Assembly (NCBI RefSeq): GCF_988243305.1
Contig: NZ_OZ547136.1
DNA: 64,000 nt
Strand: one strand, 5' to 3'
Numbering within the stretch: position 1 is the first letter of the stretch; the number at the start of each line of letters is the position of its first letter. The notes beneath the pieces were generated by a model. It was not told where the DNA came from, searched no databases, and was given only the letters and a program-made list of their open reading frames with translations. This document shows positions 1 through 64,000 of the stretch, one piece after another. A program made the translations under genes and the position numbers.

Positions 1-150
1 GCATCACTGCTGCCGTGCGATAACGTCTTTGCCATCGAAAGCCGCTGGTATCGCGATAACCCTCTGGTGATCCGCGGACCAGGCGCAGGGCGCGATGTCA
101 CCGCCGGGGCGATTCAGTCGGATATCAACCGGCTGGCGCAGTTGTTGTAA
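1..150 (+). CDS. metL: Bifunctional aspartokinase II / homoserine dehydrogenase II, 3' end only (partial; start lies upstream of window)
   Basis: Frame 1 reads through to TAA at 148-150, giving a C-terminus ...RDNPLVIRGPGAGRDVTAGAIQSDINRLAQLL that I recognise as MetL; position immediately upstream of metF fits E. coli synteny. Confidence 0.8.
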   Translation, partial: ASLLPCDNVFAIESRWYRDNPLVIRGPGAGRDVTAGAIQSDINRLAQLL

Positions 151-1244
151 TCCTGAGCCAGAGAAAGCAGTATTTGCATAACGCGCCCTGCGGAAAGCGG
201 GGTGCTGTGAGTAAATACTGCTTGTTTATGTAGCCAGTCGATAAAATGTCTGCTGGTTGCTAAAGAGAGCATTTCAGCTTTGCTGATATTTCCGCCCGTT
301 AATGCACATACCATTTTACGATTTTTTCCCTGAACCCAGAGTTGCCACTGATTTTTCCACCAGCCGTGATAAGTTGTTCCCTGAAAACGCCAGGGCATAT
401 TATCGGTATCGTCAGCTATTTCCTCTTCAATAAACCAAATCTCACCTTGCTGTTGGCGAAACAGATCAGCCCATGCCGTAATAATGGCACCTCTTAAAAA
501 ACACTCGTGTGAAATTACATGTGTTTTTACTGTAGGGAAGAGAATATTCAGTACTCTGAAATGCCCGTGTGCAGTGATAACCGGACGCAGAATAACACCT
601 TTAGCATTGCGTTTGAGCGCTGCGCTGCCATACTGAATTTCATCAAACTGACTGCGGCGTAGAAATTGTGCTTCGCGCATATCAACGCGTTGTACAATAT
701 TACTCTCGTGTAACTCTGGTTCTGCATTCCCTCTGTATCGATAATGCAGACTTTCTCCAGCCTGATGCTGCGTGTAATTAGTAGAAAGATGAAGAATATT
801 ACCGCGAAGAGCATCAAAACTGATTAAAACATACAGTTTCTGCCCGCTGCTGACTCCCTGAAATGGCACGAGAAAAGCAACCGTTTCGATTATTTCAGGA
901 GGCGTTATTTCTTTCTGATATTGTTTGGGTGTCCATACTTTTTTGCAGTTACGGCATTGAATGCGTTGCGAACCCTGTGGATTGTGACCATAACAAATCG
1001 TATCTGTACCATAACATACCGGGCAAAAATGGCCTTTCTCTGTTGCAAAAGTAGATAAGTGAACTGACAACCAGTCACGAAATTGTTGCTCGTCAAACAA
1101 CGGCGGGTAACTGCCACATGCCCGACAGTGCAATGCCGGATAACCCAGTCGATAGTCTGGCCAGCTGTAATCTGTCGAAGTTGGCTGCCCTAAATTACGG
1201 CAACCAAACGACTTGCAGGCATTAATCGTAAACAGAGTCGACAT
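114..1244 (-). CDS. Hypothetical cysteine-rich protein with two predicted N-terminal zinc ribbons (Cx4C...CxxC and CxxC...CxxC), possibly transposase-derived; function unknown
   Basis: 376-aa ORF with ATG start (1242-1244) and a GGTGA Shine-Dalgarno-like motif 5-6 nt upstream. Cys pairs at residues 10/15, 40/43, 74/77 and 97/100; the segment CPVCYG...GSQRIQCRNCKKVW resembles IS1595/ISXO2-type transposase zinc ribbons. No other motif recognised in the C-terminal ~260 aa. Not part of the K-12 gene order as I recall it. Confidence 0.7.
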   Translation of the reverse strand: MSTLFTINACKSFGCRNLGQPTSTDYSWPDYRLGYPALHCRACGSYPPLFDEQQFRDWLSVHLSTFATEKGHFCPVCYGTDTICYGHNPQGSQRIQCRNCKKVWTPKQYQKEITPPEIIETVAFLVPFQGVSSGQKLYVLISFDALRGNILHLSTNYTQHQAGESLHYRYRGNAEPELHESNIVQRVDMREAQFLRRSQFDEIQYGSAALKRNAKGVILRPVITAHGHFRVLNILFPTVKTHVISHECFLRGAIITAWADLFRQQQGEIWFIEEEIADDTDNMPWRFQGTTYHGWWKNQWQLWVQGKNRKMVCALTGGNISKAEMLSLATSRHFIDWLHKQAVFTHSTPLSAGRVMQILLSLAQDYNNCASRLISD

Positions 1245-1301
1245 ATATCACCAACGATTTCACAAGGTCGTTGATTTTGTCCGGCAACGCTCCCTTGTGG
1301 A

Positions 1302-1317
1302 TGTGATTGCTCTCACA
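1302..1317. promoter_or_regulatory. Candidate CRP (cAMP receptor protein) binding site, perfect consensus palindrome TGTGA-N6-TCACA
   Basis: tgtgattgctctcaca read directly in the divergent intergenic region; centre ~67 bp upstream of the 1377 ATG. Confidence 0.45.
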
Positions 1318-1376
1318 TAAATAACTCTTTCAGAACGTAATGTAGCAATCCTTTATCTCACTGGAAGGGATTGTTT

Positions 1377-2930
1377 ATGAAAATTAAAATGCTTGCTGCG
1401 GGTATCGCATTAACACTGTCGTTTTGGGCTTGCGCCAAAGATGTCACCATCATTTATACCAACGACCTCCATGCACATGTAGAGCCTTATAAAGTGCCGT
1501 GGATTGCTGACGGTAAACGAGATATTGGCGGCTGGGCAAATATCACTACGCTTGTTAAACAAGAAAAAGCTAAAAACAAAGCGACCTGGTTTTTTGATGC
1601 GGGTGACTATTTTACCGGGCCGTATATCAGCAGCCTGACTAAAGGCAAGGCGATTATCGATATTATGAATACCATGCCGTTCGATGCGGTCACTATAGGT
1701 AATCATGAATTTGATCACGGCTGGGACAACACATTATTACAGTTGAGTCAGGCAAAATTCCCGATTGTGCAGGGCAATGTTTTTTATCAGAACAGCAGTA
1801 AATCATTCTGGGATAAGCCCTATACCATCATTGAAAAAGACGGCGTGAAAATTGGCGTGATTGGTTTGCACGGTGTATTTGCCTTTAATGATACGGTATC
1901 TGCGGCAACGCGAGTGGGTATTGAGGCGCGTGATGAAATTAAATGGCTACAACGTTATATCGATGAACTCAAAGGCAAGGTTGATTTGACCGTTGCGCTG
2001 ATTCACGAAGGTGTTCCGGCCCGCCAGTCCAGTATGGGGGGCACAGATGTGCGCCGCGCACTGGATAAAGATATTCAGACGGCAAGTCAGGTGAAAGGGC
2101 TGGATATTTTGATCACCGGGCATGCACATGTGGGTACGCCGGAACCGATTAAAGTCGGCAATACGCTCATCCTCTCCACTGACAGCGGCGGGATTGATGT
2201 GGGCAAACTGGTTCTCGACTACAAAGAGAAGCCGCATGATTTTACGGTGAAAAACTTCGAGCTTAAAACCATTTACGCCGACGAGTGGAAGCCCGATCCG
2301 CAAACGAAACAGGTGATCGACGGCTGGAATAAAAAGCTTGATGAAGTGGTGCAACAAACGGTCGCGAAATCGCCGGTTGAATTAAAACGTGCCTATGGTG
2401 AATCGGCTTCCCTCGGGAACCTGGCGGCGGACGCTTTACTGGTAGCGGCGGGTAAAAACACCCAATTGGCGTTAACCAACTCTGGCGGTATTCGCAATGA
2501 GATCCCCGCAGGGGCGATTACGATGGGCGGCGTCATCAGTACCTTCCCGTTCCCCAATGAACTGGTGACGATGGAGCTCACAGGTAAACAATTACGCAGT
2601 TTGATGGAACACGGCGCAAGTTTAAGTAATGGCGTTTTACAGGTATCGAAAGGCCTGGAAATGAAGTACGACAGCAGCAAACCGGTTGGTCAGCGGGTAA
2701 TCACACTGACTCTGAATGGCAAACCCATTGAAGATGCGACGATTTACCACATTGCTACTCAGAGTTTCCTTGCTGATGGTGGAGATGGTTTTACCGCCTT
2801 TACCGAAGGGAAAGCGCGTAACACAACGGGCGGTTATTACGTTTATCACGCCGTGGTTGATTACTTCAAAGCGGGCAATACCATTACGGATGAACAGATC
2901 AACGGTATGCGCGTGAAAGATATCAAGTAA
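1377..2930 (+). CDS. Secreted (periplasmic) bifunctional metallophosphoesterase / 5'-nucleotidase-family protein (UshA/CpdB-like)
   Basis: ORF track 1371..2930 begins at TTG; ATG at 1377 with GGAAGGGA 8 nt upstream is the more likely start (~517 aa). N-terminal signal peptide [20 protein letters not shown]. Calcineurin-like phosphoesterase motifs [23 protein letters not shown]; C-terminal region with GNLAADALL and NSGGIR typical of the 5'-nucleotidase C-terminal domain. Confidence 0.85.
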
Positions 2931-2986
2931 AAGTACGTATTGAGTTGATTCATCTGTTTGTTACCAGTTGATTTTGCAGATCCAGT

Positions 2987-3016
2987 ATTCGGCCTACGCG
3001 AGGGCGCAGGCCGAAT
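2987..3016. repeat. GC-rich stem-loop (9-bp stem attcggcct / aggccgaat, 12-nt loop); REP-like or terminator-like
   Basis: Inverted repeat read directly; no clear T-run on either side. Confidence 0.35.
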
Positions 3017-3238
3017 CAGATGCCTTAGCATCACCATCCGGTGGCAGGACGTTGTTTTTCGAATAAGCCCAGGTGTCGCTGTGTTGTCAGAATATCAGTC
3101 AAAACGTGCGAGGTGGATTGCGCTATAGAGAAATCTTTTATCGCCTCTAATTAAGATGAGTTTTTTTCAACTTCCCTGATTTTTCCTCACCATCATTGGT
3201 CATTTTTCGGTTGACGCCCCTCGGCTTTTCCTTCATCT

Positions 3239-3270
3239 TTACATCTGGACGTCTAAATGGATAGATGTTC
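3239..3270 (+). promoter_or_regulatory. MetJ operator (tandem 8-bp met boxes) upstream of metF
   Basis: ggacgtct aaatggat agatgttc matches AGACGTCT-type met boxes; position 40-70 bp upstream of the metF start. Confidence 0.6.
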
Positions 3271-3308
3271 ACAACACAACATATAACTACAAGCGATTGA
3301 TGAGGTAA

Positions 3309-4202
<894 letters not shown>

Positions 4203-4476
4203 ATAGTGTGGCTTTTGTGAAAATCACACAGTGATCACAAATTTTAAACAGAGCACAAAATGCTGCCTCGAAATGAGGGCGGGAAAATAAGGGTGTCAGC
4301 CTTGTTTTCTCCCTCATTACTTGAAGGATATAAAGCTAAAACCCTTTTTTATAAAGCATTTGTCCGAATTCGGACATAATCAAAAAAGCTTAATTACGAT
4401 CAATTTGATCTACATCTCTTTAACCAACAATATGTAAGATCTCAACTATCGCATCCGTGGATTAATTCAATTATAA

Positions 4477-6711
<2,235 letters not shown>

Positions 6712-6720
6712 TCTGACCTT

Positions 6721-6760
6721 CTTCAGCGGCTGCCTTTCAGGCAGTCGCTGAAGTTTCTTT
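6721..6760 (+). terminator. Rho-independent terminator downstream of katG
   Basis: Hairpin cttcagcggctgcc-tttc-aggcagtcgctgaag followed by tttcttt. Confidence 0.6.
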
Positions 6761-6804
6761 ACCGGCGTATAGTGTCCACAGGAAAACTACACACTGGATC
6801 TCTC

Positions 6805-7710
6805 ATGTCTGCCGCAGGAAAGAGCAACCCACTGGCAATCAGTGGCCTGGTTGTGCTCACACTTATCTGGAGTTATAGCTGGATTTTCATGAAGCAAGTC
6901 ACCAGCTACATCGGTGCCTTCGACTTTACCGCCTTACGCTGCATTTTTGGCGCTCTCGTTTTATTCATCGTCCTTTTATTACGTGGTCGCGGAATGCGCC
7001 CGACGCCATTTAAATACACCTTAGCCATTGCCCTGTTACAAACCTGCGGGATGGTTGGTCTGGCGCAGTGGGCGCTGGTCAGCGGCGGAGCGGGGAAGGT
7101 GGCGATCCTGAGCTATACCATGCCGTTCTGGGTGGTGATTTTCGCCGCGTTGTTTCTCGGTGAACGCCTGCGACGTGGGCAATATTTCGCGATACTGATT
7201 GCCGCTTTCGGCTTATTTTTGGTGTTGCAGCCGTGGCAACTCGATTTCTCTTCGATGAAAAGTGCCATGCTGGCAATCCTCTCCGGTGTTAGTTGGGGGG
7301 CGAGCGCGATTGTTGCTAAACGTCTGTATGCCCGTCATCCGCGCGTGGATTTATTGTCGTTAACATCCTGGCAGATGCTGTATGCGGCGCTGGTGATGAG
7401 TGTGGTCGCTTTACTGGTGCCGCAACGTGAAATTGACTGGCAGCCTACCGTGTTCTGGGCGCTGGCCTACAGTGCGATTCTGGCGACGGCGCTGGCGTGG
7501 AGCTTATGGTTGTTTGTATTGAAAAACTTGCCTGCCAGTATTGCCAGTTTAAGCACACTGGCCGTTCCCGTTTGCGGCGTACTCTTTTCCTGGTGGCTGC
7601 TCGGTGAGAATCCGGGGGCCGTTGAAGGTAGCGGTATTGTGCTGATTGTGCTGGCACTGGCGCTGGTGAGCCGTAAGAAAAAAGAAGCTGTCAGTGTAAA
7701 AAGCATCTGA
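6805..7710 (+). CDS. yijE: EamA/DMT-family inner membrane transporter
   Basis: ORF 6772..7710; ATG at 6805 gives ~301 aa; multiple hydrophobic helices; synteny. Confidence 0.85.
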
Positions 7711-7736
7711 ATTTTTTCTTCATGTGGGGCGATCGC

Positions 7737-8354
7737 TTATTTAACAAAATACCGATAGTGCCCCACCATCCGCCAGCTAAACAGCACGTCTTCTTCCTGC
7801 GCGCCTGCGCCAATGTTATGTATCACCAGCGGCGTACCGTCGCGGGCACAGCCATCTGACACCACCCCAATATGCGCCAGCCCGTTATCTAATCGCCAGG
7901 AGACAATATCGCCCGCTTGATAATCACCGGGGTTCTTGCTGGTGGGGCGTGTTTTATCATGGCGGCTAAACCAGGTTTCCAGATTAGGCACCCGACGGTG
8001 ATCGATGTTGCTGTCCGGGCGCTTTAACTGCCATTTTTGCGGGTACTCAGCAAAATTCTTCGCCATATCTTCGTGAACCAGTTTCTGCAAATCGACCTTC
8101 TGGCTGCGCAAGGCGCGGATCACCACATCGGAACATACGCCGCGTTCTTGCGGGACATCACCGCCAGGATAGGTAAGCTGCACATACGCCGGATCGTAAA
8201 ATAGCGTGCTGCCGATTTGCTGTCTGGCACCGTCTGCGATGGCAAGGTTGGTGTTGGCCTGGATTTGTACCACGGTTGGTGGAACGGCGGGAGATTTTAA
8301 GGAGTGGCTGGTAAATGCCGTTAGCAGGCTGACCAGCGCCAGTGAAGCTTTCAT
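7737..8354 (-). CDS. yijF: DUF1287-family periplasmic protein
   Basis: 205-aa ORF with N-terminal signal peptide MKASLALVSLLTAF; synteny. Confidence 0.85.
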   Translation of the reverse strand: MKASLALVSLLTAFTSHSLKSPAVPPTVVQIQANTNLAIADGARQQIGSTLFYDPAYVQLTYPGGDVPQERGVCSDVVIRALRSQKVDLQKLVHEDMAKNFAEYPQKWQLKRPDSNIDHRRVPNLETWFSRHDKTRPTSKNPGDYQAGDIVSWRLDNGLAHIGVVSDGCARDGTPLVIHNIGAGAQEEDVLFSWRMVGHYRYFVK

Positions 8355-8502
8355 CTGGTTCGTCCGTGAAAATAAGAGTCACAGATTCGACCTTCCGGGC
8401 TAACGATTGTTCTGTAGAGAAAATGTCCAGAAGCGGATAAAAAATTCCTGAACAACGTGTGAGTTTCAGACGGGTGATAACGTATAAAAAGTGCTCGAAC
8501 AG

Positions 8503-8606
8503 TCCCCTCTCCCCTTTGGGGAGAGGGTTAGGGTGAGGGGAACAGGCCAGCTCCGGGGCGAATATTTACCCTCACCCCGACCCTCTCCCTGAAAGGGCGA
8601 GGGGGA
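8503..8606. repeat. GC-rich palindromic intergenic repeat cluster (BIME/boxC-like), containing the unit GGGGAGAGGGTTAGGGTGAGGG and its inverted partner
   Basis: cccctctcccc/ggggagaggg hairpin and ccctcaccccgaccctctccctgaaagggcgaggggg read directly; the same 37-bp module recurs at 24114-24150. Confidence 0.6.
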
Positions 8607-8684
8607 AAAACATGCCCGCAGTGACGAGTGAGCCACTTTGCCTGCACTCTCAAACTCCCGGACAAGCCGGGAGTTTGGAGTAGG

Positions 8685-9788
8685 TTATTCCCACTCTTGC
8701 AGGAAACGCTGACCGTACTGGTCGGCTACCAGCAGAGCGGCGTAAACCTGATCTGGCGTCGCGCCGCCAGGCATGTTGTGGATGGTTTCACCTTCTGCAC
8801 ATGCCGCTTCTGCCACAATTCGCATTTTCGCCGGGACATCTTCTTTAATATCCAGTTGAGCGAGAGTTATTGGCAAACCTACCGCATGGCTAAGTGCAGC
8901 TACGGTTTCGATTTCCTCAACCGGCGCGTTTTCCAGTACCAGCTGCGTCAGCGTACCGAATGCCACTTTTTCACCGTGATAATAGTGATGCGCGTCCGGG
9001 ATAGCGGTCAGGCCGTTATGCACCGCATGAGCCGCCGCCAGTCCGCCGCTTTCAAAACCAACGCCGCTTAAATAGGTGTTCGCTTCAATCACGCGTTCCA
9101 GCGCAGGGGTTACTACATGCTGTTCGGCGGCAAGCATCGCTTTTTCGCCTTCTTCCAGCAGAGTGTTGTAGCACAGTTCTGCCAGTGCCAGCGCCGCCTG
9201 GGTGCACTTGCCGCCCGCCATAGTGGTAGCGCCGCTACGGGAACAGGCGCGTGCTTCAAACCAGGTTGCCAGCGCATCGCCGATACCCGCCGCTAACAGA
9301 CGTGCAGGAGCGCCAGCGACGATTTTGGTGTCGACAATGACCATATTCGGGTTATTTGGCAACAGTAGATAGCGGTCAAACTCACCCTCATCGGTGTAGA
9401 TAACAGACAATGCGCTGCACGGTGCATCGGTAGAGGCGATAGTCGGTGCGATCGCTACCGGAACACCCATGAAATGTGCCAGTGCTTTGGCAGTATCGAG
9501 GGTTTTTCCGCCACCGATACCGAGAATTGCGCCACACTGCGCAGTCTCCGCGATGCCACGCAGACGGTCGATCTCATTTTGCGAACATTCACCGCCAAAC
9601 GGCGCAATTTCTACTACCAGTCCAGCATCTTTAAAGCTTTTCTCGACAGTGGATTGAGCAAAACCTAAAACAAATTTGTCACCCACCACTAACCAGCGTT
9701 CTGCCAGCGGCTTCAGGTATTCGCCCAGACGATTAATCACATCAGCGCCCTGGATGTATTTACCCGGTGATTGAATAATGTGGTCCAT
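8685..9788 (-). CDS. gldA: Glycerol dehydrogenase
   Basis: ORF 8685..9827; ATG at 9786-9788 gives 367 aa ([17 protein letters not shown]...); iron-containing alcohol dehydrogenase family. Confidence 0.93.
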
Positions 9789-9798
9789 AATTGCTCCT

Positions 9799-10461
9799 TT
9801 AGAGATGAGTAGTGCCAAATGCGGCATTCCAGTCGTGTTCGAACTTCTCTATAGCTGACTCTACCGCAGGGGTGTTGAGCATTTGTTGCGCTACATCTAA
9901 GGGCAGGGTGATGGATTCACATCCTGCCAGTAAACAGTCCAGCGCCTGACGCGGCGTTTTAAAGCTGGCCGCCAGCACCATGCTTTCTGGTGCGTGCATT
10001 TCTAACAGCGCTTGCAGCTCCTGAACCGTACGAATGCCGTCCCCGCCCTGGGCATCTACGCGGTTAACATACGGAGCAACGTATTTTGCCCCTGCCAGCG
10101 CGGCCAGTAACCCTTGTGCAGCACTGTACACTGCGGTGCCAAGCGTAGTAATACCCTCTTTTTTCAGCATCTTAATGGCGGCCAGACCTTCGGAAGTCAC
10201 CGGGATTTTCACCACAATGCCCGGAATGGCGTCGCGCAGGCGCTTCGCTTCTTCCACCATACCCTGCGCGTCACGACTCATAGTCTGAGCAAACAGAATG
10301 CCCTCATCACCAATCGCTTTTTGCAGACGCGGCAGAACTTCCCATATGGACTCCTTGCTGGCAGCGATAATGCTCGGGTTAGTTGTCACCCCGGCAATGG
10401 GGAATATGCGTGCCAGACGTTCGACTTCTGCGACGTTAGCGGTGTCCAGATACAGTTCCAT
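9799..10461 (-). CDS. fsaB: Fructose-6-phosphate aldolase 2
   Basis: 220-aa [16 protein letters not shown]...; transaldolase-like fold; synteny. Confidence 0.92.
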
Positions 10462-10472
10462 GATGTTTCCTT

Positions 10473-12974
10473 TTACAGTTCCAGTTCATGTTGCAGCAGG
10501 CTGGCGATAGCGTCGGCAGAGGCGGCGTTAACCAGCGCGTTACGGAATTCTTCGTGCATGATGCGGCGAGCGAGGCGCGAGAAAATGCGCATGTGCTGAT
10601 CGCCCGCAGCGTGTTTGTTCAGGGTTAACATAATGATGAATTGCGCTTCATCATCGCCCCAGCGCACCGGCGCTTGCAGACGCGCCACGCTGATGGTGGA
10701 TTGCTCAATGTGTTCTGATTTGCTGTGTGGAATGGCAAAACTAAAGCCCAGACCGGTAGAGAAAACGGCCTCGCGCGCCCATAAGTCGGCTTCCAGTTTA
10801 CGCGGATAGCGGCAGCGGCCCGCCAGCAGCAGGTTATCGGTCATGCCTTTGAGCACTTCTTCTTTGCTGCGCCAGTCACTTTCCAGCGTGATGCACTCGG
10901 CGGTGACCAGCGGTGCGTCCTGTTGGGTCATGCGGAATTGCGCCAGCAGGTGTTCCACTTCCAGCGAAGTACGGCAGGCCATTGCCTGGTTGAGCAACTT
11001 GCGGCACTCACGGCTATCAAGTTGCGCCATCCGAGCTTTCGCCGCCGGAATTGATGGTGCGCTCATGCTGAGTTCATCCAGCCCTAAGCCGACCAGCAAC
11101 GGCAGCACGGAACCTTTCGCTCCCAGCTCACCGCACAGACCAATCCATTTGCCCTGGCGATGCACCGCTTGCACGGCGTAATCGAGCGCCCGCAAGAATG
11201 CCGGATTCAGGCTGTTGTAGTGACGAGTAACCTTAGCGTTATCGCGATCCACTGCCAGCAGATATTGCGTCAGGTCATTACTACCAATACTAAAGAAATC
11301 AATCTCTTCACAGCATTGATCGATGATGAACATCACCGACGGCACTTCCAGCATGATGCCGAGCTGGATCTTCTCATCAAACGGAATGTGTTCGTTACGC
11401 AGTTGCTGTTTGGCTTCCGCCAGTTTTTCTTTCACCCATAAGATCTCTTCCATTGAAGAGATCATCGGGATCATGATTTTCAGGCTGCCGTGAGCGGAGG
11501 CACGGAGAATCGACCGTAGTTGTGTGGTAAATAACGACGCGTACTCTTCATAAATACGCACGGCGCGATAACCGAGGAACGGGTTTGCCTCTGCGGGAAT
11601 GTTCAGATAATCAACGGGTTTGTCACCGCCAATATCCATAGTGCGCACAATAATGCTGCGTCCGTTGGCGGACTCCAGCGCCTGACAAAAAATGTTGTAC
11701 AGCTCGCTTTCGCCCGGTGCACTGGTGCGATCCATATAGAGCATTTCAGTGCGGAATAAACCAACGCCTTCCGCACCATTGCCGAATGCGGCCTGCGCTT
11801 CCACGGAGTGAGCGATGTTAGCGGCAATTTCAATGCGGATACCGTCAGCGGTACGGGCTTGTTGGGTCAGCCAGACACGCTGTTGCTCACGCAGGGCGTC
11901 CTGTACGCGGGCTTCCTGCTGATAATAACGAGCTACGGCTTCCCCTGGCTCAACCACAATCGCCCCAGCGTTTCCGTCGATATAAATCGTTTGATGCTGC
12001 CACGGAGTGAGGGCATCAATATCCACACCAACCAGCGTCGGAATGTTGAACGAACGGGCAAGGATCACCGTATGTGAGGTGGTGCCGCCGCTTTTGAGCA
12101 ACAATCCTTTGAGGTGATTTTTATCCAGTTCGAGGAACTGGCTGGGGGTCAGTTCATCAGCCATACAAATGGCGGGCTGCGTCAGTTTGCCCGGTGCCGG
12201 GAAGCGTTGCTCACCGTAGATTTGCTGGAGTAACTGGAAGCAGACGTCGCGTACGTCCAGGGCGCGTTCTTGCAGGTAGCTGCTGCTGGAACGGGCGAAC
12301 TCTTCGCAGAAGTGGTGTGCACTGGCGACAATCGCTTCGGCACAGCTTAATCCCTCGCTGACGCCTGCCAGTAAGTGCTGACGTAAAGAAGTATCGCCAG
12401 CCAGGGATCGGTGAGCTTCCAGAATCGCGCTGGTGGCACCGTCGCTATCCAGCAGACGAAATTCAATGTTTTTCATCACCAGCGTCAGACCGTTTTCCAG
12501 TGCGGATTGTTCGGCGTCAACGCTTTTGGCAGCAGGAAGATTACCCAGCGCATTGAGATCTAAAGAAGAGATCGGCGTCAGAATGCCGCCTGCGCTACCG
12601 CTGCACACGGTGCGGGCGCGGATAATTTGCGGATTCAGATTGGTCAGTGAAACCGGCAGTGGTTCCAGTTCGTCAGATTTTACTTCCGCCAGCGGTGCGT
12701 CGCAGTGGGGGAATTCATCGCGCAGCCATTGGCTTAAACGCTGGTACGCTTCCTGTTCGTCTGCCCCGGAAATCAGTAACTGGCAGTTATCGCCCACCAG
12801 CGTATCGGTGCCAATCAGCGCAAGGGCGCTTTTGGCGTTGCCCTTGCGGTCAGTGCGCAGGTTATGCCACTCAATTTGTGATGAAAAAGTATTACACAGC
12901 GTTTCAACGTGGCTTGCCGGACGCGCATGTACGCCGTTAGGTAGCTCACAAATAAATTCCACAATCAGGGCCAT
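10473..12974 (-). CDS. ptsA: Multiphosphoryl transfer protein (PTS enzyme I-like with HPr and EIIA domains)
   Basis: 833-aa ORF; PEP-utilising enzyme motifs; synteny. Confidence 0.92.
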
Positions 12975-13282
12975 TGCCTCTCTCCCGGTACGGTTTTCTG
13001 TTTACAGGATAAGAGCGCACGGCAACGGCCTGCCATGTGACAAATCTGCCAAAAGCTGGACAAATGTAATGTAACCGTCAATTTGCGACGCGTCTCACAA
13101 GACGCCGTTTTGCGGCATGCTTCCGGATTATCGCAAGTTATGAGGCGGATCGCATTTTTGTACTGATATTACAAAAGTCCAGTAAATGGCCTTTTTATCC
13201 ACTGTTTGCTCCGCCTGCGATTGCCTATTGTTTCCTCCATCAAAAATATGGACATGGGCTTTTGCAAGCCCGGGAGCAGCTT

Positions 13283-14362
13283 ATGAATGAGTTGGTGCAG
13301 ATCCTGAAAAATACCCGTCAGCATTTAATGACGGGCGTTTCACACATGATTCCCTTCGTGGTATCGGGCGGTATTTTGCTGGCGGTTTCCGTCATGTTGT
13401 ATGGCAAAGGCGCAGTGCCGGATGCCGTAGCCGATCCGAATCTGAAAAAACTGTTTGATATCGGCGTTGCGGGTTTGACGCTGATGGTGCCTTTCCTCGC
13501 CGCTTACATTGGTTACTCCATTGCAGAGCGTTCTGCGCTGGCTCCGTGCGCTATCGGTGCCTGGGTTGGTAACAGCTTTGGTGCGGGCTTCTTTGGTGCA
13601 CTGATCGCCGGGATTATCGGCGGCATCGTGGTGCATTACCTGAAGAAAATTCCGGTGCATAAAGTTCTGCGCTCGGTGATGCCAATCTTCATCATTCCGA
13701 TCGTCGGCACACTGATTACCGCAGGCATCATGATGTGGGGGCTGGGCGAGCCTGTGGGGGCATTGACCAACAGCCTGACTCAGTGGCTTCAGGGGATGCA
13801 GCAGGGCAGCATTGTTATGCTGGCGGTGATCATGGGCCTGATGCTGGCGTTCGATATGGGTGGTCCGGTTAACAAAGTGGCCTATGCCTTCATGCTGATT
13901 TGCGTTGCTCAGGGTGTATATACCGTGGTGGCCATTGCTGCCGTGGGTATTTGTATCCCGCCGCTGGGGATGGGGCTGGCGACGCTGATTGGTCGTAAAA
14001 ATTTCTCCGCAGAAGAGCGCGAAACCGGCAAAGCGGCGCTGGTGATGGGGTGCGTTGGGGTTACTGAAGGGGCGATTCCTTTCGCCGCAGCCGATCCGCT
14101 GCGTGTCATTCCTTCCATCATGGTCGGTTCAGTTTGTGGTGCAGTAACTGCGGCGCTGGTCGGTGCGCAGTGCTATGCAGGCTGGGGTGGTCTGATTGTG
14201 CTGCCGGTGGTTGAAGGTAAGTTGGGTTATATCGCAGCAGTGGCTGTCGGGGCGGTTGTGACGGCAGTCTGCGTGAACGTGCTGAAAAGTCTGGCGCGTA
14301 AAAATGGGTCTTCGACTGATGAAAAAGAAGACGACCTGGATTTGGATTTTGAAATTAATTAA
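13283..14362 (+). CDS. frwC: Fructose-like PTS EIIC component
   Basis: ORF 13262..14362 begins at TTG; ATG at 13283 gives 359 aa (MNELVQILKNTRQ...); polytopic membrane protein. Confidence 0.9.
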   Translation: MNELVQILKNTRQHLMTGVSHMIPFVVSGGILLAVSVMLYGKGAVPDAVADPNLKKLFDIGVAGLTLMVPFLAAYIGYSIAERSALAPCAIGAWVGNSFGAGFFGALIAGIIGGIVVHYLKKIPVHKVLRSVMPIFIIPIVGTLITAGIMMWGLGEPVGALTNSLTQWLQGMQQGSIVMLAVIMGLMLAFDMGGPVNKVAYAFMLICVAQGVYTVVAIAAVGICIPPLGMGLATLIGRKNFSAEERETGKAALVMGCVGVTEGAIPFAAADPLRVIPSIMVGSVCGAVTAALVGAQCYAGWGGLIVLPVVEGKLGYIAAVAVGAVVTAVCVNVLKSLARKNGSSTDEKEDDLDLDFEIN

Positions 14363-14376
14363 TTGAGGAACGAGCC

Positions 14377-14697
14377 ATGACGAAAATTATTGCAGTAACC
14401 GCGTGTCCATCTGGTGTTGCCCATACCTATATGGCGGCAGAGGCGCTGGAAAGTGCCGCGAAAGCGAAAGGCTGGGAAGTGAAAGTAGAAACCCAGGGCT
14501 CGATTGGTCTGGAAAACGAACTGACTGCGGAAGACGTGGCGAGCGCCGATATGGTGATCCTGACCAAAGATATCGGCATCAAGTTTGAAGAGCGTTTTGC
14601 TGGCAAGACCATCGTGCGCGTCAACATCAGCGACGCGGTAAAACGCGCTGATGCCATTATGAGCAAAATTGAAGCTCACCTGGCACAAACCGCTTAA
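14377..14697 (+). CDS. frwB: Fructose-like PTS EIIB component
   Basis: 106-aa ORF MTKIIAVTACPSGVAHTYMAAEALE... Confidence 0.9.
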   Translation: MTKIIAVTACPSGVAHTYMAAEALESAAKAKGWEVKVETQGSIGLENELTAEDVASADMVILTKDIGIKFEERFAGKTIVRVNISDAVKRADAIMSKIEAHLAQTA

Positions 14698-14747
14698 GTT
14701 CTTATCCCGCCCGTAAGGGCGGGTTCGCTTTCCCACAGGAGTTCCTC

Positions 14748-17045
14748 ATGACGAATCGTATCTCTCGCCTCAAAACTGCACTGTTTGCCAATACCCGTGA
14801 AATCTCGCTGGAGCGGGCGCTGCTTTATACCGCCAGCCATCGGCAAACCGAAGGCGAACCGGTGATATTGCGCCGGGCGAAAGCAACAGCGTATATCCTT
14901 GAACATGTTGAAATTTCGATTCGTGATGAAGAGCTGATTGCCGGTAACCGTACGGTGAAACCGCGCGCCGGAATTATGTCGCCGGAAATGGACCCTTACT
15001 GGCTGCTGAAAGAGCTGGATCAATTCCCGACGCGTCCGCAGGACCGCTTTGCTATCAGCGAAGAAGATAAACGTATCTACCGCGAAGAGTTGTTCCCGTA
15101 CTGGGAAAAACGTTCGATGAAAGATTTCATTAACGGGCAGATGACGGATGAAGTAAAAGCCGCGACCAGCACGCAGATTTTCAGCATCAACCAGACGGAT
15201 AAAGGCCAGGGGCACATTATTATTGATTACCCGCGCCTGCTGAATCACGGGCTGGGTGAGCTGGTAGCGCAAATGCAGCAACATTGTCAGCAACAGCCGG
15301 AGAATCACTTTTATCAGGCAGCGCTGTTACTGCTCGAAGCCTCGCAGAAACACATTTTGCGTTACGCCGAACTGGCGGAAACGATGGCGGCAAGCTGCAC
15401 TGATGCCCAGCGTCGCGAAGAACTGCTGACTATTGCGGAGATCTCTCGCCATAACGCCGAACATAAGCCGCAGACGTTCTGGCAGGCGTGCCAGTTATTC
15501 TGGTACATGAACATCATTCTGCAATACGAATCCAACGCCAGTTCGCTGTCTTTAGGGCGCTTCGACCAGTATATGTTGCCGTTCTATCAGGCATCATTAA
15601 CCCAGGGCGAAGATCCGGCGTTCCTGAAAGAACTGCTCGAATCTTTATGGGTGAAATGCAACGACATCGTGCTGTTGCGCTCCACCAGTAGCGCGCGTTA
15701 TTTCGCCGGTTTCCCGACCGGCTATACCGCACTGCTCGGCGGGTTAACCGAGAACGGACGTAGCGCGGTGAACGTACTTTCGTTCCTCTGTCTCGACGCC
15801 TATCAAAGTGTGCAATTACCGCAACCGAACCTGGGGGTGCGCACTAACGCCTTGATCGACACGCCGTTCCTGATGAAAACCGCCGAAACCATTCGCCTCG
15901 GCACCGGTATTCCGCAAATCTTTAACGATGAAGTGGTGGTGCCAGCGTTCCTCAACCGTGGCGTTTCGCTGGAAGATGCACGCGACTATTCCGTAGTGGG
16001 CTGTGTGGAATTATCTATTCCCGGCAGAACCTACGGCTTGCATGACATCGCGATGTTTAACCTGCTGAAAGTGATGGAAATCTGCCTGCATGAAAATGAA
16101 GGCAACGCTGCGCTGACTTATGAAGGTTTACTGGAACAGATCCGCGCCAAGATCAGCCACTACATCACCCTGATGGTAGAGGGCAGCAATATTTGTGATA
16201 TCGGCCATCGCGACTGGGCACCTGTACCGCTGCTCTCGTCTTTTATCAGCGATTGTCTGGAAAAAGGTCGCGATATTACCGATGGCGGCGCGCGTTATAA
16301 CTTCTCCGGCGTACAGGGGATCGGTATCGCCAACCTGAGCGATTCTCTCCATGCGTTGAAAGGGATGATTTTTGATCAACAGCGTTTAAGTTTTGACGAA
16401 TTGCTGTCGGTATTAAAAGCCAACTTCGCAACGCCAGAAGGCGAAAAAGTCCGTGCTCGCTTAATTAACCGCTTCGAGAAATACGGTAACGATATCGACG
16501 AGGTGGATAACATCAGCGCCGAACTGTTACGCCACTACTGCAAAGAAGTGGAAAAATACCAGAACCCGCGCGGCGGCTACTTCACGCCAGGATCGTATAC
16601 CGTTTCTGCTCACGTCCCGTTGGGATCGGTGGTTGGCGCGACGCCAGACGGTCGTTTTGCCGGGGAACAACTGGCAGACGGCGGCTTGTCACCCATGCTG
16701 GGTCAGGACGCACAAGGGCCAACGGCGGTACTGAAGTCAGTCAGTAAGCTCGATAATACGCTGCTGTCTAACGGTACGTTGCTGAACGTGAAATTCACTC
16801 CGGCGACCCTGGAAGGTGAAGCGGGATTACGCAAACTGGCCGACTTCTTACGGGCGTTTACCCAGCTTAAGTTGCAGCATATTCAGTTTAACGTGGTGAA
16901 CGCCGACACGTTGCGGGAAGCGCAACAGCGCCCACAAGATTATGCCGGGCTGGTGGTGCGCGTTGCCGGATACAGCGCCTTCTTTGTCGAATTGTCGAAG
17001 GAGATCCAGGATGACATCATCCGCCGGACAGCGCATCAGCTGTAA
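14748..17045 (+). CDS. pflD: Glycyl-radical enzyme (pyruvate formate-lyase 2 homologue)
   Basis: 765-aa ORF; C-terminal glycyl-radical motif RVAGYSAFF. Confidence 0.93.
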   Translation: MTNRISRLKTALFANTREISLERALLYTASHRQTEGEPVILRRAKATAYILEHVEISIRDEELIAGNRTVKPRAGIMSPEMDPYWLLKELDQFPTRPQDRFAISEEDKRIYREELFPYWEKRSMKDFINGQMTDEVKAATSTQIFSINQTDKGQGHIIIDYPRLLNHGLGELVAQMQQHCQQQPENHFYQAALLLLEASQKHILRYAELAETMAASCTDAQRREELLTIAEISRHNAEHKPQTFWQACQLFWYMNIILQYESNASSLSLGRFDQYMLPFYQASLTQGEDPAFLKELLESLWVKCNDIVLLRSTSSARYFAGFPTGYTALLGGLTENGRSAVNVLSFLCLDAYQSVQLPQPNLGVRTNALIDTPFLMKTAETIRLGTGIPQIFNDEVVVPAFLNRGVSLEDARDYSVVGCVELSIPGRTYGLHDIAMFNLLKVMEICLHENEGNAALTYEGLLEQIRAKISHYITLMVEGSNICDIGHRDWAPVPLLSSFISDCLEKGRDITDGGARYNFSGVQGIGIANLSDSLHALKGMIFDQQRLSFDELLSVLKANFATPEGEKVRARLINRFEKYGNDIDEVDNISAELLRHYCKEVEKYQNPRGGYFTPGSYTVSAHVPLGSVVGATPDGRFAGEQLADGGLSPMLGQDAQGPTAVLKSVSKLDNTLLSNGTLLNVKFTPATLEGEAGLRKLADFLRAFTQLKLQHIQFNVVNADTLREAQQRPQDYAGLVVRVAGYSAFFVELSKEIQDDIIRRTAHQL

Positions 17046-17889
17046 CATTGTGGAAACGCGCCGCGATGATGTGGCGCGCATTTTCAACATTCAGCGTTAT
17101 TCACTGAATGACGGCGAGGGCATTCGTACGGTGGTCTTTTTTAAAGGCTGTCCGCATCTTTGCCCGTGGTGTGCTAATCCGGAGTCGATCTCCGGCAAAA
17201 TCCAGACGGTGCGCAGAGAGGCGAAATGTCTGCACTGTGCGAAATGTTTGCGTGATGCGGATGAATGCCCCTCCGGTGCGTTTGAACGGATTGGTCGCGA
17301 TATCAGCCTTGACGCGCTGGAACGGGAAGTGATGAAAGATGACATTTTCTTTCGCACGTCCGGCGGCGGCGTCACGCTTTCTGGCGGCGAAGTGTTAATG
17401 CAGGCGGAGTTTGCTACCCGTTTTTTACAGCGACTTCGGCTGTGGGGGGTGTCATGCGCCATTGAAACTGCCGGAGACGCACCAGCCAGCAAGCTATTAC
17501 CACTGGCGAAATTGTGCGATGAAGTGCTGTTCGATTTAAAAATTATGGACGCGACTCAGGCGCGGGATGTGGTGAAGATGAACCTGCCACGCGTGCTGGA
17601 GAACTTGCGTTTGCTGGTGAGTGAGGGCGTCAACGTGATCCCGCGTTTACCGCTGATCCCTGGTTTCACGCTCAGCCGGGAGAATATGCAGCAGGCGCTG
17701 GACGTGCTGATCCCGCTGAATATCAGGCAGATCCATCTGTTACCGTTTCACCAGTACGGCGAACCGAAATACCGCCTGCTGGGGAAAACATGGTCGATGA
17801 AAGAGGTGCCTGCGCCGTCGTCAGTCGATGTGGCAACGATGCGTGAAATGGCAGAGCGGGCCGGATTTCAGGTTACCGTGGGAGGTTAA
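17011..17889 (+). CDS. pflC: Glycyl-radical enzyme activating enzyme (radical SAM)
   Basis: ORF 16942..17889; ATG at 17011 gives 292 aa; radical-SAM cysteine cluster CPHLCPWC; overlaps the pflD 3' end by 35 bp. Confidence 0.9.
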   Translation: MTSSAGQRISCNIVETRRDDVARIFNIQRYSLNDGEGIRTVVFFKGCPHLCPWCANPESISGKIQTVRREAKCLHCAKCLRDADECPSGAFERIGRDISLDALEREVMKDDIFFRTSGGGVTLSGGEVLMQAEFATRFLQRLRLWGVSCAIETAGDAPASKLLPLAKLCDEVLFDLKIMDATQARDVVKMNLPRVLENLRLLVSEGVNVIPRLPLIPGFTLSRENMQQALDVLIPLNIRQIHLLPFHQYGEPKYRLLGKTWSMKEVPAPSSVDVATMREMAERAGFQVTVGG

Positions 17890-17890
17890 A

Positions 17891-18232
17891 ATGGCATACC
17901 TGGTGGCAGTAACCGCCTGCGTAAGCGGCGTGGCGCATACTTATATGGCGGCGGAACGGCTGGAAAAGTTGTGCCTGTTAGAGAAGTGGGGCGTCAGCAT
18001 TGAAACTCAGGGCGCGCTGGGAACGGAGAATCGTTTAGCGGACGAGGATATCCGTCGGGCGGATGTTGCTCTGTTAATTACGGATATCGAGCTTGCCGGT
18101 GCTGAGCGATTTGACCATTGCCGCTATGTGCAATGCAGCATCTACGCATTCCTGCGTGAGCCGCAGCGGGTGATGAGCGCGGTGCGCAAAGTGCTTTCTG
18201 CGCCGCAGCAAACCCATCTCATTCTGGAGTAG
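17891..18232 (+). CDS. frwD: Fructose-like PTS EIIB component 2
   Basis: ORF 17828..18232; ATG at 17891 gives 113 aa (MAYLVAVTACVSGVAHTYMAAE...). Confidence 0.9.
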   Translation: MAYLVAVTACVSGVAHTYMAAERLEKLCLLEKWGVSIETQGALGTENRLADEDIRRADVALLITDIELAGAERFDHCRYVQCSIYAFLREPQRVMSAVRKVLSAPQQTHLILE

Positions 18233-19070
18233 TCGGTTTTTCTGTCAGTTGGCTGTGGTACTGCCGACGATATTCCGACGGTGAGCGTTCGGTATTTTTA
18301 CGAAACAGACGGCAGAAGTAGTTGCTGTCGACAAAGCCGCAGGCGTGCGCCACTTCTTTTACCTTCAGGTCATAGCCTTTCAATAACGTCTTAGCGTGCT
18401 CCAGTCGCGTGTGATTCAGGTATTCGTTAAAACCAATGGCCCCCGTTTTTTGAAACAGGTGCGAGAGGTAATTTGGTGAAATATAAAACGCCTGTGCAAC
18501 AGATTCGCGGGTAAGCGCGGAGGCATAGCGTTCGTCGATATAATCGCGAATAGCTTCAAATAGTGCCTGGCTGCGTGAGGCGGTCTGGATTTGGCTGCCG
18601 AGCAAATCGCGGCAGTGGCTAAGCAGGCTGGCGACGATAAGCCTTGCCGTTTGCTGCTCCTGCGGCTGCATTTGCATTTCATTGAGCGTTTGTAGCAGAA
18701 AAGAACCTATGCGTGGGCCGCGCCGGGCGACGTGTTGCTTCGCCAGATTTTGATATTGTTTGCCATCCCATTGCACGACGCTGAAGCCGAGTTGCTGTTT
18801 GCCAAACAGCACGCTAAAGGTAGTGGCGGGGGCTTGCCATTGTGGAAAATTCCAGCCACCAGCAGGAACGTACAGCACATCGCCGGGAACTAACGTTGCT
18901 CCAGCACCGGTATCAACAAACTCACCTTCCAGCACAATTTCCAGCCGTGGAAAATCGACCTGATACGCAAGATCGGGCACCGGGCCGTTACTGCTGGCAA
19001 AGTAAATCTGGCGCAGGGACAGCGGGCCGTTGATCAGGCGGGAGAGCAGATAGCTGACGTCGTGATACAT
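18219..19070 (-). CDS. yijO: AraC-family transcriptional regulator
   Basis: 283-aa ORF with C-terminal AraC-type helix-turn-helix region; synteny; 14-bp convergent overlap with frwD. Confidence 0.88.
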   Translation of the reverse strand: MYHDVSYLLSRLINGPLSLRQIYFASSNGPVPDLAYQVDFPRLEIVLEGEFVDTGAGATLVPGDVLYVPAGGWNFPQWQAPATTFSVLFGKQQLGFSVVQWDGKQYQNLAKQHVARRGPRIGSFLLQTLNEMQMQPQEQQTARLIVASLLSHCRDLLGSQIQTASRSQALFEAIRDYIDERYASALTRESVAQAFYISPNYLSHLFQKTGAIGFNEYLNHTRLEHAKTLLKGYDLKVKEVAHACGFVDSNYFCRLFRKNTERSPSEYRRQYHSQLTEKPTTPE

Positions 19071-19218
19071 GTTATTCCCTTAGGTATGTAGACGGGAAAA
19101 CAGTAACTGGCATTATTAAAAAAGGCCACCTGAAAAGTGTGGCCTGAGGGGAGTTCGATGTAAACATTGCGGCAGTATCGCATCCGGCAAATAGCGCCAG
19201 ACGCGATACAAAGGTCAT

Positions 19219-20952
19219 TTACTGATTACCTACCTGGTCGCCATATGGCAGCGTGTCGTAATCGATCAGCGCGTTTTTCTTGTACGGGTTACCAATCCAG
19301 CGGGTAGTTTCTTTGAACTGCGGATTCACCACTGAACGGGTTGGATCGTAACCGTCGTAAGATAAGCCCGCCAAATCTGACCAGGTGTGGATCAGTTCCG
19401 CAAGGCTGTATTTACGATCAACATCCTGTGAGAAATCACGCGGATGAGCCGCTTGCCATTTTTCCGACGTCCACAGCAGGAACGGAATGGTGTACATATG
19501 ACGCGTCGGGTTGTCTTCGTTACGCCCCTGAGTTTTGTGCGGCGGCGTGTCGTAAACCTCTTCACCGTGGTCAGAGAAGTAAACCAGGAAACCGTTCGGG
19601 TCTGCTGCTTTAAAGTCTTTAATCAGGCTGGCAACCACATGATCGTTATACAGGTTAGCGTTGTCATAATCGTTATATGACTCCAGCTCTTCCGCGTTTA
19701 ATCCCGGCGGAACATGATCGGTATTGCCATCAAACTTGCCCTGATTTTCCGGGTAGCGGTATTTGTATTTGATATGCGTACCCAGCAGATGAACGATGAT
19801 CAGTTTCTTCGGCGCAGGGTCATTCAGCACTTCCTGGAACGGCTTCAGCACGTTGGTGTCGTATTCACGCGCACTCTGCGTACGTTGCTGGTTCATGTAG
19901 TACTGCTTGTCGGTCTGGCGCGAAAATACCGTCAGCATGGTATTGCGGGCGGTCATCGTCTGCTGGTTGGTGATCCAGAAGGTTTTATAACCCGCCTGTT
20001 TCATCATGTTCATCAGCGACGGCTGTGTCAGGTACAGGTCCGGGTTCTTTTCATTGGCAAAGGTCAGCGCCTGTTGCAGGATTTCAATGGTGTACGGACG
20101 AGACGTCACCACGTTATTAAACACGGTCAGATTCGGATCGGTTTTATGCAGTGCATCCAGCTCCGGCGTGGTTTCACGCGGATAACCGTACAGACTCATG
20201 CGTCCACGCTGGGTCGACTCGCCAATCACCAGCACTAAGGTGCGCGGTTCGTTACCTGATTCGTCTTTGAAATTAGCCAGTGGCGGCAATGCATTATTTT
20301 CATTCAGTAGCTTTGTTAGCGAGTTTAGTTGCTGACGATACTGATAATAGCCGGTCAGGAATTGCCACGGTGCGGCAGGCTCCATACGCGATGCCAGGTT
20401 ATCCAACGTTTTCTCAAATGGCTTGTTTTTGATAAACGTATTCATGGCGATCGGATGCAGAATCAAGCCATAAAGTAGGGCAAAAGAGACAACATAACGC
20501 CACGGCTTTGGAATATAGACCGGGCGCAGGCGTGTCCACAGCAGAACTGCCACTGCCGTATAGGCCAGCGCGATAAGCACAATTTTCAGGCTGAAATACT
20601 GGCTTAAATACTCGCTGGCTTCGTTGGTGTTGGTTTCGAACATCACAAACAGAACGCTCTGCGAGAACTCCTGACCGTAGATGACGTAGTAGCACAGCGC
20701 CGCCAGAGAGGCCGCCCATAGCACCACGCCGATTACTGCGGCAATAATTTTAATCCGCTTCGGAAAGAGGAATACCGGGATCAACCACAGCGAACTGAAT
20801 AACAGCGAGTCGCGAATGCCGTTAGTGCCACTATAACCACTGATGTAAATAATGGCCTGTAGCAGAGTAGAGAAAAACCAAAAGTAGAGCAGTGCCCAAC
20901 CCAGGGCTTTCCAGCTAAAAAGAGGTTTAGCCTGGACTTCTGTGGAATGCAT
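19219..20952 (-). CDS. eptC: Phosphoethanolamine transferase (LPS core modification)
   Basis: ORF 19219..20997; ATG at 20950-20952 gives 577 aa; N-terminal membrane helices plus sulfatase-like domain. Confidence 0.9.
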   Translation of the reverse strand: MHSTEVQAKPLFSWKALGWALLYFWFFSTLLQAIIYISGYSGTNGIRDSLLFSSLWLIPVFLFPKRIKIIAAVIGVVLWAASLAALCYYVIYGQEFSQSVLFVMFETNTNEASEYLSQYFSLKIVLIALAYTAVAVLLWTRLRPVYIPKPWRYVVSFALLYGLILHPIAMNTFIKNKPFEKTLDNLASRMEPAAPWQFLTGYYQYRQQLNSLTKLLNENNALPPLANFKDESGNEPRTLVLVIGESTQRGRMSLYGYPRETTPELDALHKTDPNLTVFNNVVTSRPYTIEILQQALTFANEKNPDLYLTQPSLMNMMKQAGYKTFWITNQQTMTARNTMLTVFSRQTDKQYYMNQQRTQSAREYDTNVLKPFQEVLNDPAPKKLIIVHLLGTHIKYKYRYPENQGKFDGNTDHVPPGLNAEELESYNDYDNANLYNDHVVASLIKDFKAADPNGFLVYFSDHGEEVYDTPPHKTQGRNEDNPTRHMYTIPFLLWTSEKWQAAHPRDFSQDVDRKYSLAELIHTWSDLAGLSYDGYDPTRSVVNPQFKETTRWIGNPYKKNALIDYDTLPYGDQVGNQ

Positions 20953-21092
20953 AGTAAGAACCTGTCTTGAAAAAAATATCGCCGAATGTACCGACAATTC
21001 CTTAAGGATATCTGAAGGGATATCCAGAATTTGAATAAAATGCAGACAGAAATATATTGAAAACGAGGGTGTTAGAACAGAAGTATTTCAGA

Positions 21093-21120
21093 AAACCCTC
21101 GCGCAAAAGCACGAGGGTTT
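21093..21120 (-). terminator. Candidate terminator hairpin downstream of ppc
   Basis: aaaccctcg...cgagggttt inverted repeat directly after the ppc stop; weak U tract. Confidence 0.4.
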
Positions 21121-21134
21121 GCAGGAGAGGAAGA

Positions 21135-23786
21135 TTAGCCGGTATTACGCATACCTGCCGCAATCCCGGCAATAGTGACCATTAACGCCTGCTCGACGCG
21201 AGGATCCGGTTCCTGGCCTTCTTTTTCTGCCTGGCGGGAGCGGTGCAGCAACTCGGCCTGCAATACGTTCAGCGGGTCGGTGTAAATATTCCGTAGCTGA
21301 ATAGACTCTGCAATCCACGGCAGATCGGCCATCAGATGGGAATCGTTGGCAATCGCCAGCACCACTTTGATGTCTTCTTCTTGCAGGTTGCGTAACTCTT
21401 TACCTAACGGCCACAGTGCTTTGTCTACCAGGCGTTGGTCATAGTATTCCGCCAGCCACAGGTCTGCTTTGGCGAAGACCATCTCCAGCATGCCGAGACG
21501 CGTCGAGAAGAATGGCCAGTCGCGGCACATGGCTTCCAGCTCGCTCTGTTTGCCATCTTCGACCACTTTTTGCAGCGCTGTACCTGCACCCAGCCAGGCG
21601 GGGAGCATCAGGCGGTTTTGCGTCCAGGCGAAGATCCACGGAATGGCGCGCAGCGACTCGACGCCGCCAGTCGGGCGACGTTTCGCCGGACGTGAACCCA
21701 ACGGCAGTTTGCCCAGTTCCTGTTCCGGCGTAGCGGAGCGGAAGTAAGGCACAAAATCTTTGTTTTCACGCACGTAGCCACGGTAGAGATCGCAGGAGAT
21801 GACTGACAGTTCATCCATAATGCGACGCCAGCTCTCTTTCGGCTCAGGTGGTGGCAGCAGGTTAGCTTCCAGAATCGCCCCGGTGTACAGCGACAGGCTG
21901 CTGACGGTGATTTCTGGCAGACCATATTTAAAGCGGATCATCTCGCCCTGTTCAGTCACGCGCAGGCCACCTTTCAGGCTTCCTGGCGGTTGTGACAGCA
22001 GCGCCGCATGAGCAGGTGCGCCGCCGCGACCAATGGAACCGCCGCGACCGTGGAACAGAGTCAGTTCAATACCCGCTTTTTCGCAGGTTTTGATTAATGC
22101 ATCCTGTGCCTGATATTGCGCCCAGGAAGCCGCCATCACGCCCGCATCTTTTGCTGAGTCGGAATAGCCAATCATCACCATCTGTTTGCCCTGAATCAGG
22201 CCGCGATACCAGTCGATATTCAGCAGCTGGGTCATGACATCGTTGGCGTTGTTCAGGTCATCGAGAGTTTCAAACAGCGGAGCAACCGGCATCGCAAACC
22301 CGATACCCGCTTCTTTCAGCAGCAGGTGGACAGCCAGCACGTCGGACGGCGTTTTCGCCATCGAGATCACGTAGGCGGCAATGGAGCCTTGCGGCGCTTC
22401 GGCAATCACCTGGCAGGTATCGAGCACTTCGCGCGTTTCGGCGCTTGGTTGCCAGTTGCGCGGCAGAAGCGGACGTTTGGAATTCAGTTCGCGGATCAGG
22501 AACGCCTGTTTGTCGGCCTCTGACCAGCTTTCGTAGTCGCCGATACCGAGGTAGCGGGTCAGCTCGCCCAATGCTTCGGTATGGCGGGTGCTCTCCTGAC
22601 GGATATCAATACGGACCAGCGGTACGCCGAAACATTTCACGCGGCGCAGGGTGTCGAGCAGATCGCCGTTGGCGATAATACCCATGCCACATGCCTGAAG
22701 GGACTGGTAGCAAGCGTAGAGCGGTTCCCACAGTTCTTCGTTTTGTGTCAGCAGGCCTTCTGGTTTTGGCAGTTCTTCGCCTTTCAGGCGCGCTTCCAGC
22801 CATGCCTGTGTCGCCATCAGGCGAGAACGCAGGTTTTTCATCAGATAGCGATACGGCTCTGCGGCACCTTCTTCGCCAACCAGCGCCAGCAGTTCAGGGG
22901 TCGCTTCAACCATCGACAGTTCAGAAACCAGCACCTGAATATCTTTCAGGAACAGATCGGTGGCTTTCCAGCGGCTGAGCAGCAGGACGTGGCGGGTGAT
23001 ATCGGCAGTGACGTTCGGGTTGCCGTCGCGGTCACCGCCCATCCACGAGGTAAAACGGACCGGAACAAATTCAACGGGCAGTTTGTAGCCGAGATTCTCT
23101 TCCAGTTGTTCGTTCAGTTCGCGCAGGTAATTCGGTACGCCTTGCCACAGGCTGTTTTCTACTACGGCAAAGCCCCATTTGGCTTCATCTACCGGGCTTG
23201 GACGCAGCTTACGGATTTCATCGGTATGCCATGACTGGGCGATCAACTGGCGCAGGCGGCGCATCAGCTGGTTGTGTTCGTAGTCAGCGATATCTTTGTT
23301 ATCGAGCTGTTTTAAGCAGGCGTTCACTTCCACCATTTTGTGGATCAGTGTACGACGGGTAATTTCGGTTGGGTGAGCCGTGAGGACCAGTTCCAGCGAC
23401 AGCGATTCCACTGCTTTTTTGATGGTGTCTTCGCTCAGTTCCGGCTGGTTTTTCAGTTTACGCAGGGTGCGGGCGATCACTTCCGGGTTGCTGGCAGCTT
23501 CGCCTTTCGGCGAAATGCTGTGGTATTGCTCGGCGGTGTTGGCCAGGTTCAGGAACTGACTAAACGCACGCGCAACGGGCAGCAGCTCGTCGTTCGACAA
23601 ATTTTGTAAGGTGGTGAGCAACTCCTGGCGGTTAGCATCATTGCCAGCGCGTGAAGATTTCGACAACTTACGGATAGTTTCTACGCGTTCAAGAATGTGT
23701 TCTCCTAACGCATCCTTGATGGTTTCTCCCAGCACTTTGCCGAGCATACTGACATTACTACGCAATGCGGAATATTGTTCGTTCAT
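21135..23786 (-). CDS. ppc: Phosphoenolpyruvate carboxylase
   Basis: 883-aa [27 protein letters not shown]...; C-terminus ...MRNTG. Confidence 0.96.
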
Positions 23787-24113
23787 ATTACCCCAGACAC
23801 CCCATCTTATCGTTTGATAGCCCTGTATCCTTCACGTCGCATTGGCGCGAATATGCTCGGGCTTTGCTTTTCGTCGTCTTTTATAAAGCCACGTAAAAGC
23901 GGTGACGTCAAATGCTGCGAAATCGCTTCAGCAAACGAATAAATAGCAGGAATTTACGCCATTAAATTCACGACGCTTTAAATAAGCGTAACTTATGGGA
24001 ATGTTAAAAAATCGCCTCAATTAACACCAAAGAGTTATGAGTTGTAGTTACCATTTGGGCATCATTTGAGATTGCTGACAAACTCGCTTACGGGTCAGTA
24101 TGGGCACGGTTTT

Positions 24114-24150
24114 CCCCTCACCCTAACCCTCTCCCCGAAGGGGCGAGGGG
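24114..24150. repeat. Second copy of the 37-bp GC-rich module CCCTCACCC(TA)ACCCTCTCCCC-GAA-GGGGCGAGGGG
   Basis: Near-identical to 8570-8606 in the same orientation; lies in the ppc-argE intergenic region. Confidence 0.6.
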
Positions 24151-24197
24151 ACTGTCCGTGCGCTTGCATGGCTTTGTCATCAGCCTGATTTGCTTTT

Positions 24198-25349
24198 TTA
24201 ATGCCAGCAAAAATGGTGAATTACCTGGGTTATCAGTTCGCGGGTGGGCTTGATAAACCGTGTTTCCAGATATTCATCAGGTTGATGAGCCTGATTAATT
24301 GAGCCAGGGCCCAGAACCAGCGTCGGGCATAACGTTTGAATAAACGGCGCTTCGGTACAGTAATTCACCACTTCGGTCTTTGCTCCGAGCAATTTCTCAA
24401 CCACTTCAACCAGTTGATGATTCGGTGGGCATTCATAGCCAGGGATCGGCGGATGCAGCTCGTCGACCGTCAGACGACCCGGCCAGCGTTCGCTCACCGG
24501 AGCCAGCGCATCGTTGAGTAGGCCATTAAGTTCATTGAGTGTCATGCCCGGCAGCGGACGAATATCCATATGCAACTCACAGCAAGCACAAATACGGTTA
24601 GAAGCGTCGCCACCGTGAATATGCCCGAGGTTGAGCGTGGGGTATGGCACGGTAAACGCTTCGTAGTGATAACGTTCTTTCAGGTTATCGCGCAATTGCA
24701 AAATATGCCCGATGGCGTCGTGCATTAGTTCGATAGCGTTAACTCCGCGTGCTGGATCGCTGGAGTGCCCCGACTGGCCCTGAATACGGATGGCGTTAGA
24801 GATATGACCTTTATGTGCGCGTACCGGTTGTAGTGACGTCGGTTCGCCAATGATGGCGCAATCCGGGCGCAGGGCAGTAGTTTCGGCAAAATAACGCGCT
24901 CCGGCCATACTGGTTTCTTCATCGGCAGTCGCCAGAATGTAGAGCGGTTTTTTCAGTTTCGTGACGTCGACATCGCGTAGCGCATCAAGGATAAACGCAA
25001 AAAAGCCTTTCATGTCGGCGGTGCCTAAGCCGTAAAGCTTGCCGTCATGCTCCGTCAGTGTAAACGGATCGCGCGTCCAGCGTCCGTCATCAAATGGCAC
25101 CGTATCGGTATGCCCCGCCAGCAACAAGCCGCCAGCCCCCTGTCCGGTACTGGCCAGCATATTAAATTTGTTGCGAGTTCCTGGCACAGGCTGCACTTCC
25201 ACATTGAAGCCTAAATTTTTAAACCAGTCCGCCAGCAGAGTGATTAAATCTGCATTGCTTTGATCGAGTGCCTCTTCCGTGGCGCTTATTGAAGGTGTGG
25301 CAATCAGAGCACGGTAAATCTCGATAAATGGCGGTAATTTATTTTTCAT
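24198..25349 (-). CDS. argE: Acetylornithine deacetylase
   Basis: ORF 24198..25388; ATG at 25347-25349 gives 383 aa ([23 protein letters not shown]...); M20 peptidase family. Confidence 0.94.
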
Positions 25350-25376
25350 TGTTGACACACCTCTGGTCATGATAGT

Positions 25377-25414
25377 ATCAATATTCATGCAGTATTTGTG
25401 AATAAAAATACACT
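25377..25414. promoter_or_regulatory. ArgR operator (tandem ARG boxes) in the divergent argE / argCBH control region
   Basis: tgtgaataaaaatacact fits the ARG-box consensus TNTGAATWWWWATTCANW; the adjacent half-palindrome aatattcat...gcagtat is weaker. Confidence 0.5.
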
Positions 25415-25502
25415 AACGTTGAGCGTAATAAAACCCACCAGCCGTAAGGTGAATGTTTTACGTTTAACCTGGCAACCAGACATAAGAAGGTGAATAGCCC
25501 CG

Positions 25503-26507
25503 ATGTTGAATACGCTGATTGTGGGTGCCAGCGGCTACGCTGGCGCAGAGCTAGTGACCTATGTAAATCGCCATCCGCATATGAACATAACCGCTTTGAC
25601 TGTTTCAGCGCAAAGCAATGATGCGGGAAAGTTAATCTCCGATTTGCATCCGCAGCTAAAAGGCATCGTTGATCTGCCGTTGCAGCCGATGTCGGATATC
25701 AGCGAGTTTAGCCCAGGGGTGGACGTGGTGTTTCTCGCCACCGCCCATGAAGTTAGCCACGATTTAGCGCCGCAATTTCTTGAAGCCGGCTGCGTGGTGT
25801 TCGACCTTTCCGGCGCGTTTCGTGTTAACGACGCCACCTTCTATGAAAAATATTACGGCTTTACCCATCAGTATCCGGAACTGCTGGAACAGGCAGCCTA
25901 CGGTCTGGCGGAGTGGTGCGGTAATAAATTAAAAGAAGCGAACTTGATTGCCGTGCCAGGCTGTTATCCGACGGCGGCACAGCTGGCGCTGAAACCGTTG
26001 ATTGATGCCGATCTTCTTGACCTCAATCAGTGGCCGGTAATCAACGCCACCAGCGGCGTGAGCGGTGCAGGACGTAAGGCAGCGATTTCAAATAGTTTTT
26101 GTGAAGTGAGCCTGCAACCGTATGGCGTCTTTACTCATCGCCATCAACCAGAGATCGCCACACACCTCGGTGCTGACGTTATCTTCACCCCGCATCTGGG
26201 CAATTTCCCGCGCGGCATTCTCGAAACCATTACCTGCCGCCTGAAATCGGGTGTGACCCAGGCGCAAGTCGCGCAAGCGTTACAGCAGGCGTATGCCCAT
26301 AAACCGCTGGTGCGGCTGTATGACAAAGGCGTTCCGGCGCTGAAAAATGTCGTTGGGCTGCCATTTTGCGATATCGGGTTTGCCGTTCAGGGCGAGCATT
26401 TGATCATTGTGGCGACCGAAGACAACTTACTGAAAGGCGCGGCGGCACAAGCGGTACAGTGCGCCAATATTCGTTTCGGCTATGCGGAAACGCAGTCTCT
26501 TATTTAA
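25503..26507 (+). CDS. argC: N-acetyl-gamma-glutamyl-phosphate reductase
   Basis: 334-aa [21 protein letters not shown]... Confidence 0.95.
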
Positions 26508-26514
26508 GGGTGCA

Positions 26515-27291
26515 ATGATGAATCCATTAATTATCAAACTGGGCGGCGTACTGCTGGATAGTGAAGAGGCGCTGGAACGTCTGTTTAGCGCACTGGTGAA
26601 TTATCGTGAGTCACATCAGCGTCCGCTGGTGATTGTGCACGGCGGCGGTTGCGTGGTGGATGAGCTGATGAAAGGGCTGAATCTGCCGGTGAAAAAGAAA
26701 AACGGCCTGCGGGTGACGCCTGCTGATCAGATTGACATTATCACCGGAGCACTGGCGGGAACGGCAAATAAAACCCTGCTGGCATGGGCGAAGAAACATC
26801 AGATTGCGTCCGTAGGTTTGTTTCTCGGTGACGGCGACAGCGTCAAAGTGATCCAGCTTGATGAAGAGTTAGGCCATGTTGGACTGGCGCAGCCAGGTTC
26901 GCCTAAGCTTATCAATACATTGCTGGAAAACGGTTATCTGCCGGTGGTCAGCTCGATTGGCGTAACAGACGAAGGGCAACTGATGAACGTCAATGCCGAC
27001 CAGGCGGCGACGGCGCTGGCGGCAACGCTGGGCGCGGATCTGATTTTGCTCTCCGACGTCAGTGGCATTCTCGACGGCAAAGGGCAACGCATTGCCGAAA
27101 TGACCGCCGCGAAAGCAGAACAACTGATTGAGCAGGGCATTATTACTGACGGCATGATAGTGAAAGTGAACGCGGCGCTGGATGCTGCGCGCACGCTGGG
27201 CCGTCCGGTAGATATCGCCTCCTGGCGTCATGCGGAACAACTTCCGGCACTGTTTAACGGTATGCCGATGGGTACGCGGATTTTAGCTTAA
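26515..27291 (+). CDS. argB: Acetylglutamate kinase
   Basis: ORF 26482..27291; ATG at 26515 gives 258 aa ([15 protein letters not shown]...). Confidence 0.94.
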
Positions 27292-27351
27292 GTTTTGTTA
27301 GCCGGAGGCGCAGCTTTCCGGCATTGAATTTCAAAATAAGGAAACAGAGTT

Positions 27352-28725
27352 ATGGCACTTTGGGGCGGGCGTTTTACCCAGGCAGCAGATCAACGGTTCA
27401 AACAATTCAACGACTCACTGCGTTTTGATTACCGTCTGGCGGAGCAGGATATTGTTGGCTCTGTGGCCTGGTCCAAAGCCCTGGTAACGGTCGGCGTGTT
27501 AACCGCAGAAGAGCAGGCGCAACTGGAAGAGGCACTGAACGTGCTGCTGGAAGATGTTCGCGCCAGGCCACAACAAATCCTTGAAAGCGACGCCGAAGAT
27601 ATCCATAGCTGGGTGGAAGGCAAACTGATCGACAAAGTGGGTCAGTTAGGCAAAAAACTGCACACCGGGCGTAGCCGTAATGATCAGGTAGCGACTGACC
27701 TGAAACTGTGGTGCAAAGATACCGTTAGCGAGTTGCTGACGGCTAACCGGCAGCTGCAATCGGCGCTGGTGGAAACCGCACAAAACAATCAGGACGCGGT
27801 GATGCCAGGTTACACTCACCTGCAACGCGCCCAGCCGGTGACGTTCGCGCACTGGTGCCTGGCCTATGTTGAGATGTTGGCGCGTGATGAAAGCCGCTTG
27901 CAGGATGCACTTAAGCGTCTGGATGTCAGCCCGCTAGGCTGTGGCGCGCTGGCGGGAACGGCCTATGAAATCGACCGTGAACAATTAGCAGGCTGGCTGG
28001 GATTTGCCTCAGCGACCCGTAACAGTCTCGACAGCGTTTCTGACCGTGACCACGTGCTGGAACTGCTGTCTGCTGCCGCTATCGGCATGGTGCATCTGTC
28101 GCGTTTTGCTGAAGATCTGATTTTCTTTAACACCGGCGAAGCGGGGTTTGTCGAGCTTTCTGACCGCGTGACTTCCGGTTCATCATTGATGCCGCAGAAG
28201 AAAAACCCGGATGCGCTGGAGCTGATTCGCGGTAAATGCGGTCGTGTGCAGGGCGCGTTAACCGGCATGATGATGACGCTGAAAGGTTTGCCGCTGGCTT
28301 ACAACAAAGATATGCAGGAAGACAAAGAAGGTCTGTTCGACGCGCTCGATACCTGGCTGGACTGCCTGCATATGGCGGCGCTGGTGCTGGACGGCATTCA
28401 GGTGAAACGTCCGCGTTGCCAGGAAGCGGCTCAGCAGGGGTACGCCAACGCCACTGAACTGGCGGATTACCTGGTGGCGAAAGGCGTACCGTTCCGCGAG
28501 GCGCACCATATTGTTGGTGAAGCGGTGGTGGAAGCCATTCGTCAGGGCAAACCGCTGGAAGAACTACCGCTCAGTGAGTTGCAGAAATTCAGTCAGGTGA
28601 TTGGCGAAGATGTCTATCCGATTTTGTCGCTACAATCGTGCCTCGACAAGCGTGCGGCAAAAGGCGGCGTCTCACCGCAGCAGGTGGCGCAGGCGATTGC
28701 TTTTGCGCAGGCTCGGTTGGGGTAA
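27352..28725 (+). CDS. argH: Argininosuccinate lyase
   Basis: 457-aa [29 protein letters not shown]... Confidence 0.96.
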
Positions 28726-28780
28726 GAACATTTATATGTACAAATTTGAGCCTGGCTTATCGCCGGGCTTTTTTATGGCA

Positions 28781-28896
28781 AAAAAAAGCGGATCCTGGAG
28801 ATCCGCAAAAGTTCACGTTGGCTTTAGTTATTCGAGTTGAGAAACTCTCGAAACGGGCAGTGACTTCAAGGGTTAAAAGAGGTGCCGCTCCGTTTC
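28781..28896 (-). ncRNA. oxyS: OxyS small regulatory RNA
   Basis: Minus strand reads GAAACGGAGCGGCACCUCUUUUAACCCUUGAAGUCACUGCCCGUUUCGAGAGUUUCUCAACUCGAAUAACUAAAGCCAACGUGAACUUUUGCGGAUCUCCAGGAUCCGC plus a U tract, matching OxyS as recalled; divergent from oxyR. Confidence 0.85.
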
Positions 28897-28991
28897 TGTG
28901 AGCAATTATCAGTCAGAATGCTTGATAGGGATAATCGTTCGTTGCTATGCTACCTATCGCCGCGAACTATCGTGGCAATGGAGGATGGATA

Positions 28992-29909
28992 ATGAATATT
29001 CGTGATCTTGAGTACCTGGTGGCATTGGCCGAACACCGCCATTTTCGGCGTGCGGCAGATTCCTGCCACGTTAGCCAGCCGACGCTTAGCGGGCAAATTC
29101 GTAAGCTGGAAGATGAGTTGGGCGTGATGTTGCTGGAGCGGACCAGCCGTAAAGTGTTGTTCACCCAGGCGGGAATGCTGCTGGTGGATCAGGCGCGTAC
29201 CGTGCTGCGTGAGGTGAAAGTCCTTAAAGAGATGGCAAGCCAGCAGGGCGAGACGATGTCCGGACCGCTGCATATTGGTTTGATTCCCACGGTTGGACCG
29301 TACCTGCTACCGCATATTATCCCGATGCTGCACCAGACCTTTCCAAAGCTGGAAATGTATCTGCATGAAGCACAGACCCACCAGTTACTGGCGCAACTGG
29401 ACAGCGGCAAGCTCGATTGCGTGATCCTCGCGCTGGTGAAAGAGAGCGAAGCATTCATTGAAGTGCCGTTGTTTGATGAGCCAATGTTGCTGGCTATCTA
29501 TGAAGATCACCCGTGGGCGAACCGCGAATGCGTACCGATGGCCGATCTGGCAGGGGAAAAACTGCTGATGCTGGAAGACGGTCACTGTTTGCGCGATCAG
29601 GCAATGGGTTTCTGCTTTGAAGCCGGGGCGGATGAAGATACACACTTCCGCGCGACCAGCCTGGAGACGCTGCGCAACATGGTGGCGGCAGGTAGCGGGA
29701 TCACTTTACTGCCTGCACTGGCTGTGCCGCCGGAGCGCAAACGCGATGGGGTTGTTTATTTGCCGTGTATTAAGCCGGAACCTCGCCGCACTATTGGCCT
29801 GGTTTATCGTCCTGGCTCACCGCTGCGCAGCCGCTATGAGCAGCTGGCAGAGGCCATCCGCGCAAGAATGGATGGCCATTTCGATAAAGTGTTAAAACAG
29901 GCGGTTTAA
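28992..29909 (+). CDS. oxyR: LysR-family oxidative-stress regulator
   Basis: ORF 28947..29909; ATG at 28992 gives 305 aa ([33 protein letters not shown]...). Confidence 0.95.
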
Positions 29910-31292
29910 GCCATTTAGCGCAGCTACCCGATAGGCTTCCGCCATCGTCGGGTAGTTAAAGGTGGTGTTGACGAAGTACTCAATAGTGTTGCCGCCACCT
30001 TTCTGTTCCATAATCGCCTGACCGATATGAATAATTTCGGCAGCGCGCTCGCCAAAGCAGTGAATGCCCAGAATCTCTTTCGTTTCCCGATGGAACAAAA
30101 TTTTCAGCGTGCCCACGTTCATGCCGACGATTTGTGCGCGTGCCAGATGTTTGAACTGGGCGCGGCCCACTTCATATGGCACTTTCATCGCGGTCAGCTG
30201 CTGTTCGGTTTTGCCCACAGAGCTGATTTCCGGGATGGTGTAAATGCCGGTAGGGATATCTTCAATCAGATGTGCGTTGGCTTCACCTTTCACCAGCGCC
30301 TGCGCGGCAATGCGCCCCTGGTCATAGGCTGCCGACGCCAGACTCGGATAACCAATCACGTCGCCCACCGCGTAAACGTGCGGCTGCGCGGTCTGATACA
30401 TGCTGTTGACCTTCAGCTGTCCACGACTGTCAGTTTCCAGCCCAATGTTCTGTAACGCCAGCGAATCGGTATTACCCGTGCGACCGTTGGCATAGAGCAG
30501 ACAGTCAGCTTTCAGTTTTTTGCCCGACTTCAGATGCATGATCACACCGTCGTCACAGCCTTCGATCTTCTCGTACTCTTCGTTGTGACGAATCACTACG
30601 CCACTGTTCCAGAAGTGATAGGAGAGAGAATCTGACATCTCTTGATCGAGAAATGCCAGCAGGCGATCGCGGGTATTGATCAGATCCACTTTTACATCCA
30701 TACCGCGGAAGATCGACGCATATTCACAGCCGATCACTCCAGCACCATAGATAAGTACATGGCGCGGTTCGTGGTGCATGCTAAGAATTGAGTCGCTGTC
30801 GTAAATGCGTGGATGGGTGAAATCAACATCTGTTGGATGATATGGACGAGAGCCGCAAGCAATAACAAATTTTTCAGCGGTTAGTGTCTCGACGCTGCCG
30901 TCCGGGCAATCCAGCGCCAGCGTGTGCTCGTCAACAAAGCGAGCGTTCCCCTGCAATATTTCACAGTGATTACGTTCGTAAAATCCCTGACGCATGCGCG
31001 TTTGTTGATTAATCACGTTATCGGCATGGTTAAGGATATCGGCAAAAGAAGAGCGGAGCAGTCGCGAATGGTCGCTGTATAGTGGGTTTTGATTAAATTC
31101 TATAATGCGGCTGACGGCGTGACGGAGAGCTTTCGACGGGATGGTACCCCAGTGGGTGCAACCGCCGCCAACATTTTGATAACGCTCGATAACTGCGACG
31201 CGCGCACCTTGCTTAACCAGGCCCATTGCAGCGCCTTCGCCGCCGGGGCCGGAACCTATTACTATGGCATCGTAATCGTAGGAATGTGGCAT
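29892..31292 (-). CDS. sthA: Soluble pyridine nucleotide transhydrogenase
   Basis: 466-aa [26 protein letters not shown]...; FAD/NAD-binding motifs; 18-bp convergent overlap with oxyR. Confidence 0.95.
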
Positions 31293-31569
31293 GGTAGGGC
31301 TTACCTGTTCTTATACATAAAAGCAACAGAATGGTAACATTTTATCGCGGGTAAGCCAATTGATCCCCGTCATTTATCTGGCTATATCGTGAGCGGCCTT
31401 TGCTTTGTCTGTTTCTTACTTTTGACCTGAACGTTTTATTGGATTTTTATCGACGATACTCTCCGTTTAAGCGGCAGGTTTCCGTTGTACGTAAAAGAAC
31501 CGGCCAAAGAATTGCAGTAAATATGTTTTATTGCGTTACCGTTCATTCACAACACTGGAGCAATCCAGT

Positions 31570-32274
31570 ATGTTCATTCTCTGGTATAGTGCCAGCAGTA
31601 CTTTTGGCAAGGATTCAGACATCGTGATGGGCGTAAGAGCGCAACAAAAAGAAAAAACCCGCCGTTCGCTGGTGGAAGCCGCATTTAGCCAATTAAGTGC
31701 TGAACGCAGCTTCGCCAGCCTGAGTTTGCGTGAAGTGGCGCGTGAAGCGGGCATTGCTCCCACCTCTTTTTATCGGCATTTCCGCGACGTAGACGAACTG
31801 GGTCTGACCATGGTTGATGAGAGCGGTTTAATGCTACGCCAACTCATGCGCCAGGCGCGTCAGCGTATCGCCAAAGGCGGGAGTGTGATCCGTACCTCGG
31901 TCTCCACATTTATGGAGTTCATCGGTAATAATCCTAACGCCTTCCGGTTATTATTGCGGGAACGCTCCGGCACCTCCGCTGCGTTTCGTGCCGCCGTTGC
32001 GCGTGAAATTCAGCACTTCATTGCGGAACTTGCGGACTATCTGGAACTCGAAAACCATATGCCGCGTGCGTTTACTGAAGCGCAAGCCGAAGCCATGGTG
32101 ACGATTGTCTTCAGTGCGGGGGCCGAGGCGTTGGACGTCGGCGTCGAACAACGTCGGCAATTAGAAGAGCGACTGGTACTGCAACTGCGAATGATTTCGA
32201 AAGGGGCTTATTACTGGTATCGCCGTGAACAAGAGAAAACCGCAATTATTCCGGGAAATGTGAAGGACGAGTAA
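31570..32274 (+). CDS. fabR: TetR-family repressor of unsaturated fatty-acid biosynthesis
   Basis: ORF 31531..32274 begins at TTG; ATG at 31570 gives 234 aa; a further in-frame ATG (MGVRAQQ...) would give 215 aa, so the start is ambiguous. Confidence 0.85.
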
Positions 32275-32633
32275 TGAAACAAGCAAATCAAGATAGAGGT
32301 ACGCTGCTGCTGGCGCTGGTGGCTGGCTTATCGATTAATGGTACTTTCGCAGCGCTGTTTAGCTCCATTGTGCCATTTTCTGTATTCCCGATTATTTCCC
32401 TGGTGCTGACGGTTTATTGCCTGCATCAACGTTATCTTAATCGCACCATGCCGGTAGGCTTGCCGGGTCTGGCTGCTGCCTGTTTTATTCTCGGCGTACT
32501 GCTGTACAGCACGGTAGTTCGTGCGGAGTATCCGGATATCGGCTCTAACTTCTTCCCGGCAGTACTCTCCGTCATTATGGTGTTCTGGATTGGCGCGAAG
32601 ATGCGTAACCGTAAGCAGGAAGTTGCTGAGTAA
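32274..32633 (+). CDS. yijD: DUF1422 inner membrane protein
   Basis: 119-aa hydrophobic ORF; start overlaps the fabR stop; synteny. Confidence 0.85.
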
Positions 32634-32672
32634 TCGGAATCATGCCGGATGCTGATGCATCCGGCATGGGTT

Positions 32673-33773
32673 TTACTTCGCGGTCAGTAATACGCCGCAC
32701 TCCATATGGTGCGTGTAGGGGAACTGATCAAACAGAGCCAGACGTTCAACCTTGTGCGTCTGGCTTAATGTTTCCAGATTCTTGCATAACGTTTCCGGAT
32801 TGCAGGAGATATACAGAATACGTGGATACGCCTGCACCATTTTCTCGGTTTCACCGTCCAGACCGCTGCGTGGTGGGTCGACAAAAATGGTTTCGCACTG
32901 ATAACTCTTTAAATCGATCCCTTGCAGGCGGTTAAACTCGCGTACGCCATTCATCGCCTGAGTAAATTCTTCTGCCGCCATACGAATAATTTGTACGTTA
33001 TCAATATGGTTAGCGGCAATGTTGTATTGCGCGGCAGCGACCGACGGCTTAGCGATTTCGGTGGCTAATACCCGATCAAAATTGCGCGCCAGTGCTAATG
33101 AAAAGTTACCGTTGCCGCAGTACAGCTCCAGTAAATCGCCTTTTGAGCCTTTGGTTACGTCCAGCGCCCATTCCAGCATCTGAATATTCATCGCCGCGTT
33201 CGGCTGGGTAAAGCTGTTTTCTACCTGACGGTAGATCATCTCTTTCCCTGCGACCGGCAGACGTTCATCGATGTAATCTTGATCCAGCTCGATTTTGGTT
33301 TTCGTTGCCCGACCAATCAGATGCACATTCAGATTCTGCGCTCGCAGTGCATCGCGCAGGGCTTCCGCTTCCTGACGCCACTCATCATCCAGCTTCTTAT
33401 GGTACAGCAGGGAAACCACCGCCTGATTACTCAGCGTGGTGAGGTAATCAATCTGGAACAACTTGTGGCGCAGAACGGGATTATTACGCACACCCGCAAT
33501 CATCGCCGTCATCAACTGGTTGATAAGTTCACTGGCGGCGGGGAAGCTATCCACGCGGATGCGGCTTTTGGTTTGTTGATCGAAAATGATGTGATACAGG
33601 TCATCGCCATCGTGCCAGATGCGGAACTCCGCACGCATCCGGTAATGACTGACCGGCGAGCGAAACACTTCCGGAACCAGGTCAGAAAACGGTGCCATCA
33701 TACTTTGCAAACGTACCACTTTTTCGGCTAACTGCGCTTCATACTGTTCTGTTGGAAGGTGTTCGGGGGTCAT
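32673..33773 (-). CDS. trmA: tRNA (uracil54-C5)-methyltransferase
   Basis: 366-aa [32 protein letters not shown]... Confidence 0.94.
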
Positions 33774-33901
33774 GATGTATCCTGAAAAATTAAAGTACGC
33801 GGCGATTGTAGGGATTGCTCATCAGATGTCCAGATCTTGATGAATTCCTATTTGTGAGCTACGTCTGGACAGTAACTTGTTACAACCTGTAGCATCCACT
33901 T

Positions 33902-34141
33902 GCCGGTCCTGTGAGTTAATAGGGAATCCAGTGCGAATCTGGAGCTGACGCGCAGCGGTAAGGAAAGGTGCGATGATTGCGTTATGCGGACACTGCCATC
34001 TGGTGGGAAGTCATCATCTCTTAGTATCTTAGATACCCCTCCAAGCCCGAAGACCTGCCGGCTAACGTCGCATCTGGTTCTCATCATCGCGTAATATTGA
34101 TGAAACCTGCGGCATCCTTCTTCTATTGTGGATGCTTTACA
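33902..34141 (+). promoter_or_regulatory. btuB leader containing the adenosylcobalamin (B12) riboswitch
   Basis: Sequence GCCGGUCCUGUGAGUUAAUAGGGAAUCCAGUGCGAAUCUGGAGCUGACGCGCAGCGGUAAGGAAAGGUGCGAUGAUUGCG... matches the btuB leader as recalled and lies directly upstream of the btuB start. Confidence 0.8.
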
Positions 34142-35980
34142 ATGATTAAAAAAGCTTCGCTGCTGACGGCGTGTTCTGTCACAGCCTTTTCTGCTTGGGC
34201 ACAGGATACCAGCCCGGATACTCTCGTCGTTACTGCTAACCGTTTTCAACAGCCTATCAATACTGTTCTGGCTCCGACGGATATTGTCACGCGTGAGGAT
34301 ATCGAACGCTGGCAATCCAGAACCGTTCTGGATGTGATGCGCCGCTTACCTGGTGTTGATGTCGCACAGTATGGCGGTATGGGACAGAGTTCTTCTCTTT
34401 TTATCCGGGGAACCGAATCGAAACACGTTCTGGTGTTAGTTGATGGAATTCCAGTAGCACGCCCTGGTATATCGAATAGCTCAGACATTGACCAGATCCC
34501 AGTCTCGCTGGTCCAGCGTATTGAATATATTCGTGGTCCACGCTCGGCTGTTTATGGCTCTGGTGCGATTGGTGGTGTTGTCAACATCATCACTATGACG
34601 AATGAAGAGCGTTCGCAAATTAACTCCAGTATCGGTTCGAAAGGCTACCAACAGTACGATGGCACATACCGCCAGCGTTTTGGAGATACGGTGGTGACTG
34701 CTGCAGGGGCTTATCAGACGACCAAAGGTTTCAATGTTCAGCCACATTCAAGTTATAGCGGAGATGGCGATCGCGATGGTTATCGTAACAAGCTGTTCTG
34801 GGGGGGAATTGAGCACAAATTTAACGATCAATTTGATGGTTACTTCCGTGGCTACGGTTATGCCAGTAATGCCGATTACGACCAAGGGAACTGGGGATAT
34901 GATGGCGGCAATGATGAGCATCAAAATTACACACAGTCGTGGGATACTGGATTGCGTTTTAATTCGGGAGTCTACTCTTCGCAACTGGTGGTAAATTATC
35001 AGCGCATTAAGGACTACAACTACAGCAGTCTGACTGGGCGTTACGCATCAGGTTATACACTTGATGATATGGAGCAACGTTACATCCAGTGGGGTAACAA
35101 TGTCATTGTTGGGCATGGTGCTATCAGCGCAGGAGCAGACTGGAAACAGGAAAAACTGATGTCTTTTGGCGCTAATGGCACGGATAACTACAAGCGTAAT
35201 AACACTGGGCTTTATCTGACCGGGCAGCAGCAAATTGATAACATCACACTAGAAGCCTCTGGTCGTGAGGATCACGATGGCCAGCTAGGTTGGCATGGCA
35301 CTTGGCAAACGGCAGCAGGGTGGCAGTTTGTTGATGGTTACAAAGTAACGCTTTCCTATGGAACTGGTTTCCTTGCTCCTTCGCTTGGTCAACAATTTGG
35401 CGCAGAGCGGTTTGGTATTGCTTCTAACCCTAACTTGAAACCAGAAGAATCTAAGCAATGGGAGGCAGGATTAGAAGGCTTGACAGGTCCTGTTGACTGG
35501 CGATTGTCGACCTATCGCTACAAAATCCAGAACCTGATCGACTACAACAACAATACCTATTTTAACGTTAAATCCGCGACCATTAAGGGCCTGGAATGGA
35601 CGGGTAATTTCACAACTGGTCCTATCGATCATCGTTTAACGTTGCAGTATGTAGACCCCCGTGATGATGAAACTGATCAACAACTCTATCGCCGTGCAAA
35701 ACAGCAGGTAAAATATGAGTTGAGCGGTGAGGTTTACGAGTTGGGGTGGGATGTCACGTATCAGTACATTGGTGAACGATACGATTACGACTATGACAGT
35801 ACCCGTAAGGTGAAAATGGGAGGACTGAGCGTGTGGGATATCGGACTTTCATATCCGGTCACCTCTCATCTGACAGTTCGTGGTAAAATAGCCAACCTGT
35901 TCGACAAAGATTATGAGACAGTCTATGGCTACCAAACTGCAGGACGGGAATACACCTTGTCTGGCAGCTACACCTTCTGA
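34142..35980 (+). CDS. btuB: TonB-dependent outer membrane vitamin B12 / colicin receptor
   Basis: ORF 34097..35980; ATG at 34142 (MIKKASLLTACSVTAFSAWAQDTSPDTLVVTANRF...); signal peptide, TonB box DTLVVTA, C-terminal terminal Phe. Confidence 0.95.
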   Translation: MIKKASLLTACSVTAFSAWAQDTSPDTLVVTANRFQQPINTVLAPTDIVTREDIERWQSRTVLDVMRRLPGVDVAQYGGMGQSSSLFIRGTESKHVLVLVDGIPVARPGISNSSDIDQIPVSLVQRIEYIRGPRSAVYGSGAIGGVVNIITMTNEERSQINSSIGSKGYQQYDGTYRQRFGDTVVTAAGAYQTTKGFNVQPHSSYSGDGDRDGYRNKLFWGGIEHKFNDQFDGYFRGYGYASNADYDQGNWGYDGGNDEHQNYTQSWDTGLRFNSGVYSSQLVVNYQRIKDYNYSSLTGRYASGYTLDDMEQRYIQWGNNVIVGHGAISAGADWKQEKLMSFGANGTDNYKRNNTGLYLTGQQQIDNITLEASGREDHDGQLGWHGTWQTAAGWQFVDGYKVTLSYGTGFLAPSLGQQFGAERFGIASNPNLKPEESKQWEAGLEGLTGPVDWRLSTYRYKIQNLIDYNNNTYFNVKSATIKGLEWTGNFTTGPIDHRLTLQYVDPRDDETDQQLYRRAKQQVKYELSGEVYELGWDVTYQYIGERYDYDYDSTRKVKMGGLSVWDIGLSYPVTSHLTVRGKIANLFDKDYETVYGYQTAGREYTLSGSYTF

Positions 35981-36782
35981 ACCACGTCCCACCGTGCTGG
36001 TGTTTGACTCCGGCGTCGGTGGGTTGTCGGTCTATGACGAGATCCGGCATCTCTTACCGGATCTCCATTACATTTATGCTTTCGATAACGTCGCTTTCCC
36101 GTATGGCGAAAAAAGCGAAGCGTTTATTGTTGAGCGAGTGGTGGCAATTGTCACCGCAGTGCAAAAACGTTATCCCCTTGCGCTGGCTGTGGTTGCTTGC
36201 AACACTGCCAGTACCGTTTCACTTCCTGCCTTACGCGAAAAGTTCGACTTCCCGGTTGTTGGTGTCGTGCCGGCGATTAAACCTGCTGCACGTCTGACGG
36301 CAAATGGCATTGTCGGATTACTGGCAACCCGCGGAACAGTTAAACGTTCTTATACTCATGAGCTGATCGCGCGTTTCGCTAATGAATGCCAGATAGAAAT
36401 GCTGGGCTCGGCAGAGATGGTTGAGTTGGCTGAAGCGAAGCTGCATGGCGAAGATGTTTCTCTGGATGCGCTAAAACGTATCTTGCGTCCGTGGTTAAGA
36501 ATGAAAGAGCCGCCAGATACCGTTGTACTGGGGTGTACCCATTTCCCTCTACTACAAGAAGAACTGTTACAGGTGCTGCCAGAGGGAACCCGGCTGGTGG
36601 ATTCTGGCGCAGCGATTGCTCGCCGAACGGCCTGGCTGTTAGAACATGAAGCCCCGGATGCAAAATCTGCCGATGCGAATATTGCCTTTTGTATGGCAAT
36701 GACGCCAGAAGCTGAACAATTATTGCCCGTTTTACAGCGTTACGGCTTCGAAACGCTCGAAAAACTGGCAGTTTTAGGCTGA
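35925..36782 (+). CDS. murI: Glutamate racemase
   Basis: ORF 35913..36782; ATG at 35925 gives 285 aa (MATKLQDGNTPCLAATPSEPRP...); start lies inside the btuB 3' end (56-bp overlap). Confidence 0.93.
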   Translation: MATKLQDGNTPCLAATPSEPRPTVLVFDSGVGGLSVYDEIRHLLPDLHYIYAFDNVAFPYGEKSEAFIVERVVAIVTAVQKRYPLALAVVACNTASTVSLPALREKFDFPVVGVVPAIKPAARLTANGIVGLLATRGTVKRSYTHELIARFANECQIEMLGSAEMVELAEAKLHGEDVSLDALKRILRPWLRMKEPPDTVVLGCTHFPLLQEELLQVLPEGTRLVDSGAAIARRTAWLLEHEAPDAKSADANIAFCMAMTPEAEQLLPVLQRYGFETLEKLAVLG

Positions 36783-36827
36783 TTTGGTTGAATGTTGTGC
36801 GGTCAGAAAATTATTTTAAATTTCCTC

Positions 36828-36855
36828 TTGTCAGGCCGGAATAACTCCCTATAAT
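36828..36855 (+). promoter_or_regulatory. rRNA operon promoter P1 (-35 TTGTCA, 16-bp spacer, -10 TATAAT) with AT-rich UP element upstream
   Basis: ttgtcaggccggaataactccctataat read directly. Confidence 0.8.
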
Positions 36856-36944
36856 GCGCCACCACTGACACGGAACAACGGCAAACACGCCGCCGGGTGA
36901 GCGGGGTTCTCCTGAGAATCTCAACAGAGAAAAGCAAAAAAATG

Positions 36945-36973
36945 CTTGACTCTGTAGCGGGAAAGCGTATTAT
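36945..36973 (+). promoter_or_regulatory. rRNA operon promoter P2 (-35 TTGACT, 17-bp spacer, -10 TATTAT)
   Basis: ttgactctgtagcgggaaagcgtattat read directly. Confidence 0.75.
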
Positions 36974-37153
36974 GCACACCCCGCGCCGCTGAGAAAAAGC
37001 GAAGCGGCACTGCTCTTTAACAATTTATCAGACAATCTGTGTGGGCACTCGAAGATACGGATTCTTAACGTCGCAAGACGAAAATGAATACCAAGTCTCA
37101 AGAGTGAACACGTAATTCATTACGAAGTTTAATTCTTTGAGCATCAAACTTTT

Positions 37154-38695
<1,542 letters not shown>

Positions 38696-38780
38696 CCTTA
38701 AAGAAGCGTTCTTTGAAGTGCTCACACAGATTGTCTGATAGAAAGTGAAAAGCAAGGCGTCTTGCGAAGCAGACTGACAC

Positions 38781-38856
38781 GTCCCCTTCGTCTAGAGGCC
38801 CAGGACACCGCCCTTTCACGGCGGTAACAGGGGTTCGAATCCCCTAGGGGACGCCA
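38781..38856 (+). tRNA. gltT: tRNA-Glu (UUC) in the 16S-23S spacer
   Basis: GTCCCCTTCGTCTAGAGGCCCAGGACACCGCCCTTTCACGGCGGTAACAGGGGTTCGAATCCCCTAGGGGACGCCA; 76 nt. Confidence 0.95.
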
Positions 38857-39049
38857 CTTGCTGGTTTGTGAGTGAAAGTCACCTGCCTTGATATCTCAAA
38901 ACTCATCTTCGGGTGATGTTTGAGATATTTGCTCTTTAAAAATCTGGATCAAGCTGAAAATTGAAACACTGAACAACGAAAGTTGTTCGTGAGTCTCTCA
39001 AATTTTCGCAACACGATGATGAGTCGAAAGAAACATCTTCGGGTTGTGA

Positions 39050-41953
<2,904 letters not shown>

Positions 41954-42045
41954 ACAACGCCGAAGCTGTTTTGGCGGATGAGAGAAGATTTTCAGCCTGA
42001 TACAGATTAAATCAGAACGCAGAAGCGGTCTGATGAAACAGAATT

Positions 42046-42165
42046 TGCCTGGCGGCCTTAGCGCGGTGGTCCCACCTGACCCCATGCCGAACTCAGAAGT
42101 GAAACGCCGTAGCGCCGATGGTAGTGTGGGGTCTCCCCATGCGAGAGTAGGGAACTGCCAGGCAT
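42046..42165 (+). rRNA. rrfB: 5S ribosomal RNA
   Basis: TGCCTGGCGGCC...GGGAACTGCCAGGCAT; 120 nt. Confidence 0.97.
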
Positions 42166-42177
42166 CAAATTAAGCAG

Positions 42178-42207
42178 AAGGCCCAGTCGGAAGACTGGGC
42201 CTTTTTG
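42178..42207 (+). terminator. rRNA operon Rho-independent terminator
   Basis: aaggcccagtc-ggaa-gactgggcctt hairpin followed by ttttt, 13 nt after the 5S end. Confidence 0.75.
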
Positions 42208-42299
42208 CGTTTCTACAAACTTTCCCTGTCGTCATAACTACAAGCCATCCCCCCACAGATACGGTAAACTAGCCTCGTTTTTGCATCAGGAAAGCAGCT

Positions 42300-43328
42300 A
42301 TGAACCACTCCTTAAAACCCTGGAACACATTTGGCATTGATCATAATGCTCAGCACATTGTATGTGCCGAAGACGAACAACAACTACTCAATGCCTGGCA
42401 GCATGCAACCGCAAAAGGACAATCCGTTCTTATTCTGGGTGAAGGAAGTAATATACTTTTTCTGGAAGACTATCGCGGTACGGTGATCATCAACCGGATC
42501 AAAGGTATCGAAATTCATGATGAACCTGATGCGTGGTATTTACATGTAGGAGCCGGAGAAAACTGGCATCGCCTGGTAAAATACACTTTGCAGGAAGGTA
42601 TGCCTGGTCTGGAAAATCTGGCATTAATTCCTGGTTGTGTCGGCTCATCACCTATCCAGAATATTGGTGCTTATGGCGTAGAATTACAGCGAGTTTGCGC
42701 TTATGTTGATTGTGTTGAACTGGCGACAGGCAAGCAAGTGCGCTTAACTGCCAAAGAGTGCCGTTTTGGCTATCGCGACAGTATTTTTAAACATGAATAC
42801 CAGGATCGCTTCGCCATTGTAGCCGTAGGTCTGCGTCTGCCAAAAGAGTGGCAACCTGTACTAACGTATGGTGACTTAACTCGTCTGGATCCTACAACAA
42901 TAACGCCACAGCAAGTATTTGATGCGGTGTGTCATATGCGCACCACCAAACTTCCTGACCCAAAAGTGAATGGCAATGCCGGTAGTTTCTTCAAAAACCC
43001 TGTTGTATCTGCCGAAACGGCTAAAGCATTACTGGCACAATTTCCAACAGCACCAAATTATCCCCAGGCGGATGGTTCAGTAAAACTGGCAGCAGGTTGG
43101 CTTATCGATCAGTGCCAGCTAAAAGGGATGCAAATGGGTGGGGCTGCGGTGCACCGTCAACAGGCGTTAGTTCTCATTAATGAAGACAATGCAAAAAGCG
43201 AAGATGTGGTGCAACTGGCACACCATGTAAGACAAAAAGTGGGTGAAAAATTTAATGTCTGGCTTGAGCCTGAAGTCCGCTTTATTGGTGCATCAGGTGA
43301 AGTGAGCGCAGTGGAGACGATTTCATGA
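42300..43328 (+). CDS. murB: UDP-N-acetylenolpyruvoylglucosamine reductase
   Basis: 342-aa [33 protein letters not shown]... Confidence 0.95.
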
Positions 43329-44287
43329 AGGATAACACCGTGCCACTGAAATTGATCGCCCTATTAGCGAACGGTGAATTTCACTCTGGCGAGCAGTTGG
43401 GTGAAACGCTGGGAATGAGCCGGGCGGCTATTAATAAACACATTCAGACACTGCGTGACTGGGGCGTTGATGTCTTTACCGTTCCGGGTAAAGGATACAG
43501 CCTGCCTGAGCCTATCCAGTTACTTAATGCTGAACAGATATTGGGTCAGCTGGATGGCGGTAGTGTAACTGTGCTGCCCGTTATTGACTCCACGAATCAG
43601 TACCTTCTTGATCGTATCGGAGAGCTTAAATCGGGCGATGCCTGTGTTGCAGAATACCAGCAGGCTGGCCGTGGTCGCCGGGGTCGGAAATGGTTTTCGC
43701 CTTTTGGCGCAAACTTATATTTGTCGATGTTCTGGCGTCTGGAACAAGGCCCGGCGGCGGCGATTGGTTTAAGTCTGGTTATCGGTATCGTGATGGCGGA
43801 AGTATTACGCAAGCTGGGTGCAGATAAAGTTCGTGTTAAATGGCCTAATGACCTCTATCTGCAGGATCGCAAGCTGGCAGGCATTCTTGTGGAGCTGACT
43901 GGCAAAACCGGCGATGCGGCGCAAATAGTCATTGGAGCCGGGATCAACATGGCAATGCGTCGTGTTGAAGAGAGTGTCGTTAATCAAGGGTGGATCACGC
44001 TGCAGGAAGCCGGGATCAATCTCGATCGTAATACGTTGGCGGCCATGCTGATACGTGAATTACGCGCGGCGCTGGAACTCTTCGAGCAAGAAGGATTGGC
44101 ACCTTATCTTTCGCGCTGGGAAAAGTTGGATAATTTTATTAATCGCCCAGTGAAACTTATCATTGGTGATAAAGAAATATTTGGCATTTCACGCGGAATA
44201 GACAAACAGGGCGCTTTATTGCTTGAGCAGGATGGAATAATAAAACCCTGGATGGGCGGTGAAATATCCCTGCGTAGTGCGGAATAA
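43325..44287 (+). CDS. birA: Biotin--[acetyl-CoA-carboxylase] ligase and bio operon repressor
   Basis: 320-aa [50 protein letters not shown]...; 4-bp overlap with murB. Confidence 0.95.
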
Positions 44288-44318
44288 TAAGATAGGGGAG
44301 CATTAGCTCCCCTGAAAA

Positions 44319-45269
44319 TTATTTGCGTAGCCTGACCTCTTCTACCGCATGATTAGCACTTTTCGTCAGGATTAAACTGGCGCGCTCGCGAGTAGGTAGA
44401 ATATTTTGCTTTAAGTTCAGCCAGTTGATCTCTTTCCACAACGTCATGGCAGTATTAATCGCTTCTTCTTTAGTTAATTTCGCGTAGTTATGAAAATAGG
44501 AATCCGGGTCTGTAAAAGCCCCTTCGCGGAATTTCAGGAAACGGTTGATATACCACGTCTGAAGTAAGTCTTCCGGTGCATCAACATATATCGAAAAATC
44601 GACAAAATCAGAAACAAATACATGATGTGGATCGTGTGGATAATCCATCCCGCTCTGTAAGACATTTAACCCTTCAAGAATTAAAATATCAGGCTGAACA
44701 ACCGTTTTATCTCCATCCGGGATCACATCATAAATAAGATGCGAGTAAACAGGTGCTGTAACGTTTGGCACGCCGGATTTGAGATCGGAAACAAACTTCA
44801 CCAGGCGATGCATATCATACGATTCCGGAAAGCCTTTCTTCTTCATCAGACCACGTTCTTTCAGTACCTGATTAGGGTGAAGGAAGCCATCAGTCGTGAT
44901 CAGTTCAACACGACGATGTTCCGGCCAACGGCTTAATAGCGCCTGCAATACACGGGCGGTTGTACTTTTCCCCACAGCGACACTACCAGCAATACTGATA
45001 ATGTAAGGAATGCGTTGCCCGTTGGTACCAAGAAACTGTTCCAGAACTGCCTGACGGCGCAGATTCGAGCTTATATAGAAGTTCAGCAAACGTGACAGAG
45101 GTAAATAGATCTCGGCAACTTCTTCTAACGAGAGATCTTCATTAATACCTTTGAGACGGGCGATCTCATCTTCCGATAACGTCATAGGTACGGAATCACG
45201 CAGAGCTGCCCACTGGTTGCGGTCAAACTGTAGGTAAGGCGTCATTAACGTTTGCTCTTTTATACTCAT
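44319..45269 (-). CDS. coaA: Pantothenate kinase
   Basis: ORF 44319..45425; ATG at 45267-45269 gives 316 aa ([24 protein letters not shown]...); P-loop GSVAVGKST. Confidence 0.93.
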
Positions 45270-45587
45270 AAGCATGTTTCTGGCGGTCATAGCTCTATCG
45301 GCAAAGCGATATTTGCCATGGCGCGTCACAGTTCTGTTGAATGGGTTAATGGGCAGGAGGGTAACACCAGATGGGGAGGAATAATAAGAAAAAATCTCTC
45401 CCAGGAAGCTATCGTTGAAAAGCAATGTGACAGATATTCCATCTGATAAAAAGAATTATGGTTTAGCAGGAGCGCATTGTTGAGCACAATGATGTTGAAA
45501 AAGTGTGCTAATCTGCCCTCCGTTCGGCTGTTTCTTCATCGCGTCGCATAAAATGTGACCAATAAAACAAATTATGCAATTTTTTAG

Positions 45588-45616
45588 TTGCATGAACTCG
45601 CATGTCTCCATAGAAT
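45588..45616 (+). promoter_or_regulatory. Promoter of the thrU-tyrU-glyT-thrT-tufB operon (-35 TTGCAT, 17-bp spacer, -10 TAGAAT) with AT-rich upstream region
   Basis: ttgcatgaactcgcatgtctccatagaat, 15 bp upstream of thrU. Confidence 0.7.
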
Positions 45617-45630
45617 GCGCGCTACTTGAT

Positions 45631-45706
<76 letters not shown>

Positions 45707-45714
45707 TCAAGTCC

Positions 45715-45799
<85 letters not shown>

Positions 45800-45915
45800 A
45801 TTTCGGCCACGCGATGGCGTAGCCCGAGACGATAAGTTCGCTTACCGGCTCGAATAAAGAGAGCTTCTCTCGATATTCAGTGCAGAATGAAAATCAGGTA
45901 GCCGAGTTCCAGGAT

Positions 45916-45990
<75 letters not shown>

Positions 45991-45996
45991 AGATGT

Positions 45997-46072
45997 GCTG
46001 ATATAGCTCAGTTGGTAGAGCGCACCCTTGGTAAGGGTGAGGTCGGCAGTTCGAATCTGCCTATCAGCACCA
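45997..46072 (+). tRNA. thrT: tRNA-Thr
   Basis: GCTGATATAGCTCAGTTGGTAGAGCGCACCCTTGGTAAGGGTGAGGTCGGCAGTTCGAATCTGCCTATCAGCACCA. Confidence 0.95.
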
Positions 46073-46150
46073 CTTCTTTTCTCCTCCCTGTTTTTTCCTT
46101 CTGTTTATTGCATTCAACAAGTCGGGCATGTTGCCTGGTTGATGTGGTGA

Positions 46151-47371
<1,221 letters not shown>

Positions 47372-47600
47372 TTGCCGATAACATTTGACGCAATGCGCAC
47401 TAAAAGGGCATCATTTGATGCCCTTTTTGCACGCTTTCGTACCAGAACCTGGCTCATCAGTGATTTTCTTTGTCATAATCATTGCTGAGACAGGCTCTGT
47501 TGAGGGCGTATAATCCGAAAAGCTAATACGCGTTTCGATTTGGTTTGCCTCGCGATCGCGGGGTGAAAATGTTTGTAGAATACTTCTGACAGGTTGGTTT

Positions 47601-47984
47601 ATGAGTGCGAATACCGAAGCTCAAGGAAGCGGGCGCGGCCTGGAAGCGATGAAGTGGGTCGTTGTGGTGGCATTGCTCCTGGTAGCGATTGTCGGCAACT
47701 ACCTTTATCGCGACATTATGCTGCCGCTGCGTGCGCTGGCCGTAGTAATTCTGATTGCTGCAGCGGGTGGTGTCGCGCTGTTAACGACAAAAGGTAAAGC
47801 TACCGTTGCTTTTGCCCGTGAAGCGCGTACCGAAGTCCGTAAGGTCATTTGGCCGACTCGCCAGGAAACATTGCACACCACGCTGATTGTGGCTGCGGTT
47901 ACCGCAGTAATGTCACTGATCCTGTGGGGACTGGATGGTATTCTGGTTCGCCTGGTATCCTTTATCACTGGCCTGAGGTTCTGA
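47601..47984 (+). CDS. secE: Preprotein translocase subunit SecE
   Basis: 127-aa ORF with three hydrophobic segments; synteny. Confidence 0.95.
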
Positions 47985-47985
47985 G

Positions 47986-48531
47986 ATGTCTGAAGCTCCT
48001 AAAAAGCGCTGGTACGTCGTTCAGGCGTTTTCCGGTTTTGAAGGCCGCGTAGCAACGTCGCTGCGTGAGCATATCAAATTACACAACATGGAAGATTTGT
48101 TTGGTGAAGTCATGGTACCAACCGAAGAAGTGGTTGAAATCCGTGGCGGTCAGCGTCGCAAAAGCGAACGTAAATTCTTCCCTGGCTACGTCCTCGTTCA
48201 GATGGTGATGAACGACGCGAGCTGGCACCTGGTGCGCAGCGTACCGCGTGTGATGGGCTTCATCGGCGGTACTTCCGATCGTCCTGCACCAATCAGCGAT
48301 AAAGAAGTCGATGCGATTATGAACCGCCTGCAGCAGGTTGGTGATAAGCCGCGTCCGAAAACGCTGTTTGAACCGGGTGAAATGGTCCGTGTTAATGATG
48401 GTCCGTTCGCTGACTTCAACGGTGTTGTTGAAGAAGTGGATTACGAGAAATCTCGTCTGAAAGTGTCTGTTTCTATCTTCGGTCGTGCGACCCCGGTAGA
48501 GCTGGACTTCAGCCAGGTTGAAAAAGCCTAA
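47986..48531 (+). CDS. nusG: Transcription termination/antitermination factor NusG
   Basis: 181-aa [26 protein letters not shown]... Confidence 0.96.
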
Positions 48532-48626
48532 CCCAGCGATCAAAAAAGCGGCGATTTAATCGTTGCACAAGGCGCGAGATTGGAATACAATTTCGCGCCT
48601 TTTGTTTTTATGGGCCTTGCCCGTAA

Positions 48627-49826
<1,200 letters not shown>

Positions 49827-50238
49827 TGCCTTTACGTGGGCGGTGATTTTGTCTACAATCTTACCCCCACGTATAATGCTTAATGCAGACGTATGTCCGA
49901 GATATTCGGGTTGTGGCAAGGCGGCAACTGAGTGAGTCGCCAGGAGCATAGCTAACTATGTGACTGGTGCGAACGAAGGAAGCCAACGCCGCCACAAGCT
50001 GAATAGCGACGGATAGAAAAGATTTGTTCGTTGGAGCCTGGCCTATCCAGGCCTCCGTCGAAGACCGCAGGAGTTTCGCAAGAAACTTAATCCCCTGCGT
50101 AGACGGTGACAGAACGCTAAGATTATTCTTTTATATTCTGGCTTGTTTCTGCTCACCGTAATTAAGACGCTCTCTCCGTTTGGAGGAGTGAAGTGAGTTC
50201 CAGAGATTTTCTCTGGCAAACATCCAGGAGCAAAGCTA

Positions 50239-50736
50239 ATGGCTTTAAATCTTCAAGACAAACAAGCGATTGTTGCTGAAGTCAGCGAAGTAGCCAAAGG
50301 CGCGCTGTCTGCAGTAGTTGCGGATTCCCGTGGCGTAACTGTAGATAAAATGACTGAACTGCGTAAAGCAGGTCGCGAAGCTGGCGTATACATGCGTGTT
50401 GTTCGTAACACCCTGCTGCGCCGTGCTGTTGAAGGTACTCCGTTCGAGTGCCTGAAAGACGCGTTTGTTGGTCCGACCCTGATTGCATACTCTATGGAAC
50501 ACCCGGGCGCTGCTGCTCGTCTGTTCAAAGAGTTCGCGAAAGCGAATGCAAAATTTGAGGTCAAAGCCGCTGCCTTTGAAGGTGAGCTGATCCCGGCGTC
50601 TCAGATCGACCGCCTGGCAACTCTGCCGACCTACGAAGAAGCAATTGCACGCCTGATGGCAACCATGAAAGAAGCTTCGGCTGGCAAACTGGTTCGTACT
50701 CTGGCTGCTGTACGCGATGCGAAAGAAGCTGCTTAA
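50239..50736 (+). CDS. rplJ: 50S ribosomal protein L10
   Basis: 165-aa [26 protein letters not shown]...; preceded by a ~400-nt leader (49827-50238). Confidence 0.97.
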
Positions 50737-50802
50737 TCGCAGTTATCTTTTTAACGCATTCGCTTACGTATAAACTTATTCTGATATTCAGGAACAATTT
50801 AA

Positions 50803-51168
<366 letters not shown>

Positions 51169-51186
51169 GCCAACCCTTCCGGTTGC

Positions 51187-51240
51187 AGCCTGAGAAATCA
51201 GGCTGATGGCTGGTGACTTTTTAGTCACCAGCCTTTTTGC
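51187..51240 (+). terminator. rplL-rpoB intercistronic attenuator (two stem-loops; the second followed by a T tract)
   Basis: cagcctga-gaaa-tcaggctg and ggctggtgac-ttttta-gtcaccagcc-ttttt read directly. Confidence 0.7.
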
Positions 51241-51487
51241 GCTGTAAGGCGCCAGTAGCGTTTCACACTGTTTGACTACTGCTGTGCCTTTCAATGCTTG
51301 TTTCTATCGACGACTTAATATACTGCGACAGGACGTCCGTTCTGTGTAAATCGCAATGAAATGGTTTAAGCGTGATAGCAACAGGCATTGCGGAAAGTGT
51401 TCCATTTTCCGGTCAACAAAATAGTGTTGCACAAACTGTCCGCTCAATGGACAGATGGGTCGACTTGTCAGCGAGCTGAGGAACCCT

Positions 51488-54400
51488 ATGGTTTACTCCT
51501 ATACCGAGAAAAAACGTATTCGTAAGGATTTTGGTAAACGTCCACAAGTTCTGGATGTACCTTATCTCCTTTCTATCCAGCTTGACTCGTTTCAGAAATT
51601 TATCGAGCAAGATCCTGAAGGGCAGTATGGTCTGGAAGCTGCTTTCCGTTCCGTATTCCCGATTCAGAGCTACAGCGGTAATTCCGAGCTGCAATACGTC
51701 AGCTACCGCCTTGGCGAACCGGTGTTTGACGTCCAGGAATGTCAAATCCGTGGCGTGACCTATTCCGCACCGCTGCGCGTTAAACTGCGTCTGGTGATCT
51801 ATGAGCGCGAAGCGCCGGAAGGCACCGTAAAAGACATTAAAGAACAAGAAGTCTACATGGGCGAAATTCCGCTCATGACAGATAACGGTACCTTTGTTAT
51901 CAACGGTACTGAGCGTGTTATCGTTTCCCAGCTGCACCGTAGTCCGGGCGTCTTCTTTGACTCCGACAAAGGTAAAACCCACTCTTCGGGTAAAGTACTG
52001 TATAACGCGCGAATCATCCCTTACCGTGGTTCCTGGCTGGACTTCGAATTCGATCCGAAGGACAACCTGTTCGTACGTATCGACCGTCGCCGTAAACTGC
52101 CTGCGACCATCATTCTGCGCGCCCTGAACTACACCACAGAGCAGATCCTCGACCTGTTCTTTGAAAAAGTTATCTTTGAAATCCGTGATAACAAGCTGCA
52201 GATGGAACTGGTGCCGGAACGCCTGCGTGGTGAAACCGCATCTTTTGACATCGAAGCTAACGGTAAAGTGTACGTAGAAAAAGGCCGCCGTATCACTGCG
52301 CGCCACATTCGCCAGCTGGAAAAAGACGACGTCAAACTGATCGAAGTCCCGGTTGAGTACATCGCAGGTAAAGTGGTTGCTAAAGACTATATTGATGAGT
52401 CTACCGGCGAGCTGATCTGTGCTGCGAACATGGAGCTGAGCCTGGATCTGCTGGCTAAGCTGAGCCAGTCTGGTCACAAGCGTATCGAAACGCTGTTCAC
52501 CAACGATCTGGATCACGGCCCATATATCTCTGAAACCTTACGTGTCGACCCAACTAACGACCGTCTGAGCGCACTGGTAGAAATCTACCGCATGATGCGC
52601 CCTGGCGAGCCGCCGACTCGTGAAGCAGCTGAAAGCCTGTTCGAGAACCTGTTCTTCTCCGAAGACCGTTATGACTTGTCTGCGGTTGGTCGTATGAAGT
52701 TCAACCGTTCTCTGCTGCGCGAAGAAATCGAAGGTTCCGGTATCCTGAGCAAAGACGACATCATTGATGTTATGAAAAAGCTCATTGATATCCGTAACGG
52801 TAAAGGCGAAGTCGATGATATCGACCACCTCGGCAACCGTCGTATCCGTTCCGTTGGCGAAATGGCGGAAAACCAGTTCCGCGTTGGCCTGGTACGTGTA
52901 GAGCGTGCGGTGAAAGAGCGTCTGTCTCTGGGCGATCTGGATACCCTGATGCCTCAGGATATGATCAACGCCAAGCCGATTTCCGCAGCAGTGAAAGAGT
53001 TCTTCGGTTCCAGCCAGCTGTCTCAGTTTATGGACCAGAACAACCCGCTGTCTGAGATTACGCACAAACGTCGTATCTCCGCACTCGGCCCAGGTGGTCT
53101 GACCCGTGAACGTGCAGGCTTCGAAGTTCGAGACGTACACCCGACTCACTACGGTCGCGTATGTCCAATCGAAACCCCTGAAGGTCCGAACATCGGTCTG
53201 ATCAACTCTCTGTCTGTGTACGCACAGACTAACGAATACGGCTTCCTTGAGACTCCGTATCGTAAAGTGACCGACGGTGTTGTAACTGACGAAATTCACT
53301 ACCTGTCTGCTATCGAAGAAGGCAACTACGTTATCGCCCAGGCGAACTCCAACCTGGATGAAGAAGGCCACTTCGTAGAAGACCTGGTAACTTGCCGTAG
53401 CAAAGGCGAATCCAGCTTGTTCAGCCGCGACCAGGTTGACTACATGGACGTATCCACCCAGCAGGTGGTATCTGTCGGTGCGTCCCTGATCCCGTTCCTG
53501 GAACACGATGACGCCAACCGTGCATTGATGGGTGCGAACATGCAACGTCAGGCCGTTCCGACTCTGCGTGCTGATAAGCCGCTGGTTGGTACTGGTATGG
53601 AACGTGCTGTTGCCGTTGACTCCGGTGTAACTGCGGTTGCTAAACGTGGTGGTGTCGTTCAGTACGTGGATGCTTCCCGTATCGTTATCAAAGTTAACGA
53701 AGACGAGATGTATCCGGGTGAAGCAGGTATCGACATCTATAACCTGACCAAATACACCCGTTCTAACCAGAACACCTGTATCAACCAGATGCCGTGTGTG
53801 TCTCTGGGTGAACCGGTAGAACGTGGCGACGTGCTGGCAGATGGTCCGTCTACCGACCTCGGTGAACTGGCGCTGGGTCAGAACATGCGCGTAGCGTTCA
53901 TGCCGTGGAATGGTTACAACTTCGAAGACTCCATCCTCGTATCCGAGCGTGTTGTTCAGGAAGACCGTTTCACCACCATCCACATTCAGGAACTGGCGTG
54001 TGTGTCCCGTGACACCAAGCTGGGGCCGGAAGAGATCACCGCTGACATCCCGAACGTGGGTGAAGCTGCGCTCTCCAAACTGGATGAATCCGGTATCGTT
54101 TACATTGGTGCGGAAGTAACCGGTGGCGACATTCTGGTTGGTAAGGTAACGCCGAAAGGTGAAACTCAGCTGACCCCAGAAGAAAAACTGCTGCGTGCGA
54201 TCTTCGGTGAGAAAGCGTCTGACGTTAAAGACTCTTCTCTGCGCGTACCAAACGGTGTATCCGGTACGGTTATCGACGTTCAGGTCTTTACTCGCGATGG
54301 CGTAGAAAAAGACAAACGTGCGCTGGAAATCGAAGAAATGCAGCTCAAACAGGCGAAGAAAGACCTGTCTGAAGAACTGCAGATCCTCGAAGCGGGTCTG

Positions 54401-55516
54401 TTCAGCCGTATCCGTGCTGTGCTGGTAGCCGGTGGCGTTGAAGCTGAGAAGCTCGACAAACTGCCGCGCGATCGCTGGCTGGAGCTGGGCCTGACCGACG
54501 AAGAGAAACAAAATCAGCTGGAACAGCTGGCTGAGCAGTATGACGAACTGAAACACGAGTTCGAGAAGAAACTCGAAGCGAAACGCCGCAAAATCACCCA
54601 GGGCGACGATCTGGCACCGGGCGTGCTGAAGATTGTTAAGGTATATCTGGCGGTTAAACGCCGTATCCAGCCTGGTGACAAGATGGCAGGTCGTCACGGT
54701 AACAAGGGTGTAATTTCTAAGATCAACCCGATCGAAGATATGCCTTACGATGAAAACGGTACGCCGGTAGACATCGTACTGAACCCGCTGGGCGTACCGT
54801 CTCGTATGAACATCGGTCAGATCCTCGAAACCCACCTGGGTATGGCTGCGAAAGGTATCGGCGACAAGATCAACGCCATGCTGAAACAGCAGCAAGAAGT
54901 CGCGAAACTGCGCGAATTCATCCAGCGTGCGTACGATCTGGGCGCTGACGTTCGTCAGAAAGTTGATCTGAGTACCTTCAGCGATGAAGAAGTTATGCGT
55001 CTGGCTGAAAACCTGCGCAAAGGTATGCCAATCGCAACGCCAGTGTTCGACGGTGCGAAAGAAGCAGAAATTAAAGAGCTGCTGAAACTTGGCGACCTGC
55101 CGACTTCTGGTCAGATCCGCCTGTACGACGGCCGCACTGGTGAACAGTTCGAGCGTCCGGTAACCGTTGGTTACATGTACATGCTGAAACTGAACCACCT
55201 GGTCGACGACAAGATGCACGCGCGTTCCACCGGTTCTTACAGCCTGGTTACTCAGCAGCCGCTGGGTGGTAAGGCACAGTTCGGTGGTCAGCGTTTCGGG
55301 GAGATGGAAGTGTGGGCGCTGGAAGCATACGGCGCAGCATACACCCTGCAGGAAATGCTCACCGTTAAGTCTGATGACGTGAACGGTCGTACTAAGATGT
55401 ATAAAAACATCGTGGACGGCAACCATCAGATGGAGCCGGGCATGCCAGAATCCTTCAACGTATTGTTGAAAGAGATTCGTTCGCTGGGTATCAACATCGA
55501 ACTGGAAGACGAGTAA
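51488..55516 (+). CDS. rpoB: DNA-directed RNA polymerase beta subunit
   Basis: ORF 51455..55516; ATG at 51488 gives 1342 aa ([35 protein letters not shown]...). Confidence 0.98.
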
Positions 55517-55592
55517 TTCTCGCTCAAACAGGTCACTGCTGTCGGGGTAAAACCCGGCAGCGGATTGTGCTAACTCCGACGGGAGCAAATCC

Positions 55593-58500
55593 GTGAAAGA
55601 TTTATTAAAGTTTCTGAAAGCGCAGACTAAAACCGAAGAGTTTGATGCGATCAAAATTGCTCTGGCTTCGCCAGACATGATCCGTTCATGGTCTTTCGGT
55701 GAAGTTAAAAAGCCGGAAACCATCAACTACCGTACGTTCAAACCAGAACGTGACGGCCTTTTCTGCGCCCGTATCTTTGGGCCGGTAAAAGATTACGAGT
55801 GCCTGTGCGGTAAGTACAAGCGCCTGAAACACCGTGGTGTCATCTGTGAGAAGTGCGGCGTTGAAGTGACCCAGACTAAAGTACGCCGTGAGCGTATGGG
55901 CCACATCGAACTGGCTTCCCCGACTGCGCACATCTGGTTCCTGAAATCGCTGCCGTCCCGTATCGGCCTGCTGCTCGATATGCCGCTGCGCGATATCGAA
56001 CGCGTACTGTACTTCGAATCCTATGTGGTTATTGAAGGCGGTATGACCAACCTGGAGCGTCAGCAGATCCTGACTGAAGAGCAGTATCTGGACGCGCTGG
56101 AAGAGTTCGGTGACGAATTCGACGCGAAGATGGGTGCGGAAGCAATCCAGGCTCTGCTGAAGAGCATGGATCTGGAGCAAGAGTGCGAACAGCTGCGTGA
56201 AGAGCTGAACGAAACCAACTCCGAAACTAAGCGTAAAAAGCTGACCAAGCGTATCAAACTGCTGGAAGCGTTCGTTCAGTCTGGTAACAAACCAGAGTGG
56301 ATGATCCTGACCGTTCTGCCGGTACTGCCGCCAGATCTGCGTCCGCTGGTTCCGCTGGATGGTGGTCGTTTCGCGACTTCTGACCTGAACGATCTGTATC
56401 GTCGCGTCATTAACCGTAACAACCGTCTGAAACGTCTGCTGGATCTGGCTGCGCCGGACATCATCGTACGTAACGAAAAACGTATGCTGCAGGAAGCGGT
56501 AGACGCCCTGCTGGATAACGGTCGTCGCGGTCGTGCGATCACCGGTTCTAACAAGCGTCCTCTGAAATCTTTGGCCGACATGATCAAAGGTAAACAGGGT
56601 CGTTTCCGTCAGAACCTGCTCGGTAAGCGTGTTGACTATTCCGGTCGTTCTGTAATCACCGTAGGTCCATACCTGCGTCTGCATCAGTGCGGTCTGCCGA
56701 AGAAAATGGCGCTGGAGCTGTTCAAACCGTTCATCTACGGCAAGCTGGAACTGCGTGGTCTTGCTACCACCATTAAAGCTGCGAAGAAAATGGTTGAGCG
56801 CGAAGAAGCTGTCGTTTGGGATATCCTGGACGAAGTTATCCGCGAACACCCGGTACTGCTGAACCGTGCACCGACTCTGCACCGTCTGGGTATCCAGGCA
56901 TTTGAACCGGTACTGATCGAAGGTAAAGCTATCCAGCTGCACCCGCTGGTTTGTGCGGCATATAACGCCGACTTCGATGGTGACCAGATGGCAGTTCACG
57001 TACCGCTGACGCTGGAAGCCCAGCTGGAAGCGCGTGCGCTGATGATGTCTACCAACAACATCCTGTCCCCGGCGAACGGCGAACCAATCATCGTTCCGTC
57101 TCAGGACGTTGTACTGGGTCTGTACTACATGACCCGTGACTGTGTTAACGCCAAAGGCGAAGGCATGGTGCTGACTGGCCCGAAAGAAGCAGAACGTCTG
57201 TATCGCTCTGGTCTGGCTTCTCTGCATGCGCGCGTTAAAGTGCGTATCACCGAGTATGAAAAAGATGCTAACGGTGAATTAGTAGCGAAAACCAGCCTGA
57301 AAGATACGACTGTTGGCCGTGCCATTCTGTGGATGATTGTACCGAAAGGTCTGCCTTACTCCATCGTCAACCAGGCGCTGGGTAAAAAAGCAATCTCCAA
57401 AATGCTGAACACCTGCTACCGCATTCTCGGTCTGAAACCGACCGTTATTTTTGCGGACCAGATCATGTATACCGGCTTTGCATATGCAGCGCGTTCTGGT
57501 GCATCTGTTGGTATCGATGACATGGTCATCCCGGAGAAGAAACACGAAATCATCTCCGAGGCAGAAGCAGAAGTTGCTGAAATTCAGGAGCAGTTCCAGT
57601 CTGGTCTGGTAACTGCGGGCGAACGCTATAACAAAGTTATCGATATCTGGGCTGCGGCGAACGATCGTGTATCCAAAGCGATGATGGATAACCTGCAAAC
57701 TGAAACCGTTATTAACCGTGACGGTCAGGAAGAGAAGCAGGTTTCCTTCAACAGCATCTACATGATGGCCGACTCCGGTGCGCGTGGTTCTGCGGCACAG
57801 ATTCGTCAGCTTGCTGGTATGCGTGGTCTGATGGCGAAGCCGGATGGCTCCATCATCGAAACGCCAATCACCGCGAACTTCCGTGAAGGTCTGAACGTAC
57901 TCCAGTACTTCATCTCCACCCACGGTGCTCGTAAAGGTCTGGCGGACACCGCACTGAAAACTGCGAACTCCGGTTACCTGACTCGTCGTCTGGTTGACGT
58001 GGCGCAGGACCTGGTGGTTACCGAAGACGATTGTGGTACTCATGAAGGTATCATGATGACTCCGGTTATCGAAGGTGGTGACGTTAAAGAGCCGCTGCGC
58101 GATCGCGTACTGGGTCGTGTAACTGCTGAAGACGTTCTGAAGCCGGGTACTGCTGATATCCTCGTTCCGCGCAACACGCTGCTGCACGAACAGTGGTGTG
58201 ACCTGCTGGAAGAGAACTCTGTCGACGCGGTTAAAGTACGTTCTGTTGTATCTTGTGACACCGACTTTGGTGTATGTGCGCACTGCTACGGTCGTGACCT
58301 GGCGCGTGGCCACATCATCAATAAAGGTGAAGCAATCGGTGTTATCGCGGCACAGTCCATCGGTGAACCGGGTACACAGCTGACCATGCGTACGTTCCAC
58401 ATCGGTGGTGCGGCATCACGTGCGGCTGCTGAATCCAGCATCCAGGTGAAAAACAAAGGTAGCATCAAGCTCAGCAACGTGAAGTCGGTTGTGAACTCCA

Positions 58501-59816
58501 GCGGTAAACTGGTTATCACTTCCCGTAACACCGAACTGAAACTGATCGACGAATTCGGTCGTACCAAAGAAAGCTACAAAGTACCTTACGGTGCGGTACT
58601 GGCGAAAGGCGATGGCGAACAGGTTGCTGGCGGCGAAACCGTTGCAAACTGGGACCCGCACACCATGCCGGTTATCACCGAAGTAAGCGGTTTTGTACGC
58701 TTTACTGACATGATCGACGGTCAGACCATTACGCGTCAGACCGACGAATTGACCGGTCTGTCTTCGCTGGTGGTTCTGGATTCCGCAGAACGTACCGCAG
58801 GTGGTAAAGATCTGCGTCCGGCACTGAAAATCGTTGATGCTCAGGGTAACGACGTTCTGATCCCGGGTACCGATATGCCAGCGCAGTACTTCCTGCCGGG
58901 TAAAGCGATTGTTCAGCTGGAAGATGGCGTACAGATCAGCTCTGGTGACACCCTGGCGCGTATTCCGCAGGAATCCGGCGGTACCAAGGACATCACCGGT
59001 GGTCTGCCGCGCGTTGCGGACCTGTTCGAAGCACGTCGTCCGAAAGAGCCGGCAATCCTGGCTGAAATCAGCGGTATCGTTTCCTTCGGTAAAGAAACCA
59101 AAGGTAAACGTCGTCTGGTTATCACCCCGGTAGACGGTAGCGATCCGTACGAAGAGATGATTCCGAAATGGCGTCAGCTCAACGTGTTCGAAGGTGAACG
59201 TGTAGAACGTGGTGACGTAATTTCCGACGGTCCGGAAGCGCCGCACGACATTCTGCGTCTGCGTGGTGTTCATGCTGTTACTCGTTACATCGTTAACGAA
59301 GTACAGGACGTATACCGTCTGCAGGGCGTTAAGATTAACGATAAACACATCGAAGTTATCGTTCGTCAGATGCTGCGTAAAGCTACCATCGTTAACGCGG
59401 GCAGCTCCGACTTCCTGGAAGGCGAACAGGTTGAATACTCTCGCGTCAAGATCGCAAACCGCGAACTGGAAGCGAACGGCAAAGTGGGTGCAACTTACTC
59501 CCGCGATCTGCTGGGTATCACCAAAGCGTCTCTGGCAACCGAGTCCTTCATCTCCGCGGCATCGTTCCAGGAGACCACTCGCGTGCTGACCGAAGCAGCC
59601 GTTGCGGGCAAACGCGACGAACTGCGCGGCCTGAAAGAGAACGTTATCGTGGGTCGTCTGATCCCGGCAGGTACTGGTTACGCGTACCACCAGGATCGTA
59701 TGCGTCGCCGTGCTGCGGGTGAAGCTCCGGCTGCACCGCAGGTGACTGCAGAAGACGCATCTGCCAGCCTGGCAGAACTGCTGAACGCAGGTCTGGGCGG
59801 TTCTGATAACGAGTAA
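55593..59816 (+). CDS. rpoC: DNA-directed RNA polymerase beta' subunit
   Basis: 1407-aa ORF starting at GTG (gtgaaagatttattaaag; [33 protein letters not shown]...); zinc-binding [20 protein letters not shown] and the NADFDGD active-site motif present. Confidence 0.98.
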
Positions 59817-59837
59817 TCGTTAATCCGCAAATAACGT

Positions 59838-59863
59838 AAAAACCCGCTTCGGCGGGTTTTTTT
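59838..59863 (+). terminator. Rho-independent terminator downstream of rpoC
   Basis: aaaaacccgc-ttcg-gcgggttttttt. Confidence 0.8.
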
Positions 59864-60028
59864 ATGGGGGTAGTTTAGGGAAAGAGCATTTGTCAGAATA
59901 TTTAATGAATTTCTGGATACTCATAATCAATGTAGAGATGACTAATATCCTGAAACTGACTGAACTAATTGAGTCAAGCTCGGCAAGAATTCGATACTAT
60001 TCCTGTGTGACTTTCTTAAGGAACGATA

Positions 60029-60568
60029 ATGAAACAGGAAGTGGAGAAGTGGCGACCTTTTGGACATCCGGATGGTGATATTCGTGATTTATCATTTCTT
60101 GATGCTCATCAGGCTGTCTACGTTCAGCATCATGAGGGCAAAGAGCCTTTAGAGTATCGCTTCTGGGTTACCTACTCTCTTCACTGCTTCACAAAAGATT
60201 ATGAACATCAGACTAACGAAGAAAAACAATCGTTAATGTACCACGCGCCTAAAGAATCTCGTCCCTTCTGCCAGCACCGTTATAACTTAGCGCGCATACA
60301 CTTAAAAAGAACCATTTTGGCGCTGCCAGAAAGCAACGTTATTCATGCTGGGTATGGTAGCTATGCCGTGATTGAAGTGGATTTAAACGGAGGAGACAAG
60401 GCATTTTACTTTGTTGCGTTCAGGGCTTTCAGGGAAAAGAAAAAACTTCGTTTGCATGTAACTAGCGCTTATCCCATTTCTGAAAAACAGAAAGGTAAAT
60501 CAGTGAAATTTTTCACCATTGCCTACAACTTATTGAGAAATAAGCAGCTTCCTCAGCCCTCAAAATAA
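60029..60568 (+). CDS. yjaZ: Heat-shock-associated protein YjaZ (HtrC), DUF2268 family
   Basis: 179-aa ORF MKQEVEKWRPFGHPDGDIRDLSFLDAHQAVYVQHHEGKEPLEYRFW...; synteny between rpoC and thiH. Confidence 0.85.
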   Translation: MKQEVEKWRPFGHPDGDIRDLSFLDAHQAVYVQHHEGKEPLEYRFWVTYSLHCFTKDYEHQTNEEKQSLMYHAPKESRPFCQHRYNLARIHLKRTILALPESNVIHAGYGSYAVIEVDLNGGDKAFYFVAFRAFREKKKLRLHVTSAYPISEKQKGKSVKFFTIAYNLLRNKQLPQPSK

Positions 60569-60730
60569 CAAAACCCACCTTAAGGTGGGTTTCGCCAGAG
60601 AATTATCTCTGGTATTCAGAACGCCATTACCGGACTTTGCCTTGACCTTGCGATAATCGCAGGTTGCGGGATGTCTGAATTTCTTCAGTCTGCTGCATCC
60701 TGGAAGATGAGAACATGTGTTCTTATTTTC
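60566..60730 (-). ncRNA. sroH: Candidate small RNA (consistent with SroH) bounded by a sigma70-like promoter and an intrinsic terminator
   Basis: On the minus strand: -35 TTGTAA (plus 60760-60765), 17-bp spacer, -10 TATGAT (plus 60737-60742); about 165 nt downstream is the hairpin aaacccacc-ttaa-ggtgggttt followed by UUGUUAUUUU, overlapping the yjaZ stop. I recall SroH as ~161 nt and adjacent to yjaZ (htrC). Confidence 0.5.
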
Positions 60731-60977
60731 GTCTCTATCATAGTTGAGTATTTACTCTCTTACAATCAGATCTCTTTCATTGCTCAACAGGCGATGGCTT
60801 CAGACTTTGCATTACGGAATTTTTAAGAAAGGCAGGGCGAAACGAGGAAGAAGCTTTTCGCCCTGGACAACATTCCTGCTGACGGCACTACCATAAAAAA
60901 ACACAACGCTTTCAACAACCTTGCGTTTTTCATCTTCCGTAGCGGCTCGGAATAAATTTACGTTCTTACATTCTGTC

Positions 60978-62111
60978 TCATGGCCTTTGCGAGGCGCGTC
61001 CCAGATAGCTGTCCCAGTCTTTCCATACCGGCTGCAAACCCTGAGCAGTTAACGCGGCAGCAACCGCTTCCGGTCTGCGACCGTCGTGCGGTGAGAACTG
61101 TTCCAGCTCGGGGTGATTGTCGGCATAGCCACCTGGCTGCGTTTTCGAAAAAGCGCTGACGTTATTAATTGCCAGCGGAATCACGCGATCGCGAAACCAC
61201 GGTGATTCCCGCGTGGAGAGTGACAGTTCAATCTCCGGTGCAAGCAGCCGGAAGGCGCAGATGGTTTGCACTAACTGGCGTTCATCCATAATCGACGCAG
61301 GCTCAATGCCGCCAGTACATGGACGCAGGCGTGGGAAGGAGACAGAGTAGCGGCTTTGCCAGTAATGCTGTTGCAGCCATAGCAAATGTTCTGCAACCAT
61401 ATAGCAGTCAACGCGCCAGCTGTCGGAAAGGCCAATTAGCGCGCCGAGGCCTATCTTATCAATCCCCGCACGGCCCAGCCGATCCGGCGTTTCCAGCCGC
61501 CAGAAGAAGTCCTGTTTTTTGCCTTTCAGATGGTGGCGGGCATAAGTCGCCTCGTGATATGTCTCCTGATAAACCATCACGCCATCCAGACCAAGTTGCT
61601 TTAACTCGGCGTATTCCGTCTCCGCCAGCGGCTGTACTTCCATCTGTAGTGAAGAGAACTGTTCACGCAGGGCAGGGAGATGACGACGAAAGTAATTCAT
61701 CCCCACTTTCGCCTGATGTTCACCAGTGACTAAAAGCAGATGTTCAAAGCCCATCTCCCGTATAGCGGCGCTTTCCCTGGCAATATCCGCTTCATCCAGC
61801 GTTTTGCGCTTGATGCGGTTGCTCATAGAGAATCCGCAGTACGTACAGTCGTTAGCGCAAAGATTGGAAAGATAAAGCGGGACGTAGAAGCTGACGACGT
61901 TGCCAAATCGCTGACGGGTCAGACGCTGCGCCCGTTGGGCCAGTGGTTCCAGATAGCCACTGGCGGCTGGCGATAACAGCGCCATCATATCGTCGCGGGT
62001 GAGTTGCGAGACATTTAGCGCCCGCTCTACGTCAGCAGCCGTTTTGCCGTTGATACGCAGGCGGATGTCGTCCCAGTCCAGTTGTCGCCAGCGATCGCTG
62101 AAGGTTTTCAT
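60978..62111 (-). CDS. thiH: 2-iminoacetate synthase (tyrosine lyase; radical SAM) for thiazole biosynthesis
   Basis: 377-aa ORF with CANDCTYC radical-SAM motif; last gene of the thi operon. Confidence 0.94.
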
Positions 62112-62878
62112 GCCGATGCCTCCAGAAATCCGGTCAGCGGGCTGGTGGCATGAGCAAAATGACTGCGGCTGCCCGGTCCGGACTGCCGTGCCAGCAGGCC
62201 TGCTTCTACTGCCAGACGAAATGCCTTCGCCATGTTGACGGGATCGTCCGCGACGGCAATCGCCGTATTCACTAACACCGCGTCGGCCCCCATTTCCAGC
62301 GCCTGCGCGGCATGGCTGGGAACGCCGATGCCAGCATCGACAACCACCGGAACCGTGGCCTGCTGGATAATAATCTCCAGCATGGCGCGGGTTTCCAGTC
62401 CCTGATTCGAGCCAATCGGCGCGCCGAGCGGCATCACCGCTGCACAGCCGACTTCTTCCAGACGTTTACACAATACCGGATCGGCCCCGCAGTAAGGCAG
62501 CACGACAAATCCCTGTTGTACCAGCGTTTCGGCGGCTTTCAGGGTTTCGATGGGATCGGGCAACAGCCAGCGGGCGTCAGGGTGAATCTCTAATTTTAGC
62601 CAGTTTGTGCCTAATGCTTCACGTGCCAGATGGGCGGCGAAAATGGCTTCTTCCGCTGTTTTCGCCCCGGAAGTATTCGGCAGCAGGGTCACACCCGCCG
62701 CGATAAGCGGTTCGAGGATAGCGTCGTTGTGCTGGCGCAAGTCGACACGTTTCATCGCCAGCGTCACCAGCTGGCTGCCGGAAGCGCGGATCGCCTCCAC
62801 CATCAGTTGTGAAGAAGCGAATTTCCCGGTGCCGGTAAACAGATGTGAATCAAACGTTTTGTCCGCAATACGTAACAT
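62108..62878 (-). CDS. thiG: Thiazole synthase
   Basis: ORF 62108..63136 is extended in frame; start taken at ATG 62876-62878 ([20 protein letters not shown]..., 256 aa); 4-bp overlap with thiH. Confidence 0.92.
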
Positions 62879-62879
62879 C

Positions 62880-63080
62880 TCAACCCCCTGCAATAACCTG
62901 AAAAAGCAGGATCTGGTCGCCATCCTGCACGATATGTTGCGCCCATTGATCACGCGGGACGATTTGCTGATTAATCGCCAGAGCCGCGCCCGCTTGTCGT
63001 TGGTCGAGTTGCTCCAGTAGTTCGTGAACAGTTTGCCCGGCGGCGCACTGCATCGGTTGATCGTTAAACAGGATCTGCAT
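62880..63080 (-). CDS. thiS: Sulfur-carrier protein ThiS
   Basis: ORF 62880..63107; start taken at ATG 63078-63080 ([18 protein letters not shown]...; 66 aa ending in GG). Confidence 0.9.
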
Positions 63081-63819
63081 TGCTTCCTCCGCATACCGGG
63101 CAACCACTGGCGCGGCGCAACGCCAGGCTGCGCCACTGGCTAGACTTACCGTCGAACAGTCGGAGTTCTCCCGCAGGCGTCTCTATACCGCTTAATAACT
63201 TAATGGCTTCCAGTGCCTGCAAAGTGCCCATAACCCCGACCACCGGGCCAACCACGCCCGCCGTGCGGCAGTTGCGTTCTGGCTCCTGGTTATCTGGCCA
63301 CAGGCAGCGGTAACACCCCTGCTCCCAGGGCGGCGTCAGTACCATCAACTGACCGCCAAATCCGACCGCGCTGGCGGTGATAAGCGGTGTGTTGAGTGCC
63401 ACGCAGGCGGCATTAATCTCCTGGCGAGTCGCCATATTGTCGGTACAGTCGAGCACCACATCGGCTTGTGCAACCGCATCTTTTAACGCCTCACCCGTTA
63501 ACCGTTGTTGTAATGCTGTCAGTTGAATATCGGGATTCAACTGTGTCAGTCGCTGATGGCTGACCTGCGATTTCGGGCGATCGATATCTTCAGTGGTAAA
63601 GAGGATTTGTCGTTGCAGATTGCTTAAATGCACATCGTCGTCATCTGCCAGTACCAGCGTCCCGACGCCAGCGCCCGCCAGGTATAGCGCAGCAGGTGTA
63701 CCCAGCCCGCCAAGACCGATAATCAGCACCTGGCTGTCGAGCAGTTTTTGCTGCCCGTCAAGAGCGATATCGTCGAGCAGGATTTGGCGGCTATAACGCA
63801 TAAAGTCACGGTCATTCAT
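63064..63819 (-). CDS. thiF: ThiS adenylyltransferase (E1-like)
   Basis: ORF 63064..63912; start taken at ATG 63817-63819 ([27 protein letters not shown]..., 251 aa); GLGGLG nucleotide-binding motif and CxxC pairs. Confidence 0.92.
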
Positions 63820-64000
63820 CGCCAACTCCTGCAATTTCCAGCAACTGTGCCGTTGCCAAACGCCAGTCTGCGGCTTGAGTAATGGCGCTGACAACGGCGA
63901 TACTGCCGACACCCGTCGCCATTACCGCTGGCGCGCGCGGCAGACTGATACCGCCAATCGCCACGGTGGGATAATCCGCCAGGCGCTCAACATGCCGTGC
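63811..64000 (-). CDS. thiE: Thiamine-phosphate synthase, 3' portion (partial; start lies beyond window end)
   Basis: Minus-strand frame reading ...[10 protein letters not shown] then TGA at 63811-63813, overlapping the thiF start; synteny. Confidence 0.75.

Follow-up and report, generated by a model that had tools for sequence, protein, structure and literature searches.

A putative domesticated IS1-like transposase paired with a predicted periplasmic 5′-nucleotidase between metL and metF of Escherichia coli

About one third of E. coli genomes carry, between metL and metF, a segment in which a gene for a secreted 5′-nucleotidase (NT5w) is divergently paired with a gene for a Cys-rich protein (hyp) that appears to be a domesticated IS1-like transposase. 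The segment was analysed in a window of 64,000 nucleotides, the whole stretch taken from contig NZ_OZ547136.1 of RefSeq assembly GCF_988243305.1. The reading that we consider probable is that the pair forms an old nucleotide-scavenging unit of the Enterobacteriaceae, which would be under CRP control, would possess hyp as its dedicated regulator, and would have been lost from K-12-type E. coli.

The features of the interval are collected in Table 1. As a preliminary description of this DNA had it, metL ends at 150, metF starts at 3312 (3312–4202, with katG at 4492–6711), and K-12 is without the pair, since only 348 bp separate the metL stop from the metF start in MG1655. The two ORFs are likewise as described. 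In the alignment, K-12 homology ends at the metL stop codon and restarts at ~3155–3162, inside the range of 2930–3200 predicted for the right boundary; ~3.0 kb of the window stands where K-12 has ~195 bp of unrelated, REP-containing DNA. The metF promoter and Met boxes, thought to be intact, are shared with K-12 except for ~4 substitutions. The hyp ORF overlaps the end of metL in antisense by its final 37 nt (114–150, the last 12 codons). The hairpin behind NT5w is probably a transcript end or a REP element. The AT-richness noticed by eye is real yet modest when GC is computed: 0.463 for 151–3155 vs 0.519 for the whole window, with 0.448 for hyp (GC3 0.40) and 0.479 for the nucleotidase gene.

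Table 1. Features of the metL–metF interval and its flanks, in window positions.
Feature	Position	Strand	Remarks
metL 3′ end	1–150	+	left flank; RefSeq annotation of the orthologous locus; K-12 alignment identical to the stop codon
strain-variable segment, ~3.0 kb	151–3158		starts directly after the metL stop codon
hyp, 376-aa Cys-rich 'cytoplasmic protein'	114–1244	−	uninterrupted ORF
palindrome CAACGA-N10-TCGTTG	1252–1273		candidate operator, spanning the predicted transcription start and 5′ UTR of hyp
CRP-type site TGTGATTGCTCTCACA	1302–1317		perfect match to TGTGA-N6-TCACA, centred between the divergent genes
conserved block TTCAGAACGTAA, then candidate −10 hexamer TAATGT (1338–1343)	1329–1343	+	
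NT5w, secreted (predicted periplasmic) UshA-family 5′-nucleotidase/metallophosphoesterase, 517 aa	1377–2930	+	ATG start; domains, motifs, signal peptide
REP-like hairpin, 13-nt arms, 4-nt loop	2987–3016		3′ of the nucleotidase gene
metF promoter and Met-box region	3163–3311	+	right flank, common to K-12

NT5w is predicted to be exported to the periplasm and to hydrolyse 5′-nucleotides. Pfam PF00149 (Metallophos) matches its N-terminal part with E = 4e-12 and PF02872 (5_nucleotid_C) matches residues 335–477 with E = 5e-39; the five metallophosphoesterase motifs DxH, GDxxG, GNHE, H and GHxH stand at residues 30, 76, 108, 208 and 248. A Sec-type signal peptide, consisting of MKIK, a hydrophobic core and A-C/S-A (an A-x-A site) before KD, is kept in 32 orthologues. 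Cys19 is replaced by Ser in Citrobacter, and therefore NT5w is not expected to be a lipoprotein. An in-frame TTG lies at 1371, ahead of the ATG. The two-domain architecture, all five metal/catalytic motifs and the signal peptide are common to the UshA/CD73/NadN family. K-12 UshA, however, is only distantly related, with a phmmer alignment that spans the N-terminal domain only (E = 7e-23), and every score of NT5w against an NCBIfam equivalog is under the cut-off. A much closer match is found in PDB entries 3IVD and 3IVE ('Nucleotidase', E. coli), which are 98.6% identical over residues 19–517, differ by a handful of substitutions, and are the same protein as NT5w, from the B2 allele of the locus. 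The crystallised construct begins at residue 20. We take the entries to be c4898 of strain CFT073, a structural-genomics target that was crystallised together with uridine and cytidine. Neither a publication nor a functional study on this protein was found in the literature searched.

Sequence and model together point to hyp as a domesticated IS1-like transposase. Its N-terminal part carries two zinc ribbons of four Cys each (C10/C15/C40/C43 and C74/C77/C97/C100); the second is of the IS1 InsA type, and the first is an addition relative to IS1. The hyp family profile aligns with IS1 InsA by hhalign at 96.7% probability and E = 3e-10, and Pfam Zn_ribbon_InsA (PF03811) is matched by 8 of 50 family members at E ≤ 1e-3. 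For the hyp of the window the Pfam and NCBIfam matches are weak, that to IS1_IS1595_Zn (E = 2e-4) lying under the NCBIfam cut-off. The C-terminal part (~118–376) has the RNase H-like fold common to transposases and integrases, IS1 included; the AF2 model of hyp has a pLDDT of 94.3. In other respects hyp departs from IS1. Whereas IS1A of K-12 has overlapping insA and insB, hyp is a single ORF of 376 codons with no frameshift. An InsB-type DDE catalytic domain was not detected in hyp, where neither InsB sequence similarity nor a conserved DDE triad is found. Moreover, terminal repeats are absent, hyp occurs as a single copy (E. coli genomes have a median of one matching place), and its position is syntenic across genera. 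An InsA-like HTH is absent from the hyp of the window: its columns are gapped in the profile alignment, and in the model the ribbon part (to ~residue 104) runs straight into beta-1 at 118. The model of a long-form relative, in contrast, has three helices at 107–166 and keeps the InsA-like HTH. The enterobacterial subfamily represented in the window has, by alignment and models, lost the HTH, and therefore DNA binding would depend on the zinc ribbons. A dN/dS of 0.10–0.17, which holds out to synonymous-site saturation, and the intact full-length ORF indicate purifying selection. In the literature searched, the hyp family is undescribed and no experiment on hyp was found.

Because of their constant adjacency, co-inheritance, conserved spacer and co-occurrence at a second locus, hyp and NT5w can be taken to belong together. 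At each of the 34 loci whose flank could be read, a second chromosomal site included, a divergent 5′-nucleotidase gene is the neighbour of hyp; the trees of the two genes are congruent, and the spacer of 132 bp (1245–1376) is conserved across genera. Joint action of the two genes, which the preliminary description had left unproven, thereby gains comparative support, and the co-occurrence elsewhere that it asked about is found at a different locus in other genera. The association extends to hyp relatives of only 19–40% identity, which have nucleoside or nucleotide genes as neighbours in 8 of 9 informative cases, among them relatives in Vibrio, Enterovibrio and Thaumasiovibrio. These neighbours encode NT5, Tsx, CNT or NupG-type transporters, PNP-family phosphorylases and a PF01676 metalloenzyme. 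In Vibrionaceae the hyp-family gene follows the nucleotidase or phosphorylase gene co-directionally after 41–51 bp, an arrangement that fits an operon partner no less than a regulator.

The spacer contains the elements of a candidate control region. The CRP-type site is the only perfect match in the 64 kb, with 0.04 expected, and it is conserved at the same place in the orthologous spacers of different genera, where Enterobacter shows no more than one mismatch. Candidate −10 hexamers are located 31 bp (TAATGT, 1338–1343) and 33 bp (CAAAAT, minus strand, 1279–1274) from the centre of the CRP site. The spacing of TAATGT would give class II geometry to a candidate NT5w promoter, with a predicted transcription start. 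No consensus sigma-70 promoter was found in the spacer, which fits an activator-dependent promoter. At the other side of the spacer, the hyp-proximal arm of the palindrome, AAATCGTTGG (hyp-sense, minus strand), is invariant in 28 aligned orthologous spacers. Such a palindrome is expected by chance 0.12 times in the window, and its fold as RNA is not significant (z = −0.40).

From these elements a scheme for the unit can be proposed. Nucleotides are unable to cross the inner membrane; NT5w in the periplasm would dephosphorylate them to nucleosides and phosphate, and the resulting nucleosides would be imported by the nucleoside transporters of the cell. The long form of the locus brings in two further nucleotidases and a nucleoside channel of Tsx type for the outer membrane. 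A single control region of 132 bp with one consensus CRP site would drive both divergent genes; given this site, cAMP-CRP should turn the unit on once preferred carbon runs short, as it does the classical nucleoside-scavenging genes. The hyp protein would regulate its own gene by binding the conserved palindrome at the start of that gene, and would perhaps bind the block next to the CRP site as well. A more speculative step is that the formerly catalytic domain of hyp may sense a nucleoside or a nucleotide.

Alternatively, hyp may be an enzyme or a nucleic-acid-processing partner, such as a zinc-ribbon nuclease of RNase H fold or a cytoplasmic protein acting on nucleotides, or may have another non-transcriptional role. 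Of the readings that compete with ours this one survives best, and still we regard it as unlikely. The RNase H-like fold is typical of nucleases as well as transposases, and the acidic positions E247 (100% of the family), D201 (86%) and D144 (74%), accompanied by the invariant R197 and H228, leave room for some catalytic activity, although the family does not conserve the canonical first Asp on beta-1, and Pfam detects no catalytic domain of a nuclease or transposase in hyp. The loss of the HTH from the enterobacterial subfamily and the operon-like order in Vibrionaceae are in favour of an enzyme, and the internal promoters of the long form show no further instance of the candidate operator motifs, which counts against a regulator. 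A divergent layout with a conserved palindrome over the gene's own start, on the other hand, is typical of autoregulated transcription factors, and the N-terminal part of hyp has its nearest relative by sequence in IS1 InsA, which is itself a DNA-binding repressor. A regulatory role for hyp is the reading that we prefer. Its extension to the whole family is more tentative, and we lean slightly against it: the family would be a new class of transcription factors derived from an IS1 transposase, co-opted once and kept across Enterobacterales and Vibrionales, with zinc ribbons (and the HTH in long forms) that bind operators at nucleoside- and nucleotide-scavenging genes and a degenerate RNase H-like domain that serves as sensor of a nucleoside or nucleotide effector.

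The strain-variability claimed for the region is confirmed by counting: 1,837 of 5,426 complete E. coli genomes (~34%) cover at least 80% of window positions 1–3400, and the remaining ones match the flanks only. The long form, which adds a Tsx-like channel and two more nucleotidases, is present in 659 of the 5,426 (~12%) and is known in B2/ExPEC strains and in Enterobacter. Between metL and metF the pair is found in nine genera, namely Escherichia, Pseudocitrobacter, Citrobacter, Klebsiella, Kosakonia, Phytobacter, Superficieibacter, Kluyvera and Salmonella (Salmonella arizonae). Enterobacter, Pluralibacter, Silvania and Rahnella hold it at a second, unrelated chromosomal site, and three genomes have second copies. 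The E. coli locus is a recombination mosaic of short, long and empty forms.

That the segment is an insertion, as the preliminary description had called it, is not borne out. The occupation of the same site in nine genera, and the failure to find a tRNA, terminal or flanking direct or inverted repeats at the segment, or an integrase gene in the ORF list (which is not exhaustively annotated), make it more parsimonious that an ancestral segment has been lost or replaced in K-12-type lineages. Judged from these comparisons this is the most likely history, and to speak of an insertion probably reverses the direction of change. The ORF list holds no recognisable active-transposase gene; the sole transposase-like gene of the segment is hyp itself. 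A recent genomic island that entered the metL–metF site of some E. coli lineages is slightly less likely still than an enzymatic hyp. It would explain the patchy distribution in E. coli, the GC and GC3 under those of neighbouring core genes, and the extra copies at the second locus. It would also accommodate the signs of exchange: the pair of Pseudocitrobacter vendiensis is near-identical to that of the window (hyp 95%, NT5w 97% identity) while metL/metF are only 94% identical, and between the window and B2 a sharp break in dS separates hyp (1.11) from NT5w (0.22). The hyp allele of the window shares only 77% protein identity with the hyp of the long form (GR 31, see below). Horizontal replacement has clearly occurred at the locus at least sometimes; it looks like homologous replacement via the conserved flanks rather than the insertion of an element. 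The site in K-12 is moreover not cleanly empty, given the unrelated REP-containing DNA there, and the clades of the pair broadly track taxonomy in the trees. The Escherichia alleles, however, cluster with the clade from the other locus instead of with the syntenic Citrobacter and Klebsiella alleles, which, like a GC under the mean of the genome, counts against ancestry.

Two further possibilities have little left to them. That hyp is a decaying IS remnant, an unrelated neighbour of the nucleotidase gene, is suggested by the public annotation of its relatives as 'IS1 family transposase' or 'transposase and inactivated derivatives' and by the weak Pfam/NCBIfam matches, but is effectively refuted by the intact ORF under purifying selection, the single copy lacking terminal repeats, the adjacency at two loci with congruent trees, and the nucleoside or nucleotide genes that still adjoin distant relatives. 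Least probable of all is an anti-phage or conflict system that depletes or degrades nucleotides: nucleotide depletion is known in some defence systems, the locus is strain-variable and slightly AT-rich, and PIWI/Argonaute-type RNase H folds are among the weaker structural matches of hyp, but PADLOC gives no family at E ≤ 0.1 for hyp or NT5w, a nucleotidase secreted by its signal peptide is unable to deplete cytoplasmic pools, nutrition is indicated by the candidate promoter under CRP control and by neighbours of the Tsx, NupC, NupG, PNP-family and PF01676 kinds, and the placement is syntenic across genera and not in a defence island.

The scavenging unit proposed here has its nearest functional parallel in the classical nucleoside-scavenging genes of E. 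coli under CRP(/CytR) control, tsx, cdd, udp, deo, nupC and nupG. Both have a consensus CRP site in their promoter regions and partners of the same pathway: the long form includes a Tsx paralogue, and NupC/NupG-type transporters, PNP-family phosphorylases and a PF01676 metalloenzyme adjoin the distant hyp relatives. The unit differs in that no convincing CytR operator was recognised in it by eye, and in that it appears to have a dedicated, unrelated partner protein of its own. Transposase-derived transcription regulators are represented in bacteria by the TldR repressors, derived from TnpB. Like them, hyp would be an immobile transposon protein kept as a host gene beside genes that it possibly controls; unlike them, its ancestor would be IS1, of the DDE type and with no guide RNA, instead of an IS200/605 TnpB with guide RNA.

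The locus has been listed in its long form, as genomic region GR 31 (metL..metF) of ExPEC/APEC strains, for which a role in nucleoside processing was proposed (PMC12928451). The chromosomal site and the nucleotidase are the same as in the window, but GR 31 is a 7.8-kb form with Tsx and three UshA-like ORFs, while the window has the 3-kb short form. In the available part of that source, the ORF table gives only the four Tsx/UshA-like ORFs with hyp unmentioned, and no experiments are reported (PMC12928451). Hence the opinion that the pair is not a described module fails for the locus, which is listed there and whose nucleotidase has a structure in 3IVD/3IVE, and stands for the Cys-rich partner and the linkage, which are not discussed in the available part.

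The picture of the locus itself hardly alters: it belongs to the ordinary accessory genome, has an existing entry as GR 31, and encodes an enzyme of which crystals have been obtained. K-12 would represent the derived state, without an old scavenging unit that is kept by a third of E. coli (ExPEC included), by Klebsiella and by Citrobacter, and that may matter for growth on extracellular DNA or nucleotides in gut, urine or blood. For genome annotation, an unnamed 'cytoplasmic protein', or a mislabelled 'IS1 family transposase', would be corrected to a stably domesticated transposase. The gene neighbourhoods of hyp point to nucleoside metabolism in two orders of gamma-proteobacteria, and the family may be an unrecognised regulator, a concrete and cheaply checked hypothesis on a new regulator family. 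Elsewhere in the window, at ~30–33.5 kb, there is a hint of another variable spot.

In K-12 MG1655 the metL stop and the metF start are 348 bp apart. In junction alignments, homology between the window and K-12 stops precisely at the metL stop codon and returns at about 3155–3162, and therefore a stretch of about 3.0 kb in the window takes the place of about 195 bp of K-12 DNA, which is unrelated and contains a REP-like element. Compared with K-12, DNA has been replaced here, and the pattern is not that of a clean insertion at a vacant position. The preliminary description had seen here strain-variable extra DNA, lower in GC than its neighbours, with two divergent genes. Both ORFs, the boundaries, and the absence from K-12 were borne out. 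The composition also agrees, with a GC of 0.463 over 151–3155 against 0.519 for the window, a modest AT shift, and a GC3 of 0.40 in hyp, the gene of the Cys-rich protein, against 0.57 in metF. Remnants of hyp and of its partner, the 5′-nucleotidase gene NT5w, were sought in the K-12 gap, and only REP-type matches were obtained. Rfam at a permissive threshold gave no match in window 1–4600, terminator-like matches in a scan were at chance level, and an 11-mer common to 348–358 and 3176–3186 corresponds to chance expectation. An imperfect 27-nt inverted repeat (165–223, 74% complementary, 5-nt loop) lies just 3′ of the metL stop, within the 3′ end of the hyp coding sequence, and is possibly the terminator of metL. 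The final 12 codons of hyp (114–150) are antisense to metL, and the protein model has a low-confidence tail.

Positions of genes and spacer elements at the metL–metF segment
Feature	Position	Strand	Remark
metL	end at 150		left flank
hyp ORF	114–1244	-	376 codons, ORF list
Palindrome CAACGA-N10-TCGTTG	1252–1273		over predicted hyp transcript start
Candidate -10 hexamer CAAAAT	1279–1274	-	33 bp from CRP-site centre
CRP-type palindrome TGTGATTGCTCTCACA	1302–1317		perfect TGTGA-N6-TCACA
Block TTCAGAACGTAA	1329–1340		runs into candidate -10 hexamer TAATGT
Candidate -10 hexamer TAATGT	1338–1343		31 bp from CRP-site centre
NT5w ORF	1377–2930	+	517 codons, or 519 codons from TTG at 1371, ORF list
metF promoter and Met-box stretch	3163–3311		common to window and K-12
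metF	3312–4202		ORF list
katG	4492–6711		ORF list

The segment is widespread in E. coli. By megablast of window 1–3400 against 5,426 complete genomes, with presence taken as at least 80% covered, it is present in 1,837 (34%); the others match the flanks only. A long form is seen in, for instance, SCU-111, APEC O1, and ATCC 25922, where metL is followed by a Tsx-like channel gene, the nucleotidase genes NT5a and NT5b, and hyp, all on the minus strand and divergent from NT5w, which precedes metF. The 4.6 kb specific to the long form occur in 659 genomes (12%), and by subtraction roughly 22% carry the short form of the window and about 66% are K-12-like. A published comparison of ExPEC and APEC genomes lists the long form as 'GR 31 (metL..metF)' and proposes, on annotation grounds alone, a coordinated nucleoside degradation and transport system; in the retrieved passages of that article, the ORF table does not include the Cys-rich gene (PMC12928451).

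Adjacency of the two genes is not restricted to E. coli. A divergent 5′-nucleotidase gene adjoins hyp in 34 of the 34 loci with a readable flank, and in 33 of them it is an NT5w orthologue of 87–99% protein identity. In Enterobacter (five species), Pluralibacter, Silvania, and Rahnella the pair occupies another chromosomal site and has NT5b, Tsx, and NT5a added to it. Two copies of the module, one at metL–metF and the other extended and elsewhere, are carried by E. coli SCPM-O-B-8794 (L013 and L020), Escherichia sp. MOD1-EC7003 (L014 and L039), and Citrobacter sp. wls619 (L030 and L040), and the hyp alleles within such genomes are about 70% identical mutually. The hyp and NT5w trees, built by neighbour joining, broadly agree. 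Purifying selection acts on both genes, and the omega values of 0.10–0.17 for hyp and 0.02–0.09 for NT5w indicate that hyp evolves several-fold faster. Whether the two genes belong together had been left unproven in the preliminary description; adjacency, the second site, and the congruent trees answer that they do, and hyp and NT5w form a conserved, co-inherited unit. The second hyp copy of Escherichia sp. MOD1-EC7003 (L039) is truncated.

Such a strain-variable segment may have been inserted, or K-12-type lineages may have lost it. One genome per species was scanned with close hyp relatives as query, a search confined to the nearer part of the family, followed by tblastn mapping. Nine genera have the pair at the metL–metF site: Escherichia (E. 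coli, E. whittamii, and an Escherichia sp.), Pseudocitrobacter, Citrobacter (many species), Klebsiella (K. pneumoniae, K. oxytoca, and K. spallanzanii), Kosakonia, Phytobacter, Superficieibacter, Kluyvera, and Salmonella enterica subsp. arizonae, in which hyp is truncated. No tRNA genes or terminal repeats were found around the segment, and no integrase gene was seen in the ORF list of the window. Given this synteny and the lack of such features, the most parsimonious reading is that the pair is an old resident of the site that was lost by K-12-type lineages, and the polarity implied by the earlier term 'insertion' is probably wrong. In Salmonella, hyp is often truncated or fragmented (chains of 202–260 aa among AFDB matches; L043 of arizonae, 8001–8729), and a full 374-aa copy is kept in at least one serovar, Wilhelmsburg, which suggests that hyp is undergoing pseudogenisation in this genus.

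Horizontal replacement through the conserved flanks clearly also occurs, and the metL–metF site is a general hotspot at which gene content changes. When the window is compared with the B2 long form, dS is 1.11 in hyp and only 0.22 in the adjoining NT5w, a jump that places a recombination breakpoint in or near the spacer that the two genes share (1245–1376). The Pseudocitrobacter vendiensis locus (L011, 6363–9131) matches the window at 95% in hyp and 97% in NT5w but only 94% in metL and metF. Hyp normally diverges much faster than metL; in Citrobacter the corresponding values are 62% for hyp and 95% for metL. The P. vendiensis pair thus looks like a recent intergeneric exchange by recombination through the flanks. 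In the hyp and NT5w trees, the Escherichia alleles are nearer to the 'other-locus' clade than to the syntenic alleles of Citrobacter and Klebsiella. In some genera extra genes stand between NT5w and metF, which are 0.4 to 4 kb apart depending on the locus; in Citrobacter (for instance C. freundii, L004, 4897–6272) the extra genes are a LysR-type regulator and a carboxymuconolactone-decarboxylase-family gene. A 4.5-kb contig of the MAG 'Citrobacter sp. HRGM_Genome_0066' (L015) encodes MetF and NT5w that are 98% identical to their E. coli counterparts and groups with the B2 allele of E. coli; it probably comes from Escherichia and was binned wrongly with Citrobacter.

The shared spacer contains a consensus CRP site. 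When 28 orthologous spacers, drawn from about 12 genera, are aligned, blocks of the spacer are conserved to the same degree as coding sequence. The CRP-type palindrome is the sole perfect one in the 64-kb window, where 0.04 are expected, and almost every orthologue has it at the corresponding position; the Enterobacter version differs by one mismatch. Judged from the sequence, the 31/33-bp spacing to the candidate -10 hexamers would be the geometry expected of a class II CRP-dependent promoter in either direction. A scan for consensus sigma-70 promoters found none, which fits dependence on an activator. The hyp-proximal arm of the second palindrome (AAATCGTTGG on the hyp-sense strand) is invariant in 28 of 28 spacers while its 10-bp centre varies; chance alone would give 0.12 such sites in the window. 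An RNA hairpin at this position was rejected, for its energy is like that of shuffles (z = -0.40) and the left-arm variants of Enterobacter are uncompensated; a candidate protein operator is therefore the better reading. The non-CRP motifs of the spacer were not found again at the promoters inside the long modules. The B2 long form has a second CRP-like site with one mismatch (TGTGATCTTAGTAACA, L003 5676–5691) upstream of NT5b, within the 232-bp gap between hyp and NT5b, and NT5b-NT5a-Tsx may thus have a CRP-dependent promoter of their own.

NT5w is a secreted enzyme of the UshA family. Pfam identifies Metallophos (E = 4e-12) and 5_nucleotid_C (E = 5e-39), and NCBIfam gives sub-threshold matches only, to the UshA, NadN, and CpdB groups. 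None of the five metallophosphoesterase motifs is disrupted. NT5w begins with a textbook Sec signal peptide that includes an A-x-A site and, since Cys19 is Ser in Citrobacter, it is not a lipoprotein. Residues 19–517 are 98.6% identical to the chain in PDB entries 3IVD/3IVE, which are named only 'Nucleotidase' and which we take to be the CFT073 protein c4898, a structural-genomics target whose structure was determined with uridine and cytidine. Nothing relevant on STM4102-4104, c4894-c4898, or 3IVD was found in the literature searched.

The partner protein hyp clearly descends from an IS1-type transposase. It has no significant match in Pfam-A; NCBIfam gives only a sub-threshold IS1/IS1595 zinc-ribbon match at residues 74–105, and PHROGs only a weak zinc-ribbon 'transposase' match. 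The family profile matches IS1 InsA with 96.7% probability (E = 3e-10), and the match spans the zinc ribbon of InsA as well as its HTH; Zn_ribbon_InsA of Pfam is matched by 8 of 50 family members. A PDB sequence search with the same profile returned compositional zinc-finger matches only. The family is small, with 119 representatives at 50% clustering among 1.84 billion proteins. A 50-sequence alignment displays two 4-Cys motifs (C10/C15/C40/C43 and C74/C77/C97/C100) and a C-terminal domain in which R197 and H228 are invariant; H246, E247, N156, Y168, Y205, W296, W300, and N367 are nearly so. The AlphaFold2 model is very confident (pLDDT 94.3, pTM 0.93). Columns of the InsA-like HTH are present only in 'long' relatives of 400–530 aa, such as that of Vibrio aquaticus, whose model (pLDDT 94.2) has three helices at 107–166, and are deleted in the enterobacterial subfamily of the window. 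No similarity to IS1 InsB was detected by hhalign, and no conserved DDE triad exists in the family: Thr or Ser occupies the beta-1 position, an acidic residue is shared by every member at position 247 alone, and D201 (86%) and D144 (74%) occupy non-canonical places. Unlike a bona fide IS1 transposase, hyp lacks the HTH, InsB similarity, the DDE triad, terminal repeats, and the frameshift, and is single copy. Its single copy, fixed synteny, lack of terminal repeats, and purifying selection mark it as an IS1-like transposase that has been domesticated, and not as an insertion sequence. Database names of its relatives ('cytoplasmic protein', 'InsA N-terminal zinc ribbon domain-containing protein', and the misleading 'IS1 family transposase') vary, and the literature searched held nothing relevant on IS1- or InsA-derived regulators.

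Distant relatives of hyp mostly lie beside nucleoside or nucleotide genes. Ten relatives of 19–40% identity were inspected, nine of them with informative flanks; P0196 was left out since its contig is too short. A divergent NT5a-like nucleotidase gene neighbours P0123 and the homologue of a Citrobacter sp. (L044). P0137 lies by a divergent CNT (NupC-type) transporter and a PNP_UDP_1 phosphorylase, and P0142 by a divergent operon of a PF01676 metalloenzyme (possibly DeoB-type), a PNP_UDP_1 phosphorylase, and a NupG-type symporter. Tsx and a nucleotidase are 2–3 kb from P0159. Three others lie shortly downstream of such a gene: P0162 of Vibrio aquaticus 51 bp from a nucleotidase, with a CNT transporter 4 kb away; P0165 of Enterovibrio 35 bp from a NadN-like nucleotidase with a perfect CRP site of its own; and P0215 of Thaumasiovibrio 41 bp from a PNP_UDP_1 phosphorylase. 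No nucleoside gene was recognised in the flanks of P0148 (Raoultella). Such genes make up, by rough estimate, a fraction of a percent of a genome, and by this rough measure their presence in eight of the nine informative cases is far beyond chance.

From what is known of UshA, Tsx, and the CRP/CytR nucleoside regulon, carbon limitation would switch the unit on through cAMP-CRP. NT5w would convert periplasmic nucleotides to nucleosides and phosphate for uptake, and in the long form Tsx would provide entry through the outer membrane, together with further nucleotidases. Hyp would be the specific regulator of the unit, probably autoregulated, a role suggested by its gene context, by the operator-like palindrome, and by InsA of IS1, which is a DNA-binding repressor. 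Its ex-catalytic domain might, speculatively, bind an effector. The main rival to this regulatory role is an enzymatic or other non-transcriptional function of hyp, which is kept plausible by the loss of the HTH in the subfamily of the window, the partly conserved acidic residues of the family, and the operon-like arrangement of the relatives in Vibrionaceae. A role in defence was dropped, as neither protein is matched in PADLOC. That the family comprises new transposase-derived, ligand-sensing transcription factors is put forward tentatively and may well prove wrong. The locus itself is ordinary; the hyp family provides a specific, testable hypothesis of a domesticated transposase serving as a host gene or regulator.

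As to novelty, the variable segment of the preliminary description stands and the pair is functionally linked; the insertion polarity is probably wrong, and the locus is not wholly undescribed. The region and the nucleotidase are already known as GR 31 and 3IVD/3IVE. The probable loss in K-12, the tight two-gene unit, and the CRP-centred spacer are not described in the literature searched, nor is hyp as an IS1-derived family tied to nucleoside scavenging in Enterobacterales and Vibrionales.

The window is E. coli DNA: its core segment 30000–33500 is 100% identical to E. coli NY1601. Over 1–12000 the identity to the same strain is only 97.6%, a difference which indicates mosaicism by recombination in this part of the chromosome; the mismatches are most crowded in 251–2000. 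The core-looking 30000–33500 (sthA-fabR-yijD-trmA) is at least 80% covered in one place in only 3,916 of 5,425 E. coli genomes and may be a second strain-variable spot, contrary to the earlier remark that the metL–metF segment is the only non-core DNA.

Follow-up and report, generated by a model that had tools for sequence, protein, structure and literature searches.

A domesticated IS1-like transposase proposed as a CRP-coupled regulator of nucleotide and nucleoside scavenging in enteric bacteria and vibrios

The window, a 64,000-nucleotide stretch of DNA from contig NZ_OZ547136.1 (NCBI RefSeq assembly GCF_988243305.1), carries on its minus strand (114..1244) a gene, called ZnRNH here, that encodes a 376-aa zinc-ribbon/RNase H-like protein. 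From sequence comparison and structural modelling we propose, with moderate confidence, that ZnRNH, a domesticated IS1-like transposase, now works as a sequence-specific, CRP-coupled regulator of the scavenging of extracellular nucleotides and nucleosides. The family is present in Vibrio and Photobacterium, besides E. coli, Salmonella, Klebsiella and Citrobacter.

Results

The ZnRNH gene begins with an ATG and its stop codon lies at 114-116. It is convergent with metL, the 3' end of which (1..150, plus strand) overlaps the ZnRNH gene by 37 bp (114-150), as the first-pass annotation had noticed; the last 12 ZnRNH codons fall within the metL 3' end. The gene product is listed in RefSeq as a 'hypothetical/cytoplasmic protein', and the database labels of its relatives include 'cytoplasmic protein', 'IS1 family transposase' and even 'lactate dehydrogenase'. 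In the family alignment, which comprised 51 sequences, the N-terminal residues M1, N8 and C10 were kept in 50/51, 46/51 and 47/51 relatives, respectively. No signal peptide was present. The AF2 model of the protein had a pLDDT of 94.6 and a pTM of 0.93.

Two zinc ribbons, each with four cysteines, make up the N-terminal part of the protein. Zinc ribbon 1 (1110..1223, minus strand; aa 8-45; C10, C15, C40 and C43) was modelled with a beta-hairpin at residues 26-40 (pLDDT >95). It is followed by a connecting helix (1035..1091, minus strand; aa 52-70), assigned from the AF2 secondary structure, and by zinc ribbon 2, of the IS1 InsA type (933..1031, minus strand; aa 72-104; C74, C77, C97 and C100). 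The first-pass annotation had read four cysteine pairs as two ribbons, and all four pairs are conserved in the alignment. The cysteines of ribbon 1 were present in every ungapped row (C10/C15 in 47/51, with gaps in the remainder, and C40/C43 in 48/51); those of ribbon 2 were found in 40/51 (C74), 49/51 (C77) and 51/51 (C97/C100) sequences.

The C-terminal domain has an RNase H-like transposase/integrase fold, with the order b1-b2-b3-a1-b4-a2-b5-a. The core (456..899, minus strand; aa 116-263) is comprised of b1 (118-128), b2 (135-144), b3 (150-155), a1 (183-196), b4 (217-219), a2 (221-235), b5 (241-245) and a3 (248-257), and its conserved residues are T/S121, N156, Y168, R197, D/E201, Y205, P221, H228, H246, E247 and R251. 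A four-stranded beta insertion follows (297..449, minus strand; aa 266-316) and carries a conserved GWWxxxW motif (294-300). The Trp-rich C-terminal stretch described earlier corresponds to aa 285-303, with W295, W296 and W300 kept in 45-50 of the 51 sequences. The protein ends in a helical region (117..293, minus strand; aa 318-376), in which Y366 and N367 are conserved. Both the insertion and the helical region were delimited using the AF2 model and the alignment.

Searches of Pfam, NCBIfam, PHROGs and PADLOC returned weak zinc-ribbon matches for ZnRNH and nothing more. The C-terminal domain matched no family in any of the four, leaving two thirds of the family length without any Pfam domain. 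Its description as uncharacterised is superseded at the level of the fold. PADLOC gave no match to a known anti-phage defence system for ZnRNH or its neighbour gene. PDB sequence-search matches to C2H2 zinc fingers were spurious and driven by the cysteines.

Zinc ribbon 2 had been likened to that of IS1595/ISXO2 transposases. The more general part of this assignment stood: the ribbon matched the NCBIfam model IS1_IS1595_Zn (NF050000) with an E-value of 1.8e-4 and 22 bits, below the curated cutoff of 28. The more specific part did not. Zn_ribbon_IS1595 (PF12760), suggested as a check together with DDE_Tnp_IS1595, was detected in just 5/51 members at E-values of 0.0036-0.1, and neither DDE_Tnp_IS1595 nor any other DDE Pfam family matched any of the 51 members. 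Zn_ribbon_InsA (PF03811) was found at E<=1e-3 in 8/51 members, with a best E-value of 1.4e-7. These ribbon 2 matches are weak but consistent, and the ribbon is closest in sequence to the IS1 InsA type, and not to IS1595/ISXO2 specifically.

The hhalign profile comparison with IS1 InsAB', using an IS1 sequence verified against K-12 IS1A, gave a probability of 96.4% and an E-value of 1e-9 over the zinc ribbon and the helix-turn-helix (HTH), which makes the ZnRNH N-terminus a homologue of IS1 InsA. As the alignment covers the InsA HTH, the long relatives of ZnRNH carry an HTH after the zinc ribbon, and the AF2 model of one Vibrionaceae relative (P0165) has three helices at 108-165, between ribbon 2 and beta-1. 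The HTH is deleted, according to the alignment and the AF2 model, in the window protein and in the whole Escherichia/Salmonella/Citrobacter/Klebsiella clade. There was no significant sequence match between the C-terminal domain and IS1 InsB (hhalign probability 0.25%), and on this ground a sequence-based assignment of that domain to IS1 was rejected. The ancestral layout was an additional zinc ribbon, then one of the InsA type, an HTH and a catalytic domain with the RNase H-like fold. The DDE catalytic triad, the terminal inverted repeats and mobility have since disappeared from the family, and the HTH as well from the Escherichia/Salmonella/Citrobacter/Klebsiella clade.

The DDE triad is absent from the family, in agreement with the first-pass annotation. 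E/D247 was the sole universally acidic column of the C-terminal domain among the 51 sequences. Other acidic columns were D/E201 (44/51) and D/E144 (38/51). With the DDE positions mapped by the order of the secondary-structure elements, and not by superposition, T/S121 lies on beta-1, and R220-P221 follow beta-4. No terminal inverted repeats were found around the gene. Of 5426 complete E. coli genomes, 1841 (approximately one third) carried ZnRNH, at 1842 places in total, and its position between metL and metF is common to Escherichia, Salmonella, Citrobacter and Klebsiella. The dN/dS of 0.14 places the gene under purifying selection. The family was not found on genuine plasmids or phages in the plasmid and phage collections searched, where the matches were mislabelled chromosomes, chromids or chromosomal contigs, all classed as non-mobilisable. 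With transposase-derived domains, no transposon ends, syntenic single-copy orthologues and purifying selection, ZnRNH is a domesticated transposase, and the earlier suggestion of a fixed, possibly domesticated relative in place of an active insertion sequence was well founded. Divergent allele classes exist in E. coli, with a computed ZnRNH identity of 285/376; between them the N-terminal ~110 aa are about 91% identical (by eye) and the C-terminal domain about 70%.

The gene divergent from ZnRNH (1377..2930, plus strand; alternative TTG start at 1371) encodes a 517-aa exported metallophosphatase, a 5'-nucleotidase that is a UshA/CpdB paralogue. A 5'-nucleotidase gene, orthologous or homologous to this one, adjoins the family member in E. 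coli, Salmonella, Citrobacter, Klebsiella and loci L009, L010 and L044, and likewise in 22/24 Vibrionaceae/Psychromonas loci, where the two genes are operon-like, with gaps of about 10-100 bp. The linked 5'-nucleotidases are 516-523 aa long across orders. One E. coli allele class has three 5'-nucleotidase paralogues around the ZnRNH gene, and K-12 lacks both ZnRNH and its 5'-nucleotidase locus; nor is K-12 known to have the dnaJ-nhaA paralogue.

A genome collection was also scanned with the vibrio sub-alignment of the family. The neighbours of distant ZnRNH clades (20-40% identity) were nearly always nucleotide or nucleoside scavenging genes. Individual clades lie beside a nupC-like transporter and a nucleoside phosphorylase; a Tsx-like channel and a sulfatase/phosphodiesterase-like hydrolase; a porin, an e(P4) 5'-nucleotidase and a class II phosphodiesterase; a nucleoside phosphorylase; or a full deo operon with TatD and a Bmp nucleoside ABC transporter. 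At L008, no nucleoside genes and no CRP-like site were found, and L050 had neither nucleoside genes nor the box-CRP module described below.

The region between the two divergent genes in the window contains a conserved 26-bp palindrome, ACCAACGAtttcacaaggTCGTTGAT (1250..1275), which we term the AYCAAC box and regard as a candidate operator. It begins 6 bp from the ZnRNH start codon and consists of two inverted AYCAACGA half-sites (ACCAACGA / TCGTTGAT). The half-sites are shared by E. coli, Salmonella, Citrobacter and Klebsiella, with one Klebsiella arm reading TTAACGA; in L009 just ACCAAC is retained. Beyond the box lies a CRP site (1302..1317) with perfect consensus half-sites, TGTGA-N6-TCACA, whose centre (1309.5) is 59.5 bp from the start of the box. 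The box and CRP region is nearly identical between the two E. coli allele classes.

Among 230 CRP-like sites in 578 kb, an A[CT]CAAC box was present exactly 59.5 bp from the centre of the site at 23 loci, compared to 0.22 expected by chance. All 23 modules adjoin a ZnRNH family member, and at least five independent clades, whose target genes differ, are represented. This box-CRP module at a fixed 59.5 bp beside family members is new here. Together with the linked 5'-nucleotidase gene, it gives the principal hint of what the protein does. The form of the box varies, from the 26-bp palindrome of the enteric loci to an ACCAA-N5-TTGGTAAC-like sequence in vibrios, where it sits upstream of the nucleotidase gene and away from the family member. 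In divergent arrangements, the box is at most about 50 bp from the family start codon (5-20 bp at five loci and ~50 bp at L052). In the Tsx/sulfatase clade, the L037 box is degenerate and 1 bp off; at L007 the offset is correct and the box reads AACAAC. The vibrio nucleotidase gene also has PurR-like boxes and CRP sites.

A candidate -10 hexamer for the 5'-nucleotidase gene, TAATGT (1338..1343, plus strand), was chosen by eye and by its conservation in the alignment. With this hexamer, the palindrome would span about -101 to -76, and the CRP site would lie near -41.5, a class II position. The consensus promoter scan of 1-3400 gave no sigma-70 match, and the Rfam search of the same interval gave no match. 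An RNA hairpin or translational operator was discounted for the palindrome, which the minimum-energy fold omits (z-score -0.56). One Klebsiella change in the palindrome is G-U compatible, a single case. By eye and against known consensus sequences, the box did not fit a second CRP site or the CytR octamer, and an IHF site (WATCAANNNNTTR) fitted some vibrio boxes only.

Discussion

In the mechanism that we propose, the N-terminal zinc-ribbon region of ZnRNH, together with the HTH in the long forms, would bind the A[CT]CAAC box, which in E. coli is the palindrome at 1250-1275. The fixed spacing of box and CRP site suggests cooperative action with CRP: from a box 59.5 bp upstream of the CRP-site centre, the protein and cAMP-CRP would act jointly at the neighbouring promoter, which in E. 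coli serves the exported 5'-nucleotidase gene (1377-2930). The protein may also autoregulate at loci where its gene is transcribed divergently, with the box next to the start codon. The former catalytic domain would probably serve oligomerisation, and possibly nucleoside or nucleotide sensing. Binding to the box and cooperation with CRP are steps that we infer, as are the sign of the regulation and any ligand.

The proposed mode resembles that of CytR working with CRP. In E. coli and Vibrio, CytR serves as a CRP-dependent anti-activator of genes for nucleoside catabolism, and the same physiological gene set (deo, nupC, tsx-like, nucleoside phosphorylase and nucleotidases) is found near ZnRNH family members, for which the distance between candidate operator and CRP site is likewise fixed. 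ZnRNH is unrelated to CytR, however, which is a LacI-family protein; the CytR octamer GTTGCATT does not fit the ZnRNH box, only a single CRP site is evident, and the ZnRNH mechanism would be a presumed one.

Several observations weigh against a regulator. The E. coli clade lacks the HTH used by IS1 InsA for DNA binding, so that any DNA binding there would depend on the zinc ribbons alone, and as the box architecture varies by clade, a single recognition mode is not established. The PurR-like boxes and CRP sites could by themselves explain the regulation of the vibrio nucleotidase gene. The box could bind another factor that merely co-occurs, and it is distinctly unlikely, in our estimate, that ZnRNH is a domesticated transposase with an unrelated role, the box serving a different regulator and the neighbourhood reflecting co-inheritance. 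The link between box and protein is one of co-occurrence, and the vibrio box lies upstream of the nucleotidase gene and not beside the family member, as such a reading would allow. Yet the module was found in 578 kb beside family members only, it tracks the paralogues to different target genes, it lies within about 50 bp of the family start codon at divergent loci, and the form of the box shifts along with the loss of the HTH. An insertion sequence of some unrecognised IS1-related type, active now or until recently, would account for the transposase fold, the InsA-like N-terminus and the naming of some relatives as 'IS1 family transposase' in databases; it is already contradicted, and scarcely credible, given one copy per genome, synteny fixed in four genera, purifying selection, the lack of terminal repeats and a DDE triad, and the absence from genuine plasmids and phages.

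The protein might instead act in salvage directly, as a transposase-derived protein with a non-canonical enzymatic activity (nuclease or nucleotide processing) exerted through H228, H246, E247 and D201, which we regard as unlikely. H228 and R197 do not vary, and H246, E247 and R251 hardly do, all at or near active-site positions of an RNase H fold; nucleases and transposases share this fold, nucleotide-catabolic enzymes are the neighbours, and the strong conservation of polar residues where the active site once lay (H228, H246, E247 and R197) could reflect a retained activity. Against this, only one universally acidic residue is left, and within E. coli the C-terminal domain has changed more quickly than the N-terminus, which would not be expected of a catalytic core. 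The partners are exported enzymes, whereas ZnRNH has no signal peptide and has modules of a DNA-binding type (zinc ribbons and HTH). The conserved box at fixed phasing to CRP would also be left unexplained, as it would if ZnRNH acted in the cytoplasm on the exported 5'-nucleotidase, as its inhibitor, its chaperone or an 'immunity' protein, and so guarded cytoplasmic nucleotide pools before export. The E. coli 5'-nucleotidase has a classical cytoplasmic protein inhibitor, and the tight pairing with a 516-523-aa 5'-nucleotidase across orders, operon-like in vibrios, is what a partner would predict. Paralogous clades nevertheless pair with non-homologous proteins (the nupC-like transporter, the deo operon, the e(P4) phosphatase and the nucleoside phosphorylase), to which a specific protein-protein inhibitor would not transfer, and the architecture is that of a DNA-binding transposase; we consider a partner role very unlikely.

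The favoured reading, a CRP-coupled regulator, can be set against IS1 itself. In both IS1 InsAB'/InsA and the long ZnRNH relatives, an InsA-homologous zinc ribbon is followed by an HTH. InsA represses from the IS1 end, and the ZnRNH box, with its CCAAC core beside the start codon, recalls such an end, IRL and IRR sharing CCAACTTAYTGAT; the resemblance extends over just about 5-8 bp and may be due to chance. Unlike IS1, ZnRNH has no DDE triad, terminal repeats or frameshift, is single copy at a fixed locus, and adds an N-terminal zinc ribbon and the beta insertion with GWWxxxW. With IS1595/ISXO2, it shares the IS1/IS1595 N-terminal type of zinc ribbon (NF050000), and it differs in the sparse PF12760 matches and in having no DDE_Tnp_IS1595 domain.

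Transposase-derived regulators are well known in eukaryotes; to our knowledge, few bacterial cases of domesticated transposases as regulators have been described. Domesticated transposases that serve as DNA-binding regulators include plant FHY3/FAR1, from Mutator, and bacterial TldR, from TnpB, alongside TnpA-REP/RAYT. ZnRNH resembles these in being transposase-derived, immobile, syntenic and under purifying selection, with a DNA-recognition module that would be reused; it differs in its descent from a DDE (IS1-like) transposase, in bacteria, and its regulatory role is a proposal. RAYT has been presented as the first prokaryotic domesticated transposase (PMC8266576). In the literature, we found no described bacterial regulator derived from a DDE transposase, and no paper on the ZnRNH family, the locus or the Salmonella locus tags. 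In a more tentative reading, less likely than not, ZnRNH would represent the first family of bacterial transcription factors to have arisen from a DDE (IS1-like) transposase, with a box descended from the ancestral insertion sequence end, cooperation with cAMP-CRP at the fixed 59.5-bp spacing, a hitherto unrecognised regulon for scavenging extracellular nucleotides and nucleosides in Enterobacterales and Vibrionales, and a dead catalytic pocket turned into a nucleoside or nucleotide sensor.

If the proposal is true, the classic CRP/CytR nucleoside regulon would gain both a regulator and a promoter architecture that are new. ZnRNH would account for an uncharacterised 5'-nucleotidase locus that is missing in K-12 and was, for that reason, never studied there. 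It would also show clearly, for bacteria, how a transposon end and its transposase can become an operator-regulator pair.

Position and Alleles of the ZnRNH Gene

The 376-aa zinc-ribbon/RNase H-like protein (ZnRNH) is encoded by an ORF at 114..1244 on the minus strand. The gene order is the metL 3' end (stop codon at 148-150), ZnRNH, a divergent 5'-nucleotidase gene (1377-2930, plus strand), and then metF and katG. The overlap of the ZnRNH and metL 3' ends described in the first-pass annotation was confirmed, with 37 bp in common. Homology to K-12 on the metL side ends one base beyond the metL stop codon (window 151), and the last 12 ZnRNH codons are thus metL 3' sequence common to all E. coli. 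The whole two-gene segment (window 152-3161) is missing from K-12, where a 197-bp spacer containing a REP-like palindrome takes its place (L049, K-12 4132269-4132465). A long imperfect hairpin with 27-nt arms (74% complementary) is present at 165-223, inside the ZnRNH 3' coding region and 15 nt past the metL stop, and may represent a metL terminator embedded in the convergent ZnRNH gene. A 13-bp inverted repeat (ATTCGGCCTACGC/GCGCAGGCCGAAT) at 2987-3016, ~57 bp past the nucleotidase stop codon, is probably a terminator or a REP-like element. Elsewhere in the window, features usual for E. coli were identified (OxyS, a cobalamin riboswitch, an rrn operon including tRNAs, and sroH; 28787-28896, 33887-34076, 37154-42163 and 60570-60730).

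Among 5426 complete E. coli genomes, 1841 carry one copy of the gene each, and these copies fall into two deeply divergent allele classes (window 152-1244 vs L054, NZ_CP196249.1). The window gene is matched at 95-99% nucleotide identity in ~1170 genomes, and at about 80% in ~670. At the protein level, the classes were computed to be 76% identical (285/376); the N-terminal ~110 aa are about 91% identical by eye, and the C-terminal domain about 70%. The second class has three 5'-nucleotidase paralogues around the ZnRNH gene.

Protein Architecture and Relationship to IS1

The four cysteine pairs read by the first-pass annotation were verified as C10/C15, C40/C43, C74/C77 and C97/C100, and are conserved among 51 aligned relatives with identity down to 20%. 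The Trp-rich stretch it described is real, with W295, W296 and W300 nearly invariant in the same alignment. Profile-library matches were weak and confined to the zinc ribbon (NCBIfam IS1_IS1595_Zn, E 1.8e-4; Pfam Zn_ribbon_InsA and Dof), as was a weak PHROG transposase match over aa 74-106. Residues 110-376 had no match in Pfam, NCBIfam or PHROG, and a PADLOC search with ZnRNH returned no match. When 1.8 billion representative proteins were searched exhaustively, no more than 119 clusters of relatives were found, the full-length ones being 370-570 aa. The named members belong to Enterobacterales, Vibrionales and a few other Gammaproteobacteria genera (Psychromonas, Celerinatantimonas, Alginatibacterium), and to no others. 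Family entries P0276-P0286 and AFDB matches are labelled variously 'IS1 family transposase', 'transposase', 'cytoplasmic protein' and 'lactate dehydrogenase', the last of which looks like a propagated annotation error.

The AlphaFold2 model built from the family alignment (pLDDT 94.6, pTM 0.93) comprises two zinc ribbons, a connecting helix, an RNase H-like strand/helix order, a four-stranded beta insertion and a helical tail. The best 50 Foldseek matches in AFDB50 were all members of the ZnRNH family. Profile comparison of the family with the IS1 protein InsAB', using a query sequence verified against K-12 IS1A, gave a probability of 96.4% (E 1e-9). The alignment pairs ribbon 2 and the region after it in the long relatives with the zinc finger and HTH of InsA. 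In the model of a Vibrionaceae relative, three helices separate ribbon 2 from beta-1, a position at which the E. coli clade has a linker of just 13 residues. Taken together, the alignment and the modelled helices indicate that the ancestral protein was laid out like a fused transposase of the IS1 type, with an additional zinc ribbon at its N-terminus. No sequence link between the ZnRNH C-terminal domain and InsB was found by profile comparison.

Loss of Transposase Activity

In the 51-sequence alignment, the sole universally acidic column of the C-terminal domain is E/D247; D/E201 is present in 44/51 sequences and D/E144 in 38/51. When positions were assigned by secondary-structure order, without superposition, the first-Asp strand carried T/S121, and R220-P221 followed beta-4. 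None of the 51 members matched the DDE Pfam families. Conservation of T121, N156, Y168, R197, D201, Y205, H228, H246, E247 and R251 suggests continued use of the old active-site region, for a ligand or a non-canonical activity.

The metL-metF slot also houses the ZnRNH gene in Salmonella, Citrobacter and Klebsiella. No ZnRNH gene was found on genuine plasmids or phages in the plasmid and phage collections searched. A repeat search of the flanks bore out the reported absence of terminal inverted repeats, and the dN/dS of 0.14 indicates purifying selection. The earlier view of a fixed, possibly domesticated gene rather than an active element is upheld by the missing DDE triad and terminal repeats, the single copy, the fixed slot and this dN/dS. 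The lost triad, single copy, synteny, immobility and purifying selection seen in ZnRNH are the standard criteria of a domesticated transposase.

Neighbouring Genes across Clades

The partner gene product is an exported metallophosphatase/5'-nucleotidase, a UshA/CpdB paralogue that matched none of the equivalog models. The divergent pair is also present in Salmonella, Citrobacter, Klebsiella and a metagenomic relative at 40% identity. In Vibrionaceae and Psychromonas, the orthologous nucleotidase gene lies directly upstream on the same strand in 22/24 loci, the other two being truncated. Family members in further clades adjoin a nupC-like transporter and nucleoside phosphorylase (nupC clade); a nucleoside phosphorylase (phosphorylase clade); an entire deo operon together with adenosine deaminase, TatD and a nucleoside ABC transporter of the Bmp type (deo clade); a porin, a class II phosphodiesterase and a 5'-nucleotidase of the e(P4) type, whose score exceeds its curated cutoff (porin clade, found as a Salmonella paralogue); or a Tsx-like channel and a sulfatase/phosphodiesterase-like hydrolase (Tsx clade). 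The E. coli paralogue of the Tsx clade (414 aa, 26% identity) lies between mokC and nhaA (L037, CP099174.1); this Tsx-like/sulfatase cluster is presumably absent from K-12 too. At the metagenomic locus L007, an Rpn/YhgA-like protein (314-1225; Transposase_31, another transposase-derived family) was observed beside nucleotidase/Tsx genes.

Two clades had no nucleoside or nucleotide genes nearby (P0181, loci L050/L051; P0148, locus L008). Genes for MatP, a Lon-like protease, a radical SAM protein and ferritin lie next to them, and these clades may have a different role. The enzymes and transporters found as partners in the other clades belong to one pathway without being homologous, a pattern more in keeping with a regulator of that pathway than with a partner dedicated to one enzyme.

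A Conserved Box at a Fixed Distance from the CRP Site

The 126-bp ZnRNH/nucleotidase intergenic region is strongly conserved across four enteric genera and nearly identical between the two E. coli classes. It contains perfect CRP half-sites (TGTGA-N6-TCACA, 1302-1317) and a 26-bp palindrome, ACCAACGA-N10-TCGTTGAT (1250-1275), which starts 6 bp from the ZnRNH ATG and carries a candidate operator, the A[CT]CAAC (AYCAAC) box. An RNA hairpin at the palindrome was rejected, the fold not being significant, and no Rfam family matched window 1-3400. TAATGT (1338-1343, plus strand), read by eye, is a candidate -10 hexamer; relative to the start it implies, CRP would lie near -41.5 and the palindrome would span roughly -101 to -76. 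A consensus promoter scan of window 1-3400 gave no promoter match, TAATGT included.

Upstream of the vibrio nucleotidase genes, a 20-bp motif (consensus ACCAACACAAAAGGTAACTC) scored 19-28 bits in 19/20 regions vs a shuffled maximum of 16.6. By start index, it begins exactly 60 positions ahead of the CRP-site centre in 18/20 loci and 59 in one; the module scan detected the box-CRP module in the remaining locus too, which has a miscalled start codon. This offset is shared by the E. coli palindrome, at 59.5 bp from box start to CRP centre, and the module recurs at the identical distance next to paralogues whose targets differ, nupC-like (L002) and the deo operon (L052). Variant boxes occur at the right offset at a nucleoside phosphorylase locus (TTCAAC, L045), the V. 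taketomensis nucleotidase locus (AGCAAC, L044) and L007 (AACAAC); the L037 candidate is degenerate and 1 bp off. The Salmonella paralogue locus (L041, 5014-6000) has two modules, both at this offset, one by the family member and one by the porin operon. The ~800 bp between them resembles inserted DNA, with IS3-family (rve) genes nearby. No module was detected by the scan at L050, and no CRP-like site was found at L008, which hence offered no anchor for the box scan. Box architecture varies between clades.

A control scan, run over 578 kb of non-redundant loci plus the entire 64-kb window, identified 230 CRP-like sites, with A[CT]CAAC at the exact offset in 23 vs 0.22 expected. All 23 adjoin a family member. 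Orthologous promoters do not count as independent samples; it is five to seven independent clades that carry the argument.

Part of this conservation may be due to other regulators (CRP itself or, in vibrios, a PurR-like factor). PurR-box-like palindromes (GCAAACGTTTGC, 0-2 mismatches) are present upstream of vibrio nucleotidase genes (L012, L013, L014, L020, L025, L031, L032, L035), some immediately 5' of the CRP site and others ~30 bp ahead of the start codon, and suggest extra control by a LacI-family repressor.

Proposed Role of ZnRNH

In the regulator model, the zinc-ribbon N-terminus of ZnRNH, with the HTH where present, would bind the AYCAAC box, and the protein would act with cAMP-CRP on the adjacent scavenging promoter. 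CytR works with cAMP-CRP at deo, cdd and nupG; the proposed CRP-coupled mode is alike, although ZnRNH is outside the LacI family. With the box against its own start codon, ZnRNH would also autoregulate, as InsA regulates its own expression at the IS1 end. In its CCAAC core, the box is reminiscent of the inner part common to both IS1 ends (CCAACTTAYTGAT), a short match that we treat only as a lead. ZnRNH descends from an IS1-like transposase but differs from an IS1 element in lacking the triad, the ends and mobility. The HTH is likewise absent from its own E. coli clade, which is a caveat for the regulator model. All support for this model is computational, and on balance we lean towards it as a whole.

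No description of the ZnRNH family was found in the literature. ZnRNH is very probably a transposase derivative that lacks both mobility and the DDE triad and whose function is linked to nucleotide scavenging. We propose that it is a domesticated transposase reused as a regulator, the source here being a bacterial DDE element.

What the first reader, a model, noticed from the sequence alone, without database searches (positions are those of the whole stretch)
114..150. 37-bp convergent overlap between the island gene and the metL 3' end
The minus-strand 376-aa ORF stops at 114-116, inside the final 12 codons of metL (stop 148-150). The two C-termini are therefore co-encoded on opposite strands, with no room for independent terminators. 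This either reflects an insertion that replaced the native metL terminator or indicates antisense interplay between the transcripts.
Basis: seen in the sequence. Interest (0 to 1): 0.35.

Follow-up and report, generated by a model that had tools for sequence, protein, structure and literature searches.

The report
Ordinary tail-to-tail gene overlap at metL
Two real genes on opposite strands share 37 bases because the smaller one lost its own ending and now reads a few codons into the end of metL; this is old, common and apparently harmless, and metL's transcription stop signal seems to sit inside the neighbour's coding sequence.

Summary
metL ends at 148-150, and the 376-aa minus-strand ORF (1244..114) stops at 116..114, giving a 37-bp overlap. 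RefSeq annotates the same overlap, which is present in 1,181 of 5,426 complete E. coli genomes.

It is not an insertion scar. The same gene pair (zinc-ribbon ORF plus a divergent 5'-nucleotidase) sits next to metL in other Escherichia species, Pseudocitrobacter, Klebsiella, Kosakonia, Phytobacter and Citrobacter. In Escherichia its divergence matches that of the flanking genes.

Family conservation ends at an invariant Tyr-Asn (window 149..144). After that, tails vary from 3 to 35 residues. Here the last nine codons (NCASRLISD) are simply antisense metL, read to the first in-frame stop. The junction fits a short deletion between two TACAAC repeats, but this is inferred. MetL's C-terminus never changes, while the ORF tail does.

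"No room for a terminator" is probably wrong. A -37 kcal/mol hairpin with a U-rich tail (165-231, metL sense) lies inside the ORF's last codons. It is stronger than all 1,000 synonymous recodings and recurs in Klebsiella, but is absent where a REP spacer exists. Termination itself is untested.

This is an ordinary kind of feature with a tidy example attached. Interest is low to moderate.

The parts
1..150 (+). 3' end of metL (last 49 codons plus TAA stop at 148-150)
   Evidence: Translation ends GAIQSDINRLAQLL*. metL is annotated under the match in all E. coli hits. The MetL C-terminus is identical in the window and all 22 other metL-adjacent loci examined.
114..1244 (-). 376-aa ORF, annotated 'cytoplasmic protein' or 'hypothetical protein'. 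It belongs to a small uncharacterised family with an InsA/IS1595-type zinc ribbon and is always divergent from a 5'-nucleotidase gene.
   Evidence: ORF listed. Homologues of 371-419 aa occur across Enterobacteriaceae and share many invariant columns. Zinc-ribbon hits are weak and below cut-off; a distant member passes the Pfam cut-off. The family has only 137 clusters in 1.84 billion representatives.
114..150 (.). The 37-bp convergent overlap
117..143 (-). Passenger tail of the ORF: nine codons (NCASRLISD) that are the antisense of metL codons, followed by the stop at 116..114
   Evidence: Tails after the invariant Tyr-Asn differ in length and sequence across the family. Variants NCASRLISD, NCARRLISD and NCASLLISD occur while MetL stays invariant. 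The stop is the first in that antisense frame.
144..150 (.). Junction heptamer GTTGTAA (+), which is TTACAAC on the minus strand. It is both the last Leu codon plus stop of metL and the third base of Asp365 plus the invariant Tyr366-Asn367 codons of the ORF. It is the inferred microhomology at which the ORF's own tail, stop and spacer were deleted.
   Evidence: Y366 and N367 are invariant. Junction sequences of the window plus 22 loci are. The Klebsiella-type junction TAYAAC-GCGACGC-TTACAG becomes the E. coli type by loss of 14 nt if metL ends TTG TTG TAA. This step is inference.
165..223 (+). Nested hairpin in the metL sense, starting 14 nt after the metL stop and lying inside ORF codons 341-360. 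It is the candidate metBL terminator or 3'-end structure.
   Evidence: Energy is -37.1 kcal/mol, z = -6.5 against dinucleotide shuffles; the opposite strand gives only -24.0. It is the most stable 70-nt window in 1-3400 and fifth of 6,394 in the whole window. None of 1,000 synonymous recodings is as stable. The structure is shared with Klebsiella with 2 compensatory pairs.
222..231 (+). U-rich tract UUGUUUAUGU at the 3' foot of the hairpin
   Evidence: Read from the sequence. Equivalent tracts are UGUUUUUC in K. pneumoniae and UCUUUUCC in K. oxytoca. The simple terminator scanner did not flag it.
230..260 (+). Second, G.U-rich hairpin in the metL sense, inside the ORF coding sequence
   Evidence: It is conserved in E. 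whittamii and P. vendiensis. Its function is unknown.
1377..2930 (+). Bifunctional metallophosphatase/5'-nucleotidase, the divergent partner of the ORF
   Evidence: Pfam Metallophos and 5_nucleotid_C hits. Annotated.
152..3161 (.). The 3,010-bp segment that K-12 lacks; K-12 has an unrelated 197 bp in its place
   Evidence: blastn of the window against the K-12 locus; alignment A3.

Best explanation
The overlap is a passive structural consequence of a compacted convergent junction. It is not an insertion scar and there is no sign it is a regulatory device.

Shown: the ORF family is an old neighbour of metL in Enterobacteriaceae. Its conserved sequence ends at an invariant Tyr-Asn, and whatever follows is read until a stop codon appears.

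Inferred: in the lineage leading to Escherichia and Pseudocitrobacter, a short deletion between two TACAAC repeats removed the ORF's own tail, stop codon and the spacer. One repeat was the Tyr-Asn codons. The other was the reverse complement of metL's TTG-TTG-TA. The ORF now runs nine codons into antisense metL and ends at the first in-frame stop, 37 nt in.

Shown: in the shared stretch MetL is the constrained partner and the ORF tail varies.

Inferred from structure, codon-level selection and comparative pattern: because no intergenic DNA is left, the metBL transcript ends at a hairpin with a U-rich tract (165-231) built into the ORF's last ~20 conserved codons by codon choice and a few substitutions.

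Inferred from general knowledge only: the ORF's own transcript must run at least 37 nt into metL. It is probably ended there by Rho or by polymerase collision.
For: Reality and frequency of the overlap:
- (1,181 of 5,426 genomes).

Old neighbour of metL:
- 37-bp overlap in E. whittamii, Escherichia sp. MOD1-EC7003, a divergent E. coli (SCPM-O-B-8794), a metagenome bin labelled Citrobacter (L013) and two Pseudocitrobacter species.
- 26-bp overlap in three Klebsiella, one Kosakonia, two Phytobacter and two Citrobacter.
- Gaps of 26-91 bp with REP-like hairpins in seven further Citrobacter loci and in Superficieibacter.
- Divergence of ORF and nt5 matches the flanks in Escherichia.

Plastic tail:
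- Y366 and N367 are invariant and tails range from 3 to 35 aa.
- In Citrobacter sp. wls619 the ORF reads through a REP element and then 26 nt into metL.
- The 26- and 37-nt overlaps are exactly the first stops of two antisense frames.

MetL dominates:
- The MetL C-terminus is identical in the window and all 22 other loci, while the ORF tail shows S/R and R/L changes.

Embedded hairpin:
- (-37.1 against -24.0 kcal/mol on the two strands; top structure in 1-3400).
- strong only in the loci with the 37-bp overlap and in Klebsiella. Absent in Citrobacter with REP spacers and in loci away from metL.
-, synonymous recodings at least as stable: window 0/1000, K. spallanzanii 0, K. pneumoniae 2, P. 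cyperus 7, E. whittamii 7, K. oxytoca 12, MOD1 21. Controls: 65-747 per 1000.
- shared structure, 96% of cells paired, two compensatory pairs.
- Other haplotypes carry their own hairpin right after metL: a canonical terminator in the five-gene haplotype and REP in Citrobacter.
Against: - No transcript 3' ends are available, so termination at 222-231 is not shown.
- The U-tract is interrupted (7 U in 10), and the consensus scanner did not call the site.
- The association between abutting metL and having the hairpin rests on about two independent clades with the hairpin. Kosakonia and Phytobacter also abut metL but lack this hairpin; Kosakonia has a different one at the junction.
- The K. pneumoniae 120-nt fold is not unusual against dinucleotide shuffles (z = -0.9).
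- Covariation is thin: two pairs, effectively one lineage split.
- High third-position identity at the ORF 3' end could be recombination mosaicism rather than constraint.
- The TACAAC deletion is a reconstruction. No intermediate was found.
- K-12 carries 197 bp of unrelated sequence rather than a clean deletion, so the direction of that change is inferred only from phylogenetic distribution.
Confidence: 0.62

Rival explanations
1. One reading: a horizontally acquired island inserted immediately after the metL stop codon, displaced the native metL terminator, and thereby created the overlap.
For: - K-12 homology stops one base after the metL stop and resumes at 3162.
- Only 22% of complete E. 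coli genomes carry the segment.
- ORF G+C is 43-45%, slightly below its surroundings.
- The segment does move between genera: in P. vendiensis the ORF and nt5 are 93-94% identical to the window, while the flanks are 84-86%.
Against: - The same gene pair sits beside metL in Klebsiella, Citrobacter, Kosakonia, Phytobacter, Pseudocitrobacter and other Escherichia species.
- In Escherichia its divergence equals that of the flanks.
- There is no integrase, tRNA or flanking repeat.
- The overlap sits at a family-invariant codon pair, and the tails show repeated loss or gain of spacer. This points to local microdeletion rather than an insertion endpoint.
Confidence: 0.12
2. The overlap is maintained for antisense regulation. 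Complementary 3' ends of the metBL and ORF transcripts pair, or the polymerases collide, so that expression of one gene tunes the other.
For: - Complementarity of at least 37 nt is unavoidable, and about 80-118 nt if metBL ends at 224-232.
- Overlaps arose or persist in several lineages at 26 and 37 bp.
- Collision-driven termination at convergent pairs is documented in E. coli (bioRxiv 10.1101/2022.10.23.513370).
Against: - Seven Citrobacter loci and Superficieibacter separate the same genes with REP spacers.
- E. albertii, Enterobacter and others keep the ORF at loci away from metL.
- 78% of complete E. coli genomes lack this junction: about 66% have no ORF next to metL, and about 12% carry the five-gene haplotype with the ORF about 4.6 kb away.
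- The overlap length is just the first available stop.
- No expression data exist.
Confidence: 0.1
3. The hairpin at 165-223 is not a terminator. It could be a by-product of the conserved peptide LSAGRV..QIL plus hitch-hiking, or it could serve another role such as protecting the metL mRNA 3' end from exonucleases, forming a 3'UTR-derived small RNA, or acting as a DNA-level site.
For: - The inner stem is partly dictated by conserved residues, and weak versions exist in family members elsewhere (L014: -21 to -25 kcal/mol in two overlapping segments, 65/1000 recodings as stable).
- The U-tract is imperfect.
- A second hairpin follows at 230-260.
- There is no Rfam match.
Against: - Synonymous recoding never reaches the observed stability in the window (0/1000).
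- The G.U pairs make it specific to the metL-sense strand.
- It starts 14 nt after the stop codon and is followed by a U-rich tract in Escherichia and in two of three Klebsiella.
Confidence: 0.25
4. The ORF's annotated end is wrong or irrelevant. The protein effectively ends before position 150, or the gene is decaying, so there is no true dual coding.
For: - The tail is unconstrained.
- The minus-strand version of the hairpin followed by UUUCUCU could stop some ORF transcripts before the stop codon.
- The partner nt5 gene is a pseudogene in at least one strain.
Against: - There is no in-frame stop before 116..114.
- 44 of the 52 cluster representatives that are at least 91% identical to the window ORF (P0001-P0048, P0050-P0052; plus the 80%-identical Pseudocitrobacter P0049, 377 aa) are full-length at 376-377 aa. 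All examined RefSeq genomes with this junction annotate the same 1,131-bp coding sequence.
- The family is well conserved up to Asn367.
Confidence: 0.05

Closest known systems
Convergent (tail-to-tail) overlapping gene pairs formed by loss of a stop codon and read-through into the neighbour (stop-codon mutation/deletion model; Lillo & Krakauer 2007, PMC2174442)
   Same: Two real genes are involved. The overlap ends at the first in-frame stop in the neighbour's antisense strand. One partner stays constrained while the other gains an arbitrary tail. The phase is one of the three usual ones (123:213 here, 123:132 for the 26-bp type).
   Different: The stop appears to have been lost by a small deletion at a microhomology that also removed the spacer, not by a point mutation. 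At 37 bp the overlap is longer than the modal 4 bp.
oxyR/sthA (18 bp) and frwD/yijO (14 bp) convergent overlaps of core E. coli genes, both in this window
   Same: Both are tail-to-tail overlaps of annotated genes with no intergenic terminator space.
   Different: Those overlaps are shorter. Their variability across strains was not examined here.
Bidirectional/overlapping terminators between convergent E. coli genes (Ju et al. 2019, as described in bioRxiv 10.1101/2022.10.23.513370)
   Same: A hairpin sits at the meeting point of two convergent transcription units. It is flanked by an A-rich stretch on one side and a U-rich stretch on the other. Polymerase collision is a plausible contributor.
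   Different: The hairpin lies inside one gene's coding sequence, about 50 nt upstream of that gene's stop codon. It therefore cannot be the normal end of the ORF transcript. It is also about 13 kcal/mol weaker on that strand. Functionally it is one-directional (metL sense), if it functions at all.
Genomic region GR31 'metL..metF' of ExPEC/APEC strains (PMC12928451)
   Same: It occupies the same chromosomal slot and contains related 5'-nucleotidase genes and a homologue of the ORF (77% amino-acid identity).
   Different: GR31 is the five-gene haplotype (Tsx porin, three nucleotidases, ORF). There metL is followed by a canonical terminator, and the ORF keeps its own tail (ESLTPSC*) and stop. 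It is found in about 660 of 5,426 genomes.
REP elements as spacers between convergent genes
   Same: In Citrobacter the same metL/ORF junction carries REP-like hairpins where Escherichia has none.
   Different: The window has no REP at this junction, and the hairpin at 165-223 has no REP consensus. There is a REP-like hairpin after nt5, near 2986-3055.

Membership tests
Convergent gene overlap by stop loss and read-through | Both partners are genuine protein-coding genes on opposite strands that share 3' nucleotides | tested here: met
   metL is identified by sequence and annotation. The ORF is conserved across genera with many invariant columns.
Convergent gene overlap by stop loss and read-through | The overlapping part of one gene is a derived extension that is not homologous to the tails of its relatives | tested here: met
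   Conservation stops at Y366-N367. Relatives carry unrelated tails of 3-35 aa.
Convergent gene overlap by stop loss and read-through | The extension ends at the first in-frame stop on the neighbour's antisense strand | tested here: met
   The first stops of the three antisense frames are at 147, 37 and 26 nt. The observed overlaps are 37 and 26.
Convergent gene overlap by stop loss and read-through | The invaded gene's protein is unchanged | tested here: met
   GAIQSDINRLAQLL is identical in the window and all 22 other metL-adjacent loci, and in K-12.
Intrinsic (Rho-independent) terminator | Stable G+C-rich stem-loop shortly after the stop codon on the transcribed strand | tested here: met
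   -37.1 kcal/mol, starting 14 nt after TAA, z = -6.5.
Intrinsic (Rho-independent) terminator | Uninterrupted U-tract directly after the stem | tested here: inconclusive
   UUGUUUAUGU has 7 U in 10. The consensus scan did not report it. Klebsiella equivalents are better: UGUUUUUC and UCUUUUCC.
Intrinsic (Rho-independent) terminator | Transcript 3' ends map to the U-tract | not testable with these tools
   No transcriptome data are available for a strain with this junction.
Bidirectional terminator of a convergent pair | The hairpin lies downstream of both stop codons, so that both transcripts can end at it | tested here: not met
   The hairpin (165-223) lies upstream of the ORF stop (116..114) in the ORF's direction, and it is weaker on that strand (-24.0 kcal/mol).
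Horizontally inserted genomic island | Divergence or phylogeny discordant with the flanking core genes within the genus | tested here: not met
   In E. whittamii, MOD1-EC7003 and SCPM-O-B-8794 the ORF is 90-92% and nt5 93-94% identical to the window, against 93-95% for metL and metF. It is discordant only in P. vendiensis.
Horizontally inserted genomic island | Mobility genes, a tRNA target or flanking direct repeats | tested here: not met
   The segment holds only the ORF and nt5. Zinc-ribbon similarity to IS1/IS1595 transposases is below cut-off and no transposase catalytic domain is detected.
IS1/IS1595 transposase | Match to the family model above its curated cut-off, including the catalytic domain | tested here: not met
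   NF033558 scores 19.6 bits against a cut-off of 100. Only residues 74-120, the zinc ribbon, match.
Known RNA family (Rfam) | Covariance-model match at or near the gathering score | tested here: not met
   There is only one chance-level hit elsewhere in 1-3400.

The most novel reading that the evidence does not exclude
The last ~20 conserved codons of a protein-coding gene have been recruited, by codon choice and a few amino-acid substitutions, to encode on the opposite strand the terminator or 3'-end structure of the convergent metBL operon. This solution is maintained in both Escherichia/Pseudocitrobacter and Klebsiella wherever the intergenic spacer has been lost, and it is absent where a REP spacer is present. 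That stretch would then be under dual constraint, for a protein on one strand and an RNA structure on the other. It would be a natural test case for how terminators are replaced after spacer deletion.
Probability: 0.5. Interest if true: 0.45.

Novelty: new member of a known kind. Interest (0 to 1): 0.3.

Why it matters
There are three practical consequences.

1. Annotators and comparative-genomics users should not read this junction as an insertion scar or an error. The K-12 arrangement is probably the derived one.

2. The locus gives a natural series for studying how convergent junctions compact and how a terminator is retained when the spacer disappears. The series runs from a REP spacer, to a 26-bp overlap, to a 37-bp overlap, plus two alternative E. 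coli haplotypes.

3. If the embedded hairpin is confirmed as the metBL terminator, it is a clear case of synonymous-site selection imposed by the opposite strand. That matters for codon-usage and dN/dS analyses and for recoding projects.

None of this overturns current understanding.

Tried and rejected
- **Structure prediction of the ORF.** AlphaFold2 on the 18-sequence alignment gave mean pLDDT 39. This is unusable, so no fold search was run.
- **Profile search against solved structures.** No hit at E <= 1.
- **Domain searches.** Pfam, NCBIfam and PHROGs gave only sub-threshold zinc-ribbon hits. Ten distant family members added nothing beyond an InsA-type zinc ribbon. The ORF's function stays unknown, and "regulator of the divergent nucleotidase" is only a guess.
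- **Rfam on 1-3400.** Nothing.
- **Simple terminator scan.** It did not flag the 165-223 hairpin, which has internal loops. It gave about the number of sites expected by chance.
- **A terminator for the ORF inside metL.** Window 20-160 on the minus strand is unremarkable (z = -0.7). The nearest consensus-like site is about 630 nt inside metL, which is not informative.
- **Third-position conservation along the ORF as a test of extra constraint**. The 3' end is more conserved against P. cyperus, but the profiles are mosaic, so recombination cannot be separated from selection.
- **Literature.** Nothing was found on this overlap. Only the GR31 description of the five-gene haplotype turned up.
- **Frame or sequencing error.** Rejected, because the same reading frame and stop occur in every RefSeq genome examined with this junction and the junction DNA is present in 1,181 genomes.
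Full report
**1. The observation**

Window 1-150 in frame 1 ends ...GAIQSDINRLAQLL with TAA at 148-150. This is the C-terminus of MetL, the bifunctional aspartate kinase/homoserine dehydrogenase II annotated under every E. coli match. The only long ORF on the other strand runs 1244..114 (376 aa, ATG start, TGA at 116..114).

The two coding sequences share 114-150, which is 37 nt. RefSeq annotates exactly this in E. coli CFSAN018748 (metL 3718-6150, 'cytoplasmic protein' 6114-7244 of L001) and in GPEC859, 631, S10 and SC418. The junction DNA (window 100-330) is present over at least 80% of its length in 1,181 of 5,426 complete E. coli genomes. The overlap is therefore real and fixed, not a frame error. 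K-12 does not have it: homology to K-12 ends at window 151 and resumes at 3162. The 3,010 bp in between are replaced in K-12 by an unrelated 197 bp.

**2. Is it more than chance?**

No. Reading antisense into metL from its 3' end, the three frames meet their first stop after 147, 37 and 26 nt. In the latter two frames stops occur about every 30 codons.

In the same 64-kb window, three of the six convergent gene junctions overlap: oxyR/sthA by 18 bp (29892-29909), frwD/yijO by 14 bp (18219-18232), and this one. Convergent overlaps formed by loss of a stop codon and read-through are a described class (Lillo & Krakauer 2007, PMC2174442). The phase here is 123:213, with the third codon positions coinciding.

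**3. What the neighbour gene is**

The ORF belongs to a small family: 253 hits in the 90%-identity collection and 137 clusters at E <= 0.001 among 1.84 billion representatives. It has no curated domain. It gives only sub-threshold hits of residues 74-106 to InsA/IS1/IS1595-type zinc ribbons, and one distant member passes the Pfam cut-off.

A structure prediction failed (pLDDT 39) and no solved relative exists. The ORF is always divergent from a gene for a 5'-nucleotidase with Metallophos and 5_nucleotid_C domains. Its function is unknown.

**4. Where the gene sits in other genomes**

A scan of one genome per species gave 37 loci. Together with earlier look-ups, they fall into four classes.

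- *37-bp overlap with tail NCAS[R/L]LISD:* E. coli, E. whittamii, Escherichia sp. MOD1-EC7003, a divergent 'E. coli' (SCPM-O-B-8794), two Pseudocitrobacter species, and one metagenome bin.
- *26-bp overlap:* K. pneumoniae, K. oxytoca, K. spallanzanii, Kosakonia and two Phytobacter, where Tyr-Asn is followed by 7 nt and then the metL stop. Also C. braakii and Citrobacter sp. wls619, which have longer tails.
- *Gaps of 26-91 bp filled by REP-like hairpins:* seven further Citrobacter loci and Superficieibacter.
- *Loci away from metL:* E. albertii (next to kdsA, with four nucleotidases and a Tsx porin), Enterobacter, Pluralibacter, Silvania, Rahnella and others.

A third E. coli haplotype, found in about 660 genomes, is the 'GR31 metL..metF' region of ExPEC (PMC12928451). 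Its gene order is metL, a canonical terminator, tsx, two nucleotidases, the ORF (77% amino-acid identity) and nt5.

**5. Island or ancestral?**

In E. whittamii, MOD1-EC7003 and SCPM-O-B-8794 the ORF (90-92% nucleotide identity to the window) and nt5 (93-94%) diverge like the flanking metL and metF (93-95%). In Klebsiella and Citrobacter nt5 (79%) also tracks the flanks (82-85%). This is the pattern of vertical inheritance.

The pair next to metL is therefore old, and the K-12 state is more likely derived. That polarity is inferred from distribution only, because K-12 carries unrelated DNA rather than a clean deletion. Exchange does occur: P. vendiensis has the ORF and nt5 at 93-94% identity but flanks at 84-86%.

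**6. Why the genes overlap**

In an 18-sequence alignment the family is conserved up to an invariant Tyr366-Asn367 (window 149..144). After that the sequences share nothing. Among 120 cluster representatives the tails after Tyr-Asn range from 3 to 35 residues.

In Citrobacter sp. wls619 the ORF even reads through a REP element (...SPDKRKRHPA...) and then 26 nt into metL. The protein evidently tolerates any tail, and translation simply continues to the next stop.

In the window the Tyr-Asn codons TAC AAC are themselves the reverse complement of metL's last Leu codon and stop (GTTGTA|A, 144-150). The following nine codons (NCASRLISD, 143..117) are antisense metL.

The Klebsiella-type junction reads TAYAAC-GCGACGC-TTACAGCAG. 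With the Escherichia metL ending (TTG TTG TAA) it would read TACAAC-GCGACGCT-TACAAC-AACTGCGCC. Loss of one repeat plus the spacer (14 nt) gives exactly the window's TACAAC-AACTGCGCC and shifts the frame from the 26-nt stop to the 37-nt stop. A larger deletion from a Citrobacter-like spacer would give the same product. This deletion between TACAAC repeats is an inference, and no intermediate was found.

**7. Which gene is constrained in the shared stretch?**

MetL's last 14 residues are identical in the window, in all 22 other metL-adjacent loci and in K-12. The ORF tail is polymorphic: NCASRLISD in 30 cluster representatives, NCARRLISD in 17 and NCASLLISD in 2.

The underlying changes are synonymous in metL: CGG/CGC/AGG for Arg and ATC/ATT for Ile. 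Even the choice of metL stop (TAA or TAG) corresponds to a synonymous GAT/GAC change in the ORF. The tail behaves as a passenger.

**8. 'No room for terminators'**

The 70-nt stretch starting 14 nt after the metL stop folds, in the metL sense, into a nested hairpin (165-223) of -37.1 kcal/mol, with z = -6.5 against dinucleotide shuffles. It is followed by UUGUUUAUGU. It is the most stable 70-nt window in 1-3400 and the fifth most stable of 6,394 in the whole window.

On the ORF's strand the same DNA gives only -24.0 kcal/mol, because several G.U pairs become A-C mismatches. It lies inside ORF codons 341-360, a conserved part of the protein.

Recoding those codons synonymously 1,000 times never reached the observed stability. 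The counts of recodings at least as stable were:

| Group | Locus | Recodings as stable (per 1,000) |
|---|---|---|
| 37-bp overlap | window | 0 |
| 37-bp overlap | P. cyperus (L005) | 7 |
| 37-bp overlap | E. whittamii (L010) | 7 |
| 37-bp overlap | Escherichia sp. MOD1 (L012) | 21 |
| 26-bp overlap, Klebsiella | K. spallanzanii (L033) | 0 |
| 26-bp overlap, Klebsiella | K. pneumoniae (L031) | 2 |
| 26-bp overlap, Klebsiella | K. oxytoca (L027) | 12 |
| Control, away from metL | E. albertii (L007) | 450 |
| Control, away from metL | Enterobacter asburiae (L016) | 300 |
| Control, away from metL | Pluralibacter (L014) | 65 |
| Control, REP spacer | Citrobacter (L006) | 747 |
| Control, 26-bp overlap | Kosakonia (L023) | 151 |

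Across 34 of the 35 loci tested (one lacked the Tyr-Asn motif used to position the segment), the equivalent segment is strongly structured only in the loci with the 37-bp overlap and in Klebsiella. The two groups share one consensus structure: 18 pairs, 96% of cells paired, two pairs with compensatory changes, and a covariation score exceeded by 1 of 500 shuffles. K. pneumoniae and K. oxytoca have U-tracts UGUUUUUC and UCUUUUCC.

Other haplotypes have their own hairpin right after metL: a textbook terminator in the five-gene haplotype, REP in Citrobacter, and a weak one in K-12.

I read this as the metBL terminator, or at least its 3'-end structure, written into the neighbour's coding sequence. 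The caveats are these:
- No 3' ends have been mapped.
- The U-tract is interrupted, and the simple scanner missed the site.
- Only about two independent clades carry the hairpin.
- Kosakonia and Phytobacter abut metL without it, although Kosakonia has another hairpin at the junction.
- The K. pneumoniae fold is unremarkable against dinucleotide shuffles.
- The elevated third-position identity at the ORF's 3' end is confounded by recombination.

**9. The ORF's own transcript**

It must extend at least to 114, which is 37 nt into metL. No structure stands out there (z = -0.7). The nearest consensus-like terminator on that strand is about 630 nt inside metL.

From general knowledge of E. coli, untranslated antisense RNA after a stop codon is a typical Rho substrate, and head-on polymerase collisions contribute at convergent pairs (bioRxiv 10.1101/2022.10.23.513370). 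This step is pure inference. Some complementarity between the two transcripts is unavoidable, at least 37 nt and about 80-118 nt if metBL ends at 224-232. Nothing indicates that it is used for regulation, and lineages with REP spacers or with the ORF elsewhere do without it.

**10. Verdict**

The overlap is an ordinary, annotated, ancient tail-to-tail overlap caused by loss of the ORF's own end. It is neither an insertion scar nor a demonstrated antisense device.

The one feature worth following up is the strand-specific, codon-selected hairpin that appears to serve as metL's terminator inside the neighbour's coding sequence. It is a new example of a known kind. Interest: 0.3.

Noticed in passing
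window 29892-29909 and 18219-18232: There are two further convergent overlaps of core genes in the same window: oxyR/sthA (18 bp) and frwD/yijO (14 bp). Three of the six convergent junctions in the window overlap.
   Followed up: partly
window 230-260 (+): A second hairpin in the metL sense, rich in G.U pairs, lies just after the candidate terminator and still inside the ORF coding sequence. It is conserved in E. whittamii and P. vendiensis. Its role is unknown.
   Followed up: partly
L028 (Citrobacter sp. wls619) 7104-7212: The ORF homologue reads straight through a REP-like element (peptide ...SPDKRKRHPA...) and then 26 nt into metL. This is a REP element translated as part of a protein tail.
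   Followed up: partly
L009 (Pseudocitrobacter vendiensis) 6001-7131 and flanks: The ORF and nt5 are 93-94% identical to the window, while the flanking metL and metF are only 84-86% identical. This suggests recent exchange of the two-gene segment between Escherichia and Pseudocitrobacter by recombination in the conserved flanks.
   Followed up: partly
L003/L004 (E. coli LI60C3), five-gene haplotype: This haplotype is mosaic. The metF-proximal nucleotidase is 95% identical to the window's, but the adjacent ORF is only 78% identical, so a recombination breakpoint lies near or within the ORF.
   Followed up: no
window 1-25000: The best match among 5,426 complete E. coli genomes is only 98.3% identical over 25 kb, although gene order is standard E. 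coli (metL to rplA). The source may be an under-sampled lineage.
   Followed up: no
window about 2986-3055: A very stable structure on the minus strand (-36 kcal/mol), containing REP-like GCCGAAT/TCGGCC repeats, follows the nt5 stop. It lies inside the segment that K-12 lacks.
   Followed up: no
L047 (E. coli 631) 2478 onward: The partner 5'-nucleotidase is annotated as a pseudogene (internal stop) in this strain, while the ORF and its overlap with metL are intact.
   Followed up: no
L007/L008 (E. albertii), L016, L018, L038: Away from metL, the ORF homologue sits beside clusters of up to four paralogous 5'-nucleotidase genes plus a Tsx-type nucleoside channel. This suggests a nucleoside-scavenging module in which the zinc-ribbon ORF is the constant divergent partner.
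   Followed up: partly

Follow-up and report, generated by a model that had tools for sequence, protein, structure and literature searches.

The spacer between two divergent genes near one end of the DNA analyzed here contains a perfect match to the CRP consensus palindrome, which raises the question of whether cAMP-CRP controls this locus and, if so, through which promoter or promoters. The interpretation favored here, to which a probability of about 75% is attached from comparative sequence analysis, is that cAMP-CRP binds the palindrome with high affinity and that the site functions as a class II switch for a nucleotidase gene and probably for the divergent gene too. The window, which is the whole 64-kb stretch of DNA that was analyzed (64,000 nucleotides), opens in the 3′ end of metL, followed by a minus-strand open reading frame, the 132-bp spacer (1245-1376), the nucleotidase gene, metF (3312), and katG (4492). 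The start codons at 1377 and 1244 are those given in the RefSeq annotation of near-identical Escherichia coli genomes. The two genes and the palindrome are as follows.

114-1244, minus strand: divergent gene for a 376-residue, Cys-rich protein with two N-terminal Zn ribbons and an RNase H-like DDE transposase/integrase fold; candidate domesticated IS1-like transposase
1302-1317, no strand: CRP core site TGTGA-N6-TCACA (22-bp footprint ∼1299-1320, center 1309.5), recognized by its sequence, position weight matrix (PWM) score, and conservation
1377-2930, plus strand: gene for a 517-residue secreted metallophosphatase/5′-nucleotidase with an N-terminal signal peptide (by inspection); presumed regulated gene

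The nucleotidase matches models of the UshA, CpdB, NadN, and YfkN type, in every case below the curated cut-off, and therefore represents a distinct family within the superfamily. Sequence searches with the divergent gene product returned a weak IS1/InsA-type Zn ribbon alone, and residues D144, D201, and E247 are invariant in an alignment of 19 sequences. The gene occurs in one copy and keeps its synteny from genus to genus, features that suggest domestication of an IS1-like DDE transposase. A relic of IS1 terminal repeats upstream of this gene was also considered and rejected; local alignment to both ends of IS1A was no better than that obtained with shuffled sequences, a fraction of 0.4-0.56 of which equalled or exceeded the score found.

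The original prediction regarded the locus as an island and the nucleotidase as acquired, a description that is contradicted by its distribution. The gene pair was found in 1840 of 5426 complete E. coli genomes (34%), being absent from K-12-like strains, ETEC H10407, and O157 Sakai, and it lies in divergent orientation between metL and metF in at least eight genera. A scan of species-representative genomes yielded nucleotidase orthologues of 87-98% identity in Citrobacter, Klebsiella, Kosakonia, Phytobacter, Kluyvera, Superficieibacter, Pseudocitrobacter, Salmonella arizonae, Enterobacter, Pluralibacter, Rahnella, and Silvania, most of which have the divergent pair in the metL-metF interval. 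The GC content of the locus is 42-52%, and although its presence is polymorphic within E. coli, the set of properties that would together mark a horizontally acquired island (restriction to particular strains, foreign composition, mobility genes, and a variable insertion site) was not observed. The metL-metF synteny across genera indicates that the locus is ancestral and variably retained rather than an island specific to E. coli. In B2 strains such as CFT073, the locus is longer, with the transposase-like gene followed by two extra nucleotidase genes and a gene for a Tsx-like channel; this CFT073-type form has been described as GR31 (PMC12928451).

Inspection of the spacer reveals that positions 1302-1317 read TGTGATTGCTCTCACA, in which the inverted pentamers tgtga (1302-1306) and tcaca (1313-1317) are separated by exactly 6 bp (ttgctc, 1307-1312), and that the palindrome arms extend to 6 bp each (ATGTGA, 1301-1306; TCACAT, 1313-1318). 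Measured from the center, the ATG at 1377 is 67.5 bp away and the minus-strand start at 1244 is 65.5 bp away. The original prediction had placed the palindrome at 1302-1317, ∼67 and ∼66 bp from the two starts, and a −10 hexamer, cgtaat, at 1336-1341; on re-reading, all of these coordinates proved correct. This is the single exact occurrence of TGTGA-N6-TCACA in the 64-kb window, for which 0.04 were expected from dinucleotide-preserving shuffles, and one site with a single core mismatch was present elsewhere in the window.

The scoring against a PWM that the original prediction proposed was carried out with a symmetrized matrix derived from 107 16-mers, those that underlie the CRP ChIP-seq peaks of ETEC H10407 (Table 1 of PMC4287617). 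TGTGATTGCTCTCACA scored 15.77 bits, which ranks 19th among the 107 ChIP-seq sites (median for bound sites, 13.06 bits) and thus lies in the score range of sites to which CRP binds in vivo. It was also the best-scoring sequence in the 64-kb window, the runner-up reaching 12.5 bits. Mononucleotide shuffles of 64 kb contained 0.12 sites at or above 15.77 bits, equivalent to ∼2.5 × 10−4 per 132-bp region. In the longer locus of CFT073, a second CRP-like site, TGTTACTAAGATCACA, is present at 5162-5177, ∼105 bp upstream of the second nucleotidase gene, with a score of 14.8 bits. Separately, three CRP-like sites are clustered in the window at 12935, 13084, and 13139 (11.9, 12.5, and 9.9 bits, respectively). 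Judged by its offset from metF, this cluster (12935-13154) occupies the ptsA-frwC intergenic region, and a peak is given for the ptsA-frwC gene pair in the ETEC H10407 CRP ChIP-seq data (PMC4287617).

Conservation of the palindrome was assessed in ∼30 orthologous upstream regions from at least 10 genera, in which TGTGA and TCACA occur at a constant offset, with the left edge 74-75 nucleotides before the ATG of the nucleotidase gene. The genera in which this distance is kept include Escherichia, Citrobacter, Klebsiella, Kosakonia, Phytobacter, and Kluyvera, together with S. arizonae and others. The spacer hexamer of the site, by contrast with its half-sites, took at least 12 different forms in the same set, and column conservation across 23 non-redundant orthologues stood at 1.00 in the left half and 0.91 in the right, against 0.58 in the spacer. 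The half-sites are thus selectively conserved while the spacer is free to vary. Conservation of the 20 bp upstream of the site (1281-1300) was 0.56, among the lowest values in the intergenic region. Four-fold degenerate sites in the adjacent coding sequence showed 38-53% identity between the window and other genera, i.e. they are saturated, and from these values the chance of ten neutral positions all surviving is ∼1 × 10−3 to 5 × 10−5 per lineage. The same pattern was evident within E. coli, where alleles with intergenic identity down to ∼89% varied at three of the six spacer positions and at none of the 10 half-site positions; the flanks carried substitutions also. Strain 2014C-3075 has an intergenic region identical to that of the window.

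S. arizonae carries a truncated divergent gene, with similarity picking up again precisely at the CRP site, and this links the site to the promoter of the nucleotidase gene. In three distant paralogous modules, whose nucleotidase is 71-74% and whose partner 35-38% identical, the spacer measures 133-154 bp and the ATG is preceded at 66-68 bp by a CRP-like site. In a clade comprising Enterobacter, Pluralibacter, Rahnella, and Silvania, in which the module is found at another genomic location, the right half-site is weakened (TCGCA, GCACA, or CCCCA; 5.7-13 bits). Taken together, the invariant half-sites, the fixed distance from the ATG, and the score lend strong comparative support to the cAMP-CRP interpretation of the divergent control region put forward in the original prediction. 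Two individual E. coli genomes also deserve mention. In WP8-S17-ESBL-08, the nucleotidase gene (3163-4716) is annotated as a pseudogene with an internal stop, and the upstream CRP site is intact; strain IH5 gives the only partial intergenic match, which lies amid a patchwork of truncated unrelated gene fragments and looks like an assembly artifact rather than a true variant.

The arrangement of the site relative to putative promoter elements bears on how CRP would act, and involves the following further features of the spacer.

1249-1279, no strand: block ACCAACGATTT...GGTCGTTGATTTTG, strongly conserved and containing the imperfect palindrome CAACGA-N10-TCGTTG, adjoining the start of the minus-strand gene
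1274-1279, minus strand: candidate −10 CAAAAT of the transposase-like gene, 22 nucleotides after the CRP 16-mer and 30.5 bp from its center
1283-1295, no strand: degenerate CytR-like motif GGCAA-N3-TCCCT flanking the CRP site, a weak match in the window (6 of 10 positions of TGCAA-N3-TTGCA)
1326-1340, plus strand: block CTTTCAGAACGTAA between the CRP site and the candidate −10, with a core promoter element or a second regulator as options
1338-1343, plus strand: candidate −10 TAATGT of the nucleotidase promoter, 20 nucleotides after the CRP 16-mer and 28.5 bp from its center
1363-1370, plus strand: Shine-Dalgarno region GGAAGGGA of the nucleotidase gene, identified by sequence, with a conserved TGAAAGGRA block

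A σ70 consensus scan of positions 1000-3400 revealed no consensus-like promoter, as is expected for an activator-dependent promoter. The position at which a −35 element would lie reads ACATAA and is inside or adjoining the CRP site, in keeping with the poor or absent −35, overlapped by the activator, of a class II promoter. To locate −10 elements, every offset from the CRP site was scanned, in a set of 25 orthologues and paralogues, for hexamers that keep A at position 2 and T at position 6. On the plus strand, the best mean match was given by TAAnGT (1338-1343), which retains both key bases in 22 of the 25 sequences; GAACGT, five bases upstream, retains them in 21 with a mean of fewer than two of six consensus matches. 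On the minus strand, a clear peak was found at CAAAAT (1279-1274), with both bases in 21 of 25 sequences and a mean match of 3.68 of 6. The consensus matches of both candidates are low (3 of 6 for TAATGT and 4 of 6 for CAAAAT).

From this geometry, transcription of the nucleotidase gene is predicted to start near 1348-1351, with CRP centered at about −38.5 to −41.5 in a class II position, and that of the transposase-like gene near 1267-1269, with CRP at about −41.5. A CRP position of −61.5 would place the nucleotidase start downstream of the Shine-Dalgarno region, so that about −41.5 is the sole canonical fit. The class II distance suggested in the original prediction is therefore retained, and the hexamer it chose is not. 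That hexamer, cgtaat, lacks A at position 2 and its last T varies among genera (T, C, A, or G); TAATGT, 2 bp away, keeps the key positions and is the better candidate. The further suggestion that the palindrome could serve either or both promoters is possibly correct, given the −10-like hexamers at class II distance on both sides. In the ETEC ChIP-seq study, the commonest position of CRP sites was ∼40.5 bp upstream of transcription start sites (PMC4287617).

Several other explanations of the palindrome were weighed against that of a class II CRP switch. It is improbable that the region is a nucleoprotein switch in which CRP would activate, an adjacent CytR would repress, and cytidine or adenosine would relieve the repression. 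The nucleotidase yields a nucleoside, the genes tsx, nupG, udp, cdd, and deo are under CRP/CytR control (PMC3105977), and a Tsx-like gene belongs to the larger form of the locus, all of which would suit such a switch. The CytR operator consensus is TGCAA-N2-3-TTGCA (PMC3454398), and an exact CytR-type sequence, TGCAA-CTA-TTGCA, is found 7-19 bp to the left of the CRP 16-mer in Phytobacter ursingii, with matches of 9 of 10 in Kosakonia and 8 of 10 in Klebsiella; the half-sites occupy equal positions (−19 and −11) in different genera. In the window, however, the motif is reduced to 6 of 10 (GGCAA-CGC-TCCCT) and lies in the poorly conserved stretch 1281-1300. Moreover, the two CRP sites ∼52-53 bp apart that flank the CytR operator in CRP/CytR promoters were not found, there being no conserved second CRP site ∼52 bp away, and the best second match in the window scored 5.7 bits, 65 bp off and overlapping the start codon of the minus-strand gene. 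More doubtful still is a nucleotidase start further downstream, near 1363, which would leave CRP bound near −52 and the site serving the divergent gene only, or acting as a roadblock or architectural element. CRP at about −52 is regarded as non-activating. What counts here against a plain class II arrangement is a conserved alternative pair of hexamers, −35-like CTTTCA or TTTCAG and −10-like CTTTAT (1351-1356), ∼17-18 bp apart, of which CTTTCAG and CTTTAT are highly conserved; in addition, the CRP site is almost exactly in the middle of the spacer and so could belong to the divergent gene. Both hexamers nevertheless match the consensus at three of six positions, CTTTAT is without the key A at position 2, and the leader would begin inside or just before the Shine-Dalgarno region. 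The retention of the CRP site with the nucleotidase gene in S. arizonae, where the divergent gene is truncated, argues against a role for the divergent gene only.

It is very improbable that the palindrome merely resembles a CRP site and is bound by another protein, for example the Zn-ribbon/transposase-like partner. The partner gene, palindrome, and nucleotidase gene are inherited as a unit, and the partner has putative DNA-binding Zn ribbons, which would be consistent with such binding. The sequence, however, matches the CRP consensus exactly, including the 6-bp spacer specific to CRP, and in the paralogous modules, where the partner has diverged to 35-38% identity, the half-sites stay CRP-like (CGTGA...TCACA and TGTGA...TCACA) and do not covary with the protein. 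The least credible explanation is a functionless chance palindrome. By arithmetic from base composition, approximately four exact TGTGA-N6-TCACA sequences would be expected per 4.6 Mb, but only the 0.04 noted above in a window of this size, and a chance origin is effectively refuted by the invariance of the site where synonymous sites are saturated and its own spacer drifts.

The spacer contains conserved sequence besides the CRP site. Mean conservation over 1326-1346 was 0.90, on a par with that of the CRP half-sites, and conservation of CTTTCAGAACGTAA to this degree goes beyond what a plain class II promoter explains, so that a second regulator may bind here. The left arm of CAACGA-N10-TCGTTG does not vary, and the changes seen in its right arm are uncompensated. 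No similarity to IS1 ends was seen in the 1249-1279 block. Searches for RNA elements were likewise negative, with nothing credible in an Rfam search of 1150-1480 (one snoRNA match, E = 9) and no consensus structure from RNAalifold for the predicted 5′ leader of the plus strand. Inspection of the CAACGA/TCGTTG and CTTTCAG/CTGAAAG arms showed no compensatory changes, with wobbles and mismatches mixed on either strand. By inspection against consensus sequences, there was no convincing match to σE, σ54, PhoB, PurR, or DeoR motifs. For a DeoR operator, a left half matching at six of eight positions was found at TTTCAGAA, and this candidate was discarded with the right half matching at just one of eight.

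It is unlikely that the locus is an ancient module, passed on by vertical descent, that unites the genes of a periplasmic nucleotidase and a domesticated IS1-like DDE transposase around one CRP site, which both would share through back-to-back class II promoters. The transposase-derived protein, with its Zn ribbons and invariant D144, D201, and E247, would then serve a nucleic acid scavenging pathway as either a nuclease or a DNA-binding regulator. In such a module, that protein might act via the CAACGA-N10-TCGTTG and CTTTCAGAACGTAA blocks.

Published work on CRP binding, transcription start sites, or crp- or cya-dependent expression for this locus was sought in any organism, by full-text searches with CFT073-style locus tags and in crp and cya studies of uropathogenic E. 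coli (UPEC) and Klebsiella and ChIP-exo strain comparisons, and none was found. The supplements of a UPEC cAMP study and a Klebsiella crp study, and tables of K. pneumoniae start sites, contained no matches to the locus. The table of CRP ChIP-seq peaks for ETEC H10407 has no peak at the locus, which that strain itself does not carry (PMC4287617).

The preferred class II reading can be expressed as the following minimal model, drawn from the observed site and its score, conservation, and geometry. When glucose is scarce, a CRP dimer would bind at 1302-1317. From there, ∼41.5 bp upstream of a weak promoter that lacks a −35 element (−10 TAATGT), it would recruit RNA polymerase by a class II mechanism, and this recruitment would switch on the secreted 5′-nucleotidase/metallophosphatase gene (1377-2930). 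The same dimer would probably activate the mirror-image class II promoter (−10 CAAAAT, 1279-1274) of the transposase-like gene. One CRP dimer cannot hold polymerases at both class II promoters simultaneously, so dual use would have to alternate. Nucleotides in the periplasm would then be dephosphorylated, and the resulting nucleosides would be imported and burnt via the CRP-controlled regulon (tsx, nupC, nupG, udp, cdd, and deo).

Judged by these comparisons, the locus is a well-supported candidate for a new member of the CRP regulon, and the site is very probably an ordinary catabolite-control switch. Its inclusion would add to that regulon an operon of the accessory genome that is absent from K-12 and present in a third of E. 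coli, with carriers that include the extraintestinal strains CFT073 and BEN2908 as well as Klebsiella, Citrobacter, and Enterobacter, and it would connect carbon starvation to the dephosphorylation of periplasmic nucleotides. The site also offers a clean case in which phylogenetic footprinting can validate a regulator site in genes that are beyond the reach of databases built on model strains. The constant partner gene is unexpected, its product being a protein of transposase fold fixed in synteny across genera.

Comparison with known systems places the locus close to three groups of CRP-regulated genes. In class II CRP-dependent promoters such as galP1 and melR, CRP is centered near −41.5. 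The nucleotidase promoter resembles these in having a single high-scoring CRP site, no recognizable −35 element, a weak candidate −10 ∼29 bp from the center of the site, and a geometry compatible with −41.5; it differs in that it has no extended −10, that the additional conserved block CTTTCAGAACGTAA lies in the promoter spacer, and that its start is predicted. A single CRP site common to divergent promoters was reportedly the subject of a model study by El-Robh and Busby in 2002, and 11 cases of such sharing are listed by Shimada et al. 2011 (PMC3105977). The present locus shares with them one CRP site in a short spacer, nearly equidistant from the two starts (65.5 and 67.5 bp), with −10-like hexamers at class II distance on both sides. 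It departs from them in having a transposase-like gene as one partner, rather than a metabolic gene or regulator, and its CRP dependence is predicted. The 2011 study also lists cpdB, tsx, nupC, nupG, udp, cdd, and deoC as CRP targets (PMC3105977). Compared with these nucleotide and nucleoside scavenging genes of E. coli K-12 (cpdB and, with CytR, tsx, nupC, nupG, udp, cdd, and deoCABD), the locus encodes a nucleotidase of a family apart from UshA, CpdB, and NadN, has no tandem CRP sites, and retains a degenerate CytR motif in the window. It nevertheless has in common with them the CpdB/UshA superfamily to which its product belongs, the physiological theme, and, in its larger form, a Tsx-like channel.

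Follow-up and report, generated by a model that had tools for sequence, protein, structure and literature searches.

Described relatives and the metL-metF locus

The enzyme considered here, a 517-aa member of the 5'-nucleotidase family labelled NT517, has several described relatives, the closest of which is the Escherichia coli protein c4898. This protein is known from two structural-genomics deposits released in 2009, PDB 3IVD ([quoted passage not shown]) and 3IVE (the same title with Cytidine). The titles of these entries show that pyrimidine nucleosides bind to the protein; the ligands are evidence of binding, not of turnover or substrate preference. No paper was found for the entries, a literature search on c4898 and the two structures found no functional study or enzymology of the clade, and the probes used in a 2023 survey of ushA-like genes do not include it. 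The next closest solved relative is the Thermus thermophilus HB8 5'-nucleotidase precursor (2Z1A; E 8e-46, 27% identity, TM 0.80), which shares the two-domain fold but is distant in sequence, comes from a different phylum and is not an orthologue of NT517. Human ecto-5'-nucleotidase (CD73) and the snake-venom 5'-nucleotidases share the fold, the dimetal site, the His-Asp dyad and the Phe clamp at 23-26% identity, and NadN is 21% identical to NT517 among the solved relatives. CD73 is a GPI-anchored dimer, and the venom enzymes are secreted.

Within E. coli, the periplasmic 5'-nucleotidase/UDP-sugar hydrolase UshA has the same architecture and catalytic residues as NT517 (20-26% identity); however, the gene for UshA belongs to the core genome of the species, and the presence of NT517 varies among strains. 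The 2',3'-cyclic phosphodiesterase/3'-nucleotidase CpdB of E. coli and YfkN of Bacillus subtilis belong to the same superfamily. Unlike NT517, YfkN is a fusion protein with several domains and over 1,000 residues; an identity of approximately 28% between the two has been reported (PMC12928451). At the level of the locus, the metL..metF region of ExPEC strains was described as "GR31" in PLoS One in 2026; it comprises a homologue of Tsx and three ORFs resembling UshA, for which nucleoside processing and transport were proposed from bioinformatics only (PMC12928451).

The window (the whole 64 kb stretch of DNA that was analysed) opens in the 3' end of metL, which extends to base 150, and continues downstream of the locus through metF (3312-4202), katG and yijE. 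Outside the segment between metL and metF, the window is ordinary E. coli sequence, with 99.5% identity to complete genomes in its ppc-argE region. Between metL and metF lies a segment made up of two divergent genes, one encoding NT517 and the other a 376-aa neighbour, labelled hyp376, whose last 37 nt overlap the metL 3' end on the opposite strand. The features of this region are as follows:

114-1244, minus strand: hyp376 ("cytoplasmic protein", 376 aa), with two Cys4 zinc ribbons and an RNase H-like, DDE-transposase-like domain
152-3161: segment present here and replaced in E. coli K-12 by 197 bp (metL-metF variable region; blastn against K-12)
1363-1369, plus strand: Shine-Dalgarno sequence GGAAGGG, 7 nt before ATG 1377, read from the sequence
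1377-2930, plus strand: NT517 coding sequence, stop codon included (ORF list; same coordinates in the RefSeq orthologue)
2987-3016, plus strand: stable hairpin AUUCGGCCU...AGGCCGAAU found by folding, 57 nt past the NT517 stop, without a U-tract

The 197 bases that K-12 carries between metL and metF are unrelated to this segment, whose GC content is 46.3% compared to 51.9% for the window. The NT517 ORF is uninterrupted and full length, in agreement with the size given in the preliminary description. The mechanical start of the ORF is TTG 1371, and the RefSeq orthologue, named "bifunctional metallophosphatase/5'-nucleotidase", starts at ATG 1377. Downstream of the gene, a terminator scan gave chance-level matches only and no canonical terminator; the hairpin was not called as an intrinsic terminator and is possibly a transcript end or a REP-like element. 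An Rfam scan of positions 1-4600 at E<=1 returned no match.

Compared to these described systems, NT517 is the same protein as c4898 (98% identity over residues 19-517 in a PDB sequence search, with about ten substitutions). GR31 occupies the same chromosomal region, and its ORF 431 (1554 bp) is the counterpart of NT517; however, GR31 represents a long form, which additionally contains the Tsx homologue and two more genes of the UshA-like kind, whereas the window contains a short form. The enzyme is therefore already known, having been annotated, crystallised and listed in a comparative-genomics paper, and the novelty implied by the preliminary description is not borne out. That description had also raised the question of whether NT517 is orthologous to an E. 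coli enzyme already characterised; this is so in the structural sense, through c4898, but not in the biochemical sense as far as the literature search could find. In itself, NT517 adds little, as it would be one more periplasmic nucleotidase.

Active site, fold and family of NT517

Both domains typical of the superfamily are present in NT517, at the following positions:

1446-2132, plus strand: N-terminal calcineurin-like metallophosphoesterase domain, residues 24-252 (Pfam PF00149 Metallophos, E 4e-12)
2379-2807, plus strand: C-terminal 5'-nucleotidase substrate-binding domain, residues 335-477 (Pfam PF02872 5_nucleotid_C, E 5e-39)

The phosphoesterase motifs that had been read earlier are all found in the translation (D30-x-H32, G76-D77-xxx-G81, G108-N109-H110-E111 and G248-H249-x-H251), and the C-terminal domain claimed alongside them is confirmed by the Pfam match and by the GNLAADALL and NSGGIR motifs. 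In the alignment to K-12 UshA, the metal ligands D30, H32, D77, N109, H210, H249 and H251 correspond to UshA D41, H43, D84, N116, H217, H252 and Q254, and the catalytic His-Asp dyad H110-D113 corresponds to H117/D120. All nine metal and catalytic positions of UshA are kept apart from Gln254, where the His of NT517 gives the canonical GHxH. The nucleotide clamp is likewise represented by R373, F392, N394, F464 and D470 (UshA R410, F429, N431, F498 and D504). In addition, R338 is nearly invariant in a family alignment of 18 sequences, its column being offset by 1-2 residues from UshA R375/R379 in a part where the alignment is uncertain. Because the metal ligands, the dyad and the clamp are all retained, NT517 is, as judged from its residues, not a pseudoenzyme, and the loss of metal ligands that the preliminary description had considered did not occur.

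The predicted fold agrees with this assignment. The AF2 model of NT517 has a pLDDT of 90, and Foldseek searches with it gave TM scores of 0.93-0.97 to 3IVD/3IVE and approximately 0.8 to 2Z1A and closed CD73. Closed-state CD73 and UshA fit the model better than the open state does (TM approximately 0.8 versus approximately 0.57), in keeping with the hinge mechanism known for this family. The features of the 5'-nucleotidase/UshA-CD73 superfamily, namely the two-domain architecture, dimetal ligands, dyad, clamp and fold, are all present in NT517.

When compared to the NCBIfam equivalog profiles, NT517 missed every cut-off, scoring 151.6 bits against 600 for UshA (NF007109), 103 and 101 bits against 486 and 883 for CpdB (NF006938 and TIGR01390), 133 bits against 436 for NadN (TIGR01530) and 154 bits against 550 for SoxB (TIGR04486). 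On these scores NT517 is taken to be none of the four enzymes, and specificity is not transferable to it from UshA, NadN or CpdB. A SoxB identity was rejected on the additional ground that the PDB SoxB aligns over a 45-residue stretch only. The matches to CpdB were confined to the N-terminal metallophosphatase domain (residues 8-256), and the top NCBIfam match was to the profile of the multifunctional PRK09419 family, within its C-terminal half (positions 629-1097 of 1174). With 517 aa, the protein is 33 aa shorter than K-12 UshA (550 aa) and also shorter than the CpdB profile (648 positions), so that the earlier view of a shorter paralogue distinct from both stands. NT517 represents a separate, conserved clade within the UshA/CD73 superfamily.

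Export, transcription and function

Three features at the 5' end of the gene bear on where and when NT517 would be made:

1302-1317, no strand assigned: CRP-type palindrome TGTGATTGCTCTCACA between the two divergent genes; its centre lies 67.5 nt upstream of the ATG of NT517
1338-1343, plus strand: candidate weak -10 hexamer TAATGT; the transcription start would fall near 1351, placing CRP at -41.5
1377-1436, plus strand: signal peptide, residues 1-20; from charge, hydrophobicity and the -3/-1 rule, SPase I is predicted to cleave after A20

The N-terminus of NT517 consists of MKIK (two lysines, +2 charge), a 14-residue hydrophobic core (residues 5-18) and then A-C-A|K-D. Orthologues retain the pattern A/S/V-x-A|(K/Q)D, with Cys19 replaced by S, F or A in some of them, and the alignment to the construct crystallised for c4898 (98% identical) begins at residue 19-20. 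The heuristic analysis and the orthologue comparison both predict a Sec-type signal peptide of the signal peptidase I kind, cut after WACA as previously proposed, and NT517 is accordingly expected in the periplasm. A lipoprotein reading of "FWAC" was rejected since position 19 varies while the small-x-small pattern and the (K/Q)D that follows it are kept, leaving no lipobox.

The divergent spacer between hyp376 and NT517 is 132 bp long and contains the sole perfect CRP-type match in the window, where 0.04 would be expected. Over the 35 loci that could be evaluated (see below), the predicted CRP half-sites are perfect in 25, contain one mismatch in nine and two mismatches in one, and the palindrome is centred 64-68 nt before the start codon of NT517. 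Because the half-sites and their position are conserved while the 6-nt spacer between them varies, this pattern reads as the phylogenetic footprint of a bound protein. A scan of positions 1-3400 for sigma-70 consensus promoters found no match, as would be expected for an activator-dependent promoter, and the rest of the 1245-1376 spacer contains no second CRP site of the CytR-type tandem arrangement when up to three mismatches are allowed. An inverted repeat, CAACGA-N10-TCGTTG, is also present in this spacer at 1252-1273. Judged by its geometry, the CRP site at 1302-1317 would belong to a class II promoter, which constitutes a concrete regulatory prediction. The feature that marks the cAMP-CRP regulon, a predicted TGTGA-N6-TCACA site at an activating position, is present upstream of NT517, and from it we infer both CRP binding and CRP dependence of the gene.

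Taken as a whole, NT517 is most probably a 5'-nucleotidase of the UshA/CD73 superfamily that is exported to the periplasm through Sec, is controlled by cAMP-CRP and serves nucleotide scavenging, a reading to which we assign a probability of roughly 0.68. The integrity of the gene, the domains, residues and fold of its product, the nucleoside-bound structures, the synteny and the CRP motif are the observations behind it, and from them the substrate range and the biological role are proposed. The closest other solved relatives are genuine 5'-nucleotidases (2Z1A, CD73 and the venom enzymes), which also counts in its favour.

By homology, the mechanism would begin with removal of the signal peptide at A20|K21. 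The N-terminal domain would carry two divalent metal ions, one held by D30, H32, D77 and H251 and the other by D77, N109, H210 and H249. The C-terminal domain would bind the base between F392 and F464, the ribose by N394 and D470, and the phosphate by R338 and R373, and would then swing to the metal site through the open/closed hinge of UshA and CD73. There, a metal-activated water, aided by the H110-D113 dyad, would attack the 5'-phosphate, and the products would be a nucleoside and phosphate. Transcription would require cAMP-CRP at the class II site, and the enzyme would be produced during a shortage of preferred carbon, converting extracellular nucleotides that cannot be transported into importable nucleosides and phosphate. 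The most likely substrates are extracellular or periplasmic nucleoside monophosphates, hydrolysed under catabolite control; a more speculative possibility is that the clade acts on a substrate for which no UshA-like enzyme has so far been described. These considerations raise the question of why a cell that contains UshA, CpdB and AphA would need an enzyme of the NT517 clade.

The profile scores also bear on two other functions. The first is that NT517 is mainly a UshA/NadN-type pyrophosphatase or diesterase of UDP-sugars, CDP-alcohols or NAD (the latter converted to NMN and then to nicotinamide riboside), with 5'-nucleotidase activity as the second step. This would fit an active site and superfamily common to NT517, UshA and NadN, profile matches to NadN and UshA at E 1e-38 and 3e-44, respectively, and the RefSeq name "bifunctional UDP-sugar hydrolase/5'-nucleotidase" that orthologues at times bear; in addition, the uridine and cytidine ligands are also end products of UDP-sugar or CDP-alcohol hydrolysis. 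However, the scores fall far under the equivalog cut-offs (152 versus 600 bits for UshA, 133 versus 436 for NadN), the match to the NadN-specific C-terminal Pfam domain is not significant (E 0.18), and UshA-type functions are encoded elsewhere in the E. coli strains that carry NT517, making this explanation a rather unlikely one.

A clearly poorer candidate is a CpdB-like 3'-nucleotidase or a phosphodiesterase of 2',3'-cyclic nucleotides or cyclic di/oligonucleotides, acting on periplasmic RNA breakdown products or signalling nucleotides. The C-terminal domain of NT517 contains the 5'-nucleotide clamp residues of UshA/CD73, the nearest solved enzymes are 5'-nucleotidases, and the CpdB profiles reach only the metallophosphatase domain, at 103 bits against the cut-off of 486. 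These points outweigh the partial profile match itself, the label [quoted passage not shown] given to some orthologues, and the hydrolysis of cyclic dinucleotides by CpdB-type enzymes that is described in PMC10454023.

Distribution of the locus and its divergent partner gene

Of 5426 complete E. coli genomes, 1840 (about a third) contain the NT517 gene, which is absent from K-12, consistent with its earlier designation as accessory in this species. A long island form is present in 659 genomes, for example that of IHE3034, with the order metL, tsx-like, NT539, NT516, hyp374, NT517, metF; in the short form found in the window, only hyp376 and NT517 lie between metL and metF. The paralogues NT539 and NT516, which only the long form has, share 68% and 56% identity with NT517. 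A comparison of the long with the short form gives 98% identity for NT517 but only 77% for the neighbour protein, and nucleotide identity is approximately 94%, dropping to 62-80% left of window position 980, a drop by which the locus is judged to be mosaic. E. coli strains may differ in their number of periplasmic nucleotidases (0, 1 or 3, plus a Tsx-like channel), and such differences could affect how they grow in the gut or urine on extracellular nucleotides or on products of DNA/RNA breakdown.

A scan of a one-genome-per-species collection with the neighbour protein as query yielded 37 loci, 24 of which lie between metL and metF. The genera with a locus in this position are Escherichia, Pseudocitrobacter, Citrobacter, Kosakonia, Phytobacter, Klebsiella, Superficieibacter and Kluyvera, together with Salmonella arizonae. 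At the loci of other genera, identity is 87-91% for NT517, 86-95% for MetL and 91-97% for MetF. Since synteny extends across genera and the identity of NT517 is comparable to that of MetL and MetF, the locus looks ancestral, the simplest reading being that it is an old syntenic locus that was vertically inherited and has been lost in K-12-type E. coli. Recent acquisition is not supported despite the difference in GC content (46% versus 52% for the window), and the "acquired" of the preliminary description is corrected to an ancestral locus lost in K-12-type strains.

This distribution also weighs on the proposal that NT517 is a host-directed adenosine or nucleoside synthase, like AdsA of Staphylococcus aureus or streptococcal Nt5e, that damps immunity on behalf of extraintestinal E. 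coli. The chemistry would be the same as that of NT517, the three-paralogue island occurs in ExPEC strains such as IHE3034, and in BEN2908, UTI89 and RS218, and PMC10454023 describes UshA-like enzymes as pro-virulent in several pathogens. However, NT517 is predicted to reside in the periplasm and not to be anchored at the surface, synteny of the gene pair extends to genera of environmental and commensal bacteria (Kosakonia, Phytobacter and Kluyvera, for example), the predicted CRP-controlled promoter fits catabolism, and the literature search gave no infection data for NT517; this proposal is thus considered very improbable. Weaker still, to the point of being hardly credible, is a decaying or inactive remnant of a lost island: the gene is missing from two thirds of E. 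coli genomes and truncated in some genomes and species, but the ORF here is full length with its catalytic residues intact and the identity across genera (87-91%, far above the 57-64% of the neighbour) indicates purifying selection on NT517.

The partner gene is a more curious part of the locus than the nucleotidase itself, as it encodes an uncharacterised transposase-like protein that always accompanies NT517. Orthologues of NT517 and hyp376 are divergently adjacent in all 35 loci with a visible upstream side (the remaining two of the 37 are at a contig end or consist of a fragment only), with a gap of 131-157 bp in 34 of them and of 79 bp in Salmonella arizonae, where the match to hyp376 is only partial. 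The pairing is kept in Cronobacter (neighbour 40% identical) and in Vibrio (neighbour 32% identical, with a true ORF of 426 aa and the same two zinc ribbons). In Providencia, the pair is co-directional and is followed by an MFS transporter gene and a PNP_UDP_1-family (nucleoside phosphorylase-type) gene. Nucleoside-related neighbours therefore occur both there and in the long island, which adds the Tsx-like channel and two paralogues, and they were counted towards the scavenging role of a 5'-nucleotidase.

No significant Pfam match was obtained for hyp376. Eight cysteines are invariant and form the two ribbons (C10/C15/C40/C43 and C74/C77/C97/C100), the second of which is homologous to the zinc ribbon of IS1 InsA (hhalign against K-12 InsA: 94% probability, E 1.4e-7, residues 72-106). 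The InsA-type ribbon also appears in weak Pfam, NCBIfam and PHROG matches. For the C-terminal domain, profile comparison detected no homology to IS1 InsB. A mobile element consisting of an insertion sequence and a passenger gene was rejected: the ends of the segment contain no terminal inverted repeats, direct repeats or target duplication, the gene-pair segment has a median of one and a maximum of three matching places per E. coli genome with flanks counted, and between genera homology does not reach beyond the two ORFs. These features argue against an active insertion sequence, and hyp376 is read as a transposase-derived, probably DNA-binding partner. It is tempting, if speculative, to suggest that hyp376 is a domesticated IS1-like protein that acts together with CRP as a dedicated DNA-binding regulator or partner of NT517, co-inherited since before the Enterobacteriaceae-Vibrio split. 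If so, it would represent a new family of transposase-derived transcription factors linked to periplasmic nucleotide catabolism. The D144/D201/E247 triad of hyp376 is still invariant.

The hyp376 protein and its pairing with the nucleotidase

The pair considered here consists of NT517, the 517-aa nucleotidase, and its divergently oriented neighbour hyp376, separated by an intergenic region that contains two palindromic elements.

114-1244, minus strand: hyp376, 376 aa, uncharacterised, annotated as 'cytoplasmic protein'
1252-1273: inverted repeat CAACGA-N10-TCGTTG, directly upstream of the hyp376 ribosome-binding site
1302-1317: perfect CRP-type palindrome between hyp376 and NT517, the only one in the window

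Divergent adjacency of hyp376 and the nucleotidase was observed in all evaluable loci (35/35, those with a visible upstream side among 37 from a one-genome-per-species collection), and also in Cronobacter and Vibrio. The hyp376 protein has a DDE-transposase/integrase-like fold with invariant residues D144, D201 and E247, as well as two Cys4 zinc ribbons, one of them InsA-like. No IS ends were found at the hyp376 locus, and the segment carrying the gene pair matched a median of one place per E. coli genome.

The CRP-type palindrome is kept across genera at a nearly fixed distance from the nucleotidase start codon, while the spacer varies. The inverted repeat, common to E. coli, Enterobacter and Citrobacter, was picked up on the plus strand by a terminator scan, and may serve as an operator or form a hairpin in the 5' UTR. 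Elsewhere in the window, a stretch of approximately 5.5 kb (36800-42300) contains no ORF of at least 250 aa.

Overlap with metL and mosaic structure

The last 37 nt of hyp376 (window 114-150) overlap the final codons of metL, which runs on the other strand; this convergent overlap recurs in Pseudocitrobacter and further Escherichia loci (L013-L017) and is absent from the Citrobacter loci compared. Between the short form of the island (the pair only, as in the window) and the long form (E. coli locus L003), the nucleotidase gene shares approximately 94% DNA identity (98% protein), whereas the 3' two thirds of hyp376 (window 307-980) share only 62-80%, with 77% identity for the protein. This drop implies that the metL-metF locus is a mosaic with a recombination breakpoint near position 980.

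Island forms and neighbours in other genera

In some strains and species, the pair is adjoined by a Tsx-like outer-membrane nucleoside channel gene and two more nucleotidase paralogues, one of 516 aa (56% identity to NT517) and one of 539 aa (68%), as in the E. coli long-form island (L003 4410-8557; also L020, L022, L042 and L043). The genes of this extended island are arranged in one order in E. coli B2-type strains and in another in Enterobacter/Citrobacter. In certain genomes the pair is present twice, with one copy at metL-metF and the other elsewhere.

A periplasmic-type arylsulfotransferase gene (PF05935) directly adjoins the pair in Enterobacter and Cronobacter (L005 5043-6569; L006 9615-11141), the side on which it lies differing from one genus to the other. 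In Providencia (L009 9648-11847), the hyp376 homologue and the nucleotidase lie on the same strand, and after them come genes for an MFS transporter and for a member of the PNP_UDP_1 family (nucleoside phosphorylase-type), an arrangement that suggests a nucleotide-to-base salvage cluster.

What the first reader, a model, noticed from the sequence alone, without database searches (positions are those of the whole stretch)
2987..3016. GC-rich hairpin between the nucleotidase gene and the metF promoter, a possible junction marker
attcggcct-acgcgagggcgc-aggccgaat forms a 9-bp stem with a 12-nt loop, 57 bp after the 2930 stop and with no adjoining T tract on either strand. It contains a GGCCTAC-like motif reminiscent of REP elements. 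It could be the right-hand junction of the insertion, a REP remnant, or a Rho-dependent pause element.
Basis: seen in the sequence. Interest (0 to 1): 0.25.

Follow-up and report, generated by a model that had tools for sequence, protein, structure and literature searches.

The report
Decayed REP/BIME repeat, not a junction
The hairpin is real, but it is a worn copy of the common E. coli REP/BIME intergenic repeat lying just after a 5'-nucleotidase gene, about 145 bp inside the variable DNA rather than at its edge, so it is an ordinary feature.

Summary
ATTCGGCCT (2987-2995) pairs with AGGCCGAAT (3008-3016). The stem extends by 3 more bp after one A/C mismatch, giving 13-nt arms around a GAGG loop. 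It folds far better than shuffled sequence and has no adjoining T tract.

It is the head-to-head junction of a partial BIME. The parts are a truncated inverted-REP tail (TATTCGGCCTAC, 2986-2997), an 8-nt linker, and a 37-nt REP (3006-3042) whose GTAG has decayed to GCAG. A covariance model built only from non-orthologous copies (the E. coli speB-loiP BIMEs, Citrobacter, Superficieibacter) scores window 2984-3044 at 36.3 bits (E about 2e-8). That is the only significant hit in the 64 kb.

The hairpin is not the junction. Homology with K-12 stops at 151 and resumes at 3162, so the hairpin lies 145 bp inside the variable segment. It occurs once per genome in 1832 of 5426 complete E. coli genomes, essentially the same set that carries the nucleotidase gene.

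The "island" is not an insertion. The order metL, hypothetical gene, nucleotidase gene is conserved across at least eight enterobacterial genera, so K-12 has lost it.

The likely role, if any, is the usual REP role in a 3' UTR: a barrier to exonucleases or a transcription attenuator. This is inferred, not shown. Interest is low.

The parts
2986..2997 (+). Truncated inverted-REP (iREP) tail TATTCGGCCTAC, ending in CTAC (2994-2997). It contains the left arm of the reported hairpin.
   Evidence: It matches the canonical iREP tail CTTATCC(G/A)(G/A)CCTAC seen in C600 speB-loiP, Citrobacter L024 and Superficieibacter L034. It aligns to positions 1-14 of model R2. No full iREP is recognisable upstream: model R1 gives only 9.2 bits, E = 3.5 on the - strand at 2974-2997.
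2998..3005 (+). 8-nt head-to-head linker GCGAGGGC. It forms the inner 3 bp and the GAGG loop of the hairpin.
   Evidence: Linkers at the same position are 7 nt in L024, 11 nt in C600/AVS0754 and 14 nt in L022/L032/L034. The linker varies among E. coli alleles (G2998A in N96; G3003A in PSJ-42 and N96).
3006..3042 (+). Degenerate REP, 37 nt. GCAG (in place of GTAG) at 3006-3009; 5' foot GCCGAAT at 3010-3016; inner stem GATGC (3019-3023) and GCATC (3028-3032) around loop CTTA; 3' foot ATCCGGT at 3036-3042. Its first 11 nt supply the right arm of the reported hairpin.
   Evidence: Model R2, built from six non-orthologous copies, scores 2984-3044 at 36.3 bits, E = 1.8e-8; the next hit in the 64 kb is 12.5 bits. 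Alignment to L024: 80% identity, score 50 against shuffles of 13.7 +/- 2.3, 0 of 2000 as high. The orthologous copies in L011 and L013 carry GTAG.
2987..3016 (.). The reported hairpin (hairpin A): the iREP tail paired with the GTAG-proximal end of the REP.
   Evidence: It is the predicted minimum-energy structure in the E. coli alleles examined (in NU14 only its inner part, because of the C.A mismatch), in orthologs L011-L013 and in paralog L024. Three pairs show changes on both sides; 6 of 500 shuffles reach this.
1377..2930 (+). Bifunctional metallophosphatase/5'-nucleotidase gene. The element lies in its 3' flank.
   Evidence: Pfam Metallophos and 5_nucleotid_C. RefSeq annotation in L002-L007.
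114..1244 (-). Conserved hypothetical 376-aa gene, divergent from the nucleotidase gene. Its 3' end overlaps the end of metL.
152..3161 (.). Segment with no counterpart in K-12, where 197 bp containing a different REP and a terminator-like hairpin stand instead.
3162..3311 (+). Native metF upstream region, shared with K-12 and conserved across enterobacterial genera.

Best explanation
The hairpin is the head-to-head junction of a partial BIME, a member of the REP (repetitive extragenic palindrome) family.

Shown: a roughly 12-nt remnant of an inverted REP (TATTCGGCCTAC) is followed, after an 8-nt linker, by a 37-nt REP of the subtype with a GATGC...GCATC inner stem. That REP's conserved GTAG has mutated to GCAG.

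Shown: the element lies in the 3' flank of the 5'-nucleotidase gene, on the variable side of the metL-metF polymorphism, about 145 bp from the boundary with the conserved metF upstream region. It has been inherited at this position within Escherichia and Pseudocitrobacter.

Inferred: when transcribed as the nucleotidase 3' UTR, it acts as REPs in that position usually do. It would be a stem-loop barrier to 3'->5' exonucleases and perhaps a partial, Rho-assisted transcription attenuator that limits read-through into the MetJ-controlled metF promoter. With GCAG in place of GTAG it is probably no longer a substrate for the REP-associated transposase.
For: Family membership:
- Model R2, built from six non-orthologous copies, gives 36.3 bits and E = 1.8e-8 for window 2984-3044. 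It is the only significant hit in the 64 kb.
- The element is 80% identical to the Citrobacter FP75 element, with the same truncation point; 0 of 2000 shuffles score as high.
- That Citrobacter element matches a median of 15 intergenic places per E. coli genome, 88,145 places in all.
- A textbook BIME with the same REP subtype and head-to-head layout lies downstream of speB in C600, and as a tandem array in AVS0754.

Orthologous copies are closer to the consensus. L011 has ATTTGGCCTACG...CGTAGGCCAAAT, L013 has CTTATCCGGCCTAT...GTAGGCCGAATAAG...CATCGCCATCCGGC, and L012 has CTTATCCGACCCAT...GTGGGCCGGATAAG.

Position relative to the junction.

Linkage to the nucleotidase gene: the hairpin occurs once per genome in 1832 genomes, and the gene plus spacer occurs in 1840.

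Positional analogues: unrelated GC-rich hairpins, some with T runs, follow the orthologous stop codon in Citrobacter, Klebsiella, Salmonella arizonae, Kluyvera and Kosakonia. This suggests a 3'-end hairpin is generally kept at this position.

Published REP roles as attenuator and exonuclease barrier: PMC12306157, introduction. REP/BIME definitions, partial BIMEs and the GTAG requirement: PMC3333891.
Against: - A generic short-type REP model gives only 9.5 bits, E = 3. Recognition therefore depends on the subtype model.
- GTAG, the most conserved REP feature, is GCAG in this window.
- Only 12-14 nt of the inverted partner are recognisable, so this is not a complete BIME.
- No transcript data were available, so the RNA-level role is entirely inferred.
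- The T5 run 38 nt downstream is not conserved in L011, and no terminator was detected.
- The two stem substitutions seen in E. coli (G3013A in NU14, G2998A in N96) are C.A mismatches in the + strand (mRNA sense) but G.U pairs on the - strand. This fits poorly with strong selection on the mRNA hairpin.
- The covariation in hairpin A could come from both arms tracking the REP family consensus, without any selection on this particular hairpin.
Confidence: 0.85

Rival explanations
1. It is the same REP/BIME relic but has no function: a decaying selfish repeat kept only by descent.
For: GTAG has decayed to GCAG, and the REP foot has mismatches (5 of 7 Watson-Crick pairs plus one G.U). The inverted partner is truncated. 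Stem substitutions segregate in E. coli. Orthologous modules in Citrobacter, Klebsiella and Salmonella arizonae do without it.
Against: Hairpin A keeps its pairing through double changes at three pairs across Escherichia and Pseudocitrobacter. Every lineage keeps some GC-rich hairpin right after this stop codon.
Confidence: 0.35
2. It is a structure selected in its own right: an insulator between the nucleotidase gene and the MetJ-regulated metF promoter, built from REP material but now maintained as hairpin A and not as a REP.
For: Covariation supports hairpin A and not the REP's own stem. Hairpin A is the predicted minimum-energy structure in nearly all copies examined. metF lies downstream in the same orientation with no canonical terminator in between.
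Against: The sample is small (9 sequences, one of them a paralog). Both arms belong to a repeat family that evolves in concert. There is no Rfam match and no transcript evidence.
Confidence: 0.12
3. It is a Rho-independent terminator of the nucleotidase gene.
For: It is a strong GC-rich stem-loop 57 nt after the stop codon. Citrobacter orthologs have a true terminator-like hairpin with a T run at this position.
Against: There is no U tract adjoining the stem on either strand, and the scan found no terminator-like sites in 2700-3400. The nearest T5 is 38 nt away and is not conserved in L011.
Confidence: 0.03
4. It marks the right-hand junction, or is a recombination site or terminal repeat, of an inserted genomic island.
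For: It lies on the segment absent from K-12. REPs often sit at the borders of variable regions. In Escherichia and Pseudocitrobacter the gene content immediately to its right differs between species.
Against: The boundary with K-12 is at 3161/3162, 145 bp away. The long island has no partner copy at its left end. No integrase or transposase domain was found. The module is ancestral at this site in many genera.
Confidence: 0.03
5. It is a palindromic operator (ATTCGGCCT-N12-AGGCCGAAT) for a DNA-binding protein, for example the Cys-rich hypothetical protein encoded next to it.
For: It is a perfect 9-bp inverted repeat. The neighbouring conserved protein of unknown function has zinc-ribbon-like motifs.
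Against: The sequence is explained as a member of the REP family. It lies downstream, not upstream, of the divergent gene pair. The same gene pair in other genera lacks it.
Confidence: 0.02

Closest known systems
E. coli REP / BIME elements (y, z1, z2 REPs; BIME-1, BIME-2 and atypical BIMEs; Ton-Hoang et al. 2012, PMC3333891)
   Same: Extragenic location. An imperfect palindrome of about 37 nt with a GCCGGAT/ATCCGGC-type foot and an inner stem. The same subtype as the REP downstream of speB in K-12 derivatives (GTAGGCCGGATAAGATGCGCCAGCATCGCATCCGGCA). A head-to-head arrangement with an inverted partner across a short linker.
   Different: GTAG is GCAG. The foot carries an A.C mismatch and a G.U pair. 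The inverted partner is reduced to its last 12-14 nt, making this a 'partial BIME'. This exact sequence is single-copy.
Partial BIMEs such as B315 at araD-araA (PMC3333891)
   Same: A full REP plus an incomplete inverted partner that retains the CTAC-containing tail, which is where TnpA_REP cleaves.
   Different: No biochemical data exist for this copy. Loss of GTAG predicts that TnpA_REP would neither bind nor cleave it.
REP stem-loops in 3' UTRs acting as exonuclease barriers or transcription attenuators (summarised in PMC12306157)
   Same: It lies downstream of a stop codon in a co-oriented gene pair, forms a stable stem-loop and has no U tract.
   Different: It is 57 nt from the stop, outside the <=15-nt range linked to translational down-regulation. 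No stability or termination data exist for it.
Rho-independent terminators
   Same: A GC-rich hairpin shortly after a stop codon.
   Different: It lacks the U tract that defines them.

Membership tests
REP (repetitive extragenic palindrome), E. coli type | Extragenic location | tested here: met
   It lies in the 381-bp spacer between the nucleotidase stop (2930) and the metF start (3312). No feature is annotated under it in the RefSeq genomes.
REP (repetitive extragenic palindrome), E. coli type | Short (about 14-40 nt) imperfect palindrome able to form a stem-loop | tested here: met
   3006-3042 is 37 nt. The foot is GCCGAAT/ATCCGGT and the inner stem is GATGC/GCATC. Across 9 copies, 85.6% of cells pair.
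REP (repetitive extragenic palindrome), E. coli type | Conserved GTAG tetranucleotide 5' to the foot of the palindrome | tested here: not met
   The window has GCAG at 3006-3009. GTAG is present at the orthologous position in L011 and L013 and in paralog L024; L034 also has GCAG. This is why the copy is filed as degenerate.
REP (repetitive extragenic palindrome), E. coli type | Shares a consensus motif with other copies | tested here: met
   Subtype model R2 from six non-orthologous copies: 36.3 bits, E = 1.8e-8. Pairwise alignment to L024: 80% identity, 0 of 2000 shuffles as high. Caveat: the generic short-REP model R1 gives only 9.5 bits, E = 3.
REP (repetitive extragenic palindrome), E. coli type | Multiple dispersed copies per genome | tested here: met
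   At family level, the L024 element matches a median of 15 places per genome, up to 30, in 5425 genomes. This particular diverged sequence occurs once per genome.
REP (repetitive extragenic palindrome), E. coli type | Bound and cleaved by TnpA_REP (needs GTAG and the stem mismatch) | not testable with these tools
   From PMC3333891, mutating GTAG abolishes binding and cleavage. By inference, this GCAG copy would be inactive.
BIME (bacterial interspersed mosaic element) | [quoted passage not shown] | tested here: not met
   Only the last 12-14 nt of the inverted partner are recognisable (model R1 on the - strand at 2974-2997: 9.2 bits, E = 3.5; the model R2 alignment starts at 2984). It is therefore a partial BIME.
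Rho-independent terminator | GC-rich stem-loop immediately followed by a U tract | tested here: not met
   The stem is present. There is no T tract within 2 nt on either strand, and no terminator-like sites were found in 2700-3400.
Genomic-island boundary element (att site or terminal inverted repeat) | Coincides with the junction between conserved and variable DNA, with a partner at the other end | tested here: not met
   The junctions are at 151/152 and 3161/3162. There is no partner copy in the short form or the long form.
Any curated Rfam RNA family | Match to a covariance model | tested here: not met
   The only hit was a snoRNA model at 15 bits, E = 7.9, which is noise.

The most novel reading that the evidence does not exclude
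A REP fragment has been co-opted. Here the pairing between a truncated inverted-REP tail and the head of the adjacent REP (hairpin A), and not the REP's own stem, is the structure under selection. It would serve as a U-tract-less 3'-end or insulator element that keeps nucleotidase transcription out of the MetJ-regulated metF promoter.
Probability: 0.1. Interest if true: 0.3.

Novelty: new member of a known kind. Interest (0 to 1): 0.1.

Why it matters
It matters little in itself: this is one more diverged REP/BIME copy in a locus that K-12 lacks.

Two corrections are useful to anyone annotating this region.
- The two "island" genes between metL and metF are ancestral to Enterobacteriaceae and were lost in K-12-like E. 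coli. They were not inserted.
- The variable/conserved boundary is a fixed point about 150 bp upstream of metF, shared across genera. It is not at the hairpin.

The case also shows that a degenerate REP can be missed by a generic model (E = 3) and yet recognised clearly by a subtype model (E = 2e-8).

Tried and rejected
- Rfam scan of 2700-3400 at a permissive threshold found nothing.
- Promoter and terminator scan found nothing.
- BLAST of the 56-bp hairpin segment against 5426 E. coli genomes found one copy per genome, so BLAST alone suggested it was not a repeat. This was misleading, because the copy is too diverged for 11-nt words.
- Regex search for canonical REP motifs in the 64-kb window found none apart from the finding.
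- The generic REP covariance model R1 was inconclusive: 9.5 bits, E = 3.
- HS-02 looked like a genome with the hairpin but no island genes. Its "spacer" is A/G-only homopolymer noise with fragments of the nucleotidase gene, so it is an assembly artefact.
- No terminal copy of the hairpin exists at the left end of the long-form island in NU14.
- No relics of the extra genes seen in other species (a LysR-type regulator and others) were found in window 3045-3161.
- I could not list the 8 genomes that carry the nucleotidase gene plus spacer but not the 56-bp hairpin piece (1840 against 1832).

Full report
**Observation.** The sequence at 2987-3016 is exactly as described. ATTCGGCCT (2987-2995) is separated from AGGCCGAAT (3008-3016) by 12 nt, and the hairpin starts 57 bases after the TAA stop of the nucleotidase gene at 2928-2930. 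The stem is longer than reported. After one A2996/C3007 mismatch there are 3 more pairs around a GAGG loop, giving 13-nt arms that are 92% complementary. As RNA the + strand folds at -20.4 kcal/mol (z = -4.2) and the - strand at -25.4 kcal/mol (z = -4.95). None of 200 dinucleotide shuffles folds as well in either case. No T tract adjoins the stem on either strand, and no terminator-like or promoter-like site was found in 2700-3400. The window holds 18 perfect hairpins with stems of at least 9 bp, against 3.45 +/- 1.8 expected. The feature is therefore non-random but belongs to a common class.

**Where it sits relative to the polymorphism.** Alignment with a K-12-type genome (L001) shows shared sequence up to window 151 (the metL stop plus one base) and again from 3162. 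Between these points K-12 has 197 bp, including a different REP and a terminator-like hairpin. The window has 3010 bp carrying a 376-aa hypothetical gene (114-1244, - strand) and a metallophosphatase/5'-nucleotidase gene (1377-2930, + strand). The hairpin therefore lies on the variable side, 145 bp from the boundary, and does not mark it.

Among 5426 complete E. coli genomes, 1832 carry the full 381-bp spacer. The same number carry the 56-bp hairpin segment, always once per genome. The nucleotidase gene plus spacer is present at 80% coverage or more in 1840. One apparent exception, strain HS-02, seemed to have the spacer without the gene. It is an assembly artefact in which the gene has been degraded to A/G homopolymer noise.

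**Polarity of the "island".** A scan of one genome per species found close orthologs of the nucleotidase (87-98% amino-acid identity) across Enterobacteriaceae. The divergent pair hyp(-)/nuc(+) is conserved as a module. It lies directly after metL in Escherichia (including E. whittamii and Escherichia sp. MOD1-EC7003), Pseudocitrobacter, Klebsiella, Citrobacter, Kosakonia, Phytobacter, Superficieibacter and Salmonella enterica subsp. arizonae. In these genera the hyp 3' end overlaps the end of metL just as in the window. In many of them metF follows, either directly or after one or two extra genes.

The two-gene form in the window is therefore the ancestral arrangement. K-12-type genomes have lost it. 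B2 strains such as NU14 have gained a Tsx-like porin gene and two further nucleotidase paralogs between metL and hyp. The conserved metF upstream region begins at about 3152-3166 in all genera.

**What the hairpin is.** Downstream of the orthologous stop codon, the nearest relatives carry sequences much closer to the canonical E. coli REP:
- L011: TATTTGGCCTACG-CGAGAA-CGTAGGCCAAATAAGATGCTGTAGCATCGCCATCCAGTGGC
- L013: CTTATCCGGCCTATG-CACAAA-CGTAGGCCGAATAAGATATGTGTGCATCGCCATCCGGCG
- L012: CTTATCCGACCCATG-GAAGAA-CGTGGGCCGGATAAGAGGCATCCGGCG

At a non-orthologous position in Citrobacter sp. FP75, immediately after the metL stop, lies TTATCCGGCCTAC-ACGATCC-GTAGGCCGGATAAGATGCGTAAGCATCACCGCCCGGCA. It aligns to window 2985-3041 at 80% identity, starting at the same truncation point. 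The score is 50, against 13.7 +/- 2.3 for 2000 shuffles (maximum 29). Used as a query, that Citrobacter element matches a median of 15 unannotated intergenic places per E. coli genome, 88,145 places in 5425 genomes.

One of those places, downstream of speB in the K-12 derivative C600, is a textbook BIME...GCGTGAACGCCTTATCCGACCTAC-GTTCGGCACCC-GTAGGCCGGATAAGATGCGCCAGCATCGCATCCGGCA. In strain AVS0754 it is repeated in tandem.

I built a covariance model from six such non-orthologous copies (alignment A4, model R2). It scores window 2984-3044 on the + strand at 36.3 bits, E = 1.8e-8. The next hit in the 64 kb is 12.5 bits and is the same locus read on the other strand. A generic model of short REPs gave only 9.5 bits (E = 3) for 3006-3044, and 9.2 bits (E = 3.5) for the left fragment on the - strand. 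This copy is therefore diverged and is recognised only through its subtype.

**Anatomy.**
- 2986-2997: TATTCGGCCTAC, the tail of an inverted REP ending in CTAC.
- 2998-3005: GCGAGGGC, the linker.
- 3006-3042: the REP. It comprises GCAG in place of GTAG, the foot GCCGAAT, the inner stem GATGC-CTTA-GCATC, and the 3' foot ATCCGGT.

The reported hairpin is the pairing of the two REP heads across the linker. C3007, which makes the A/C mismatch in the hairpin, is the same base that spoils GTAG.

Following Ton-Hoang et al. (PMC3333891), E. coli REPs are 30-40 nt imperfect palindromes with a conserved GTAG 5' to the foot. They usually occur paired with an inverted iREP across a linker. Partial BIMEs exist, and TnpA_REP needs GTAG in order to bind and cleave. 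This copy meets the criteria of location, palindrome, consensus and family copy number. It fails GTAG and lacks a complete partner. I therefore file it as a degenerate partial BIME.

**Structure conservation.** I tested an alignment of nine copies: five E. coli alleles, L011, L012, L013 and the L024 paralog (alignment A3). The reported hairpin pairs in 82% of cells and has three pairs with changes on both sides (U-A to C-G at two pairs and C-G to U-A at one). Only 6 of 500 shuffles reach this count, and 1 of 500 reaches the covariation score. The REP's own stem pairs in 86% of cells but shows no double changes.

Within E. coli the two stem substitutions (G3013A in NU14, G2998A in N96) would be C.A mismatches in the mRNA-sense strand and G.U pairs in the opposite strand. 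Three observations, counting the A2996/C3007 mismatch, are too few to decide which strand folds. Because both arms belong to a repeat family, the covariation may reflect concerted evolution toward REP variants and not selection on this particular hairpin.

**Mechanism (inferred).** The element is on the sense strand of the nucleotidase transcript, 57 nt beyond the stop. That is too far for the ribosome-stalling effect, which is limited to REPs within 15 nt of a stop (PMC12306157). REP stem-loops in 3' UTRs are reported to attenuate transcription and to block ribonucleolytic decay (PMC12306157). Every lineage examined keeps some GC-rich hairpin right after this stop codon. In Citrobacter it is a true terminator-like hairpin with a T run, and other genera have unrelated stems. 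metF follows in the same orientation with no canonical terminator in between. The most likely role is therefore a 3'-end barrier or attenuator. A functionless relic is nearly as likely. No transcript data were available to decide between them.

**Verdict.** This is an ordinary, diverged member of a well-known repeat family and is of low interest.

Noticed in passing
window 3156-3179; also L042, L023, L044, L027 and L028 downstream of the nucleotidase stop: At the left edge of the conserved metF upstream region, ATGAGTTTTTTTCAACTTCCCTGA reads as a 7-codon mini-ORF, MSFFQLP*. It echoes the MetF N-terminus MSFFHAS (window 3312 onward). Comparable 7-codon ORFs sit at the same place in Salmonella arizonae (MKKIHLC*), Citrobacter youngae (MKKIHLH*), Kluyvera (MNIFHIR*) and Kosakonia/Phytobacter (MNFFHLR*). 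K-12 and L029 lack the ATG. The site also contains a TGAA-N5/6-TTCA palindrome. It could be a leader peptide or an operator.
   Followed up: no
window 114-1244 (- strand): The 376-aa hypothetical protein has a Cys-rich N-terminus (several CxxC motifs) and only a weak, sub-threshold Pfam hit (Dof zinc ribbon, E = 0.0056). It is always divergent from the nucleotidase gene and is conserved across many Enterobacteriaceae. Its last 37 nt overlap the 3' end of metL convergently. Its function is unknown.
   Followed up: partly
L008 (NU14) 5848-11700; also L002, L005-L007: B2 and some other E. coli carry a longer form of the locus, with a Tsx-like nucleoside porin gene and two more 5'-nucleotidase paralogs between metL and the hypothetical gene. 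This looks like a nucleoside-scavenging cluster. In ECCNB12-2 one paralog is frameshifted.
   Followed up: partly
L034 (Superficieibacter electus) about 5585-5650: A roughly 60-nt duplicate of the metL 3' end (GCGATGTCACCGCCGGGGCGATTCAGTCAGATATTAACCGGCTGGCACAACTGTTGCAG) lies directly after the nucleotidase terminator hairpin and is followed by a REP. This suggests a past rearrangement involving the end of metL.
   Followed up: no
L009 (E. coli HS-02, NZ_CP172818.1) 3250-4000: About 750 bp of A/G-only, homopolymer-rich sequence replaces the hypothetical and nucleotidase genes in a RefSeq 'complete' genome. Fragments still align to window 1917-2041. It is an assembly or consensus artefact.
   Followed up: yes
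E. coli genome collection: 1840 genomes hold at least 80% of the nucleotidase gene plus spacer, but only 1832 hold the 56-bp hairpin segment. The 8 discordant genomes could not be listed with the tools available.
   Followed up: no
window 32641-32668: The perfect palindrome CATGCCGGATGCTGATGCATCCGGCATG has a REP-like foot (GCCGGAT/ATCCGGC) but no GTAG. Both REP models give it borderline scores (11-12 bits).
   Followed up: no
L010 (MAG labelled Citrobacter sp. HRGM_Genome_0066): This 4.5-kb contig is 98-100% identical to E. coli at metL, the nucleotidase gene and metF, and it carries the identical hairpin. It is probably an E. coli contig mis-binned into a Citrobacter MAG.
   Followed up: no
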